Origin: Octopus vulgaris
Taxonomy: Eukaryota
Reading direction: 5' to 3'
Assembly: GCA_951406725.2 (NCBI GenBank)
Contig: OX597824.1
Coordinates: forward strand, 95,294,001 to 95,358,000
Length of the DNA: 64,000 nucleotides
The notes beneath the pieces are model-generated. The model made no database searches. It had not been told where the DNA came from and was given only the letters and a program-made list of their open reading frames with translations. A program made the position numbers and the translations under genes. The stretch's first letter is position 1. Every line of letters starts with the position of its first letter. Below are positions 1 through 64,000 of this stretch, in pieces.

Positions 1-1622
1 AGATCCTTCAAAGCGACTAAGTGAAATCGAAGAGAAGGAAACTGCGTGGAAGCCTGGAATTCAGAAGTCCAACCGTGTCACTGATTTGGCACGAGAACAT
101 TAAGCTATTTACGCTAATTTAACGAGTAGGTAGTTCAGTTGATCTTAACAACAATGTTTTTTTTTCAAAATCCGAGAGAATCTAATCAACTATACAAGTT
201 TTTAATTTCAAATTAAAAAGATAATTCAGGATTGTGTTGTATAAATAATTCATCAAGGAACAAGTTTTAGGAAAGGACCATAGTTTAGTTTCTCAAGTTG
301 TAGTAAAAAGAAGAAAAAAAAGGTCTAGTAAACCCCTTCAAATATATGGCGTCACCTGTTTGCTCAAACCTAAGCCTTAAATTAAAAGAAAGAATATGAA
401 CATTTGAATGTCAATTGACCAAAGGACCTTCCATTTATGAACCCACATGAAGTAATTCCTAATATCATATTTGATGGCATACAAGACGTACGGGGGGAAA
501 ATTATTTTAGTGCATTATTTAGACCCAACTTTGCATAGAGGATCCGTGGTGATTTTTGGAGACATTTTTGTGGTGTGTTCGAACCAGAAGAATGTTCACT
601 TAAAGAGAATAACAAGCTACATAATGCAAAATTTTTACTTTTCAAAAATTCCAATTCTAAAGGGTCGAAACAAACCCGAGCAACGCCGGGAGATACTGCT
701 AGTCTTTGATAAGGGGCGTCGTCCACAACCATTGGAGGTTCTCAGTGATTAGAGAAGACGATTGTTGTTCAATAAGATTTTGCAGGGAAAACATAGGCAA
801 GAATGGGATTTTCGAGAAGGGCAAACGCAGTAAAAGATTAGAAAGAATTAAATGGTTGTACTTCTTTGGATGTATTCTAGGATGTTCGCGCTGGGTTTTG
901 GGTAGCGTTTCATCTTTGCAGCTTATGTACTCGGTATCAAATGACTAGACACGCCCCATACAAATCAATATCATTACAAATATTAAATGCTCCCACCTGG
1001 TTGAGGATCATACTACATCCTGACCTGAGATGCGGAAGTTTACTCGTATGGGGTGCACTCTAGACATCCATATTCAGTGCTCACGTTTCTGCCACCTTTT
1101 GTTTACCCTCTTTAGGTTCAATCCCGATTGAATGATTCATGGCAGAAAAAGCATTTCAGCTACGATCGATTGTTTATCCTCCACCCCTAAATATATCAAA
1201 GACAACGTTGTCCAATGTGTCTTTCCTTTATTTCAAGACTAAACAGAGCGAGATTTGATGGGCTCTGGCTACTATTTCTAGCAAGCTGAGAGCAGATTAT
1301 GGCCATGGCCTAAGACGAGGGCAAGATCTGCACTTACTGATGACACGCTTATCTTAAAGAGATAATCTTTTCTACTTTATTAAGCACAAGGCGTGAAATT
1401 TCATGGGGGAGCCGGTACTCAACTGGTGAGTATTTCGTCGACCTCGACGGCATGAAAGACAAAGTAAACCTCGAATTCGAATGTAAATAATGAGAAGCAA
1501 TGATATACAATGCAAATGGCTTTATTATTTAAAAAAGAAGCGTTAGCATTTAACTGACAGATTGAATATTCATTCTATTGTGCATTGGCGTCCCGTAATT
1601 CCTATTCTAAATATTGGAAGTT

Positions 1623-1921
1623 GGTACTACTAGCGAACAGAGGTCCCGGTGCGCACACGCTAGCTAGTCGTAAGTACTCGATCCTACAACGACTTTTTAT
1701 ACCTAACCCTAGTTTGTTTATAAAAAATAATTTATTTAATTAGTTTAAAAAATGATTTACTTTGCGTTTTATTTACTTTGTTCGAAAAATATTATTTAAT
1801 TTCCTTTGATATGTATTCCGCCTTGAAATACAAACATAGGCGCCAAGTCGTTGTAGGATCGACTACTTACGACTAGCCAGCGCGGGTGCGCGCACCGGGA
1901 CCACTGTTCGCTAGAAGTACC
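1623..1921. mobile_element. Non-autonomous DNA transposon (MITE), Mutator-like
   Basis: About 75-bp TIRs (GGTACTACTAGCGAACAG... / ...CTGTTCGCTAGAAGTACC), AT-rich core, 9-bp TSD TTGGAAGTT (1614-1622) / TTGGAACTT (1922-1930). Confidence 0.8.
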
Positions 1922-3072
1922 TTGGAACTTTACGTTTGGTTTCCGAATGATTTTTTTTAAAAAAAAAGAAGAATTAATACAACCGGAACTGAATAAAGAA
2001 TGGTTTTGTCACTAAGTCACGTGTAGGGCGACGCTAAAATATATTCTTCAAATGCTTCCACGTGTTTGTCGTGTTTGGACATCGTTTGAGTTCCTCTAAA
2101 AATAAAGAATAAAAAAAAAAACAGTGTCGACCTTTTGTGTCTGTTACTATTTTTATGAGACACAGCTTCGAGCGCTTCTCTAACGAAAAAAGTGCCTCGA
2201 TTGGCGATTGATGTCGATTCTGCGACACATTTGAAAGAAAAGCGTCGGAGCCTTGGATAACAGCAACACCATAAACTGACCGATGCCCTTCAAATAAAAC
2301 CTTGCTTTGGGAAAGGATTAGGACCAAAATCAACATCCAGAAAATACCCACCGTTTATTCAACTGAAAGACTATTTGTGATATTATTATAATTAGTTTAT
2401 TTTAAAAAACAAACTACAAACGGACACATCAAATAGGTTTAGCAACTTCCCTTTTTTTACAAGGCGATCGCCCTTTCACATTAACGAACCTGTATCCCGT
2501 TTCAGAATTTCTTAATTTTTATTTATTCATATTATTTAGATATCAAAATTTTCAATTGCATATTAACATCAATAGATAAGAAAAAATTATTATTACAGCC
2601 CAAGGAATGAGGAAATGATGTGAAAATGAGCCGAGGTGGATGCAGTGGTTTATATTTTCACCTTAGAAAGAAAAGGATTTTCAACTGTAAAAGTATACGA
2701 AGTTAAATAATAAAAAGATCAAAGATGAATTAGAGAATATTGCTTAAATAAAGATCCAAAACATTAAACAACAGTTTTAGTAAAAATAAACTGAATTTGA
2801 ATCAGAATTTTGGAATATATTCACTGTGTGGAACATCCGCGTTGACCCTGGTATTAAACGGGTAGATTAAGAAATAAGATGAAAAGAAAACTCTTAAATT
2901 GATTAATTCTATAATTAAAGAATGCTTTACCCAATTGTTAACGAAGAAATATTTAATAATCTAGGGTTTTTTTCCCCCCAATATTCTTCCCATTCCGTTC
3001 GGTGTCCTTCAAACAATGACCTGTCGCAATTTGAAAGCAAAGCGGGGCGTTCAGAGATGGATTAAAACTTAC

Positions 3073-3186
3073 CACTTTTGAAATTTTGACTCTTGGAGGT
3101 CCTGATATAAGACTGGCTTTGGGAGCAGCATGTTTCTGAGCCATTAATAAAGACTGCCGTACACTGTTTCTTAATAGAACAGACAT
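3073..3186 (-). CDS. COX8: Cytochrome c oxidase subunit 8 (COX8-like), coding exon 1 (mitochondrial presequence plus start of mature chain)
   Basis: MSVLLRNSVRQSLLMAQKHAAPKASLISGPPRVKISKV is followed by a canonical phase-0 GTAAGT donor (3072-3067). The presequence is basic and lacks acidic residues, and it carries the COX8 S-x-PP-x-x-I-S motif. The 38-codon exon 1 and MSVL start match human COX8A exon 1 as recalled. Exon 2 (TM helix) was not found in the window. Confidence 0.85.
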
Positions 3187-3637
3187 TGTTCACAGGAACC
3201 GAAGTTTCACCTTGATTGCAAAGAAGTTTTTATTAATGTCTGCTCTTATTGATAATCTCGGGCTGAATATTTTCCTTTTCCGGTCGGTATGATTAATGTA
3301 TAAAGAATAATAACGGATATTTTTTTGTATGTAAATTAATAAATAACCTAAAGATTTACTTATAGATCTACATAAAACCATTTATTCGAACCTTCTTTTT
3401 TTTTAATATCATTTTGGACTCACGAGTAAATAGTTGACATATTTATATGTCAAATAGTTGACATATTTATATCTGTTCATTTGCTGCTGACTGCCGACTC
3501 AGTGGGTGATAGTTGTGATTAGAGTTGAGGGGGAATTCTAGCTAAAAGCAAAAGTAAAATAGAAAAAAGCAACATCTTAACGGCAGGGAGAGAGTTTGGC
3601 CAAAAAGGGAAAGAAGAAACTACAAGTAAACAGAAAA
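3187..3637. promoter_or_regulatory. Putative bidirectional promoter between COX8 and BTBD7
   Basis: About 450 bp of repeat-free sequence between the COX8 ATG (minus) and the plus-strand YY1-like/ATG motif; inferred from gene geometry. Confidence 0.5.
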
Positions 3638-4089
3638 ATGGCTGACGGTGATGGGAACGTCTGTGGCTGTTGCACGGACCTGTCTCTGGTTTACGAATGC
3701 CTCAGAGAAGATGTTTTTGCCGATTTCGTGCGTTGGTCTGTGGCTGGCTGTTGATAAACCCCTGCGACTGTCTGACAGCCTCATGACCCCTACAACTCTC
3801 CTTCCTCGCTGATTGAAAGAGGAAATGAACCGCTGTCAATGTAATTATTAAAGCCTGAAATTGCCGAAATATTCACCTAATCTCTCAGCTCGAATATTAT
3901 GAACTGGAATTAACCTGCTACTTTATATTAGACACCAAATCGAAATCCGAGAAGTGCTCGTTGCTACATCCCCACCTTAATTTTCACATCAGACTGTCTT
4001 TTTTTTCTATATACAAAGTCCTTTTTTTTTACCATCTCGTGGTGGAACTGTTACTGAACCACGGCCAGGAATACCGCAATCTAAACTTG
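3600..4089 (+). other. Putative non-coding first exon of BTBD7 (5' end approximate)
   Basis: Unique, relatively CpG-containing sequence directly upstream of COX8 on the opposite strand. YY1-like AAAATGGCTG at 3635-3644; strong donor TTG|GTAAGT at 4089/4090. The link to BTBD7 is inferred because no other plus-strand coding exon was seen before 52645. Confidence 0.55.
3638..3754 (+). other. Candidate uORF/micropeptide, 38 aa, MADGDGNVCGCCTDLSLVYECLREDVFADFVRWSVAGC
   Basis: AAAATGG context; open frame to TGA at 3752-3754, inside the putative first exon. Confidence 0.35.
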
Positions 4090-4190
4090 GTAAGTAATAC
4101 CAATAATAATATTTTATAGATCTACAATGTTTTCTGTTGTTATTTCTTGTTTTGTTTCTTCATAGCTTTCGCCTTTGAAGTAATATACCT

Positions 4191-4357
4191 TACACACACA
4201 CACACACGCAAATACACGCACACACACACACGCGCAAGCACAAACACACACACCCACACACAAATATACACACACACACGCACACAAATACACACAAATA
4301 CACACACACACACACACACACAGAGAAACACACACGCACACACAAACACGCACAAAT

Positions 4358-4388
<31 letters not shown>

Positions 4389-4479
4389 CACACACGCACA
4401 CACAAACACACGCACACAAATACACACAGAAACACACCCACACACACGCACACACGCGCACACACACACACACACACAC
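4191..4479. repeat. Compound (CA)n microsatellite
   Basis: Directly visible, with recurring CAAATA/CAGAAA/CACG interruptions. Confidence 0.97.
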
Positions 4480-5275
4480 CAAGTATTTTCCGTCGGTATT
4501 ATAGAATATTTCTATTTATTATATTTTCTCAACAAAAAAAAAAATAGAAACCTCAGCTACGTTTTTACTCTCTCACTTATTATTATTATTATTATTATTA
4601 TTAATGATCTTTGCAATAAAATATTTCAGGCCTTTTTTTGTTATTAAAAGAAAGGAACAGATCAGTATTTTAATTATTTTGTTTGTTTTAATGACAATAA
4701 TTAATTGGGAGCCCATTGAGGAAATGAGGGAGCACTTTGCAACGAACACACTCTATCACACTGATCCCTCATTATATGTCATTTACCATTCGAGATCGCC
4801 TAAAAACCATTTATTCCGTTGCTATGTTGTATCATTTTATAATAGCGCAGATTCTCATATCAAACTATGTGAAAAATCTGCGCCTCAGATATTTTTTTAA
4901 AGGGCAGATTGTTATTCCTTTCATTATAGTAACCTCACCGCCCCCAATCGACTTCTTTTCCCCTCGGCGGCTCCTTCCTTCCTCCACCTTGGCGCCGGGC
5001 CTTCCCTAGTTATTAAGTGCACGTCTCCATCGATTTTTCATTTTCCCTTCCTATTCGTCGTTCTCAGGGGTTAAATAAACCTAATTCTGCCACATCGACT
5101 CATTATTACTAACCCTAATATCATGGTGGTGAACAAAAATTACTACCCAGTCATTGTGTGAATTTTCTTTTTTTTTTGTCAATGTCAGTTCCTTATTTAT
5201 TTAAACTAAGCAGTTGATGTGTATCCCTTGATATTAAATACCCTAATTATTTTATAATTCATTACAAGAAATTCA

Positions 5276-5336
5276 ATATACATATATATATTATATATAT
5301 ATACACATAAATATATATATATACACATAAATATAT

Positions 5337-5399
<63 letters not shown>

Positions 5400-5540
5400 T
5401 ATATATATATATACACACATAAATATATATATATACACACACACATATATATATATACACACACATATATATATATACACACACACATATATATATATAT
5501 ACACACACACATATATATATATATATAAATATATATACAC

Positions 5541-5591
<51 letters not shown>

Positions 5592-5867
5592 AATATATAT
5601 ATACACATATAAATATATATATACACATATATATATATATACACATATAAATATATATATATACACACACACATATATATACACATATAAATATATATAT
5701 ACACACACACATATATATACACATATAAATATATATATATATACACACACACATATATATACACATATATAAATATGTATATATATATATACACATATAT
5801 AAATATATATATACACACGCACACATATATATAAATATATATATACATATACACATATATATATATA
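5276..5867. repeat. Compound (TA)n/(CA)n microsatellite, about 590 bp
   Basis: Directly visible. Confidence 0.97.
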
Positions 5868-6790
5868 ATGTGTATATTTGTTATTCAGTATTCCCCTTTA
5901 ATATAGAAGCGGACTACTTCTGTAATTTCTTAATTCTCATTAAATATTTAAACATTGAAATAAATTACTTCTGTATATGTCTTGTCAAATATAGAGAAGT
6001 ATATACAGAAAAGGAAACGAATAATAATAAAAACCAGTATTTATTGGCCAAAAGGAGAAAAGAAAAAGCAAAGACAATCAAACTAGACCGGCAGGTGTTC
6101 AGAATAAAATCCACTTAATTTAATATCAAGAAATATTTCTTTTCCCAGTTTATAATTGTCTGGAAAATAATTTCCTAATTATAAAAAAATCCTGGATGTC
6201 ATTATATATTCTATGCGCAAAGATCTTTATGTAATTGTTTTTGGTTTTTTGTAACCTGGGTTTCCTCATAAATATATCTACAGAAGAATATGGTAAAAAA
6301 AAAAGATCTATATTATTTATACTAGTCCTTTTTCCCCATTTGTCTGCGAGTATTGATCCTTCTTTCCAACACAACTATTAACTCTCTCCAAGCCGCCTCC
6401 TTCCATCATCCATCTTGAAGGATTCTTCCAAAGAGGGATAAAATCGGTAAATCTTGTCGCAGACTTCGAATTTCTTTCTAAATTTATTTCAGACACTTTT
6501 CCCCGTTTTCTACTGGTGCCACTCGTCACAAACATTCATTTGTTTACATTGAAATGACGAAGTACTTTTGTACAAATTGTTCCAAGTGATCTCCGCTTCT
6601 ATCTCGGAAATCCACAACAAATTCGGTTCTCTGGAGTTCCGGCAGAATTACAGTTGTGCGTGTCTGGTTTATTTATTGTGTTGTTGTGTTATGAAACACA
6701 AGATCCACAAATACTGTTGCTTAGAAATATACTAATTTATTGAAAATGTATTTGTTTCTTTATAGCTACTATTGTTTTTGTGTGGGAGGA

Positions 6791-6801
6791 TACATACATA
6801 C

Positions 6802-6842
<41 letters not shown>

Positions 6843-6968
6843 CTCCCACATTATATATATATATATATACATACATATATATATATATATATCCCCTCCC
6901 CCCCACATTATATATATATATATATACCCATATCCCATCCCACATGATATGTATATATATATATATAT
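6791..6968. repeat. (TA)n tract with three repeated CCC(T/A)CCCACAT units
   Basis: Directly visible. Confidence 0.85.
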
Positions 6969-7181
6969 TTCGTTTTGGGATTTGGTTTGCAAGATTCTTT
7001 ATATGAGTTGGTGTGTTGAAGCATATTCTGTTGTGTCTGGGGAGAGTCATTTTCTTTTTGTGCCTTATTATTTAACACACACACTGGTTAAATTTCTTAA
7101 AATAAGAAAAAAAAGTGGAAATTTTACCGGTGAGTGTGTTAAATTATAAGGCACAAAAAAAAACTCTCCCCAGACACAGCA

Positions 7182-7182
<1 letters not shown>
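6969..7182. mobile_element. Interspersed repeat with an inverted terminal duplication (Penelope-like terminus or fold-back MITE)
   Basis: 7028-7096 and about 7118-7182 are about 65-bp inverted copies (CTGTTGTGTCTGGGGAGAG.../...CTCTCCCCAGACACAGCAG). The same sequence recurs singly at 27643-27768; flanked by TA tracts. Confidence 0.6.
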
Positions 7183-7228
<46 letters not shown>

Positions 7229-9494
7229 CATACATCGTGTTGATATATGGACAATTTAGGTGGTTTTAAAGTCAGATCATGGCATCTCATAGATACCCTA
7301 ATTTCTAATTATATATATATATATATATACATGAGAAAGAGCGCAAAATTTCGCCGTTACTCCGAGTTTTACGGTTCCTGACTTCAAATGATCAGAATCT
7401 TTCGTTATGTCTAGTATTGAGTACTCGTTTATATAATTATATTTGTTCCCAAACACACACAAACCTCTATTTTTTGATGCACCACTCTCCCCTTAATATC
7501 GATTCGTTTTGACTAGGCAGGAAGATTTTTTTTATTTCTGAAGGTATCGGAAATTTATAAACATTTATGTCTTTCCCAATCGCGTAAACATCGTAAGTTA
7601 TAGGAAATGCCATTTACTATTTATTGATTTCACGCTATTGAATAAGATTAAGGCCAAATTTTACAGTGGAGGTGTGCCAGTTGACTTGAATCGATATTAA
7701 ATATATTACTGGTATTTTATCGAATTTTCTTTCAAGGACGTTTCAGTTTGCAAGTTGAGAAATTAAATTTAATATTTCGTCTATTGCATAATTTCTAGTA
7801 TCCACATCTTAATTGGGGGTAATCTTTTTAATAGGCTCGAGACTAAAGTTTCTCAGGAATTCTCTTACTGATACCGTATTTACGCGTGTGTAAGTCCCAC
7901 AATTTTACACTTGATTTTAACTGAAAAAAAAACTGGGGAACAAGCAAGAGGTAAGGCTGCCATCAAGTTTGAATACGAAAGGAGAAAAATATTCTATCAA
8001 GATTTAGCATTAAATTAAGGGTGTGACATGACATATCCTTGAGTAAATACGGTGCATATTTTATTGATCCGAAAGAAAAGTGGAGTTGACCCTAGCTTTA
8101 TTAAAAATCTGAGACCAAATACAACAATATTGTAATTAACAGTAAATATAAATTATTTCTTAAGTGCAAGGTCAGTTTTTTTTTAAGGTGGTGGTGGTGG
8201 GGAAAGTGAAGTAGAATTGAATGGACATGCACCCACCACATTAATTATTGATTTCTGGCAAGTTTTGAAATCAAACGAAGTCTAGAAAGAGAAAGGCCAA
8301 ATGAGGTAAGGCTTTTAGTTTGATATTCGGCAGTTATTTTAGTTCTTACAGCTTGCTCAGCAAGCTGGTTTTTTTCTTTTTTCTTTTCTTTTTTTCTTAA
8401 GACCTTTTTGGCTCCATCTAAACTAGATGACAATGAACAGGCAAATCTTATTAAAAGTGTGAAACAGAACTTGCATTGATTTGCTATTAGTCATGTAGCA
8501 ACTGAATTAAATATAACAAATGAAAAGGATATGAAACATTCCTCTAAGCTTTGGTGCAGTTTAAGTAATCTCCGTCATGCTTATATTAAAATTTTAAGAA
8601 AACTGGAAACCAAATCTCAATTACTTTCAGTTTATCTCTGTAATTGTTAATGGCTTTCTTCATCTGTTTCATTTCTGTTGCGTATGAATTTTCCATTTCT
8701 CAAGACAAGTTAAGGCAGGGGTTCCCGTTCCTTATCTTAGTGAAAGTTCTAACTTGATTAACAGTTTAGAAATAGTTGCTTTTGATAATAACTTCTACAG
8801 ATCTTTCTACCCCCCTCTCTCTCTCTCACCTTATCATTTCTCATAGTAAAAAATATTCCCCCAATCTCTGTGAATAGTGTTGCAGTTATCTGAGGTTATA
8901 TCTTAAAATTACCAAAAACTAGAACATTTGGCAGAACTGGTAGGGCATAAGCTATATATTATAAATCTCTACATTGTTCCTCTGTTTTCTGAATTACAAT
9001 GTGGCCAAAATTGACTTTACCATTCATCTTGTTATTGGTGATTAAAATATACCAGTAATATTCAGTTGTCTATACATCTTCTACAAAAAACAACCAAAAA
9101 CAAAAACCTTTGTTCCTATCCTAAGCAACCAAACAGTGTTACTAAAATTTTCTAAGGTATTGTTTGGCCTGTCTTGGAGGGTGGAAATTAGAAATACTGA
9201 CCTGGACTGCACCAAACTGGTCCAATTCCTGCCAACATGGAAAACAAATGTAAAATGACTAATAAAGGTGTGGCTGTGTGGTTAATATATTTAAATCTCA
9301 ACCCCTCTGCTTTTGGGTTCAACCTCACTGCATGGCACCTTCTATTGTAGCACTGGCTGACCAATACCTTGTGAGGGAACTTGGTAGATGGAAACAGGAG
9401 GAGCCCATGAAGGGTATCTGGCTGGAGGAAAATCTGCCTCGATACAATCTGTCCAATCCATGCCAGCAAAGAAAAGTGAACATTAAATAATGAT

Positions 9495-9542
<48 letters not shown>

Positions 9543-9594
9543 CATACATACATACATACATACATACATACATACATACATACATACATACATA

Positions 9595-9912
9595 GGAGCA
9601 CTCCATCGGTTATGACAACGAGGGTCCCACCTGATACAATCAATGGAACAGCCTGCTCATGAAATTAACGTGCAAGTGGCCGAGCACTCCACAGACACGT
9701 GTACCCTTATCATAGTTCTCAGGGAGATTCAGCATGACACAGAGTGCGACAAGGCTGTTCCTTTGAAATACAGGTACTACACATTTTTGCCAGCTGAGTG
9801 GACTGGATAAACATGAAATAAAGTGTCTTGCTCAAGGACACAATGCATCGCTGGAAATTGAACTCACAACCTTAAGATCGTCAGCTAAACACCTAACCAC
9901 TAAGCCATGTAC
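9595..9912 (-). mobile_element. tRNA-derived CORE-type SINE (family D)
   Basis: Reverse complement gives TGGCTTAGTGGTTAGG...GAGTTCAATTTCC (A/B boxes), then GTGTCCTTGAGCAAGACACTTTATTTC; homologous to the copies at 14349 and 58446. Confidence 0.8.
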
Positions 9913-10488
9913 CTTTATATATATATATATGTATCTACACACACACATATATATAATATCGAATTATGAAAATGAGTGCTCAACATTGGTGGATAGAATT
10001 TGTCTGTGTATTAAGGCTATCTTAATATCCTAACACTTTTTCAAGCTGAACACATGGCGGAATGGTGTTCACCTCCATTTTGGGTGAAACCACAGATTCT
10101 CGTGCATATGTATATATATGTATATATATATATATATATAATATGTGTGCTGGTGGGGTGGAATGGCTGGCAAAGTGGAGCACTGCCATGTATTTAGTTC
10201 TAGTTCTTTCCTTTTGAGATCATTAAGCCAACTATTTCGTTTGTTTTGGGCTGGTTAATTTAATTAACTCTGCGCTTGTCTTACAAATTGGTGTCTAGTT
10301 GCTAGTGCGAGAAATCAATTTTATGCATAACACTAACAAGTAATATTGTTTTTTTGTTGCTGAAAATATCTCATCTAGAGTAACATAAAGTGCTGTAGTT
10401 TTTCTGCATTGATCTTTATTACTGGCATTTTTTTCCCCTGTGTCCCTGGTGAGATATTTCACGCTGTTGGAATTTTGATGTAGACTCA

Positions 10489-11382
10489 GGCATGGCTCTG
10501 TGGTTGAGAAGCTTGCTTGGCAAACATGTGGTTTCGGGTTTAGTCCCACTGTGTGGCACCTTAAGCAAGCGTCTTCCACTATAGCCCTGTGCTGACCATT
10601 GCTTTGCAAGTGAATTTCTTAGATGGAAACTGTGTGGAAACCCATAGTGTGTATGTGTGTGTATACATGCCATTGGTCACTTTGAGTTATTTCTCTTAGC
10701 TCATATTTGCATATATGCAAATGAAGTGAGTTCATGGCTTGCAGGACGGCCTGCTGGGCTTACCTTGGATCGTAGGGTGACCTGCTGTGCTTGAGGAGAC
10801 CTATTGAGTCAAATACGTCAACATCAAAACAAAAGTCAAATGGAAATTGTAGTTGTGATACCCGTGCCGGTGGCATGTAAAAATACACCATCCAAATGTG
10901 GCCGATGCCAGTGCCGCCTTGACTGGCATCTGTGCCGGTGGCATGTAAAAAGCAACAATTGATCGTGGATGTTGCCAGCCTCCTGGCCCCTTTGCTGGTG
11001 GCACATAAAAAGCACCCACTACACTCATGGAGTGGTTGGCATTAGGAAGGGCTTCGAGCTGTAGAAACACTGCCAGATCAGATTGGACCCTGGTGCAGCC
11101 TTCTGGCTTCCCAGACCCTGGTCGAACTGTCCAACCCATGCTAGCATGGAAAACGGGCGTTAAACAATGATGATGTGTCTGTGTCTTTATTCCCACCACC
11201 ACTACTGCTTGGCAATCAGTGATGGTTTGTTTATGTCCCTGTAACTTAGTAGTCCAGCAAAAGAAATAGATTAAGTACCTAACTTTTAAAAAAAGAGGGG
11301 TGATTTGTTCAACTAAACTCTTTGAGCCAGTGTTTCTGCATGGCCACAGTCCAATGACTGAAACAAGTAAAAGATAAAAGAT
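10489..11382 (+). mobile_element. SINE family B interrupted by a long family C SINE (about 10735-11175)
   Basis: B head GGCATGGCTCTGTGGTTGAGAAG...GGCACCTT; C segment with TGCCGGTGGCATGTAAAAAGCA repeats and a GAT tail; B tail ...ATGACTGAAACAAGTAAAAG. Confidence 0.75.
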
Positions 11383-11672
11383 GAACCTTTTGTTAATGCA
11401 TTAGTGAATAAAATTCTATCAAAGGGTACGTGTGTGTGTGTGTGTTACCTAAAAGTAATTGGAGACTGTGCTAAATGAAATGCAAGCATAGATAGAAGTT
11501 TTGAGTTCATACAGTGCATACTACTCTAGTAATATCTAATCTCAGAAACACAACAGTGTTGCCCCCAACTCTTAACAGCTTCACCACAGCCATACTGTGT
11601 TCCTATAGTGTCCCTAGCAACAATACAAGTTCCATGTAACTCCAATAAATCACATATTATATACACTATATA

Positions 11673-12583
11673 CAAGGTGGTATCAAAAAGTTCCAGGACT
11701 AGTTACGTTTAATAAAAAATAGCTTATTTACCTGAGTTTTAACATCATCTCCTTCGAAATAGTCACCTTGCACAGCAATGCACCAGTCCCAGCATTTCCT
11801 GCCACTTTTGGAATCTGGCCTGCAAGTCATTTTCCATAAGCAAGTTGAGGACCGTCTGTGATTTGCTCTGGATCTCGACAATGGTGTTAAAATGGTGACC
11901 TTTGAGCTGCCTTTTCATCTTGGGGAAGAGATGGAAGTCTGCAGGTGCTAAATCTGGCAAACAGGGCAGGTGTGGAAACGATACCTTTTTGGCAAGAGAC
12001 TCACGAGTGAGGAGAGCTCGGTGACAGGGTGCATTGTTGTCGGGAAGAATCCAATTCTGTGCGCTTCACAGATCTGGTTGCTTTCACCAGATGTCCCCCC
12101 TCAAACGCTTCAAAACATCACAGTAGAACTCTTGATTGACGGTCTGGCCCTGGGGGGGGGATGAATTCTCAATGCACAATACCACATTTCTGGAGGGGAC
12201 GCTTATGGCAGGTCTTCCAGATTGCTCATTGGCTTCCAAGGTCTTTCTTCCACTTTTGGCGTGCTCGTGCCATCCAAAACATTGTGTATGGTCCATTGCC
12301 TCATTGCCATAAGCTTACCAAAGCATGCTCAATGTCTCTGTAGCAGATTTCCTAAATTTCACGTTGGCTCTTTGTTCCTGTCCATGACAAAATTGTTGAC
12401 TACAGCATACACATGATCTCAAAAACACAAATTTCACAACTTGCGAAGTAAACACAACGATGTCACTCGGTATATTACCTCATTAAGGTCACTCCTAGCT
12501 CTCACTGCACATGCAACCTTGTGTGTGCTGCCATCTGTTGGCATGCTACGAAACTAGTCCAGGAACTTCTTGATACCACCTCG
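11673..12583 (-). mobile_element. Mariner DNA transposon relic, internally deleted, transposase pseudogene
   Basis: About 32-bp TIRs C(A/G)AGGTGGTATCAA(A/G)AAGTTCC(A/T)GGACTAGTT, TA TSD. Minus-strand fragments include PDLAPADFHLFPKMKRQLKG (YSPDLAPxD motif) and PPQGQTVNQEFYCDVLKRLR. Confidence 0.93.
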
Positions 12584-12625
<42 letters not shown>

Positions 12626-12714
12626 TATACATAAACACTGCCCAATTTGGTATATTTTTAATTCCATGTTACACATATGTTTCATTACAGTATAGGAAGT
12701 ACACCATGAATATT

Positions 12715-13144
12715 CTTTTCTACTCTAGGCATAAGGCTCGAAATTTTTGGGGAGGGGACCAGTTATTTAGATCAACTACAGTACGCAACTGGTACTTAAT
12801 TTATTAACCCTGAAAGGATGACGGGCAAAGTTGACCTTGGTGGAATTTGAACTCAGAACGTAAAGACAGATGAAATGCTGCTAAACATTTTGCCTGGCAT
12901 GCTAATATTTCTTATTTCTTTATTGCCCACAAGGGGCTAAATATAGAAAGGGCAAACAAGGACAGACAAAGGGATTAAGTTGATTACATCAACCCCAGTG
13001 CGTAACTGGTACTTAATTTATTGACCCCGAAAGGATGAAAGGCAATGTTGACCTCAGTAGAATTTGAACTCAGAACATAACGGCAGACGAAATACTGCTA
13101 AGCACTTTGCCCGGCATGCTAACGTTTCTGCCAGCTTGCTGCCT
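12715..13144 (-). mobile_element. SINE family A (tRNA head, Nin/Deu-like domain), two-unit copy
   Basis: Perfect 15-bp TSD TACACCATGAATATT (12700-12714 / 13145-13159); the GAAAGGATGAAAGGCAAAGT-type domain is present twice. Confidence 0.88.
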
Positions 13145-13816
13145 TACACCATGAATATTATTACCATTATAGTAACAATAATAATATAAATTCATAATTA
13201 TATATATGTAGAGAACATGTAGAGGATCTCCAAAACTGACTCTCCAGACAAAGATTTAAAAATTATAAGCTTTTACTGGGAAGAATTTGCTATAAACAGA
13301 TATTGTAATTTATCAGGAATATAGAGTGGCAGAGGGAGAAAAAGAATAGAGAAGAAAAGATAATAAAATAGAAAGAAAAAGATGAAAATAGGAAAGGAAA
13401 TGGATGTAAGAAGAGAATAAGAATTTATTTACTTGTAAGATATAAAGATAGAAGCAATTATAATGGATTTTTGTTAGAATATTCAAATTTGCTTCACATA
13501 GAAAATTATGTAATATACATGTATATACATATGTACATACATCTATATTCATAAATTTATGATCAGCTTTAATTTATTTCCTAAATTTTATTCTGAAATA
13601 TAACAGTCATAAAATATATATATATATATATATATGTAAGTGTGCGTGTGTTTGTACATGCATATATACATACGCTGTTCCGTGTTATGCATATAGAAAA
13701 GTATTTATACAAAGGGATATAGACATTTAAATATTATACAAGATTTAATGTGTGCGTATACACACACACACATCTATTTTCATATTGGATGGAATTCAGC
13801 TTGGATTCTAACCCCT

Positions 13817-13847
<31 letters not shown>

Positions 13848-14348
13848 ATACACACACACATAAACTTATATACATGTGTGTATGTATATATATATATACA
13901 TCCGAAAAATATTCTGCTGTATATGAAGGTTAAATTGGTTTCATGTATGAATAATATATTGAGCATTATGGGTTCAATTTCTAACCTAAGCACCAGATTG
14001 ATATGCACTCTTCTTCAGAGTTAGACTTATTGAAATGTTGCTCATGAAGAATGTGTTGGTGTTTTTGGTGATTACGGAAACTGATAGTTTTTTGTTTGCC
14101 AAATTCCCACTTGGTACAGTTTACCCTTTTCTATTAATGGGGATAAATGTTTTAATTATAGAAGAGGTGCAGAAGACGGCTTTCCGACCACAAGATTATG
14201 GATTTAGTTTCGCTGTGTGGCACCTTGGGTGAATGTCTTCTTTGCCCTGGGGCCACTGAAGCATCATGTGTGAATTTGGTAGATGGACTTTGGAAAAAGA
14301 CTGTTGTGTGTATGTGTGTGTATTTATATGTGTATTTGTATGTGTGAA

Positions 14349-14682
14349 GGCGCATGGCTCAGTGATTAAGAGCGTCGAGCTTACGATCATGAGGTTGCGA
14401 GTTCAAATCTCGGACCAGGCTGCATGTTGTGTTCTTGAGCAAGACACTTTATTTCATGTTGCTCCAGTTCACTCAGCTGTAGAAATGAGTTGTGATGTCA
14501 CAGGTGCCAAGCTGTATCGGCCCCTTTGCTTTTCCCTTGGATAACACTGGTGGTGTGGAGAGGGGAGGCCGGAATGCATGGGCGACTGCTAGTCTTCCAT
14601 AAACAACCTTGCCTGGACTTGTGCCTTGGAGGGTAACTTTTTAGGTACAATCCCATTGTCAGTCATGACCGAAGGGGGTCTC
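14349..14682 (+). mobile_element. SINE family D nested in the TG tract of a family B copy (about 14150-14920)
   Basis: GGCGCATGGCTCAGTGATTAAGAGC...GAGTTCAAATCTC boxes; CORE-like GTGTTCTTGAGCAAGACACTT. Confidence 0.8.
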
Positions 14683-15634
14683 AGCATTTGCATGTGTGTG
14701 TGTGTCTCTTTGGCTTGACATTGTGTCCTAGTTGTAAATGTCATACAAGCAGTGTTAATTGTTTTTTCCTATTTTGTGTGAGCATGTCTGGCCACAGGTA
14801 AATACTACCTGTCTTGACAACAGTAAAGGTTGGCAATTGGAAAGGCACCTGGACATAGAAAATCTGCCTCAGTAATTTCCATCGAACCCATGCAATTATG
14901 CAAAAGTGGACATTAAAATAATGCCGAAACCTACTAAGCAGTATTTTTTTTTTTTTGTTTAAACCACTAATAAATAGTTTAATACAATATTTGTGCCATC
15001 ACCAAACTTTGTCTCCTCCGTATCATTATGTTTTTCTGTTATTCATTATTAAAGTAGTAACTCGGATCTTATAGGTATTATTCATGAGAATGTATATTTG
15101 ATATGGACAATCTCCCGACGTATTATAACGAGAGTTGATTTGACTTGTGTTTACGAGTGTAGTTGCTTTCATATAAGAATCCATTAGCTTGCTTGAACCT
15201 TTGTGCTGTATCAAATAATCAATCGGAAAGGTGGAAACACACATGAGTAAAGTTTGTGAGTCATAGTGTAATGGAGTAGTGTATGTTACTAAAGCTGATT
15301 CAAATTGGTTTTGCCACTTGTTATTCTGTTACAGCTACCATGATTATTATCGTCATCATCACTATCATCATTATAATTTGTTTTTTACTTCAAAAGCAAA
15401 TTATGGTTGTTATTAGTGATATGGATGGATTGAGTGTTTATACTGTGTAACATAAAATTTAAATATAGGAACATTATTGATTTTTATCTGAATAATAATA
15501 ATAATAATAATTTCAAGTCCATTTGTCCATTTCTGAACCAGCGAGAATACCTCTACTTGATTGGCTGGCATGCAAGAAATAGCACTCTAATTTCCCTTGG
15601 ATTTCACCCTAACTCCTTGGAAGTGTAAGGTCAG

Positions 15635-15830
15635 GTCGTCATCATTTGATGTCTGTTTTTCCATCCTGGCATGGGTTGGACAGTTTGTCTGGAGCTGACA
15701 AGCCAAAGGACTGCACCAAGCTCCACTGTCTGATTTGGGGTGGTTTTCATGGCTGGATCCCCTTCCTGATGCTGACCACTTCACTGAGGGTACTGAGAGT
15801 TTTTCATGTGGCACCAGCAGCAGTGAGGTC
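15635..15830 (-). mobile_element. SINE family C, diverged
   Basis: Reverse complement of the family C 3' end (CATCATTT..TTTTCCATCCTGGCATGGGTTGGAC). Confidence 0.65.
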
Positions 15831-16244
15831 GTTCCATAAGTCGCAAGCCCAAAGCCCTCAACTGGGGTGGGGAAATACTATTGAAGGAAGTGGTTTTTAT
15901 GCAAGGCAGTAAGAAGTTAAAGTAGGATAGAGGGACCAGAACAAGTGTATTACTGTAGAGGAGATACATTAATTACTAAAGTTGGAAAAGAGAAATGAGG
16001 AAGTCTGACTAAAGACAGTCATGGTTGGAAGGCTTTCGATTATATTTATGTTCAGTCATGGCTGACCTGGACCAAACAAAGACTATTCCATTCAATCAAC
16101 TGAGAAAAAGTTGACAATACTTTTGTAATCTCTAAGTAAGGAAATGATCTTCTTAATAGCTTTTCAATTGTGTATTTCTATCTCTTTTGCAGGGGAAAAA
16201 TTGTTGTGACTTCCGTATCACTTTGTGAGAGAATCTCTTTTTTA

Positions 16245-16600
16245 GCTTTTACTTGTTTCAGGCTTTGGACTGTGACCATGCTGGAGCACTACCTTGCAGG
16301 GTTTAGTTGAACAAATCAACCCCAGTCCTTTTCTTTTCAAGTCTGTACATGTTTTATCGATCTCCAAACTGCTAAGTTATGGGGACATAAACAAACCAAC
16401 ATTGGGTTGGAGTTTACAAACACACACACACACACACACACACTCTCTCTCTCTCTTAATAGGCTTCCATGAAGTTTCTGTCCATCAAATCCACTCACAA
16501 AGCATTGGTCAGTCTGGAGCTGTAGTAGAAAACACTTGCCCAAGGTGCTGCGCTGTGGAACTTAACCCAAGACCACGTAGTTGCAAAGGGAGCCTCATGA
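16245..16600 (-). mobile_element. SINE family B, diverged
   Basis: TTTTACTTGTTTCAG...CCATGCTGGAGCAC...CACTTGCCCAAGGTGC. Confidence 0.7.
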
Positions 16601-17223
16601 CCAAGTCTGCTGAGAATGATGGTTGAGTGAGTGGAGGGCGGTGGGGGTGGAGAAAAAACTTGTTTAGATATGATAGAATTTAAAGTGCAAAATAAACATT
16701 TAAAGAATGTTTGTGACGCACAGACATTATATATAAACCATTCAATGGAAGATACCTGTGGATGATTCAAAGTAAAAAACACAAGAACTTGATGTTGGGC
16801 CACAGGCTAGGGTTGAAAAAATACACTTTGACCTACTTAAAAGTCAAGTGCTCTCATTTCAAACTTAAACTTAAAGTCAGGATGAGATCAACCATAGAGT
16901 AGTTTTTATAGCCATATCAGATTTCCAAGTCTCCTCCTCACATTCTTTTCCCTCAAAAAGTATGGTAATCTAGCAAAACGACATCAACCAAGCCTACATA
17001 CATTTGGTCTGCTTTGAACCACATCTGCAGATGATCCTTGAATACAGTTGCATAGACTGCTAACCAGTTGAAAAAATAAAAACTGGATGTAAATGCAATT
17101 GCTAGTTTTCTGTGCAACAGAAGCATGCGTTGGACAAATTTAAACGAAATATGGTATATAAGGGACTGTAGAAATATAAAAAAAAACCCCAAAATATGTA
17201 AATGTACTAATCTCTGTTGACAG

Positions 17224-17282
<59 letters not shown>

Positions 17283-17403
17283 TTTCAGTGCGAATGGTTT
17301 TTTTTTTATAAGGCACCGTTTTTACAATCCTGTAAATAATAATAATGGTATTTTTATATAAGCTTAAAGCTTATGCCGATCACCGTGCAGTAACTAAGGA
17401 AAA

Positions 17404-17511
17404 TAGTCTAATAAAGGGGCATATAAGCCCTCGACAGAAAAAAGAAGGCTTTCCCATGCTGATAAGAAAGCCTTTTTTCGTTGAGGGCTTATATGCCCCT
17501 TTATTAGACTA
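17404..17511. repeat. Long inverted repeat/hairpin
   Basis: Perfect 29-bp arms at 17404-17432 and 17483-17511, plus inner AAGGCTTTC/GAAAGCCTT pairing. Confidence 0.9.
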
Positions 17512-17611
17512 AATAAAATGAAGTAGCATGAAACGATCATACCAAATTACCGCAGATATACTTGTTGCTTATTTTGATTATATATATATATATCACACTC
17601 TGAAACAAAAA

Positions 17612-17658
17612 GTGTCGCTGAAGAGGTCACAGACGTGTGATGAAATATTTCCAGACAA
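17612..17658 (+). ncRNA. Degenerate minimal type I hammerhead ribozyme-like motif (Penelope-like terminus)
   Basis: TGTCG-CTGAAGA-G-GTCACA-GACG-TGTGAT-GAAA-TATT-TC-C(A)GACA: canonical CUGANGA and GAAA boxes, 6-bp stem II, bulged stem I. Confidence 0.5.
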
Positions 17659-17978
17659 TGGACAGACATTAAAATAATAAAATTACAACAATAAATGATT
17701 GAAGAAAAAAAGAAATATAGTGTGTGTGTGTGTATTTATTTGGCAAAAAAAAAAAATAATGATGAATGAAAAGACCATCCCGAAGTACAACAAAATATAT
17801 ATATATTATAGATAAGCACAAACGGAATAAACTGAAAATATGAAGAGGATCTGGCAACATTCTGCATGTGTGTGTGTGTTTTCCATTTGTTTTGTTTGTG
17901 TTTATAAGATACTGTGTTTTCGGAACATACTATTTAATGAAAGCCACTTATTTTGTTAACATGCTGTGAATTTATATA

Positions 17979-18042
<64 letters not shown>

Positions 18043-18437
18043 TCTAATATATTTCATTATATTACTGCTCCTGATATGAATTTTTTTCATACTTGTTGAG
18101 CTGTCTGCCAAAAGTCCTTTACATAATGAACTATTCTTGCAATTTGGTATGAATCATTTCAAATATTATTAAATTTGTGTCTGTTGTTTTTGAGTAAACT
18201 GGTGCATATCCCCTTTAGTATTTATTATTTAAGGGAAGATAATTCCACATGAAGAGTTAACTTAGCCATTCAATAAACACTGATTGATAAATTAAACACC
18301 AACCTAAGTACTAAGGTTGATATAATTATTCAAAGGCTGCAATCCAATGATTGAAACCACTAAAAGAATTAGATCTTCATAGTTTTATTTAATGAACTGA
18401 CATTCATATCTTCATCTAAGTAGTTATTTTAAATTTC

Positions 18438-18840
18438 TGGCATTGATGCCAATGCCTGCTGACTGGCTCCCTTACCGGTGGCATGCAAAAAGCACTATCC
18501 AAATGTGATTGATAGCAGTAACCCCTGACTGGCTCCTGTGCCAGTGGCACATAAAAAGCACCATCCGAACATGGCTGTTGCCAGTACCCTCCGTGCCAGT
18601 GGCACGTGAAAAGCACTATCCAAACATGATCAATGCCAGGCCCACCTGACTGGCTCCTATGCTGGTGGCACGTAAAAAGCACCCACTACACTCTCAGAGT
18701 GGTTGGCGTTAGGAAGGGCACCCAGCTGTAGAAACATTGCCAAATCAGATTGGAGCCTGGTGCAGCTGCTGGCTCTCCAGACCTCAGTCAAACCGTCCAA
18801 CCCATGCTAGCATGGAAAGCGGACGTTAAACGATGATGAG
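18438..18840 (+). mobile_element. SINE family C (Meta-domain-like, GAT tail) with four internal repeat units
   Basis: Repeated CC(G/A)GTGGCA(C/T)(G/A)TAAAAAGCAC-type units; GGTTGGCGTTAGGAAGGGCA; ...GGACGTTAAACGATGATGA. Confidence 0.85.
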
Positions 18841-20533
18841 GATCTGAAGTGATCTGAAAAGTTCCCAGTCACTATTAAATAGATGAATTTAATAGCTCAT
18901 AGCAACCAGTTGTATGCAACACAGACAGCAAACAGAAATAAAATATTAACAGATTGGGGGGGAAATAATCACAAAATTAACACTGGAAAATGTACAAAGG
19001 GGGCGATCAAAAAGCAAGAAAAAATACAATGAAGAATAATGGTATAATTTTTGCAACATTCTTTTTAATTATTGAGAGCCATAAACATGCTTTTTGGATA
19101 CAATAGACTGACTGAATGGGCATTTATCATTGCTAGTTGCTGTTTTTAATAGATTGAATAAATATAAATTTCTCTCAAATAAATTGAATTCTTGGAAAAA
19201 TTAGCATACCTCCATTTGAGTAAATCTGTATGCTTTGAATTCACACACAGGCACACACATGCACTGTTCGTATTGAGGACTTTATAGAAATGATAGAAGA
19301 ATTAAATTTCATAGTATGGTGTGATAAGAATAAAAGAAATGGTATTATGTGGTTTTAACTATTGATGAGATTGTCTTTATGTAATCAACCAGCAGAGAAA
19401 AGAATGGTTAAATGTTTATGGTGAATATCTTTACTGGAGATAGAATTAAACTAATACTTTTAAAATAGAAAAAGTGATAGTTTATTTCTGTTGTGCCTTG
19501 GGAGAGTCATGATGCCAATAATAATAATAATAATCCTTTCTACTACAGGCCTTCATTGGCCTATGACCACAACTGGTTCCAACTGACTGGTTATAAGCCG
19601 GCCTATAGGCCTACATAGCTTTATTTCATATTCTTACATTCTTAAGATGCTTTCTCAGGTAAAAGTCACACACATCATTCTGTATTATACCATTATACTG
19701 GCGTTAGTCAAAAGTTTGGAGTCTCAATCATTTGTCTTATAAACAAATACGAGGTTGCCTCAATGTCTCTGTGACAGGATAGTCCTCCAACACAGTGGCA
19801 GTCGATAACCAAACCTAGGGGAAGCATTTGTTAGCTGACATCATCCCGAGATCAGTTGATTTCTAAGAAATTAAACCCATTAAATTTCAACTGGACTATT
19901 TATTTCAATCCCTTGTAAGTCGGATAGGTTGTAAGTTGATGAAGACCTGTATAGGCACCAGGCCTGAAATTTATTTTGCCGGTACTTAATTTATCGACCC
20001 CTGAAAAGATGAAAGACAAAGTCGATCTTGGAGGAATTTCAACTTGGAACATTAGTGATGGGTGAAATGCCACTAAGCATTATACTCAGCATGCTAACGA
20101 TTCTACCTGTTCACCACTTTGTGCTGGCTCACCAATAATAATAATAAAAATAACAACATATGCACAGTTTCAGTTCTATTTCTTTTTTATTAGTCAGTTG
20201 GTTAAATATCTAACTAATCAATTGTTTATTTAACGTGTTGGTTAAACAGTCAGTTGGTGTGGTCGTTCATCAAAGTTCTTTTGTTGCCATTTGCAACCAG
20301 TTCAGTAAATCACGATGTCCCAAATACAGACCAAATACAAAAACATAATATGACAGTTTATTATATATTTTAGAAACAAATAACGTATGGCTGTGTGGTT
20401 AAGAAGCTCGCTTGCAATCGCACCGCCTCTGGTTCAAGCCCATTACACAGCACCTTGGCCAAGTGTCTTTTACTATAGCACTGGTCTGACTAATGCTTTG
20501 TGAGGGAATTAGGTAGACAGAAACTGTATGAAA

Positions 20534-20948
20534 GGCGGTGAGCTGGCAGAAATGTTAACATGCCGGGTGAAATGCGTAGGTGTATTTCGCCTGTCGTTAC
20601 GTTGTGAGTTCAAATTCCGCCGAGGTCGACTTTGCCTTTCATCCTTTCGGGGTCGATAAATTAAGTACCAGTTACGCACTGGAGTCGATGTAATCGACTT
20701 AATACCTATGTCTGTCCTTGTTTGTCCCCTCTGTGTTTAGCCCCTTGTGGGTAATAAAGAAATAGGTATTTCGTCTGCCATTACGTTCTGAGTTCAAATT
20801 CTGCCGAGGTCGACTTTGCCTTTCATCCTTTTGGGGTCGATAAATTAAGTACCAGTTACGCACTGGGGGCGATGTAATCGACTTACTCCCTTTGTCTGTC
20901 CTTGTTTGTCCCCTCTATGTTTAGCCCCTTGTGGGCAATAAAGAAATA
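20534..20948 (+). mobile_element. SINE family A dimer nested in a family B SINE (about 20385-21190)
   Basis: 15-bp TSD AGAAACTGTATG(A/G)AA at 20519-20533 / 20949-20963; head GGCGGTGAGCTGGCAGAA, B box GAGTTCAAATTCC. Confidence 0.9.
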
Positions 20949-22226
20949 AGAAACTGTATGGAAGCCTGTTACATGTGTGTGTGTGTCTATAGTTGTCTCC
21001 ATCACCACCACCACTTGACAACCAGAGTTGGTTTATTGACATTCTTGTAACTTAACAGTTTGCCAAAAAGACACATAGAATAAATACCAAACTTTAAAAA
21101 AATAAGTACTAGGATTGATGTGTTTGACTAAACACTTCAAGGCAGTGTTCCAGCATGGCCGCAGCCCATTGGCCAAAGCAAATAAAAGATACAAAGACGT
21201 AATTCATTGTGCGTCGGTCATCTTTTCCTTTGATTGGCTCAATTTCCATGCTTAACAGTCAACAGTTTGTGGAGTTATTAGCCATATGAAATTAATCCTG
21301 TCAAAAGTTATCATTAGACATCATGTTGGGACTTGTGAGTGGTTTTGAGTGGTTTGATCTCCGAGAATGTGTTTTGCTAAAGGAATACAGCTCTCAAAAG
21401 AATGCTTTGATAATATTAATTTATAGTGTCAGTGTCCTGAGGCAATTTCCAGTGCAGTTTCTATTAAATGAAAGGTCTTTATTTATAAAACCATATCGTA
21501 AAGAAAATGGCATAAGCCACATTAAGCTATGTTGTATGAGGCAGTTTGAAATAAGAATTGGTTTTGTCTTTTACAAATTTAATCTGGTTTCCACAGGCTT
21601 TTCTCTGTAACACAGATCAAGAAGCTATTGACAGAAATTTAAAAATAACTGGTAAAAGTAATTTGGTTGATAGTAATAAAGATGAAAATGTAGTTGTTTG
21701 TATAGAATAAGCATATAGAGCCCTTTCTTTGATCATGTTATTGTGTGGTCCTTAAATGTTTGTAAAAGCCCTTGGTTCTAGTATCGAGAATCAGCACTAT
21801 AACAGTTGTTGTTTAAAATTAGTAATTTCAAGTTGATGCAAAAAAATCTATGTGGTCACTCAACCTGTTAGAAATAGCAGCCAAGACATCCTCAAATTAC
21901 ACCCTATCATCTTTCATGAAGGAACGGGTGTATAAGATAGTGTAGTTCTACTTACATACCCCTAAAACGATGAAGAGGACACAACTGGAATGCTTTTGGT
22001 TATAGGTTTGATTGATCAGGGTTGACTTGAAGCTAAATAAATAGACAACTTGATGGTTTGTTTGAAGACATTAATAATATTCTTTCAATGTTTTATTTTG
22101 CAACTGTAAATGGCTTGTGCTTAGCAAGACTCTTTTATGTATAAGATGTTGGATAAAGCTAAAAGAAACTATATGTCTTAGACTTGAAAAACTTATAAAA
22201 AATGTCATATATTATGACATATTTAC

Positions 22227-22416
22227 TGTGCCGGTGGCACGTAAAAACCACCCACTACACTCACGGAGTGGTTGGCGTTAGGAAGGGCATCCAGCTGTAG
22301 AAACACTGCCAGATCAGACTGGAGCCTGGTGCAGCCACCTGGCTTCCCAGACCCCACTCGAACCGTCCAACCCATGCTAGCATGGAAAACGGACGTTAAA
22401 TGATGATGATGATGAT
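22227..22416 (+). mobile_element. SINE family C, 5'-truncated young copy
   Basis: CpGs retained; (GAT)n tail. Confidence 0.85.
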
Positions 22417-22449
22417 TAATTGCTTCTTAAATAGAAATGAAACTTGAAA

Positions 22450-24230
22450 TTTCTAGGATGTGTGTGATTTTTGCAAGCCTTGAAAACGTAAGGGAAGAGG
22501 TGGGAGCTACAAATGGAAATCAAGTAATGGACTGTGTTAATTGAGAAGTGTATAATAGTCACCACGTCTGGCATAGAATAACATGAGTGAAAAGAAAAGT
22601 TAATGTAGAGAAAATAAACATAATAAATAAGTGGGAAGGTGTATGTAAAATGTAGAGTGTAAAGCTTTAGAGCAGGTATATTTGGTCACACACAACTGGT
22701 AATAGTAACAGGATTTGTGAATATATTGAGAAAGAGAAAATGAAGAGTGTAAAATGCAGGCTAATAAAACAGATGGGGAAAACAAACATGAGTGGAGGAA
22801 GCAGGAAAATAATGTAATTGATAGTAGCACCGAATGACAATAAGAAAATATACGAAAGTTGGCTGAAGAAGGAATCTTTAGATTGAATTGGTTCAATACG
22901 GAGAGGGATTCTCAGATCAAACTCTCTTAAGGATCAGGGTCGTATTGTGTAAAAAGTCACTCAACTTTTACTAAAACACATTTGCACTTTGCTCAGTGCT
23001 GAAGCTCAAAAATATCTTTGCCATCTGTTTAGTAAGTCAAGTAAGCAAATCAAGCAAGCGTATATTTAATTTTGTTGTGTTGATCTAAAGAAGCCCTTTG
23101 CCAAGGTTTTCTTTCTTTTCGTACGCTATATTTTTACAAGAGGTACAAATAAGGTTTAGGGTAAGAAAGTGATGACGAATCAAAAATACATGCATGAACT
23201 GGCAGCATCGGTTGGTTGGGTGGTGGTGCTGTGCAGGTGGATGCTGTGGGTTGGGGGATGCGGGCGACTTTGATTCGGTGGCAGGAAACAATCATATTAT
23301 ATTTCTTTATTGCCCACAAGGAGCTAAACATAGAAGGGACAAACAAGGACAGACAAACAGATAAAGTCGATTACATCGACCCCAGTGCGTAACTGGTACT
23401 TAATTTATCAACCCTCGAAAGGATGAAAGGCAAAGTTGAACTCGGTGGAATTTGAACTCAGAACATAACGATATACCACTAAGCATTTCACCTGGCGCGT
23501 TAACATTTCTGCCAGCTCGCCACCTTAGATACAAACTGAAGAAGACTTGAGAAGCTTCAGGAGAATAAATTCCATGGGATCAAGATATGAGGGGAAAAAA
23601 ATACTGGATACAAGCCGAGTGATGTTGGCAATGATATAGGAAAAATATGTGTGACTGTTTCCTCATTTTTTTTGAAAGATAGAGAGTAACTTATTTTCAG
23701 CTAAATTAGTTCAGTGACTGACGTGGCTTGTCTAGAAGTGCAAAGCAGTGATGTAGTGTAGTTTTTAGCTAATAGTGCTTGAAATACGAGGAACTCTTTC
23801 TCTAGGTGCATAAGGTAAGAGGATGGCAGTGTACAGCAGATCCTGTTGAGGTGGGATGCTGTAGGTTTGTGGGTGATTGCATAATTTCCTCTCCGGCTTA
23901 TCATTGAGCTTGGGAGGAAAAGCAGAGCAGTGGTTTGTGCCCTGAGAGAAGCAGAAAAGGTTTCATCATGGATATGATAGAGGCATTTGAGAGAACGGCC
24001 TAAACCGAAAATGAAATCTTCTGTAAATATTAAAACAATAATCTTTCGTTAGTTGCATAATATGAGAGGAGGAAAAAGTGTGCTACTGCAAAAGCACCTT
24101 GATATTTCGTGATGGTATTAATGCTACATGGCACTGACTGAGATAGAGAGAGAGAGCAATATTACCAGAAGGAACTGAAATTCTTAGTTGATGACTGATG
24201 AATGGAGGCCCACACTGCAAGCTGTATGAG
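22450..24230 (+). mobile_element. Possible highly decayed LINE remnant, with a family A SINE (minus, about 23300-23525) inserted
   Basis: Purine-rich non-SINE sequence; IMDMIEAFER near 23965-23995 resembles the RT DxxKAFD motif. Weak. Confidence 0.3.
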
Positions 24231-25572
24231 TCTAAAATATGTTGAGCAATAATTCAATATTTTCATCTTGCATCCAAGCTATGCAATGTATCTAGGGAAA
24301 ATATTTTAGGTTATAAAGCTTTGACCTTTTGTCCCTTTTGTATCAATGTACTTTGATTTCTATATCTTCATGTCTCAAAAATATCACCACAAGCCCTATA
24401 TGTGAAGTGGGCCTATATTACATGCTTTAATTCAAGAAAATCCTTTTCCTGGAATATGTGCTGCTGAAATTAGGGTGTGTCTAATATACCCATGTACCTT
24501 TTATGCCATCAAGTACAGTAAATGGTATTCAGCAGAGTGTTTATATCAAAATGGTACATTTCCTATTTTCAAATTAGAATCAAAATCATAAGAATTATTA
24601 AAATCTAAAAGTTAAATCTAGAAATTAATGATTGAAAATAGCAAAACAAGCAGTCTAGATTTTTCTCAGATAATAAATTGTAAAATAATTTTTGCCAGAC
24701 TGTAGGAAAATAGAAGTCGGTAATAATTTGAGAATGCGGTTTGTAGAGTGACCTGCATGTGTATAAAAGGTGAAATGTGCTTTGCAACAGATTGGTTGTG
24801 GATATATTTAAATTGTTTTTGTCTTTGGTATGCTAATTCACTTAGTGTTGCATTTTGTTTATTAAAGAGAAAGAAGCCTGGTCTGCAACCATATGCACGC
24901 AAATGGTGCCAGCATATGTTTTTTTGATGCACTTTCCCTGATTGATTAAAAGTAAAGTTTTCAAATCATTCTGATCTAAATGAATTGCTTTCTGCATTTC
25001 TCTTTTACATTTATAACCGAAAGTTTCATTGGACTGTGTTCTGAAATAGCTCTTTGATATTTATATATTCCTTTGTTTTTCAAAATGTTTATGGCAGGAA
25101 AGGAAATTACACTGGCAGCTGTCTGTGTGTATTAAGTATCTGGACTGTGTAGTTGATAAATCTCCAACTATTTACAGATTCAGATTCTAGATGTGAAATA
25201 CAAAATATATTAACTGTAAACTTGTGTATAAACTTGGCAGCTGATGTTACCAAATTTAGAAACATAGTTTAATGAGTTTTAAGAATTTAATCTATTGCAA
25301 CTAGTTATGTATTGTGTTGTTAAATTTTCTTAGTCATTATTTTCTTTTTGATCCATCTCCAAACTAAATTTTTTATCCTCTTATGTCATTCCTATTTTTT
25401 ATGCTTGCTTGAGATGCTGGGTTTTAAAAAATTCAGATATTTGTATTATTATGAATTATAGGTGCTAGTGTATTACTAACACCATTAACTACTTTGGTAT
25501 TAACATTCAGTTTAGGAGAAAATTATGTGAATTTACATTAATATTCAAGACAATGTCATTAACAGAATTTTA

Positions 25573-26230
25573 TTGGGTTGTCTGGAAAGTTTGTGCCGAT
25601 TTATAGTAGCTTACCTTTTGACTTATCTTAGAACATGGTTGAGTCCATAAAATAGGATTTGACTACACCTCCATTTAGAGCACAGTTTAAGCTATCTTTT
25701 CATGGAAGAAGGTTTCTATTCTTATAACCTGTGTTAATTTTGTAACCCTTTAAAATGGAAGATAATGCATGATTAGTTCAAGGCAATGTGGCTGAAAAAG
25801 CATTAACTTTGGAAGAATAATGTGAACACCAAAGGGTTAAGCTATCTTTTCATGGAAGAAGGTTTATGTTCCTATAACCTGTGTTAATTCATATTTAAAA
25901 TAGAAGATAAGAAAGTTCATTTTCGCATTTGATGCACCAGATGTGTTATCCATATTCACTCCTTCGGATTTCCACTCATTCAAGTCTCTGAAGAATAGTG
26001 TTAATGGTAAAAATTTCAATTCCTCGGATGACGTAAAAAGATACCTTGATGAATTCTTTGCCAAGAAACCACCTCAATTCTGGGAAGAGGGTATTTTCAA
26101 GTTAAAGGAAAGATGGAGACGCATTGTGCAACAAAATGTTTCATATTTGGTTGATTAAAATGTAATGGCAAGTATTAATTGACCTTTCTCTTTCCTTTAA
26201 AAATCAGCACAAACTTTCTGAACAACCCTA
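25573..26230 (+). mobile_element. Mariner relic (Hsmar1/SETMAR-like C-terminus), internally deleted
   Basis: TIRs T(T/A)GGGTTGT..GAAAGTTTGTGC(C/T)GATTT, TA TSD; PSDFHSFKSLKNSVNGKNFNS...FWEEGIFKLKERWRRIVQQNVSYLVD; internal duplication of about 50 bp (25690/25838). Confidence 0.92.
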
Positions 26231-26539
26231 TACAATAGGCTACAAAACCAAAGGTCACATTTTTGCTAATTAGAAAAATTCAAGTAAAAAAATTGCCTGA
26301 TTAAACAATAAACTGACTGTGCTAAGTTTTGTTTTATCTCTACAGCCGTAATATTAACTTGTTATGGTGAGTCCAAAGATAATGTTTATGCATCAACATG
26401 CTTCTCGGTATCATCTTGCACAAAACCATTGTTCTTTCTCTCGCTGTCAGCATCAGATTTACTCCAGCTCTGTCATGTGTTCAGTCAGAATTCTATTTTC
26501 GTTTCTAACTCGTGTTCCAGTTTGTGCTTCTGCATCAGA

Positions 26540-26699
26540 CATGGCTGTGAGCTTTGAGAAGTTTGAATTCCCAACTATGCGTTTAGGGTCCAGCCCCACC
26601 GCATGGCACCTTTGGCAAATGTCTTCTACTGTAGCCCTGGCCTAACTAAAGCCCTGTGTGTGGATTTCATAGATGGAAACTGAAAGAAGCTTGTCATTG

Positions 26700-26740
<41 letters not shown>

Positions 26741-26964
26741 CACACACACACACATACATATATATACACACGCATATATATATATATACATACATCAATA
26801 TATACATATATATATATACATACATCAATATATATATATATATATACATACACAATATATATATATATACATACATCAATATATATATATATATACATAC
26901 ATCAATATATATATATACATACATACATCAATATATATATATACACACACATATATATATATAT

Positions 26965-26995
<31 letters not shown>

Positions 26996-27290
26996 GATAT
27001 ACACGCACACATACATATATATACATACATATATGTGTGTGTGTGTATTGTTTGTGTCTGCGCATTTCTTTGTCTTCACATCATGTGATGGTTGTAAGCA
27101 TGTATCACCATCATACAAGTGATGTCCATTTTCAGTCTAACATGAAAAAGATGTCTGGCCATGGGGGAAATATTACCTTGCTTAGAAACAGGTGAAGAAG
27201 GTTGGTGACAGGAAGGGCCTCCAGCTTGAGAAAATCCTCCTCAATAAATTCTGTCTGAATTGTGAAAGTGTGCAGACGTGAACACTAAAT
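26540..27290 (+). mobile_element. SINE family B variant with an expanded internal TA/CA/CATACATCAA tract (26701-27045)
   Basis: B head, GGAAACTGAAAGAAGC, microsatellite, then a GGTTGGTGACAGGAAGGGC tail. Confidence 0.7.
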
Positions 27291-27642
27291 GACAGAACTC
27301 TCCATTACAGCCTTCAACTCACAAATTATTCCGATGAAATCCTTTCTCAGTTTGACTTTTATCTGTAAAAGGATTATTTTTTAAGACATAATCTCTATAA
27401 GTCTTCTTCTACCATTTGGTAATCAGTAGCTTACTAGACATCAGATTAAAATACAATTTCAACCAGTTAGCTTTTAATTTTATATCATTAATATTCTTCA
27501 AACATTTGATACTAAGTATTTTTAACTACTACCCTTATCTACATCCACACATTTCAATTAAAATTAGTGAATATAAAGTAATAATAAAATTGATATACAC
27601 ATACATATGTATATCACCATTTTATTTATATATATGTGTATG

Positions 27643-27768
27643 TACTGTTGTGTCTGGGGAGAGTTATTTTCTTTTTGTGCCTTATAATTTAACACACTTA
27701 CTGGTAAAATTTCCACTTATTTCTTATTTTTATTTTCCTAATTTTTTTTGCGTCTTGCAACCTTTTCA
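27643..27768 (-). mobile_element. Penelope-like terminal repeat fragment (same family as 6969-7182)
   Basis: Near-identical to 7028-7096; ends in a decayed hammerhead-like core on the minus strand; flanked by TA/CA tracts. Confidence 0.55.
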
Positions 27769-27825
27769 CATACATATATATAACGCCACACATCCTCTTC
27801 CAAGTAAGTTTTATCTATCTATCTA

Positions 27826-27867
<42 letters not shown>

Positions 27868-28383
27868 CACACACATACACACGAAGGGCGTCTTTCAGTT
27901 ACTGTCTACCAAATCCACTCACAAGGCTTTGGTCGGCCCAAGTTGTCACGCAGTTGGACCGAACCCAGAACCATGTGGTTGGTAAGCAAGCTTCTTACCA
28001 CACAGCCTCTCCTGCATATATATTACTAAATGATTTTGACCTGATGCAGTTTCTTCTTTCTTGCCAAGTGACTTTATGGTTGTAGCCTGAATATTTATTG
28101 ATTCTCCTAGTTTTCTCTTGTTCTGAATTTTGTGTTTAATTTGGGATGTTGGAGGTGATTCGCTTTCAGAAACTCCACTCATGTAAAAGGAGTGGTTTGT
28201 TTTGCATTGGACTAATAGCAGACTACTAGTGTTTACTAAGTGGTGAAGTGCTGACCGTTTTGTGTAGCATTTCAATTTACGACCTTCTAGTTAGTACTTC
28301 ACCACCAAACGACCACCAAACTTTCATTTTCTATTTAGAAAGCTATGCTGATTCTCTCTCTCTCTCCCTCCCTCCCCCCTTCG

Positions 28384-28415
<32 letters not shown>

Positions 28416-28647
28416 TTATATATAAACACACACACACACACACACACACACGGGTGGTTGCTGAAAGATTCCTGGCTTTGGGTAAAAGAAAATACAGGCA
28501 GATTATGATTTTATTCAACCTGTTCCCCTCTCAGATTCTCACACTTATTGCAGGCCCTGTAAAAAGAACTTGGATGGTTTGGGCCTCCAATCAGGTCTTT
28601 TGCAGTACCCTTAAAGCCAGAAACTTTTCAGTGACACCTTGTGTGTG

Positions 28648-28860
28648 AGGCAGTGAGCTGGCAGAAACGTTAGCATGCCGGGCGAAATGCTTAGCGGTAT
28701 TTCATCTTCCGCTACGTTCTGAGTTCAAATTCCGCCGCGGTCGAATTTGCCTTTCATCCTTTCAGGGTCGATAAATTAAGTACTGGTTGTGTACTGGGGT
28801 CAATCTAATCGACTGGCCCTCTCCCCCAAAATTTCGGGCCTTATGCCTAGAGTAGAAAAG
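28648..28860 (+). mobile_element. SINE family A, single-unit copy
   Basis: GGCAGTGAGCTGGCAGAAACGTTAGC...GAGTTCAAATTCC...CCTAGAGTAGAAAAG. Confidence 0.85.
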
Positions 28861-29789
28861 TACCCCCTCGCGTGTGTGTGCACACACACCCATATATATA
28901 TACTCACATATGCACATCCACACGTTGATGTGTTTTGTGTAACATTTTTTTTTGTGACATCAGTTGATTTAATTCATAATGGTTTTTAAAAAAATGCATT
29001 TTCCCTCCTTTGTCTGGTGATGTGTAATAATAAAGAGTCCCAAATCTGTGTCCTTTCTTCATAATAAAGTAATTTTCTCCTGCCACTACTTAGGTTAACA
29101 AATGAAGCTGCCATCTTGATATACATTTGGTTGACAAGTCATTGACATTGTCCAACGGATTTAGCACCAAATTATGTTTCACTCAATTTTGCTCTGATAC
29201 ACGTATTTGTAGTTTTTTTCCTTTTCTTTTTCATAGTTTTTTTTTTATATACTAAACTTCACTTTTATCTCCTCAAAGAAATTATATTTCATATACATAC
29301 AGTTTCCTTCCCATTCCTCACACCACCACCACCACCACCACGCTTGATGCTGCACTTGATATAAGGGATAAGGCTGATAATTAGGGGACTTAATCTGTTT
29401 ACTAAGGGGATTTAGTTATTAGTAGTCATGAGATCAGTAGTTGCTAGACTTTATTAACGATAAGAGGTTTAATTTTCTTAGCTCTCTTCTTCTACTAAAA
29501 CTTATTAATAACTGAATGAATCAGGCCAGCCTGTTACACATATCTCAGATAAACTTGCTGAATTCAATAACAATGAAATTTCTATCTATACTTCCTTCTC
29601 TTTTCGTAATATAAACATTTTTCTAGATTAAAAAATTTTTTCTTTTCTTGTTTTATCTTAAAATCTTTTTCTAATCATTTAAAACTTAAATACTACATCT
29701 AAAACGCTGATTTTCTGGACACTGATGACCCAGAACCTCGTATAATCTGCTATAATTTATGAGCAGTAACTTCAAATTCCTGCAGTCAC

Positions 29790-30018
29790 CAGTTACACAG
29801 ACTAGTTGGTACTTTGCACAGTACAGGAAGTTTTGTCAGTGAACAGGTCGTAGTCTCAAAGCGAAGAAAATATTTTGACAAATTAAATTTAAATGTTGAA
29901 GTGAATCTAACGGTTTTTGTGTGTTTCTTAAATGGCTTACAAACACCTTCCACACTGCAATTGTTTTCGTTCCAGCACATGATCTCAGATCAAGTTACTT
30001 GCTATGCAAGTACATCTC
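29790..30018 (+). mobile_element. Interspersed repeat (Penelope-like terminus) carrying a variant hammerhead motif
   Basis: 29894-29961 is homologous in reverse orientation to 60029-60096; contains the motif at 29832-29882. Confidence 0.55.
29832..29882 (+). ncRNA. Minimal type I hammerhead-like motif with a G3-C8 swapped core
   Basis: TTTGTCA-GTGAACA-G-GTCGT-loop-GCGAA-GAA-AATATT-T-TGACAAA: perfect 7-bp stem I, palindromic stem III AATATT, one mismatch at the base of stem II. Confidence 0.55.
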
Positions 30019-30106
30019 CAGAAATAATAAGCTTGTATCATATATACTAATTTACAGGTTTCTATATTTCATTTAATTATTTAAATAAATTTAATATTGT
30101 TTTTTT

Positions 30107-30320
30107 GATGCCAGTACCGCCTGGTTAGCCCCTGTGCTAGAGGCACATAAAAAGCACCCACTACATTCTGAGTGGTTGGCGTTAGGAAGGGCATCCAGCT
30201 GTAGAAACTTTGTCATCAGATTGGAGCCTGGTGCAGCCTACAGGCTTGCCAGTCCCCAGTCAAACCGTCCAACCCATGCCAGCATGGAAAGTGGACGTTA
30301 AACGATGATGATGATGATGA
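30107..30320 (+). mobile_element. SINE family C
   Basis: GGTTGGCGTTAGGAAGGGCATCCAGCTGTAGAAAC; (GAT)n tail. Confidence 0.85.
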
Positions 30321-31195
30321 TAATTAACGATCATATTAGCACATTTATAAGGTACCCATTGATACTGAAAATGTTAAGTAGAAGACACTTGCCCAAAGTT
30401 GCCAGACAGTAGAACTGAACCTGAAACCACCTGGTTAGGAAATGAGCTTCTTAACCACACAGCCATCCCTGTGCATCTGTTGATGCTGATTTGTAATGGC
30501 CCATCACATGCCGAAACATCAGCATTTCAGTATGTTAGTGTTAGCATATTTAATGTGTGACTCATTAAAAAACTAATTTAAAATAAATATGCAGTTGAGG
30601 AATAAACAATTTTAGTCAGTGTTTCATATTATTTTAATTCTTGCAGCAAGCACAGGAGACAACTGCAGACACATTTTGATTTCAGTCAGAACCACATAGG
30701 CAAAAACATAGCCTTCGCTGTACTTGCTGAAAAACTGTTGAAATAATCACTAAGTTAAAGTGCAAAATTTTGCAAAATTCTACATTGGATGGTGTGAGGC
30801 CAGCATTTGAGGCACTCATCAAATTCTCTATCTTAGACTCTCATAGCACATCTCAGTTCATAGTACAAGAATATTTCCTTACTCAGCGAGAACACATACA
30901 CATTCAGAGATATTTATTGGAGGCATTTCATATGAAACTATTTTTGCAGTTTATCTGATAAAATAATTTGCATGTTACTGGGGAGCAGTGTTCAGGTTTA
31001 TTTTCTTGGTGGGGGTTAGATTTTATATTTAGAAAGTATTTGACATATTATTTCTTGTCCTTTTTTGTTTTTTGTAATTTTTCTTCAAATTTAATTTATA
31101 ATTAAAATACATGGCATAGCTTTATCAAAAATTCGGCTGACGTCATAAAAAAAAATATCTTCATATGTAATCTGTCTCATGAGATCATAGTTTTA

Positions 31196-32185
31196 TAGGC
31201 TCAGGCGTGGCTGTGTGGTAAGAAGCTTGTTTTACCAACCATGTGGTCTTTTGGTTCAGTTCCACTGCATGACATCTTGGGCAAGTGTTTTCACTATTGT
31301 CCTGTGCTGACCAAAGCCTTGTGAGTGGATTTGATAGACAAAAACTGTGTGTGTGTGTATGTGTGAGAAAGAGAAAACCTATCATGTGTATATCTATGTG
31401 TGCGTGTGTGTGTCTTTGTCCCTTACTACCACCTAACCACCAGTGTGGGTTTCTTTATCTCCCCATAACTTAGTAGTTCAGCAAAAAAGGGAAACAGAAT
31501 AAGCACCAGGCTTAAAAATAAGAACTGGGTTCCATTTGTTTGATTAAACTTTTCAAAGTGGTGCTCCAGCATGGCCACAGTCCAAAGACTGCAACAAGTA
31601 AAACATAGAAGATGTATTTATGATAAGCAGAGCAATTCATAGAATTAGCTTTTATTCCAAGTCTATAAGTTTTAGGTTCATAAGAAATATTTTCCCCTTG
31701 GATGGGTAGGACATTAACCTGTCACTGGGTTTGATCTCCAACAATGTGTTACCCACGCAAGGTTTCAGCGTCCCTTGCCAAAACTGACTTCGTTAATTAA
31801 CTGATCATAAACAGGTGCAGGAGTGGCTGTGTGGTAAGAAGTTTGCTTATCAACCACATGGTTCTGGGTTCAGTCCCACTGTGTGGCACCTTGGGCAAGT
31901 GTCTTCTACTATAGCCTCAGGCCGACCAAAGCCTTGTGAGCAGATTTGGTAGACGGAAACTGAAAGAAGCCTGTTGTATATATGTGTGTGTGTGTCTTTG
32001 TTTGTTACCCCACCATTGCTTGACAACTGATGTTGGTGTGTTTATGTCCCCATAGCTTAGTGGTTTGGCAAAAGAGACCGATAGAATAAGTACTAGGCTT
32101 ACAAAGAATAGGTCCTGGGGGTCGATTTGTTTGACTAAAGGTGGTGCTCCAGCATGGCTGCAGTCAAATGACCTAAACAAAAAAA
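31196..32185 (+). mobile_element. Two full-length family B SINEs (about 31196-31610 and 31813-32185)
   Basis: GGAGTGGCTGTGTGGTAAG head, GGGTTCAGTCCC B box, CORE-like GGCACCTTGGGCAAGTGTCTT, GGTGCTCCAGCATGGC tail. Confidence 0.85.
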
Positions 32186-34791
32186 AAAAAAAGAAGAAAA
32201 GCAAATAAAAGAAAGCTGATGTGTTGCATTGGTCTCATTGAGATTTGAGTCACGTATCTCTGTGTACGAACAGGATGTGATTAATTATTCGAGTAGAAGA
32301 TGTTTTGGAACAGCTGTTTTGTCATCACTGATTCGACACCAACTTATTTGACATCAGGCGTTTTAATGTTTCTCTCATTCTCTTCCTCCCTCTCTTCTCT
32401 CTCTCTCTTTATTTCTCTTTATCTGCATCAGACGGAATGTGTTTAAATCAGTTGTGTTCAATTAATATATCTTGTAATATCTCTGTCCCTCTCTCTCTGT
32501 CTCTCTCTATCAGTTTTTCTCTACAAGTTTCTGATCACACGTACACATACGCATATATATGTGTGTGACTGCAGTTGGTTCTGTTGCCAAAACCGGGCTG
32601 AATTTTCAGTCAGCTGTGCCAAATCATGTGTGTCCAAAGAGCTGCACCAAATTGTCTCATTCTGAGATGATTAATGCCAACAGTCTTTCACTTTTACTCA
32701 TCCTCTACTCTTTTATCCCCCCATCCTTTCACCGAGGTACAACTAGTAACGACTTCAAAATTCTGGCTGCTGTTAGTTAGTGGCTATTGATTTTATTTGT
32801 TGTATCAAAATCAAACAACAAGCTTATTTCAATGAATATACTCCCCCCCCCCTTTTCTTTTTTTTTTTTTTTTGCTCTCCAGATTTCAAATGATTTCAAT
32901 ATTGAAGAGCTTCATTATAAACAGTGTCTTGTTTTATCAATTCTGATTAGAAATTCATAGTGTTGAATGTTGCATGAGGTTCTGGTTGCTGAATCTGGTT
33001 GTAATCTGTATAAATACTGTTTAAAAACGTAAGTGTATATTTATCATTCTATCTTAGTTTACCGTTTACTAATTTCTTAGGTCTATCTTAAGTCCAAGCA
33101 CTAAATAAGGATGGAACTTAGCCTGGCTTACATGACATATAAGTGATTGAGATTACAAGATTACAACAGGTACCACTGGACAGGATGATGTTTCATCACA
33201 GGATCAACTCCCCATCTGTTGCTGAAACACATTTTCAGCTGAGGGAAGTGGAGAAATGTTAAATGAAGTATTTTACTGAAGAACATAATGCACTGCCCGG
33301 ACTGGGAATCGAAACTACGATCTTATGATCATGAATGCAGCACCTTATAATGACTAGGCCACTCGCCTTCACAGCTGACTACTAAAATGGAAGAAAATTT
33401 CAAACTGTGTTGTTGAGACTGTAGATAAGGAAATTAGATTCAGGCCTTTTAAACATGATTGCACAAGTCAGATGAAGGGAGGTACTTTTGGCTTTAGATG
33501 AAAAAAAAGTATTTCAATGTAACTGTTTTTTTTAGTTTACATTTCTTGGTGTGAAGTAATTTTTATTGAAACATAATTTATGCCTTTTAATTTAGAATAT
33601 GCTTTCAGTGCTATGAACAAAAAAATGAAAAAAATATCGACTATTTCTCTGTCGTACTGTTGGCTGAATTCCAATGTTCTTTGAAAAATTTTCTCTTGAA
33701 CTTTATTTTTCATGTTTAAGTGACAATTTATGAATTGCATTCTTTATTAGGAAATGAACTTCTTATCATCTTCATCATCATCATCGTGTTACTTTTCCTT
33801 GCTTGCATGGCAAATTTTCAATAACCAGATGCCCTTTCTGGCACCAACCCATACTTGTTTCCAAGTAAGTTAATATTTTCCCATAGCCAGACATGTTTTC
33901 GCAGAAGATCTGAAATGAAGGACAGGACTTGCATGACACTGACCCTTGTTTACAGCTGTCACATAGTGTCAAGGGGACAGTAACACACACATGTTGGGTT
34001 TCTACCACACAGTGGGACTAAACTTGAAACTATTTAGTTGGGAAGCAAACTTCTAACCCTAAATCCACATCTCCATCTATTAAAATAATTTCATTCATTA
34101 AGACGAATACTTTTAACCGGAAAGTTAAAGGGTCAGAAATGCATAATCGGGATCAGCAAGAGGAAGGAACTTAAGTGATTTGTAAAGGAAACAGAAAGCT
34201 CCTTAGAAAGTACTGCTTCCAGTTTATGAAATTCTTAACATCCAAAGCAGATAAATGCTATTACATAAGGTCAGAGATCATTCTGAAGAATATATCAGCT
34301 GGCTATAAGAGTCGACTTAATACCTTAAGATTTAGAAATTTAATGTTTTTGTTAGATTACAGGACAAGAAAAATATTTATGATTTGTTTTTTCCATCTGC
34401 TTTCATAATCTTTTTGGTCTTCATTTCTTTTACTTGGTATAGGTAGGAATTATTTAATTCTGAACTTCTGAATTCTTGAAATCGTTTAGGCTTAGAGCTA
34501 GTAATTCTGTTGCTTCTTACCTTTAATCATATGTACATAATTGTTTTGATAATGTTCTTTGCTGCTTTGTGATGAAGTATTGATATTAGGAGGTCACCTT
34601 AAAAACATGTTCCTACAATCCAAGCAAATGTTTGAAATTTGCTTAACTAAACACCTTAGCAACGACTGTAAAACAGCTAACTGACTTACCTAACCAAACA
34701 GCTAAGCGCATGGTAAAACAGTTAAATATGTTGCTTAAATAAACATTGGCGAGCAATAGTTTTACAAAAGTAAAAATTTTAAATAAGATTC

Positions 34792-34824
<33 letters not shown>

Positions 34825-35601
34825 GCACAGGTATGGTTGTGTGGTTAAAAAACTCACTTCCCAGTTGTGTGGTCTTGGACTCAGTTGCACTGTGCAGCAC
34901 CTTGTGCAGTTGGCTTCTGCTATAGCCCCGGGTCAGCCAATACTTTGTGCGTGGATCTGCTAAACAGAAACTGAAAGAAGCCCATCGTGCATGTGTGTGA
35001 ATGGGTGAATGTATTTGTGTCTACCTTTCTTTTATGTGATGGTTGTAAATGAGCATCACTGTCATACGAGTGGTGCTGATCATTTTCAGTCTTCCATGGA
35101 AAATATGTCTGGCTGTGGAAATATCCACTTGCTTGGAAACGGGTGAGAGTTGGCAACAAGAGCTTCCATCCATAGAAAATTTGCCCCAACAAATTCCATC
35201 TAAGCGGATGTCAAGTGGTGATGATAACAAAAACAGTTTGGATTTCTAATAATTATTCGCATCTGTCAAGTGGTGCTCCAGCATGGCCACAGTTTGGAAA
35301 CATTTTCATCTTGACAATTTCTGCAGTCTGAAGTGGTTAAATTTAAGTTGATTTATACTACAAGGATTTCGAAATAATATGGTGCTCTACTTTGGCTTTA
35401 TTAATTTTTACAGCTATGAGCATCTAAAAAATGTTTCAATGTTACTCCAGTTATTTGCAACATTATCTACAATGAAAATAATAATAAAAAAAAAATCAAT
35501 CTTTCCTAAGTCAGAATTCTGCTGCCTGGTGTGTCGGAACCATTAAAATGATTTCCTACTTTTTTTTTGTCAAATGAAATTCATGACTTTGACTGGCTTA
35601 A

Positions 35602-35797
35602 CCCTTTCGTTACTGCATTTATTTTGAGATGCTCTGTGTTTCTTTCAATTAATTTTAAATATAACAAAGAATTTAGTAAAATAGGAACACAAATTGTGAC
35701 TAAGGTTTGGTGAAAGATTTTAATTCAAAACTTATGAAAACAAGGCATTTGTACTACAGAGCCAGAGCCGGTTTCGGCCAGGTTGGTATCGAAAGGG
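35602..35797. mobile_element. piggyBac-like MITE
   Basis: TTAA|CCCTTTCG...CGAAAGGG|TTAA; second copy at 45267-45482. Confidence 0.85.
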
Positions 35798-38257
35798 TTA
35801 ATGGGTGTTGGCAGTAGTTGTATGTGTGAGAGGATTTTCATTGTGCGATCCAAGGTGTCATACACTCTTCTATTATAATCCTGGGCTGACCAGTATGTTG
35901 TGTGTGAAGTTGGTAGATAGAAACTGTGTGGAAGCCCATTGCCTGTGCTTTGTGTTTATCCCCCATCACCTCTTGACAACCAGGGACAGGTTGTTTACTT
36001 CCCTGTTTGGCAAAAGAGGCCAATAGAATAAGCACCAGATTCAGAAACTGAATACTAAACCTACAAGGTGGTGCCCCAGCTTGGCCACAGTCTGATGAAT
36101 GAAACAAGTAAAAAGATGAAAGCTAAAGAAAGACCAAGTGTTTGAAACATAAGACCCCTTCTTCTTCCTCGTTGCATAAAACACAATTCCACTGTTTTAT
36201 TATTTCAGAATTGTGAAGTTTACTTTAGTTTAGAATGTAGAACATTGTTAAATATTGTTATTCAGTTCCTTCCCACTTCTTTTGAATGGAATTTGTAAGT
36301 AGTAACAAGGACAACGGGGCTTTTGTTTAAAGTACAAGTTGTTGATGTTGAGAAAAAAATGAGGGAAAATGGTGTTTATTGAAGATGTGAAAAATGTTCT
36401 GACAGCAAAGTGGGGATTGTGGAATTGTTGTGATGTTATTTAAAAGATTTCTCATAGGCGTGGATGAGTAGGTAAGAAGCTTGCACTGCAATCATGTCGT
36501 TTCAGGGTCAGTCCCACTGTGTGGCACCTTGGGCAAGTGTCCTCTATAACCCCACACCAACCAATGAGTGAATTTGGTTGGTGGAGACTGTGTGGAACAT
36601 AGTGTGTGTGTGTGTGTGTTTGTTTCTCCAATCCACTACTTGACAACTAGTGTTGGTTTGTTTACATCCTTGTAACAGTTGTTCAGCAAAAGTGACCTAT
36701 ATAAATAAGTACTAGAATTGATTGCCCCAGCATTGACTGAAATGAGTAAAAGATAATGGTAGTTAACTATTTACATTTGTCCAATCCAAATCGTATCTCT
36801 ACTTCAGAAGCAATTTAAAACATAAAGCATTTTCCAGTGCATTCAGCTGAAGCAACACCTGTAATTAACAGTTGTATACCTGCACAAAGATTCGTTATCA
36901 TACATTATTTTGATGAATGAAAAGCAACAAAACTGACAGAAATGATTTAGTGCTAGTCATAAGAACTGACAAAGTTTTGTTAGAAAGTTCGGATATTTCT
37001 ATTTATTCAATAATTATAATTGTTAAAGTTTTAGCAATGAAGTGTTTGTGATGAAGCATTTTCTTGCACACATTAGAATGCAGTATTCTAATTTACTTAC
37101 AATAGATTTTGAAACAGCTGTAATAATCAACCAATGGTAACTGTAGTGAGCTGTTGCTATTTTCACTTTAGCCAACATGCTTGGCTCAAATTCAGCATTT
37201 GAGGTTAGCAGGTAAACATTTCAATCCAGAATTTACTTTATTAAGCACTTGGGAATTATGTGCAGTATATATGATGAATCTGTGGACTCCCTGGATACAC
37301 TGAAAAGGAAATGGTGCTATGTGAGCTTTTTGGAATATTTTGGAAGAACATGGTTTGGCATTGTTAAGCATAGGCATCAAAGGTGCTTCTTGTCTTTTGA
37401 AATTGGGCTGTGGCCTGTTCACAGCCAAAGTGAATTGGATTTACCAAAACAGCCAAATTTCTGGGGTGAAGGAGTTAGCACCAGTCCTTCAATAGAACAA
37501 TAATTTTGATAGCCTATATGACAATGCTTACACTCATCAAGAGAATTGAAGTAGAGAAAGCTAACACTAAACATTTTTGGACTAATACTCATCATACTTG
37601 TTTCTGCCATGCAGCTGCGGTCATGCTGGAGCAGTGTCACAAATAAAATTTTTAAAATATATATGATCACTGTTGTGGTGCACCTGAGCACTGTATACAA
37701 TAATTTCATTATTATTATTATTATTTTATCGACCCCAAAAGGATGAAAGGCATAGTCAAGACCAGCAGATTTTGAACTCAGAATGTATAGTAGCAGGAAA
37801 TGCTTCTAAGCATCATATTAAAAAGATACTTCCAACTTATAAATTGACCAGCTCCAAATTTTTCTTGAGGTCAATAACCCACAGTTTTTTTTTTTTGTAC
37901 ATTTTAATAAATTGCTTTAATTTAAAAACATCATTTTTGGCAGTCTTCTCTTTTTTTTTTTAATATATGGCTACAGTCAAAGAAAATTGAAAAAGTTTAT
38001 TCTCTTCCCCCTACCAAATACAAATTTTTGACAACCTTCTTCTATTTAATAAATTGCTTAAGTTTTTAAAACTAAATATTAAAAACAAAATGTTTAGAAA
38101 ATAAAAACTGCCAGCATTTTATCTTGGCAGCATGTTGAAAGTTACAAACAAACAAAAATGCATTTTTATACATTAAATGTGAATGTGTGAACAGAAAGAG
38201 AAGAATAATAAGTGGACAGAAACTTGCATTCTAGCTTGAAATCCAGTCTAACTTTAA

Positions 38258-38734
38258 ACCTTTGCCTGTCTAATGAGTTTGTCCTAAACATCCATGGTTT
38301 TTTTCGGGTTTTTAGTTAACTCTTGTTTCGTATGGTCTAAGTTTCCTCTCATAAGTCCCAAGTTACTCCGATGATAGAAAAAAATTGGGAATTTGATGCA
38401 TGTATGTCAGGGAAAGCACCATCTGAGCATGATCGTTACCAAAGTCACCTTACTGGCACCTGTGCTGGTGGCATGTGTAAAAGGATTCGAGCGAGGTCGT
38501 TGCCAGTACCGCCTGACTGGCCCCCGTGCCGGTGGCACGTAAAAAGCACCCACTACACTCTCGGAGTGGTTGGTGTTAGGAAGGGCATCCAGCTGTAGAA
38601 ACTCTGCCAAATCAAGATTGGAGACTGGTACAACCATCTGGTTTGCCAGCCCTCAGTCAAAATCGTCCAACCCATGCTAGCATGGAAAGTGGACGTTAAA
38701 CAATGATGATGATGACATAAGACAAGACAAAGGG
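38258..38734. mobile_element. Probable TTAA MITE with a family C SINE inserted (about 38410-38714)
   Basis: TTAA|ACCTTTGCCTGTCT...AGACAAAGGG|TTAA flanks a clear family C copy. Confidence 0.55.
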
Positions 38735-40509
38735 TTAATTTGTTTTGTTTTTATCTTATAACATTTTATATAATGTCAATGCTCAGGGAAATTTTGCAAC
38801 ATTTCAGGCATGGCTTGTTGTTGGAAAGAGGGAAAAGTCAGGAGAGAAGGAAAAGAATAGTCCTAGGAAAGCATGCCATCGTGTGTGTGTGTGCTGGTGA
38901 CATGTAAAGAGCACCCGCTGCACTCTTGGAGTGGTTGGCATTAGGAAGGGCATCCGGTCATAGAAACCAGACCAAATCAGATTGGAACCTGGTGCAGCTC
39001 ACCAGCTTACCGGTTGCAGTCAAACCATTTAACCCATTCCAGCATGGAAAACAGATGCTAAATGATGATGATGATGATGATGATTTGATATATAGAAATG
39101 TATTTTTCTTTAAATACATCTAGCTTAATGAATTGATTAACAATAGTTTTTTTGTTTTTAATTACGAAATGTAGTGCCAATGTTAACATCAGAAACAGGA
39201 AATTATAAAGCTTTTTTTTCTTTTCTGCAGTTGTCCTGGGATATTCATCTACAATTTTCCAACATGAAACACCACTAATTACTTCAGATTCCACTGTTTC
39301 ACTACAACATGTACTGTTTATTTTATTTATTCTTGTTTTATATATTCTTCAAATTACTGATGTCAGGATAAGAATGAGACACGGGATGTCTGAGATAATG
39401 TGTGCATAAATTTACAAGGATGTTATGGAACCAAAAATCAATAAACAACTGGAACTCTGTTGGTTTGTTTGCTTGAGCATTCACCATGCGTAGGTTCAAT
39501 AAGTACTATGTTTTCCCCCTTTAACATCCTATCTTTATTCTTAGGTAGTCATGTGCATATCTTCACATGGGTTTTCTCTAATCATTGAAGCATTCTTAAT
39601 TCCACATGAAATATTTAAAATACCAGCTCATTTCTTTTTATCGTATGTTTAAAAACCATATTTGTGCATAAGAGTCTTTTTTTTTTTTTTTTAAATCTAG
39701 GTTAAGGAACAGGGCTGACTGTCCTTTCTTTATTCACCGTGGTGACTATCAGTTTTGCTCTCTTTGGCCTGGTCTTTATTCATTCATTCTTTTTTTTACT
39801 TGCCTTCAAAGTTTTATTGAAATCTCTTTCAATGCAGTCTTTCATAATCTATATATAGAGTAATTGAAGCTAGAGCATTTTTTGAGAATTTCATACAATT
39901 AGCTACTACAAAGTTTAGTCATATTTCTTCTTTGAAATCTTGTTACTCAAGCTGGGTTTTATGAATAGACAATATATTTTGTTAATGGAGCAATGTAATA
40001 TTAAAAACTTCTCCTATAAGTTTTAATTAATATCCCTTCTCTGTGTTATCAAATTCCTAAAGTTTCCCATATAGTTTTTCCTGTTTGTATTTTTTAAACT
40101 TACATTCCGTATTACTTTAGGTGAGAGGTGTCATTAAGTCACAGAGTTTGTTTTGTATTATTTTGACCTTTTTCTATTTTATTAGTTTTCTCTCTTTTTT
40201 TTTCTTTTTTTTTTTGTTGTTCTTTTCTCTCTTTCAATTTGCTTGGCAACCTCTCTAGTGGTGGTGGCACAGAAGAAGCACTCAGTACATGCTGTAAAGT
40301 GGTTTGTGTTAAGAATGTCCAGCTATAGAAACCATTCCAAAACTGACATTGAAGCTCTTTGCAGTTCAGTGAATCTCATCAAACCATCCAACAGTATAGA
40401 AAATGGACATTAAGTGGTGATGTTTCAGAAAATGTTTTGTGATTAATTCTTGATTCAAACTAATGACTGTAATGTACTCTATTCTTTAGAACTTGCTAAA
40501 CTATATCTA

Positions 40510-41806
40510 TATGGTTGTTCCAAAAATAATGGCCGATTTCAGAAACATATTTTTATTCTGGAAAAATTAACAATAGAAATGTTTTGATTAGTCACAGTAT
40601 GAGCTGTGAACATCTATGCATCTCTACCATCGATCAACGAGATTATTTATGCCTCGTTGATAAAAAACTTATTGGCTTTGATGCTAAGAAATCTTTGAAA
40701 GCTGATTCCATCTTTGGTTTGGACCTCAAAGTTTTATCACTTAAAAATTTGTTTAAATGCTTTATAAAAATGGTAGTCAGTGGGTGAAAAATCAGGAGAA
40801 TATGGAAGATATGGTAAAGTCTCATATCACAAGTCTGTGAGTTTCTGCAGCATCATTCTTGCAACATGTGGCTTTGCTTTATCATGGAGCAGAATTGGGC
40901 CACACTAATTCACCAATGCAGGTCTCATTTTTTGCAAGTGAGCATACATTTCAGCGAGTTGATTGCAGTAAACCTCTGCTGTAATGCTCTGATTGGGCTT
41001 CTAGAAAGCTCTAACGGACAACACCATTTGCAGACCACCAGACAGTCACCATAATCTTTTGCTGATGCAACTTTGGCGTTGGGAAATGTTTGAGGGGCTC
41101 ATCACGTTCAAACCGTTGACCTGATCATTTATGGTTATCATAAAAGATCCACTTTTTGTCACAAGTGACTATTCACTCAAGAGAAGGATCATTGGTGTTT
41201 TGCAGAAAGAGCATTGACCACACTTCAAAGCACCAAACTTTTTGACTTTTATTGAGCTCATGCAGTACCCATTTATTGGGCTTTTTCCCCTCACCAATCT
41301 TCTGCAGATTGCATGAGACTGTTGCAATACCAACACCAAATGCCTGAAACATTTCTCTGACACTTTGACCTGGGTTTTGTTCAACATTTGCTTTCAATTG
41401 TTCATTGTCAAGATTGCATAACTATCCTTAACCTTCTTCATCTTCAGGTCTCTCATCACCAGTTTGTACTGTGCAAAGTAGTGATGAGAGCCTTTGTACT
41501 GTGCGATCACTTGTGGACCCCTCTCTTCATGCTCTGTTGATAATGGCAGTAGTTTGGGAGGGATGGTGCGCTAGCTTGAACTCCTGCAAGAAAAGTTAGC
41601 GAAGGCCCTTTTTTGTCATGTTCATAATTAAGGGCGCCTGTGCTTCAAGAATGTTTCCTGTCTGAAATAAGTAGAAAATTATTAAAGAGCATACATCAGT
41701 TATTAAATATGTCGAAATTCACCTAAAATATAATCAAAATATATTTGATAAAATTGCATTTCAAAGCACAACACTTGGAGTGGCCATTATTTTTGGAACA
41801 ACCTAA
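40510..41806 (-). mobile_element. Near full-length (about 1.3 kb) mariner, transposase pseudogene
   Basis: TIRs GGTTGTTCCAAAAATAATGGCC at both ends with TA flanks. Minus-strand fragments include VEQNPGQSVREM...KWVLHELN (WVPHEL motif) and AFKDFLASKP; many stops and frameshifts. Confidence 0.92.
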
Positions 41807-42355
41807 TACATTGCAAAGGGACATGACCAGAATATGAATTGGAAAGTTGATTCATAATCAATCTAAGGAGATGATTTGTTTCCCTGTGTCTTGGAGAGAA
41901 CATTTTTGCCTTTTGAGCCATCCTGATTGTTCGTAAGCTGAGCAACAACCTCTAGCCTAAGGGGCTTTCTGCATGGCATGTCTAATGAAAAATTATTTGT
42001 TTTTAAGTAGTGTAGCCTGTCTGATAGTGAGCCATGTCTCATGCAGCCTGCTTCTCAAAAAAGGGTTATCCAAAGCAACCCAGCAGGTGCTAAATGCTTA
42101 GCCTACCTGATGACAAGGTTACAGTTGACACAACCCCAAGGAAAACAAATTTCAATTCACAGAAGACATTAGTGTTATTAAGGATCAGATTTGTAAGTGA
42201 AAACAAATAATGAGTTAGTTTAAAACTGGTGTAACAGCCATTATTATGTTTAGGCATTAGGAGGAACTTGTCAAATTCCAAAATGAAAGCCTTATTTGTT
42301 TGCTTTCAGTGAGTTTTTATTTTTGTACTAATTTAGTTTTGTCGTGATTGCTTAG

Positions 42356-42968
42356 CCATTTAGCATTCAGCTTGCTCTGTCAAATGTAATACAGATTTAT
42401 TCACATTGTTTTGAATAATTATTCATTCATTATCTTGTAGATTTGATTTTGATGATGTGATTGTTCATCATCCTCATCATCGTTTGACATCAGCTCTCCA
42501 TGCTGGCATGGGCTGCATGGTTTGACCAGGGCTGGTGAGCTGAGGAGCTGCACCAGACTCCGGTCTGATTTGGCATGGCTTTTACAGCTAGATGTCCTTC
42601 CTAATGCCAACCACTCCAAGAGTGTAATGGATACATTACACCAGTATCTGCCACAACTACACTTTCACTTGGCCTGATGGGTCTTCTTCTCAAGCATGAC
42701 ATATTGCCAAAGATCTCTGTCATTTGTCATTGCCTCCGTGGGGCCCAACACTGGAAAGGTGCTTTTTACGTACCACCGGCACGGGTGCCAGTTACGCGAC
42801 ACTGGCATCAGTCACATTGCCTCCAAGAGGCCAAATGCTCGACAGGTGCTTTTTGTTTTGTTTATTTATAGAATGACATTTTAGGATAGGTGTGATAGGC
42901 CAGACCTAGTGAGTTTGAACATAAAACAGGTAGAATATCTGGATATGGTTGGTTTAAATACTAAAGGG
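42356..42968. mobile_element. TTAA MITE (second family) with a minus-strand family C SINE inserted (about 42465-42850)
   Basis: CCATTTAGCATTCAG...AATACTAAAGGG|TTAA; homologous uninterrupted copy at 44730-44939. Confidence 0.7.
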
Positions 42969-44729
42969 TTAAACTGGGTTTTTTGTTTTTTTTTGTATTT
43001 GTTTCTGTACAGCATATTTGTCAGTGGAAACTCTGTCCTTCTCCGCCATTTGATCAATTGTAACTTCATTTGGTAAACTGATATTCTGATGTCGTGTTGC
43101 TCAAGTTGGTTTGTTCCAGTTTGTTAATACTGTATGCAAGTATTTACTTGTATCCAGCGACAATGTCTTGCGGTAGGTTTTAGTATCTACTAAAAACACC
43201 AATCATGAAACCTATATACCCCTGCCCTCTTTGACACAGCAAGAAATTAGTCATTACCATGCTTCATTAATTTTCTATGTATAACCACAACCTACAACAG
43301 ACTTTTCATCTTTATTCATATCCACTTCCTCATGTTTATTCCTCAAATAGATTAAACATTTTCCACTGCAAATAAAGCTAAGAATGGCTTTATCTGTAAT
43401 CGCCAGCGATAAGGTGAATTACATTAATCTTAAACATTGGAATTACATTTAGAAGAAGTCCCGTATTATGTTTCCAGCAAGTGTGTAACTAGAACAGACT
43501 ATCAAAATAATTTCTTATCTTGTTTGTAGAAAACCCAGTTTTGCTTGAACAGTTTATTCTATGGCGACATTTACAGCTATTTGTAATGTATTCTTAAACA
43601 TGAAATAACTGAACCACAAGTCAACGTTGAGGATTAAAAACAACCAACACAAAATGGGTTTTCTTTGATCCAAAGTTGTAACTAATTGCTAGAGCATTGT
43701 AGTTAATTAATGAAGTTGACAAATATTTCTAGTTTAATCTTTTAATTGTTTCAGTCGTTGGTTGGACTGCAGCCATGCTGGGGCACAACCTCAAAGGGTT
43801 TAGTCCAACAAATTGACACCAGTACTTAATTTGTTTCTTTTATGTCTGGTACTTATTCTATTAGTTTCTTTGCCCAAATCACTAAGTTATAGGGATGTAA
43901 ACAAACCAACAAAGGTTGTCAAGCAAGGCAGTGGGAAACAAAGGCATTCTCTCTCTCTCTCTCATACACACAGTTTCTGTCTACCAAATTCACTCAAATG
44001 CATTGGTTAACCCGAGGCTTTAACAGAACACACCTGCTCAAGCTGCTGCACAGTGGGACTGAACTCCAAACCACATGGTTTCTAAGCAGGCTTCTTAACC
44101 ATGCTTGTGCTTACAATAGAAAATTAAAAGGAAATTGTGTCAGGAGTAGATGGGCAGGATTTTCTAATTGTAAATAATTAACCTGGAAGACCTTCCACAT
44201 TTTGTTCGTCAAGTTAATTTCTCTCTGGTCATTAGGTGTCTAACAATAAATCCATTTACTATTAGTGTGTAATTATGGAGCTAATGGTTTCAACTGAACT
44301 CTTTCCCAACTTATGGTTGTGTCTTTGTGTTTATAAACATATTAAGCAAAAGCAATTTCTTCTATAATTTCTTGATTGTACAATTAGTTGCTAATTATAA
44401 TCGTTACTTTTATAAGGCATTGAGAAAAGTCTCTTCAGATTACGTATAGTGTCAATCTGTGTATAAAAATTCCCAAGGACATTATTAACTGTTTTAGCCT
44501 TAGGAATTCTTCATCAAAAATGCCCTAATGAACTCAATGACTACAGGTCAAAGGGCCTCAAGTACCTTATAAACCACTTAAAATAACAGTTTCTTTGTTA
44601 CCACTTTGGATCTTTAGTTCTTTGTTGCATTAACTCCCATAAGGTTAAGTACCCCTAGAACACTTTTAAAATACAGCACTTCTTTTGGTGTTTATTTTTA
44701 ACACAATCATTGCTCAAAAGTGATATCAA

Positions 44730-44939
44730 CCGTTTAGCATTCAGATTACTCTTTCAAATGTAATGTCTACTTATTCACATTGTCTTGAATTAATCTTGCA
44801 TTTTCTCAAATATTTTCTCAATATTTCAACGACGTAGTTATTTGCTTTTGCAATGACATTGTAGGCTGTATGTGGCTGACTTGAATATAAACCAAGAAGA
44901 TTATTTGGGCAGGATATGGCAGGTTTAGCTGCAGGAGGG
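44730..44939. mobile_element. TTAA MITE (second family)
   Basis: CCGTTTAGCATTCAGATTACTC...GGAGGG|TTAA. Confidence 0.65.
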
Positions 44940-45266
44940 TTAATGTTTTTCTTGCCCCTTGGGAGATGAATTTTGATTAACAACAAATTTACCTCTCATT
45001 ATGGTTATTATTTCAGGTGATTAAATATTATTTTCAGCTCATCATATTCAGTATGGCAGCCTGCATTTAACCGATATTATTACCGTATTGCTTCTGCTAC
45101 AGAAACAGTTCTGCTTTTGAACTTCAAGATTGGTACTTTCTCTTCATATGAATCAAATTATAGGGGGATCATTTCTATTGTTTCAGCTAGGAGCATTGCA
45201 GGGATTTTTCTTTCTCTCTGCCATTTATATTCCATAGTCAGCTCCCTTTATTATAATCTTGTTTAA

Positions 45267-45482
45267 CCCTTTCGTTACCGTATTTATTTTGAGATGCTCT
45301 GTGTTTCATTCAATTAATTTTAAATGTAACAAAGAATTTAATAAAAGAACTTAGTTATCATTAAGCTAGTGTTGGGAACATAAATTGTGACTAAGGTTTG
45401 GTGGAAGATTTTAATTCAATACAAACAAGACATTTGTACTACAGAGCCTGAGGCGGTTTTGGCCGGGTTGGTATCAAAAGGG
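45267..45482. mobile_element. piggyBac-like MITE
   Basis: TTAA|CCCTTTCGTTACC...GGTATCAAAAGGG|TTAA; homologous to 35602-35797. Confidence 0.85.
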
Positions 45483-46016
45483 TTAATCAAGTGCATGTAT
45501 ACCAATAATGAAGAATTACATATCCCTACTTTTTGGGGACCTGATTTGTTAAGCATATAATAATATATTCACATGTTTTTATAACAATCTTATTTATAAT
45601 TTTGATTATAATTAACATAGAAAGTTTTCATTAGAAATATATTGTTACAGTGTAGGAGGCCTGGTTTATATGTATGAAATGCAAAAACATTTGTTCTCTT
45701 GAATTAATTTCTTCATTGTGGTATTTTGTCACAGTTACTGTAATTATTTTTTAATAACTCTAGTCAGTTTTAATTACAATCTCTTAACTTAATTAAAAAT
45801 GTAAGAATAACCTAAAATTCACCATGGCAAATATAATCTAGATTTTCATTACAAACTTAATTTTTCAAATTTTTTTAATCATTTCTGAAAAGGTGAAAAT
45901 CTAAGTCAATCTAACAGGATTTGAACCACATAGTGCCAGTAGATGTTTGATGGTTAACATCTTGAATAGTCTTTGATATAATGAATAAAATATATATCAA
46001 CAAAATAGAATTTCCT

Positions 46017-46258
46017 AAAAAGCACCATCTGATCGTGGCCGTTTGCCAGCCTCGTCTGGCACCTGTGCAGGTGGCACATAAAAAGCACCCACTACACTCA
46101 CGGAGTGGTTGGCGTTAGGAAGGGCATCCAGCTGTAGAAACACTGCCAGATCAGACTGGGCCTGGTGCAGCCTCCTGGCTTCCCAGACCCAGGTTGAACC
46201 GTCCAACCCATGCTAGCATGGAAAACGAATGTTAAACAATGATGATGATGGTGATGAT
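46017..46258 (+). mobile_element. SINE family C
   Basis: Family motifs and GAT tail. Confidence 0.85.
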
Positions 46259-46595
46259 GTGGACATGTGAATGAATAAAGATAAGACAAACGACATTTGA
46301 GTGTAATCGTAAGTAAATTAAAGCACTGATGTAGGTCCTAGGCCTCATGGAGCTGGTTACTCAGTCTCCATGCTATATAAATGACTAAGATCACAACACT
46401 CTTCTTGAATGGGGCACCAATCTATTGCAGGATTATTCATTTACAACGGATTGGATTGGAGCAACAAGAAATGAAGTGCTTTACTTAAGATCACAACACA
46501 TCACCTGATCTGAGAATCGAAACCCAGACTTTTGTGATCATAAGTGCAACACCATAACCACTAAGCCATGACCCTTCACTGACTCATAAGGACCA

Positions 46596-46678
46596 GCACC
46601 TTGAGCAAGTGTCTTCTACTATAGCCTTGGGTTGACCAAGGCTATAGTAGATTTGGTAGACAGAAATTGAAAGAAGCA

Positions 46679-46715
<37 letters not shown>

Positions 46716-47345
46716 GAGCTGACGGACACGCTAGCATGCCAGGCGAAATGCTTGGCAGTATTTTGTCTGTCCTTATGTTCTGAGTTCAAATTCTGCTGAG
46801 GTCGACTTTGCTTTTCATCCTTTTGGAATCGATAAATTAAGTACCAGTTGTGTACTGGGGTCAATCTAATTGACTACCCCTCCCCACCAATATTTTTCAG
46901 TCCTTGTGCCTATAGTAGAAAAGTATATATATATTGGGTTGGTGCATAATTATTGCGGCTAAAACAATAACAATATTTAACAAAAACATCTTTAAATGAT
47001 GGTCTGACCGTCTGCCAAGCAAATGAGAAGCAGTAATTGAAGTAGATGGTGAATATGCTCCAGAATAATCATTTAAAGACGTTTTTGTTGAAAAAAACCG
47101 CAATAATTATGCACCAGCCCAATATATATGTATATATTTGTGTGTGTCTGTGTCTGTTTGTCCCCCTACCATTACTTGGCAACTGACGTTAGTGTGTTTA
47201 CGTCCCTGTAACTTAATGGTTTGGCAAAAGAGACCAATAAAATAAGTACTAGGCTTACAAAGAATAAGTCCTGGGGGTGATTTCCTCGACTAAAAAACCC
47301 TTTAAGTCTTTGCTCCAGCATGGCTGCGGTCAAATGAGTGAAACA
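46596..47345 (+). mobile_element. Family B SINE containing a family A SINE (46711-46923) and a mariner MITE
   Basis: B 5' part, TA tract, A copy, MITE, then the B 3' part resumes at about 47140. Confidence 0.8.
46934..47122 (+). mobile_element. Mariner-derived MITE (189 bp, MADE1/Hsmar1-like TIRs)
   Basis: TIRs TTGGG(T/C)TGGTGCATAATTATTGCGG, TA TSD; retains the transposase tail DRLPSK*EAVIEVDGEYAPE*. Confidence 0.9.
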
Positions 47346-48412
47346 AAACAATAAGAGTAAATGAAGGGGTCGTGGACCCTACAGGCAACATCTAAAGCAA
47401 TCTTTCCAAGAGGGCAATAATTCACAGTGAAAACCAATAGATTAAATGGGACTGTTTAGTCCTGCTGTGGTTAACCTCACCAGTGCCTGTGGTCTGATAA
47501 AAGACACCCAGTCTAGTGGGTGTAAAGTGGTTGAGGTGCTTTGGGACTTGTCCAACCTATACAAGCTTGGGGTGGGAGAGGACATTGAAATGATGATGGT
47601 ATAACCTTCTAAATGGCAGTATCTGAAGAAAACTTAATGATAGCAATTACCTCTATACCTGTTGAAATCTATACTGAAGATGATATAATAGCTATTACTT
47701 ATGGCAAAGTTGAAGAATAAATATATCCTGTTATCAGAAACTCTTGAGTTTGTGCCAAGAAATGCCATTTGCTGATTTTTATCTGGTGGTTTGTGTGTGC
47801 ACATGTCCTTTCTTTTCCCAAGTATACAGAGAAAGATATTACAATTGGAAACTTAGTTTCTGGGAATAGGATACATTTCTCAATCTCGTTATGAATAATA
47901 TAATTATTTTCAAAACTACTCTACGTATGGTTACTATCCTAATTAAAATTAATTTTCTGCATTTTTGTTCAGTTTTAAATATCTCTGCTATCAACTGAGA
48001 ATTCTATGTTCGCTTGTGTATCAGTTATTTGTGGTTATTTGTATTTTTGTATATTTTTCATTTTGGTAAAAGCACCCACTACACTCTCTGAGTGGTTGGC
48101 GTTAGGAAGGGCATCCAGCTGTAGAAATTCTGCCAGATCAAGATTGAAGCCTGGTGCAGCCATCTGGTTAGCCAGCCCTCAGTCAAAATCGTCCAACCCA
48201 TGCTAGCATTAAACGATGATGATGATGATTTGACTAAAACTAATATTGATATGTTCTCAATATCAATATTGGATGATTTCCATCACTGGTCTTCATAACC
48301 ATTACAATTTAAAAAAAATTTTTTCACTTAAAGCACGTATTTTCTGTAAGTTCTCTTTCCCTCCATTTCTGTTTCCTCAATAGATCTCTCCTACTCTAAT
48401 TAATTCTGTGTA

Positions 48413-48468
48413 GTCTTCACATATTTGTCTTCACATATTTGTCTTCACATATTTGTCTACACATATCT
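48413..48468. repeat. 14-bp tandem repeat x4 (GTCTTCACATATTT)
   Basis: Directly visible; the last unit is diverged. Confidence 0.9.
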
Positions 48469-48869
48469 ACAACCATGTTCCTAAGCTTCTACATCTATTC
48501 CTCTTGATCTCTTCTAATTGAAAAGCTGTTTTCTCTGATATAATTTAAGTACTTCAGTCAATGTTTTTATATAATTCTGTTGAATCTCAGATAGTTTCTT
48601 TCATGCTTAAACGTAAAAACATTTTCATAAATACCACATCCCCTTTCCCGTAACCTTTTATAGGAAAGCGAGTCTTTCTATTTGAGTAAACTTAATGGTG
48701 CACATCTAGATGATTATACACTTAACATGTGACCGTCCACAAGGTCACAAGGGCAAACCTGGTTACAGCCAATTTGTAAGTCACATTACTCTGCTTATTT
48801 CAGCCTGTCAAGTTGTCAATGGATGCTACTTCACAGTTAGTATTTGTATTAGGAAGGGTATCTATTTAT

Positions 48870-49910
48870 TCTTTTATTTGTTTCACTTATTTGACTGTGG
48901 CCATGCTGGAGCACCACCTTTTTAGGTGAACAAATCGACTTGAGGACCTTATTCTTTGTAAGCCTAGTACTTATTCTATCAGTCTCTTTTGCCAAACTGC
49001 TAAGTTACTGGGAGGTAAACCACACCAACATCGGTTGTCAAGCGATGATGGTGAGGACAGACACACAATCATATACATACACACACACACTCATCATCAT
49101 CATCATCACCATCATCGTTCAATGTCTGTTTTCCATGCTGGCATGGGTTAGATGGTTTGACTGGGGACTGGCAAGCCAGGAGGCTTCACCAGGCTCCAAT
49201 CTGATTTGACAATGTTTCTACAGCTGGATGCCCTTCCTAACACCAACCACTAAGTCAATTATGTTGATCCCAGTATTAAACTGGTACCGATTTTGTTAAC
49301 CCCCCCCCACACACACACACCAAAAAAAAAAAGGATGAGAGGCAAAGTCAACCTCAGCAGAATTTGAACTCAGAATGTAAAGACAAATGAAATGTTGCTA
49401 AGCATTTTGCCTGGTGTGCTAACGATTCTGCCAGCTCACCACTTTCCATATCAGAAATATCAAATTGAAACAAGGTAAAACATTCATTAATAAATAACGA
49501 ACACCCAATCAGTCCACTACATTTTGGTCTGCATTCTTTATTAATCTTTCTTTTATCTCTTATTTGTTTCAATTGTAAGACTTGCTGCCATGCTGGAGCA
49601 GCACCTTGCAGTGTTTAGTCGAATCAATTTCAGTATCTATTTTTGCTGAACTGCTAAGTTAAAGGGATGGAAACAAACCAACACCGGTTGTCTAATGGTG
49701 GAGGGAGACAAACACAACTTGTACATAGAGGTGCACACATACAGGTATCCAAAGGGCTTCCATGTAATTTCTGTCTATCAAATTCATTCATAAAGCATTG
49801 GTCGACCCAGGGCTATGGTAGAAGATTGTTGTTCAGGGTACTGTGCAGTGGGACTGAACCCAAATCTATGTAGTTAAAAACTGAGCTTCTTACCTGCACA
49901 GCCATACCTG
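48870..49910 (-). mobile_element. Cluster of minus-strand SINEs: B (48870-49090), C (49092-49252), A (49255-49442), B (49555-49910)
   Basis: Reverse complements of the family motifs seen elsewhere in the window. Confidence 0.75.
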
Positions 49911-50619
49911 TTAAATTGTTTTATATATTACCTGAATTGTTAATTATTGAGAGAAAAGTGAATTAAAATGTATTTTTATCCTTATTTTCCTCTTCAGTCA
50001 AGATTTTAATTTATGGACTAAAGTGCTTTTCTGGAAATTAAAATATTTCTTTAAATAATTTTGTTTTGCAAAGATAAAAGAAAAACTGAAGCCATAACTC
50101 TATTTTTGAGCTTCTCGACAAGACTTGGAGAATGTCTGTCTTTTAGCAACTTTCTTGGCAATCTTAATGCTTTAGACAGACAGAGCCTCCTGCTTTCAAC
50201 TGCAGATTGGCTCCTCTTAGTCTGATAAGATTAAAGAACTCACCTCTTGACATCTCTTAATGTGGCGGGAATTACTTAGTGTCAAACAGTATAACAGAAA
50301 GCTTTAAATAAACATTTTCATTTGCTATATTTTTAATGTCAGACACATCAAACAGAAATAACTGTTCTCCTTCGTTGCATAAACTGCCGTAGGGAGGGTA
50401 GGGTTTGCTATTTCTGCTATTTTGTATGTAAACAAAATTCTTGTCAAGTTATTAATCATTCTTTCTTAATATGTATTGATACTATATTATCACCTTTTTC
50501 AAAACTGGAGGCTTTTTTTTTCTCTCTTTTGCTATCATCATCATCAAACTAATAATGTTTCAGTAAATACATTTTAAACAATCATCTTTTCACTGAGTAA
50601 TACACATAACACATTTAAA

Positions 50620-52230
50620 AAGTGTGGTTCTGTGGAACAACGTGGCATTGGGATTGTAGCCAGAAGTCTTGCAGTTACTGGAGAAAAAGGATTTCGGTAA
50701 GAACTGGGAATTTGGAATTAAAACTTAATAGATGTATACAAGAAAGATGGCTTGTCGGAACTTGTGATGTGAATGGCTGTTGCATTGCGGATAGAAAAGT
50801 GTCTTGAAGTGAATCTTTCTATAGAATCAATTTGGAGGGTTTTAAGTGTATTTGGCTCCTTTCCAGTTCGCTTTTAAGCTTAGCTCCGGAGTAGAATTGA
50901 CTATGAACCAGTAACCCAGTCAGTTGAGAATGAATGTTTTCTTGGGTTGGTACGAATCTTTGCTTGCTTGCAGTTATTTGTAGGATATGTAACTGTGCAT
51001 CGCAATTCTCAAGCTTCAAGCTAATTCTGAGATTGAAGATTCTCTAAATCCACAACTAATTTGCTTACAATTTGAAGATTGGTATAATGTAAACAACATA
51101 CAATCCTTGCTGGTAAGAACAAAGCTTCTAAAATTGATAGAGAAATTCAAAGGATTGCTTTGGTACAATGGTAGAATGTCTGTCATGTTTACAGAAGATG
51201 TGGTTCAAATCCCACAGACAGCCTTCAACTTTTTCCTGCCAAGGGTTTTTTTAACCCAATATTTACACGCTATTATTCATAGCTTTATCTACTTTGTGTT
51301 CCACCATGAGAAATTATTTATTTCATGTCTCTCAGCTTCCATATTCTTATCACACATACATACATACATACTTTCAAGATCTTGTTGCAGTCTTTATCAT
51401 TTCTACCTTTCATTGTCTTCGTTTCCAGTCGAGGTGTGTCTTCTCATTACCTTTCCTTCCACTACTACAACAACCTCTTCTTTGAACTAAGCTTCCCTGC
51501 TGTTGCCTAAACTCACTTTTTTCATCACCCAACCATTCCACTAAAATAGCATATTTCCTAACCCCTTCTTCCAAACAATTACATGCTTCTGGTGTTCCCT
51601 GGTTTTCCCTTCAAGTTGCAATAATTAAAACCAAACATAAACGACATTAACTTTATCCTTTTATGTTTATATTCCGGACTAAAAGTTCCATATGCACTAT
51701 CTTGCTCTTTGCACTTTTACCATTTTTTTTACCTTTTCTCCATTCTGGTGTGGGTTGGATGGGTCTGCTTTACAGGATGTTATACCCTTCACATTCTCTG
51801 TTCATCTTGTCCGTCATGACCAGCATCCTGAGAGTTATCCTCACCACTTTCCATATTTTTCCGAGGATGGATAGTTACATGGCATTCATTCAGCCAGCAC
51901 TCGACATCCATTTCCATTGCTTGTCCAAACCAGCAAAGTAATTTCTCTTGTCCGTTTCAGTTGATGCCTTTTTGATTTTAGCTGCTGGATATTCTTGTGC
52001 ATTCAATGCAGCAGAAAGCTTGATTCTCTGTCAGTGTGTCAGAGATCTCAATATATCTCTTCTTTTCTAATTTTTTTTTGTGTCCTCATTGCTTGTATTG
52101 AGTACACAGTCTTCAGTTCCTGTCAACTTCTTTGCTACATTTGAAGCAAGGCTACTTATTTGGAATTTTTTTAATTCTCTGTTATTAATTAAAACTTAAG
52201 TATTTGAACTTTTGGCCATTCTTCCAGGTT
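50620..52230 (-). mobile_element. Possible decayed non-LTR retrotransposon remnant
   Basis: Strand-skewed non-SINE sequence; minus-strand LIIAT* near 51610-51628 resembles the APE endonuclease IATWNV start. Weak. Confidence 0.25.
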
Positions 52231-52233
52231 TGG

Positions 52234-52534
52234 AAGCACCATCCGATCATGGCCGTTGCCAGCCTTGCCTGGCCCCCGTGCCGGTGGCACGTAAAAAGCA
52301 CCATCCGTCCGTGACCGTTTTGCCAGCCCCGTCTGGCACCTGTGCAGGTGGCACGTAAAAACCACCCACTACACTCACGGAGTGGTTGGCATTAGGAAGG
52401 GCATCCAGCCATAGAAACACTGCCAGATCAGACTGGGCCTGATGCAGCCTTCTGGCTTCCCAGACCCCAGTTGAACCGTCCAATCCATGCCAGCATGGAA
52501 AGCAGACGCTAAATGATGATGATGATGATGATGA
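52234..52534 (+). mobile_element. SINE family C, 110 bp upstream of the BTBD7 acceptor
   Basis: Internal repeat units and (GAT)n tail. Confidence 0.88.
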
Positions 52535-52656
52535 TATATATAAATTTATGCTTTGTCTTTTGTTTTTTTTTGAAATTAAAAGTTTTGGTTGTTAACATTT
52601 ATATTTCTATTATTCATAATACCTTTTTTTTTTTTCATTTTCAGAAATCCCTTGCT

Positions 52657-52674
52657 ATGGAACTGAAAAGGTGA
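52657..52674 (+). other. Short uORF (MELKR*) immediately upstream of the BTBD7 start codon
   Basis: GCT ATG GAA CTG AAA AGG TGA; the stop ends 2 nt before the main ATG at 52677, in the same exon. Confidence 0.6.
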
Positions 52675-52676
52675 TC

Positions 52677-53805
52677 ATGGGTGCCAATGTTTCAGCCGAT
52701 CGATTGCAGCCATCTTCTCGATCCTCCACATTGACTCGCATGTCCCATGGATATGTGATCAATGAGGGAGATGTGGTGGCACGAGAGAAGAAAAAGAAAG
52801 CGTCCAAGTTTGCCACACTAAGGAAAAAGTTGATCAGAGTCCGGCGCCACAGTCGAGCAGTTGATTACTCCAAAGCTTTGCGGGAATTAACTTGCAGCTG
52901 GTCTATTCGGGATCTCAGCTGCTTGGTAGAGGAATATGAAGCGGCTGCTATTCTTAAGGAACTTGCCATTGCTGCAAACTTGGCCCGACCGTTGGCCAAC
53001 TCCATTCGTCAAGATCTCTCAAACCTTTTTGATTACAAATACTGTACGGACGTTGATTTGATTTATCGAGGGGCATGTTTTCCAGCTCATCGAGCCCTTC
53101 TTGTTGCCCGTAGTCCATTTTTCCATGATTTATTGAACCAATTCCAGGAATATGGAGCACAAGTACCGATCAAATTAAAAACTCCTGGGGTTGATGTCCC
53201 TCTATTCTCTGCTCTTTTACGATATCTATACACTGAAGAATTTATTCTTGAAGGTTCTCAGTTAGAGAATGATGAGATTATCATGCGGCTTACGGATGAG
53301 TTTGGAATGCCAAACCCTCTGGAGCAGGACTTGCGAATGATGTTGGACACTGGCAACTACAGTGATGCTACTTTGGTATTTACGACTGGTTCCGAAAGCC
53401 AGGAAAATTTAAGTTCCGAAGCTTCTAGTTCAGGAGATCATTCATCAAGAAAACACGAACTTAAATGCCATAAAGCAATTCTGGCTGCGCGATCTCCTTT
53501 CTTCCGTAACCTTCTGTTGCGGCGTGCGCGATCAGGTGAAGAGATCACTGAACGGACATTACAGACACCTACACGCATAGTGCTTGATGAATCGGTCATT
53601 CCAAGGAGGTATGCTCGTGTGTTATTGCATGCAATCTATATGGACTCGGTAGATTTATCTTTAATAGTGCGTGGAAGTACCAGCACGTGTAGTCTTAGTG
53701 AAGTGCAAGCTATGGTAGCAGGAAGAGGGCATATCACTCATGCTGATGAAGCTATGGAAATTTACCAAATCGGACAGTTTTTGGATTTTCCTATTCTTTC
53801 ACAAG
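52677..53805 (+). CDS. BTBD7: BTB/POZ domain-containing protein 7, first coding exon (two BTB domains); gene continues beyond the window
   Basis: MGANVS start; KKKASKFATLRKKLI, YKYCTDVDLIY..CFPAHRA, HKAILAARSPFFRNLL, GEEITERTLQTPTRIVLDESVIP and SLSEVQAMVAG match BTBD7. Polypyrimidine acceptor TTTTCAG ends at 52644 (exon starts 52645); phase-1 donor CAAG|GTAATT at 53805/53806. Confidence 0.96.
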
Positions 53806-53986
53806 GTAATTCACAGACATTTGCTGTTTTTGTAATTAATTCCTCGAGTTCCTTTTGCATTCTTTTACTTTGTTAGACATGTTTTCTATTTGTAACCATG
53901 GATTTCATGATTCAACAGCATCCCATTTTAAGATAAAATAGCAAGAGCATGCCTCTAAAACCTCTTCCTAAAGGTGATATTTATAT

Positions 53987-54410
53987 GGCGGTGAGCTGGC
54001 AGAATCGTTAGCACACAGGGTGAAATGCTTAGCGGTATTTCGACTTCCGTTATGTTCTGAGTTCAAATTCCGCCGAGGTTGACTTTGCCATTCATCCTTT
54101 CGGGGTTGATAAATTAAGTACCAGTTATGCATTGGGGTCGATATAATCGACTTAATGCGTTTGTCTGTCCTTGTTTGTCCCCTCTGTGTTTAGCCCCTTG
54201 TGGGTAGTAAAGAAATAGGTAATATTCCTCCCATTGCCAAACAATGTTCTGAGTTCAAATTCCACCGAGGTCGACTTTGCCATTCATTCTTTTGGGGGCG
54301 ATTAAATAAGTACCTGTTACACACTGGGGATCGATGTAATCGACATAAACCCTTTGTCTGTCCTTGTTTGTCCCCTCTATGTTTAGCCCCCTGTGGGCAA
54401 TAAAGAAATA
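53987..54410 (+). mobile_element. SINE family A dimer
   Basis: TSD GATATTTATA on both sides; same two-unit layout as 20534-20948. Confidence 0.88.
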
Positions 54411-54847
54411 GATATTTATAATGGGTGACATTTTGACCCTGCTTATTTGGCACCACTGATTTGAATCTGAACTTTTTTGACTTAAAATATAACAGAAAAG
54501 AAAATGGAATGCTCAAAGATTGAATAATGTTTTCTCATTCCACAGAATTATTTGGTGCAGTAAAGTTAGTTATGTTATCAAGTTCCATCAAAATTTTGAT
54601 AATTTTCATAATTAAAAAAGACACTGGCAGTGTATTTCATGAGAAATATTGAAAGTGTTTAAATATATTGTGTACATGTATGTGCAGGCATGGGCATAAG
54701 GTTAAGAATCTTACTTTACAACCCTTTGATTCAAGATCAGTTTTGTACAAAACACTGTCCTGCAGTGGGATGGAACTTGAGACCATGTGGTTGCAAAGGG
54801 AGCTTCCTAGCCACACAGCCATGACAAATTGTTCAAATGTCTACAAT

Positions 54848-55234
54848 GGAGACCTATTGAGTCAAGTACATCAACATCAAAATAAAAATCGAATGGAAAT
54901 TGTAGTTGTGATACCTGTGCCGGTGGCATGTAAAAAGCACCATCCAAACGTGGCTGATGCCAGTGCCGCCTTGACTGGCTTCTGTGCTGGTGGCACGTAA
55001 AAAGCATCAACCGGCCGTGGCTGCTGCCAGCCTCCCCTGGCACCTGTGCCGGTGGCATGTAGAAGGCACCCACTACACTCACGGAGTGGTAGGCGTTAGG
55101 AAGGGCATCCAGCTGTAGAAACACTGCCAGATCAGACTGGAGCCTGGTGCAGCCTCCTAGCTTCCCAGACCCCAGTCGAACTGTCCAACTCATGCCAGCA
55201 TGGAAAATGGGCATTAAACGATGCTGCTGATGAT
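54848..55234 (+). mobile_element. SINE family C, long copy
   Basis: Shares GGAGACCTATTGAGTCAA...AATGGAAATTGTAGTTGTGAT with the copies at 10795 and 57520. Confidence 0.85.
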
Positions 55235-56322
55235 GAATTCATTATTAAACGTTGGTTACCAAATCTGAGATCCAAATTAAGATTCTAGAGTGTGACTTAA
55301 TAAACAGGAAGGCACATGGGTTTGTGTAGCCGTGATTTTAAGTCACTCCTCCTACTCACTAACCCGCTTTGAGAAATCAGCTACCTTACATTGGAAAAAG
55401 ACTTCTACTTCCTTTCAAGAACACAGCTGCAGAATGTCATCTTAACTCTAAGTAAACATTCTCTAATTATCAACTGCAGTCAGTTGTCCATCAGAAAACT
55501 GGTGCGTGTGTAGAAAGATGGGTCGGGGGGGTGAACCACTAGAGGGAAAGTATTCCCATGTAAGTAAGTATAAAGAAATTTTAACTTATTGTAATGAATG
55601 TTTTCATTTACTTTACCTGAGTTTACTTTGACTTTACATTATTATTATAAATGTTGATTGTTTTTTTTATTCTGTTTTGTTTTGCTTTTTTTAAAAATTT
55701 TATCAGGAACTTTCTTGTTCACCATTAGCCATTCAAAGATAATAACTTTACAATCTTAAGTATTTTTTTCATGCTTCAGTCACTTTTATTTTCCAGGATG
55801 TTTAATGTTCACTTTTCCATGCTTGCATGGGTTAGACACATCAAAGCAAGGGGACTGTAACACACACACACACACACACACATGTGACAAAGGACCCAGA
55901 TATCATGTGTCTTGCTGTACTCAAGAAGACCCATCTATCACAGCAGAATTGATGCCAGTGCTGGTGTCACATAAAAAGCACCCAATATACTTTGTAAAGT
56001 GGTTGGCATCAGGAGGGGCATCCAGCTGCAGAAACCATGCCAGAACAAACAGCTGGAGCCTGGTGTGGCCCCTGATCTTACCAGCTCCAGTCAAACTGTC
56101 CAGTCCATACCAGCATGGAAAACAGACGTTAAATGATGATGATGATGATAGGTTTCTGTCAGTTTCCATCTCCCAAATTCACTAACAAGGCTTTGGTCAA
56201 TCTGGAGCTATGGAAGTCACTTGCCCTAGGTACAAAGTAGAGGGACTAAACCTGAAACTGTGTCACTGGGGAGCAAACGTCTTGCCCCACTTGCGCCTGA
56301 CTTGTAAATTTAATGTCACTAT

Positions 56323-56725
56323 AGGCGTAGGAGTGGTTGTGTGGTAAGTAGCTTGCTTACCAACCACATGGTTCTGGGTTCAGTCCCACTGCGTGGCACC
56401 TTGGGCAAGTGTCTTCTACTATAGCCTCGGGCCGACCAAAGCCTTTTGAGTGCATTTGGTAGACGGAAACTGAAAAAAGCCTGTCATATATATATATATA
56501 TATATATATAATGTGTGTGTGTGTTTGTGTGTCTGTTTGTCCCCCCAACATCGCTTGACAACCGATGCTGTTGTGTTTACGTCCCTGTGACTTAGTGGTT
56601 CGGCAAAAGAGACTGATAGAATAAGTACTAGGCTTGCAAGGAATAAATCCTGGGGTCGATTTGCTTGACTAAAGGTGGTGCTCCAGCATGGCACAGTCAA
56701 ATGACTGAAACAAATAAAAGAAAAG
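56323..56725 (+). mobile_element. SINE family B, full-length young copy
   Basis: GGCGTAGGAGTGGTTGTGTGGTAAG through ATGACTGAAACAAATAAAAG. Confidence 0.88.
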
Positions 56726-57469
56726 ATCAGTTACATGGTCTCCTCAAGCCACAATGGACACTGGCTCATGTAAGGGAGTTCCCATTCTTATATAAAGAGG
56801 ATATTATAAGCAGGATTTTGAAACTGAGAAAAACAGAAACTCAAGAGAACAGAGCGAATGTATTTATCATGTTTTTCTGTAAATGGTGACTGGTCTAGCT
56901 GCAGAGTGAAAAAGAACAAATGTTCCGACAAAACAATCTATGTCCACTTGAAAAAGTAGAGATGAAACTTGATGAAATTGATGGTAGTTAATGGTAACAA
57001 CGATGTTAATAGTTATTGCAAAAAAAAAAGAATATTCAACTTATTTTTTCTTTTTTTTTTTTTGTATTTATTCTTCTGCAAATTAAGACAAATCACTATT
57101 GAGGACATAAGAACTTAGAAACTACTGTGGAGAGGTTTTTATTTTTAATCCATAACTTTTGAATGTTGTAGATTGTATATGGATTGAATGGTAAGGATTA
57201 ACTGCTTGAAAATCAATTTGTCGATACAGAGCGGTTAAAAAGAAATACATTTTTTAATCATTACATGCCTTAATGTATTTTTTTTAAACAAAGGAATTTT
57301 GTGGTAATGAATTGTTTTGCAAGCCACCATTTCCATGTGATTGTCTGCCGTTCCAATAAGCCCCAAGATTGATTAGATAACCTAATATTTATATCTTAAA
57401 ATTTGCAGTAGAATATATATTTCTCAATTCGACCTTTAGTTATCATCCCTAAACCCCTTCTCTATTTAA

Positions 57470-57897
57470 AACAGATGTTTTGTGTCCCTTCTTGGGACAC
57501 AAAACTCTGCTTGCGAAGACCTGTTGAGGCAAGTGAAATCGAAATCGATCAAAATCAATGGAAATTGTAGTTGTGATGCCAGTGCTGGTGGCACGTAAAA
57601 AGCACCGTCCGAACGTGGCCGTTGCCAGTGCCGCCTCGACTGGCCTCTGTGCCGGTGGCATGTAAAAAGCACCAACTGATCATAGCCATTGCCAGCCTCC
57701 TCTGGCCCCTGTGCCGGTGGCATGTAAATAGCACCCACTACACTCACAGAGTGGTTGGCATTAGGAAGGGTATCCAGCTGTAGAAACACTGCCAGATCAG
57801 ACTGGAGCCTGGTGCAGCCTCCTGGCTTCCCAGACCCTGGTCAAACCATCCAACCGATGCTCGCGTGGAAAACGGACGTTAAACGATGATGATGATG
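57470..57897 (+). mobile_element. SINE family C, long copy with three internal units
   Basis: Family motifs and GAT tail. Confidence 0.85.
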
Positions 57898-58168
57898 TTG
57901 TTTGTTACCACTCAGCTTTGGCAAATATGTCTGCTTATGGGGAAATGTTGTTACCTTGATTGGAAACGGATGAAAGTTAGCAATAGGAAGGGCATCCAGC
58001 CATAGAAAACCTACCACAACAAATTCCATCTTACTTATGCAAGCATAGAAATAGCGGTATTAAATGGTGTTGATAGGAAATTCAAATTTCTAATCCCAGT
58101 TCTTGTGTAGGATGGTTATTTATTTATTTATCTTTTTGTCAGATTTTAATATTGTTTTTCCATCTCGT

Positions 58169-58380
58169 TCATCGTTTAACGTCCGCTTTCCATGCTAGCA
58201 TGGGTTGGACGAATGACTGAGGGCTGGCAAACCAGATGGCTGCACCAGGCTCTAATCTGATCTGGCAGAGTTTCTAAAGCTGGATGCCCTGCCTAACGCC
58301 GACCACTCTGAGAGTGTAGTGGGTGCTTTTACATGCCACCGGCACGGGGACCAATCAGGCGGTACTGGCAACGACCTCGC
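58169..58380 (-). mobile_element. SINE family C, inverted relative to the 57470-57897 copy
   Basis: CATCGTTTAACGTCCGCTTTCCATGCTAGCATGGGTTGGAC...GTGTAGTGGGTGCTTTTAC. Confidence 0.88.
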
Positions 58381-58445
58381 TAGAGTTAATAATAGGAATT
58401 TTCTGTCTTCCTGTATTTTGTGGGATTCCTCACCCAGTAAAGAGA

Positions 58446-58748
58446 AGGTGGCTTAGTGGTTAGGATATTTGGCTCACGATTGTAAGGTCATGAGTTCAGT
58501 TCCTGGCAGCATGTTATGTCCTTGAGCAAGACACTTTATTTCCCATTCCTCCAGTCCACTCGGCTGGCAAAAATGAGTTGTACCTGTAATTTCAAAGGAC
58601 CAGCCTTGCCACCTTCTGTGTCACACTAAATCTCCTTTGAGTATTATACTAAGTGTATACACGTCTGTGGAGTACTCAGCCACTTGCACATTGATTTCAT
58701 GATCAGACCGACTGGAGCCCTTGTCACTGTAAGCGATGGACTGCCACT
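58446..58748 (+). mobile_element. SINE family D
   Basis: TGGCTTAGTGGTTAGG head; TGTCCTTGAGCAAGACACTTTATTTC. Confidence 0.8.
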
Positions 58749-60096
58749 TCCTCAGTAAAGAAATTAGGATATGATGTTACTGCAGCCTGGCTCTGTTCAA
58801 AAACCAGACATTCTCGGTTATCTTTGCCTGGAAACAGTTTATTAGCTTTCATTGTGAACCACTTTATCAGGTTCATCAATAAATAGATTCAACAGAAGAA
58901 TTGTTGTTTGAACATGGTTTATAGGTTCCTGTCTTGCAACAATCATCCATCCATAACCTTAGAGTGCAGCCTGACCGATAACTAGTATTGATTATAAATT
59001 GATGGAAAAGAATTTGGTAAGGCACAGTTATTTTTCTGTTTTAACAGTTGTGTCTGTTAAAATGTTGCTTTGTAGTATTAGTAATAGTGATGGTGGATTT
59101 CTTTCATTTGTGAAAATGTAATTAGCTCATAAAACTTGCCCTTCTATTGATCTATTCTTTTATTTTGGAGCATTTCAAAAAAATAAATAAATAAAAAATA
59201 TCTATAAAAAAAAACAAAAAAAAATTATTATTTCCCACTGGAAATAGATTAACAAGTACCGATTTGGCTTGATCTGAATCATTACTGACCTCTCCTATCT
59301 TGCTATCAGCCGCCTTTTCTCTTCGACCGTCAGAGTAAAAGTTGAACTACAACTATAGTTTCTCAATAAAGAATAGTCCTATCAATAACAGTTGCCATTA
59401 CTGAACATTTACTATTTTTCCAGCATCATTGTTGCTTCTTTTTTCTCCTTTTATTGATAAAAATATTGACTACTTATCAGAAAATATTTAATCTCAACAA
59501 ACCATTTATTATTATTATTATTTCATTATCTATTTTATCTTAATTCGGAACATTCACATACTTGTTTTTAGGACATTTACTCAGACTGGGATATTTTAGA
59601 ATTGCTCAAATAGACAGTGCTATAATTTTTAATTAAAAGGTTATACCAACTGCATGACTAAATTAACGATTCCCTTTATATTGTAGTACTTGTATCTGCA
59701 CATGCAGCTACATTTACCCAGGGTGAGTTGAGCCATTGCCAACCAGTAAGTTCATGTTTGAAGCTTCACTGGGAATACAAGTTCACATGTATGTGGTCCA
59801 CATTCACATGCACACACAATTAGCAGTTCATCTTGCTGTTGATTATTGACCATTGCAGAGGATTCACTGACCGAATCACTGCCGATTATAGGAGGAGATG
59901 TAGCCAGGGTTTGAAGCAAGTTCTAGAGACCTACTTTGACAAAAGCAAAGGGGTATCCCACTCCCCCAATGGTCTTCAAGCATGATGGACACCAACATAG
60001 AATTTCTGAGGGACAGTTCTCTTTAACCAATTGCAGCATGAGAGGTGATTATAACCCATTTAAAAAGACACAAAAACCATTAGATTCACTTCAACA

Positions 60097-60355
60097 GGCG
60101 TAGGAGTGGCTGTGTGGTAAGTAGCTTACTTACCAACCACACTGTCCCGAGTTCAGTCCCACTGCGTGGCACCTTGGGCAAGTGTCTTCTACTAGCCTCG
60201 GGCCAACCTAAGCCTCGTGAGTGGATTTGGTAGACGGAAACTGAAAGAAGCCTGTCGTATATATGTATATGTGTGTGTGTCTGTCTGTGTTTGCCCCACA
60301 TCGCTTGACAACCGATGCTGGTGTGTTTACGCCCCCTGTAACTTAGCGGTTCGTT
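60097..60355 (+). mobile_element. SINE family B abutting a truncated Penelope-like fragment (60029-60096)
   Basis: GGCGTAGGAGTGGCTGTGTGGTAAG head directly follows ...TTAGATTCACTTCAACA. Confidence 0.8.
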
Positions 60356-62189
60356 ACCGCAATGTAAAAAGTGCTTAATGACATTTCTTCCAAGTTTACA
60401 TTTTGAGTTCAAATGCCTCTGAGGTCACTTTGTCTTTCATCTTTTCAAGGTTGCACACTTCCCTGTAATTGCTGACCTTGGGGGCCAAAATTTGAAAGTG
60501 ATATAATGAAATTACAACAATATTTTCAGTTAATCCTATCATACAGGTTTTATTCAGTTTCGACCCTTAAAACATCATAAATACATTTGGACAGATGAAA
60601 AACCGCTTCTCAGTTTTTAATTTTCCCATTTTTATTATTGTTTTTTTCTTTTACTTACATAGCAAAACAGCTCGATATGAATGTACACTTACTTAAAATC
60701 AAATAAAAGATTTGATTGTTGTGAAAGGAACTTGCTAGATTAGTATATCAACCCTTATTTTTGAAATCAGTAGGAAAAAGGAAAAAAAACCAAAAAAAAA
60801 CCCCAACATTTTAAAGGGAGATAAATCATAAAAATATTTCAGTAAAAATTTTAATTTATGAGTTTCCTTAATAATTTTGCATTTGTGCTTATTGTTGTGA
60901 CTGTGAAAGTCCTTTTTCAAGTACATTTGTTCTCAGATTTGTTTCAACACAAAAACTAGGTTTGTACATGGAGCTGGTTTATTTATTTTCTATATTTCCA
61001 TCTAAGCAGAATTAGGCCCTAAAGGCTTCTTATTCATGTCTATGTTCCTGACAAATCCCTCTCACACAACTCCTCTTCTTAGCAACCGCCCACCCACCCC
61101 CACCCTTCACCCACATTTACCACTCACTACTTTCCCCTCCCCTTTATCTCCCCCCTTTTGCATTCTTGCAAACTTACCTCCTCACTCCCCCCTGTCTATT
61201 CCTCCGTACCACTCCCTACATCTTCACCACCAACTTCTTCTCACTCTCTCTCCCTCTCTCTCTTTTCCAACTGGGGTAGCCATATGTCTCCCTGCAGCTA
61301 AACACCTGTTTCCGTCCTTCTATCATAACTTAAGCCTCTCATCACCTGTCGTAATGCCCCCCACCCTCATCACTACACTCCCCACTCCCTTAGTCAAGGA
61401 GTCTTGCTTTGCAAGTTAAGTGGACCCTTGCTGGTGTCACATAAAAAAAGCACCCAGTATACTCTGTTAAGTGGCATTAGGAAAGGCATCCAGCCGTAGG
61501 TAGAAGCCGTGTCAAAGCACACACATAGGGACTTGGTACAATCTTCAGGCTCACCAGTTCCTGTTAAATCATCCAATCCATTCCACCAGCATTAAAAAAA
61601 AAGACATTAAATGATGACATTATGTATATAAGTAACACTGTCATTGATAAACAGAATTATTCATTTGTTTGTTTTGTTAGATGCCCTAATTTCAGGGATA
61701 AACTATTAGAATTGTTTTGCTGCACCGTGTAGGGGTGATGTATACAATTAACAAGTGACAATGGCTTCCTCTTCATGAAGAAGTAAGTCTTCAGCTGTAC
61801 ATTAATAATATATTTACTTTAGCCCCATTCAATCTTCTATCTTTGGTGATTAAGATTCTGTTTCATAACACATTCACTCAAGTGTAACATTTTAGTTTAA
61901 GATTTGAAAGACAGAATCAAGAATTTATTTTTCCAAGCTGTAACTGTTACTTGCTCTCGTGTTATATAGTTTGTTTTTCTCTATTCTGAAATCAGAGGCT
62001 AAAGGTTTCTATAATAACTTATTAGAAAATGGCAATTTGAAGAGTTTAGCATTTAGGTTTGACCTTTCTATGTATTTAGTAAGAGGCAAATATCTTAAGG
62101 AACTGGAATCTTGTATAGGCTGAATGCTGTTTATGAAATATAGTAATTAGAGTAATGATGTGTTTGCCTGCTCATGCTTTATTCAGCTG

Positions 62190-64000
62190 TTGTTGCCACT
62201 GTTAGGCACATTTTTGCAACCATGGGATTTCAAGTTCGGTCCCAGCACCTTGTGTGCAGCACCTTGGCCATGTGTCTTCTATAGCCCAAAGCCAATCTGT
62301 GCTTTGTGAGTGAAATTGGTAGATGGAAACTGTGTGGAATCCTACTGTGTGTGTGTGTGTGTGTGTGTGTTGTCCCCTCCACCACTTGACAATAGGTGGT
62401 AGTTTCTATGCGTCATCATAAGCATTAGCAGTTCAGCAAAGAGACTGATAAAGTAAGCACCGTGCTTAAAAATAAACACTGGGGTTTAGTTTTGTTTGAC
62501 TGAATCCCTTGAAGGTGGTGCCCCAGCATGGCTGCAGTCCAGTGACTGAAACAAGTAAAAGGTAAAAGATCCCTGCAGCAATCTGTGTAATTCTCGACAG
62601 AGAATTATGCACAAATAGATCAGTTGGGGAAAAATAGGTTTATTTTCAATAATTGACATTGAAAAATTATGTCATTTGTGAATGCCACTTGAAATGGAAG
62701 CTATAATCCTGTGAGAGTGAATTGTTAGAAGGTCTCAGTTCAGTTCTTGGCACAGCGATATGCTTCTTCATAATGAGTGGTTGGCATTAGGAAAAGCATC
62801 CAGCTGTAGAAACTCTGCCAGATCAGATTGGAGCCTGGTGCAGCCATCGGGCTCACCAGTCCGCAGTCAAACCATCCAACTCATGCCAGCATGAAAAGCG
62901 GACGTTAAACAATGATGATGTTCACTCCCGTCTGTAACAAGGTCACCTTCAGTTATGTGTTCATCTAAATCATCATCATCATCTTTATCATCAGCATCAT
63001 CATCATTTTTATGTCCACTTTTCCATGCCTACATGGATCAGACAAAATTTGTCGAGGCAGTTTTTCAGTGGCTGAATGCCCTTCCTGTTGCCATTCTTCT
63101 CCTGTTTCCCAAGTGAGGTAATATTTCCCCATGATCAGACTTGAAGGACATCACAGGTATAAGGGTAAAACCCATTTATGGCTATCATGGAATGTCATGA
63201 TGAGGAAACAGTAAACACATTCACACAGACTTACATTTACAAATGGGTATATACACATTTACACACACACACATACATGATGGGATTCTTTCAGTTTCTG
63301 TCTACCAAATCCTCTCACAAGGCTTTGATTGATTCAAGGCTATAGTAGAAAGCACTTGCCTAAGGTGTCGTACAGTGGGACTGAACCTAGGACCATATGA
63401 TTGGGCAGTAAACTTCTTATCATGCCTGTGCCTCCATAGATACTTCATTCAAATTCTTGTTCCATTGCAAAGCCTTGTTTAAATTTATATTAGCTAAAAG
63501 AAAATTAGTCAAAGTGTATGTGTGGGAGGTGCAGGACACAGCACTCTTCCAAGCTGAGGCCATTTACAGGAATTCCTTTAGATAAATGTAGTTTGTTGTC
63601 ATCGTCATCATCATCGTCAAAGAAATCAGTGATTTCATAACAGAGTGTTTCTTTGTCAGATATGTTAATTTCCTTGTTTATAGAATTGGTAATAACAAGT
63701 TTATTTTGTAGAACTTAAGAACCTTCAATGAAAGGAGGTAAATGCGCAACAAAGTTGGCAGTGAGGCTCTTTAAACTGTTTCTTGGTACTTAATCTGTTA
63801 CTCTTTGGTAACATTCTGTTTTTAGTATTTGTTGTTTGTTATATTTGGAGATGGTAATTTTGCCAATAAACATACGCATTATATATGACGTGGCCAATGC
63901 CAGTACCCTCTGATTGGCTCCTGTGCCGGTGGCACGTAAAAAGCACCATCCACATGTGATCGATGCCAAGCCCGCCTGACTGGCTCCTGTGCCGGTGGCA
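62190..64000. mobile_element. SINE cluster: B (+, 62190-62570), C (+, 62776-62920), B variant (-, about 63000-63430), C (+, 63886 to window end)
   Basis: Family motifs as above. Confidence 0.75.

Follow-up and report, generated by a model that had tools for sequence, protein, structure and literature searches.

Minimal type I hammerhead ribozymes have been described in the pLTRs of metazoan Penelope-like elements (PLEs), where dimers cleave weakly and monomers do not cleave, and a natural family with a U3-A8 core pair is known from Schistosoma (Cervera and de la Pena 2014, PMC4209133). Natural core variants with covariation between positions 3 and 8 were reported by Perreault et al. (2011, PMC3088659). 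In the PAc hammerhead of the anole Poseidon element, the engineered double change C3G/G8C gave a partial rescue of activity; this hammerhead depended on the PLE protein, and insertion in vitro did not require the ribozyme (Frangieh et al. 2024, PMC11167929). The role of hammerheads in PLEs is left unresolved by both PMC8557442 (Craig et al. 2021) and PMC11167929.

Anatomy of the motif and its host intron

The window is the whole stretch of Octopus vulgaris DNA that was analysed, 64,000 nucleotides in length. It contains a hammerhead-like motif of 51 nt on the + strand (29832-29882), for which the initial annotation had proposed a swapped G3-C8 pair in the catalytic core. All the elements that it described are present base for base at their positions, including the broken basal pair of stem II, which is G-A. 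The features are as follows.

4090-52644, + strand: host intron (~48.5 kb) of a BTB-domain (BTBD7-like) gene, from spliced contigs
29819-30019, + strand: short Penelope-like insertion (~200 bp), consisting of the 3′ portion of the pLTR and the tail, from repeat alignment; 5′ edge approximate
29832-29838, + strand: stem I, 5′ strand, 7 bp with 29876-29882
29839-29845, + strand: core box GTGAACA (G3-U4-G5-A6-N7-C8-A9), with the swapped pair G3 at 29839 and C8 at 29844
29846, + strand: extra G (9b), read from the sequence
29847-29851 with 29861-29865, + strand: stem II and the loop between its strands; basal pair G-A, broken
29866-29869, + strand: GAAA including G12-A13-A14, read from the sequence
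29869-29874, + strand: palindromic helix III AATATT, read from the sequence
29875, + strand: T17 (U17), with the predicted cut just 3′ of it
29876-29882, + strand: stem I, 3′ strand, partner of 29832-29838
29932-30019, + strand: first ~29 codons of the reverse transcriptase (RT)-endonuclease ORF, 83% identical to the N-terminus of L099, with a stop at 29980

The bases that mark a minimal type I hammerhead (U4, G5, A6, A9, G12, A13 and A14, with A15.1-U16.1 and H17) are all present. The canonical C3-G8 identity is absent, and G3-C8 stands in its place. Placed by hammerhead numbering, the cut would fall after 29875. A descriptor composed once the motif was known, which allows any Watson-Crick 3-8 pair with stem I of at least 6 and stem II of at least 4 pairs, finds one site in the 64-kb window, the motif itself, and 0 in 40 shuffles. 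An Rfam search gave no hammerhead match, either at the gathering score or at E ≤ 10.

The copy in the window has lost the G10.1-C11.1 pair that is found in its family, since C11.1 is changed to A at 29865, and it has a G-U pair at 29851/29861. The predicted probability of the 10.1-11.1 pair is 0.99-1.0 in two intact family copies and 0.0 in the window copy, in line with the earlier suspicion that this copy may be inactive. Single-sequence folding of the window copy is no better than that of shuffles (z 0.07). In the minimum-energy structure that is predicted, G3 and U17 form a pair that lies off the pathway, and helix III has a predicted duplex energy of only -0.2 kcal/mol; taken together, these two predictions would indicate low activity.

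The exon ending at 4089, with a GT donor next to it, is joined to an exon at ~52645-53807 in contigs of all four runs examined (which are RNA by guess), and the latter exon, read on the + strand, contains the coding sequence of a BTB domain (Pfam 2e-22). The 48.5-kb intron thus bounded precedes the first long coding exon of the BTB gene; the start of the exon after 52645-53807 was not found in the window. The motif had been placed in sense orientation in BTBD7 pre-mRNA. The sense orientation within an intron of a BTB gene holds, whereas the gene name is unproven: a BTBD7 cluster ranks 9th at 0.87, and BTBD7 is a plausible name. The intronic position of the insertion looks incidental. Given the lost G10.1-C11.1 pair and the lack of a matching partner on the same strand, the window copy likely does not cut the host pre-mRNA, and it is probably inert and of no consequence for the host gene. 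That it has been co-opted for cutting or regulating the pre-mRNA of the BTB gene, as its sense orientation in the intron might invite one to propose, is highly improbable, because it is one of thousands of copies, its other changes are those of ordinary decay, the basal pair is lost and the + strand of the window holds no second hammerhead of the family.

The same window contains other repeats. A stub of a C3-G8 sister element with a recognisable canonical core lies in the same intron (17604-17753, + strand), and its helix III is mismatched to the palindrome of the G3-C8 family. U3-A8 sister elements are seen as a stub at 27621-27768 (- strand) and as a head-to-head pair at 6953-7210, truncated below the hammerhead. 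A second fragment of the G3-C8 family without hammerhead is at 60025-60096 (- strand). Abundant SINE-like repeats ending in (GAT)n occur at 30108-30333 and in its copies (families D7-D16), and these are probably octopus SINEs. A fragment at ~11766-12314 (- strand) appears mariner-like by eye and has no Pfam match.

The repeat family and its Penelope-like parent

The motif had been described as repeat-borne, and this is borne out. Searching the 2.8-Gb genome of the octopus itself yielded 2,203 candidates, of which 40 were scored and 29 other loci retrieved; the 29 match the window from ~29819 to 30025 at 93-96% identity. Position 3 is G in 29/29 of them and position 8 is C in 28/29. The prediction that the family should carry C at 29865 was right for 26 loci (T in 2, A in 1) and for about 85% of the contig depth in run X15. 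As had also been expected, the family consensus retains both stems, a stem I of 7 bp and a stem II of 5 bp closed by G10.1-C11.1. Relative to the family majority, the window copy has 8 differences in 29831-30019, one of which breaks the 10.1-11.1 pair; no target-site duplication is evident around it.

Genome-wide, a pattern with positions 3 and 8 left free has at least 5,627 exact matches, with 0 in the control. Among the first 100 matches listed, 92 are G3-C8 and 0 are C3-G8. A mismatched G3-G8 core is present in 8 of 100 listed copies of one loop variant. Such cores, seen at L209, L211, L220 and L033, could be a small propagated sub-lineage or a recurrent change; the four G8 loci, when aligned, have no clear common marker, so that a source element with a mismatched core may exist.

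The arrangement of the copies is not that of a retrozyme, with non-coding hammerhead units in head-to-tail tandem: the window copy stands alone, the retrieved copies are for the most part solitary or head-to-head, and what is repeated is the end part of a coding element, unlike the unit of a non-LTR retrozyme. At one locus (G000:C2:23579392-23579620), four head-to-tail units of 64 bp include the 5′ part of the element. L061, with two direct copies 3.4 kb apart, was considered as a full-length candidate and dropped, as it has no long frame.

Walking upstream of the copies leads to a Penelope-like element, the kind of parent that had been suggested. L097 has an open frame of 1,025 codons with YVDD and, at its C-terminus, a GIY-YIG domain (Pfam 25.4 bits, above the cut-off). 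The Pfam RT model has no match to this frame, and its homologs carry an RT label. L099 has the layout pLTR-ORF-pLTR and is inserted in (TA)n, and its ORF starts within the pLTR, at the ATG corresponding to window position 29932. The element therefore has the marks of an endonuclease-bearing (EN+) PLE, namely one ORF that combines RT with GIY-YIG at the C-terminus, pLTRs within which this ORF starts, inverted 5′ partner copies, which are common, and a tail. The tail, at the end of the 29932-30019 segment, is likely the internal start of reverse transcription, by analogy with the role drawn from PMC11167929. Among named proteins, the nearest one belongs to Octopus vulgaris (56%). The linker of the endonuclease is a short CX3CxxC like that of the Nematis rows in the supplement of PMC8557442, a likeness judged by eye.

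Pairs at positions 3 and 8 in subfamilies and sister families

An older subfamily with the same G3-C8 pair is represented by 75 matches (control 0). When position 8 was left free, C8 was found in 25/29, and 22 of those 25 are also in the G3 list. Downstream of the hammerhead, this subfamily is 73-78% (~75%) identical to the young family. It has C at N7 and a different loop II, and in its majority stem I has G-C in place of a U-A pair. Helix III is AAUU in the majority and is palindromic still, so that the palindromic helix III pointed out by the initial annotation (AAUAUU in the young family) extends to the older copies, with a duplex that is predicted to be very weak.

Two further large families have other pairs. 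The C3-G8 pattern has 2,756 matches against 122 in the control and the U3-A8 pattern 6,766 against 687; an A3-U8 family sought by the same loose pattern stayed at background (262 against 242). The main C3-G8 and U3-A8 families are homologous to the G3-C8 family, as their ORF N-termini align, and the sister endonuclease frames, which sit upstream of the hammerhead, are 37-48% identical. In an alignment of 37 copies, 31 of them distinct, 96.8% of stem II cells are paired and two pairs change on both sides; the copies fall into six groups, so these changes amount to few events. U4, G5, A6, A9, G12, A13, A14 and A15.1 are invariant over the six aligned groups, the sister groups having been selected on those very bases, while N7 and the loops vary.

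The 3-8 pair thus occurs as G-C, C-G and U-A in homologous families, which agrees with the covariation that had been anticipated; it reflects two or three events and is partly circular, since the sister patterns require a paired core. All large stem-bearing families that were seen have a Watson-Crick 3-8 pair. The mismatch controls are above background, with 2,414 against 1,446 for purine-purine and 1,062 against 819 for pyrimidine-pyrimidine combinations; C3-A8, A3-C8, G3-U8 and U3-G8 lie outside the scope of the search. The listed mismatch rows include decayed family copies and one repeat, which makes up ~31 of the first 100 purine-purine rows listed. This abundant repeat fits the loose hammerhead pattern with A3-G8, and by eye it has no stem II. 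Homologous families with different 3-8 pairs suggest, as far as can be judged from alignments, that selection acts on this pair.

It might be argued that the hammerhead is a decaying passenger, whose G3-C8 pair goes back to two neutral mutations in a master copy that happened to be amplified. The G3-G8 copies and the excess of mismatch patterns over controls would fit with that, as would the spread of Naiad elements without canonical hammerheads (PMC8557442). Against it, G3-C8, stems I and II and the palindromic helix III are kept over subfamilies ~25% apart in which N7 and loop II have changed, and the pair is Watson-Crick in every large stem-bearing family mentioned above. We therefore regard this explanation as improbable.

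In a 160-column endonuclease tree that takes in 14 of 81 homologs, the G3-C8 lineage (99/97) stands apart from a group of U3-A8 and C3-G8 elements (97/93). The root has no support, so the ancestral pair is not set by this tree; taking C3-G8 as ancestral is based on rows from other animals in the supplement of PMC4209133. A metagenome scan for outgroups gave one relative (L221), with no hammerhead in the DNA examined. We also considered selection for U17 as a way of escaping a G3-C17 trap (PMC3884650). The presence of C17 in two of the C3-G8 sisters would fit this idea, which is nevertheless weak because U17 is common in C3-G8 PLE hammerheads. Additional hammerhead families with an ACAUGU palindrome were seen at L122, L123, L140 and L147, one of them C3-G8 and one U3-A8; they cannot be aligned downstream to the clade of the G3-C8 family and its sisters.

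Copying, predicted cleavage and comparison with known systems

How do the short copies arise? A 22-mer over the upstream boundary has only 524 copies. In 100 short copies listed by a pattern that excludes long ones, ATGCAG is preceded by AG in 52, and the position ahead of this AG, occupied by C in the long pLTR, has 39 G, 9 C, 3 A and 1 T; among the 39 rows with the extra G, 7 may draw it from a fold-back arm and 3 belong to a single tandem locus. Upstream of the stub 5′ end, at a distance of ~30 nt (about -30), there is a TATA-like run. Such runs have been described for rotifer pLTRs (PMC3846280), and an internal promoter is known in Penelope (PMC2377424). The extra G at the 5′ end below the TATA-like box is likely, from its sequence context, the trace of a cap. 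The stub 5′ end was also considered as a splice acceptor (CTAAC...TTTCTCAG), and this was rejected: the 100 copies have no common upstream exon and only the G, which is why the cap is preferred.

According to this scheme, transcription would start at the A of AGATGC, ~30 nt below the TATA-like run, and on the resulting RNA G3 would be at +24, cleavage would follow +60, the ORF would begin at +117 and the tail would end at ~+204. Reverse transcription would begin inside the ORF, at the tail, and would often reach the capped end of an uncut RNA, giving stubs of ~200 bp. When 100 listed copies with an anchor below the cut are considered, the hammerhead's 3′ half is retained in 92, and 3 have their break no more than ~3 nt from the site, with no pile-up of ends at the predicted cut; the W in the anchoring pattern favours intact copies. 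With 92 of 100 keeping this half, the templates were mostly uncut.

What we propose on cutting is inferred, while the anatomy, copy numbers, pair states and host intron were observed directly. We consider it probable that the motif is a minimal type I hammerhead with a G3-C8 pair in the leader of a PLE, whose source elements likely cut slowly with the help of a second hammerhead or a protein, and that the window copy is likely an inactive stub. Cleavage after U17 would depend either on pairing between the AAUAUU palindromes of two hammerheads or on assistance by protein. It would remove the capped leader or trim tandem read-through RNA to unit length, and slow cutting would leave uncut RNA as the template for copying. 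Slow, dimer- or protein-aided cutting is proposed by analogy, because minimal PLE hammerheads are weak as dimers, the C3G/G8C change restores activity in part and the anole hammerhead is assisted by protein. A more specific form of this proposal, which we put forward tentatively and hold to be possible rather than probable, is that G3-C8 is a selected, slowed form within a natural C-G/U-A/G-C series of cutters gated by protein or by dimer formation; placed 60 nt behind the cap, it would set how much RNA stays capped and copyable and how much is clipped.

An alternative interpretation is that the fold persists for some function that involves no cutting, for instance to bind the element protein or to structure the leader close to the cap, with negligible catalysis. 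The descent of the copies from uncut RNA and the predicted G3-U17 pairing can be read in this way; hammerhead mutants had no effect on insertion in vitro and RNA-seq of the anole element had no ends at the cut (PMC11167929), and PMC8557442 calls the function of hammerheads in EN+ PLEs unclear. It is harder to see, however, why eight core bases should then be invariant in six groups (the sisters having been chosen on them) while N7 and the loops vary, and G3-C8 double mutants have partial activity. A purely non-cutting role thus appears unlikely to us, and a slow ribozyme is the reading that we retain.

The compensatory 3-8 swaps among sister elements constitute natural evidence of selection on the tertiary core, and these elements offer ready constructs for gauging how much cleavage an element needs. 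With the G3-C8 core fixed, descriptors based on CUGANGA and Rfam overlook families of thousands of copies; published ribozyme counts may be too low, and statements that an element has no hammerhead may be wrong. If the gated, slow G3-C8 cutter proves true, reversed cores would hide whole ribozyme families in other animals from standard searches.

Compared with the PLE hammerheads of PMC4209133, the octopus motif has the same type I layout with one extra base between 9 and 10.1, the G10.1-C11.1 pair, a palindromic helix III, GAAA, an NUH site and a location in the pLTR, and in both cases the copies are mostly single and truncated. It differs in the G3-C8 core pair, in the extra base, which is G where the consensus has H, in a stem I of 7 bp and in the three pair types among sister elements of one genome.

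The likeness to PAc (PMC11167929) extends to the same swapped pair, a hammerhead near the ORF start, copies that end ~90-120 nt into the ORF and uncut RNA as the insertion template. However, G3-C8 is a laboratory rescue mutant in PAc, whereas in the octopus it is natural and present in thousands of copies, and the linker of the octopus endonuclease contains a zinc-finger motif, which is absent from Poseidon. With EN+ PLEs of the Nematis/Neptune type in PMC8557442, the octopus element shares the C-terminal GIY-YIG, a CX3CxxC linker, CCHH, the pLTR, an inverted 5′ copy, a tail and (TA)n targets; the resemblance to Nematis is that of the short linker as seen by eye.

For the 3-8 pair, section 8 of PMC3088659 names only U3-A8, to which the octopus family adds G3-C8. 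In a literature search with incomplete coverage of hammerhead-variant papers and their supplements, G3-C8 was found as an engineered pair and not as a natural one, nor did we find a report of octopus PLE hammerheads. The kind of hammerhead carried by PLEs and the natural U3-A8 pair are known, and what appears to be new, within that coverage, is G3-C8 as a natural, fixed core.
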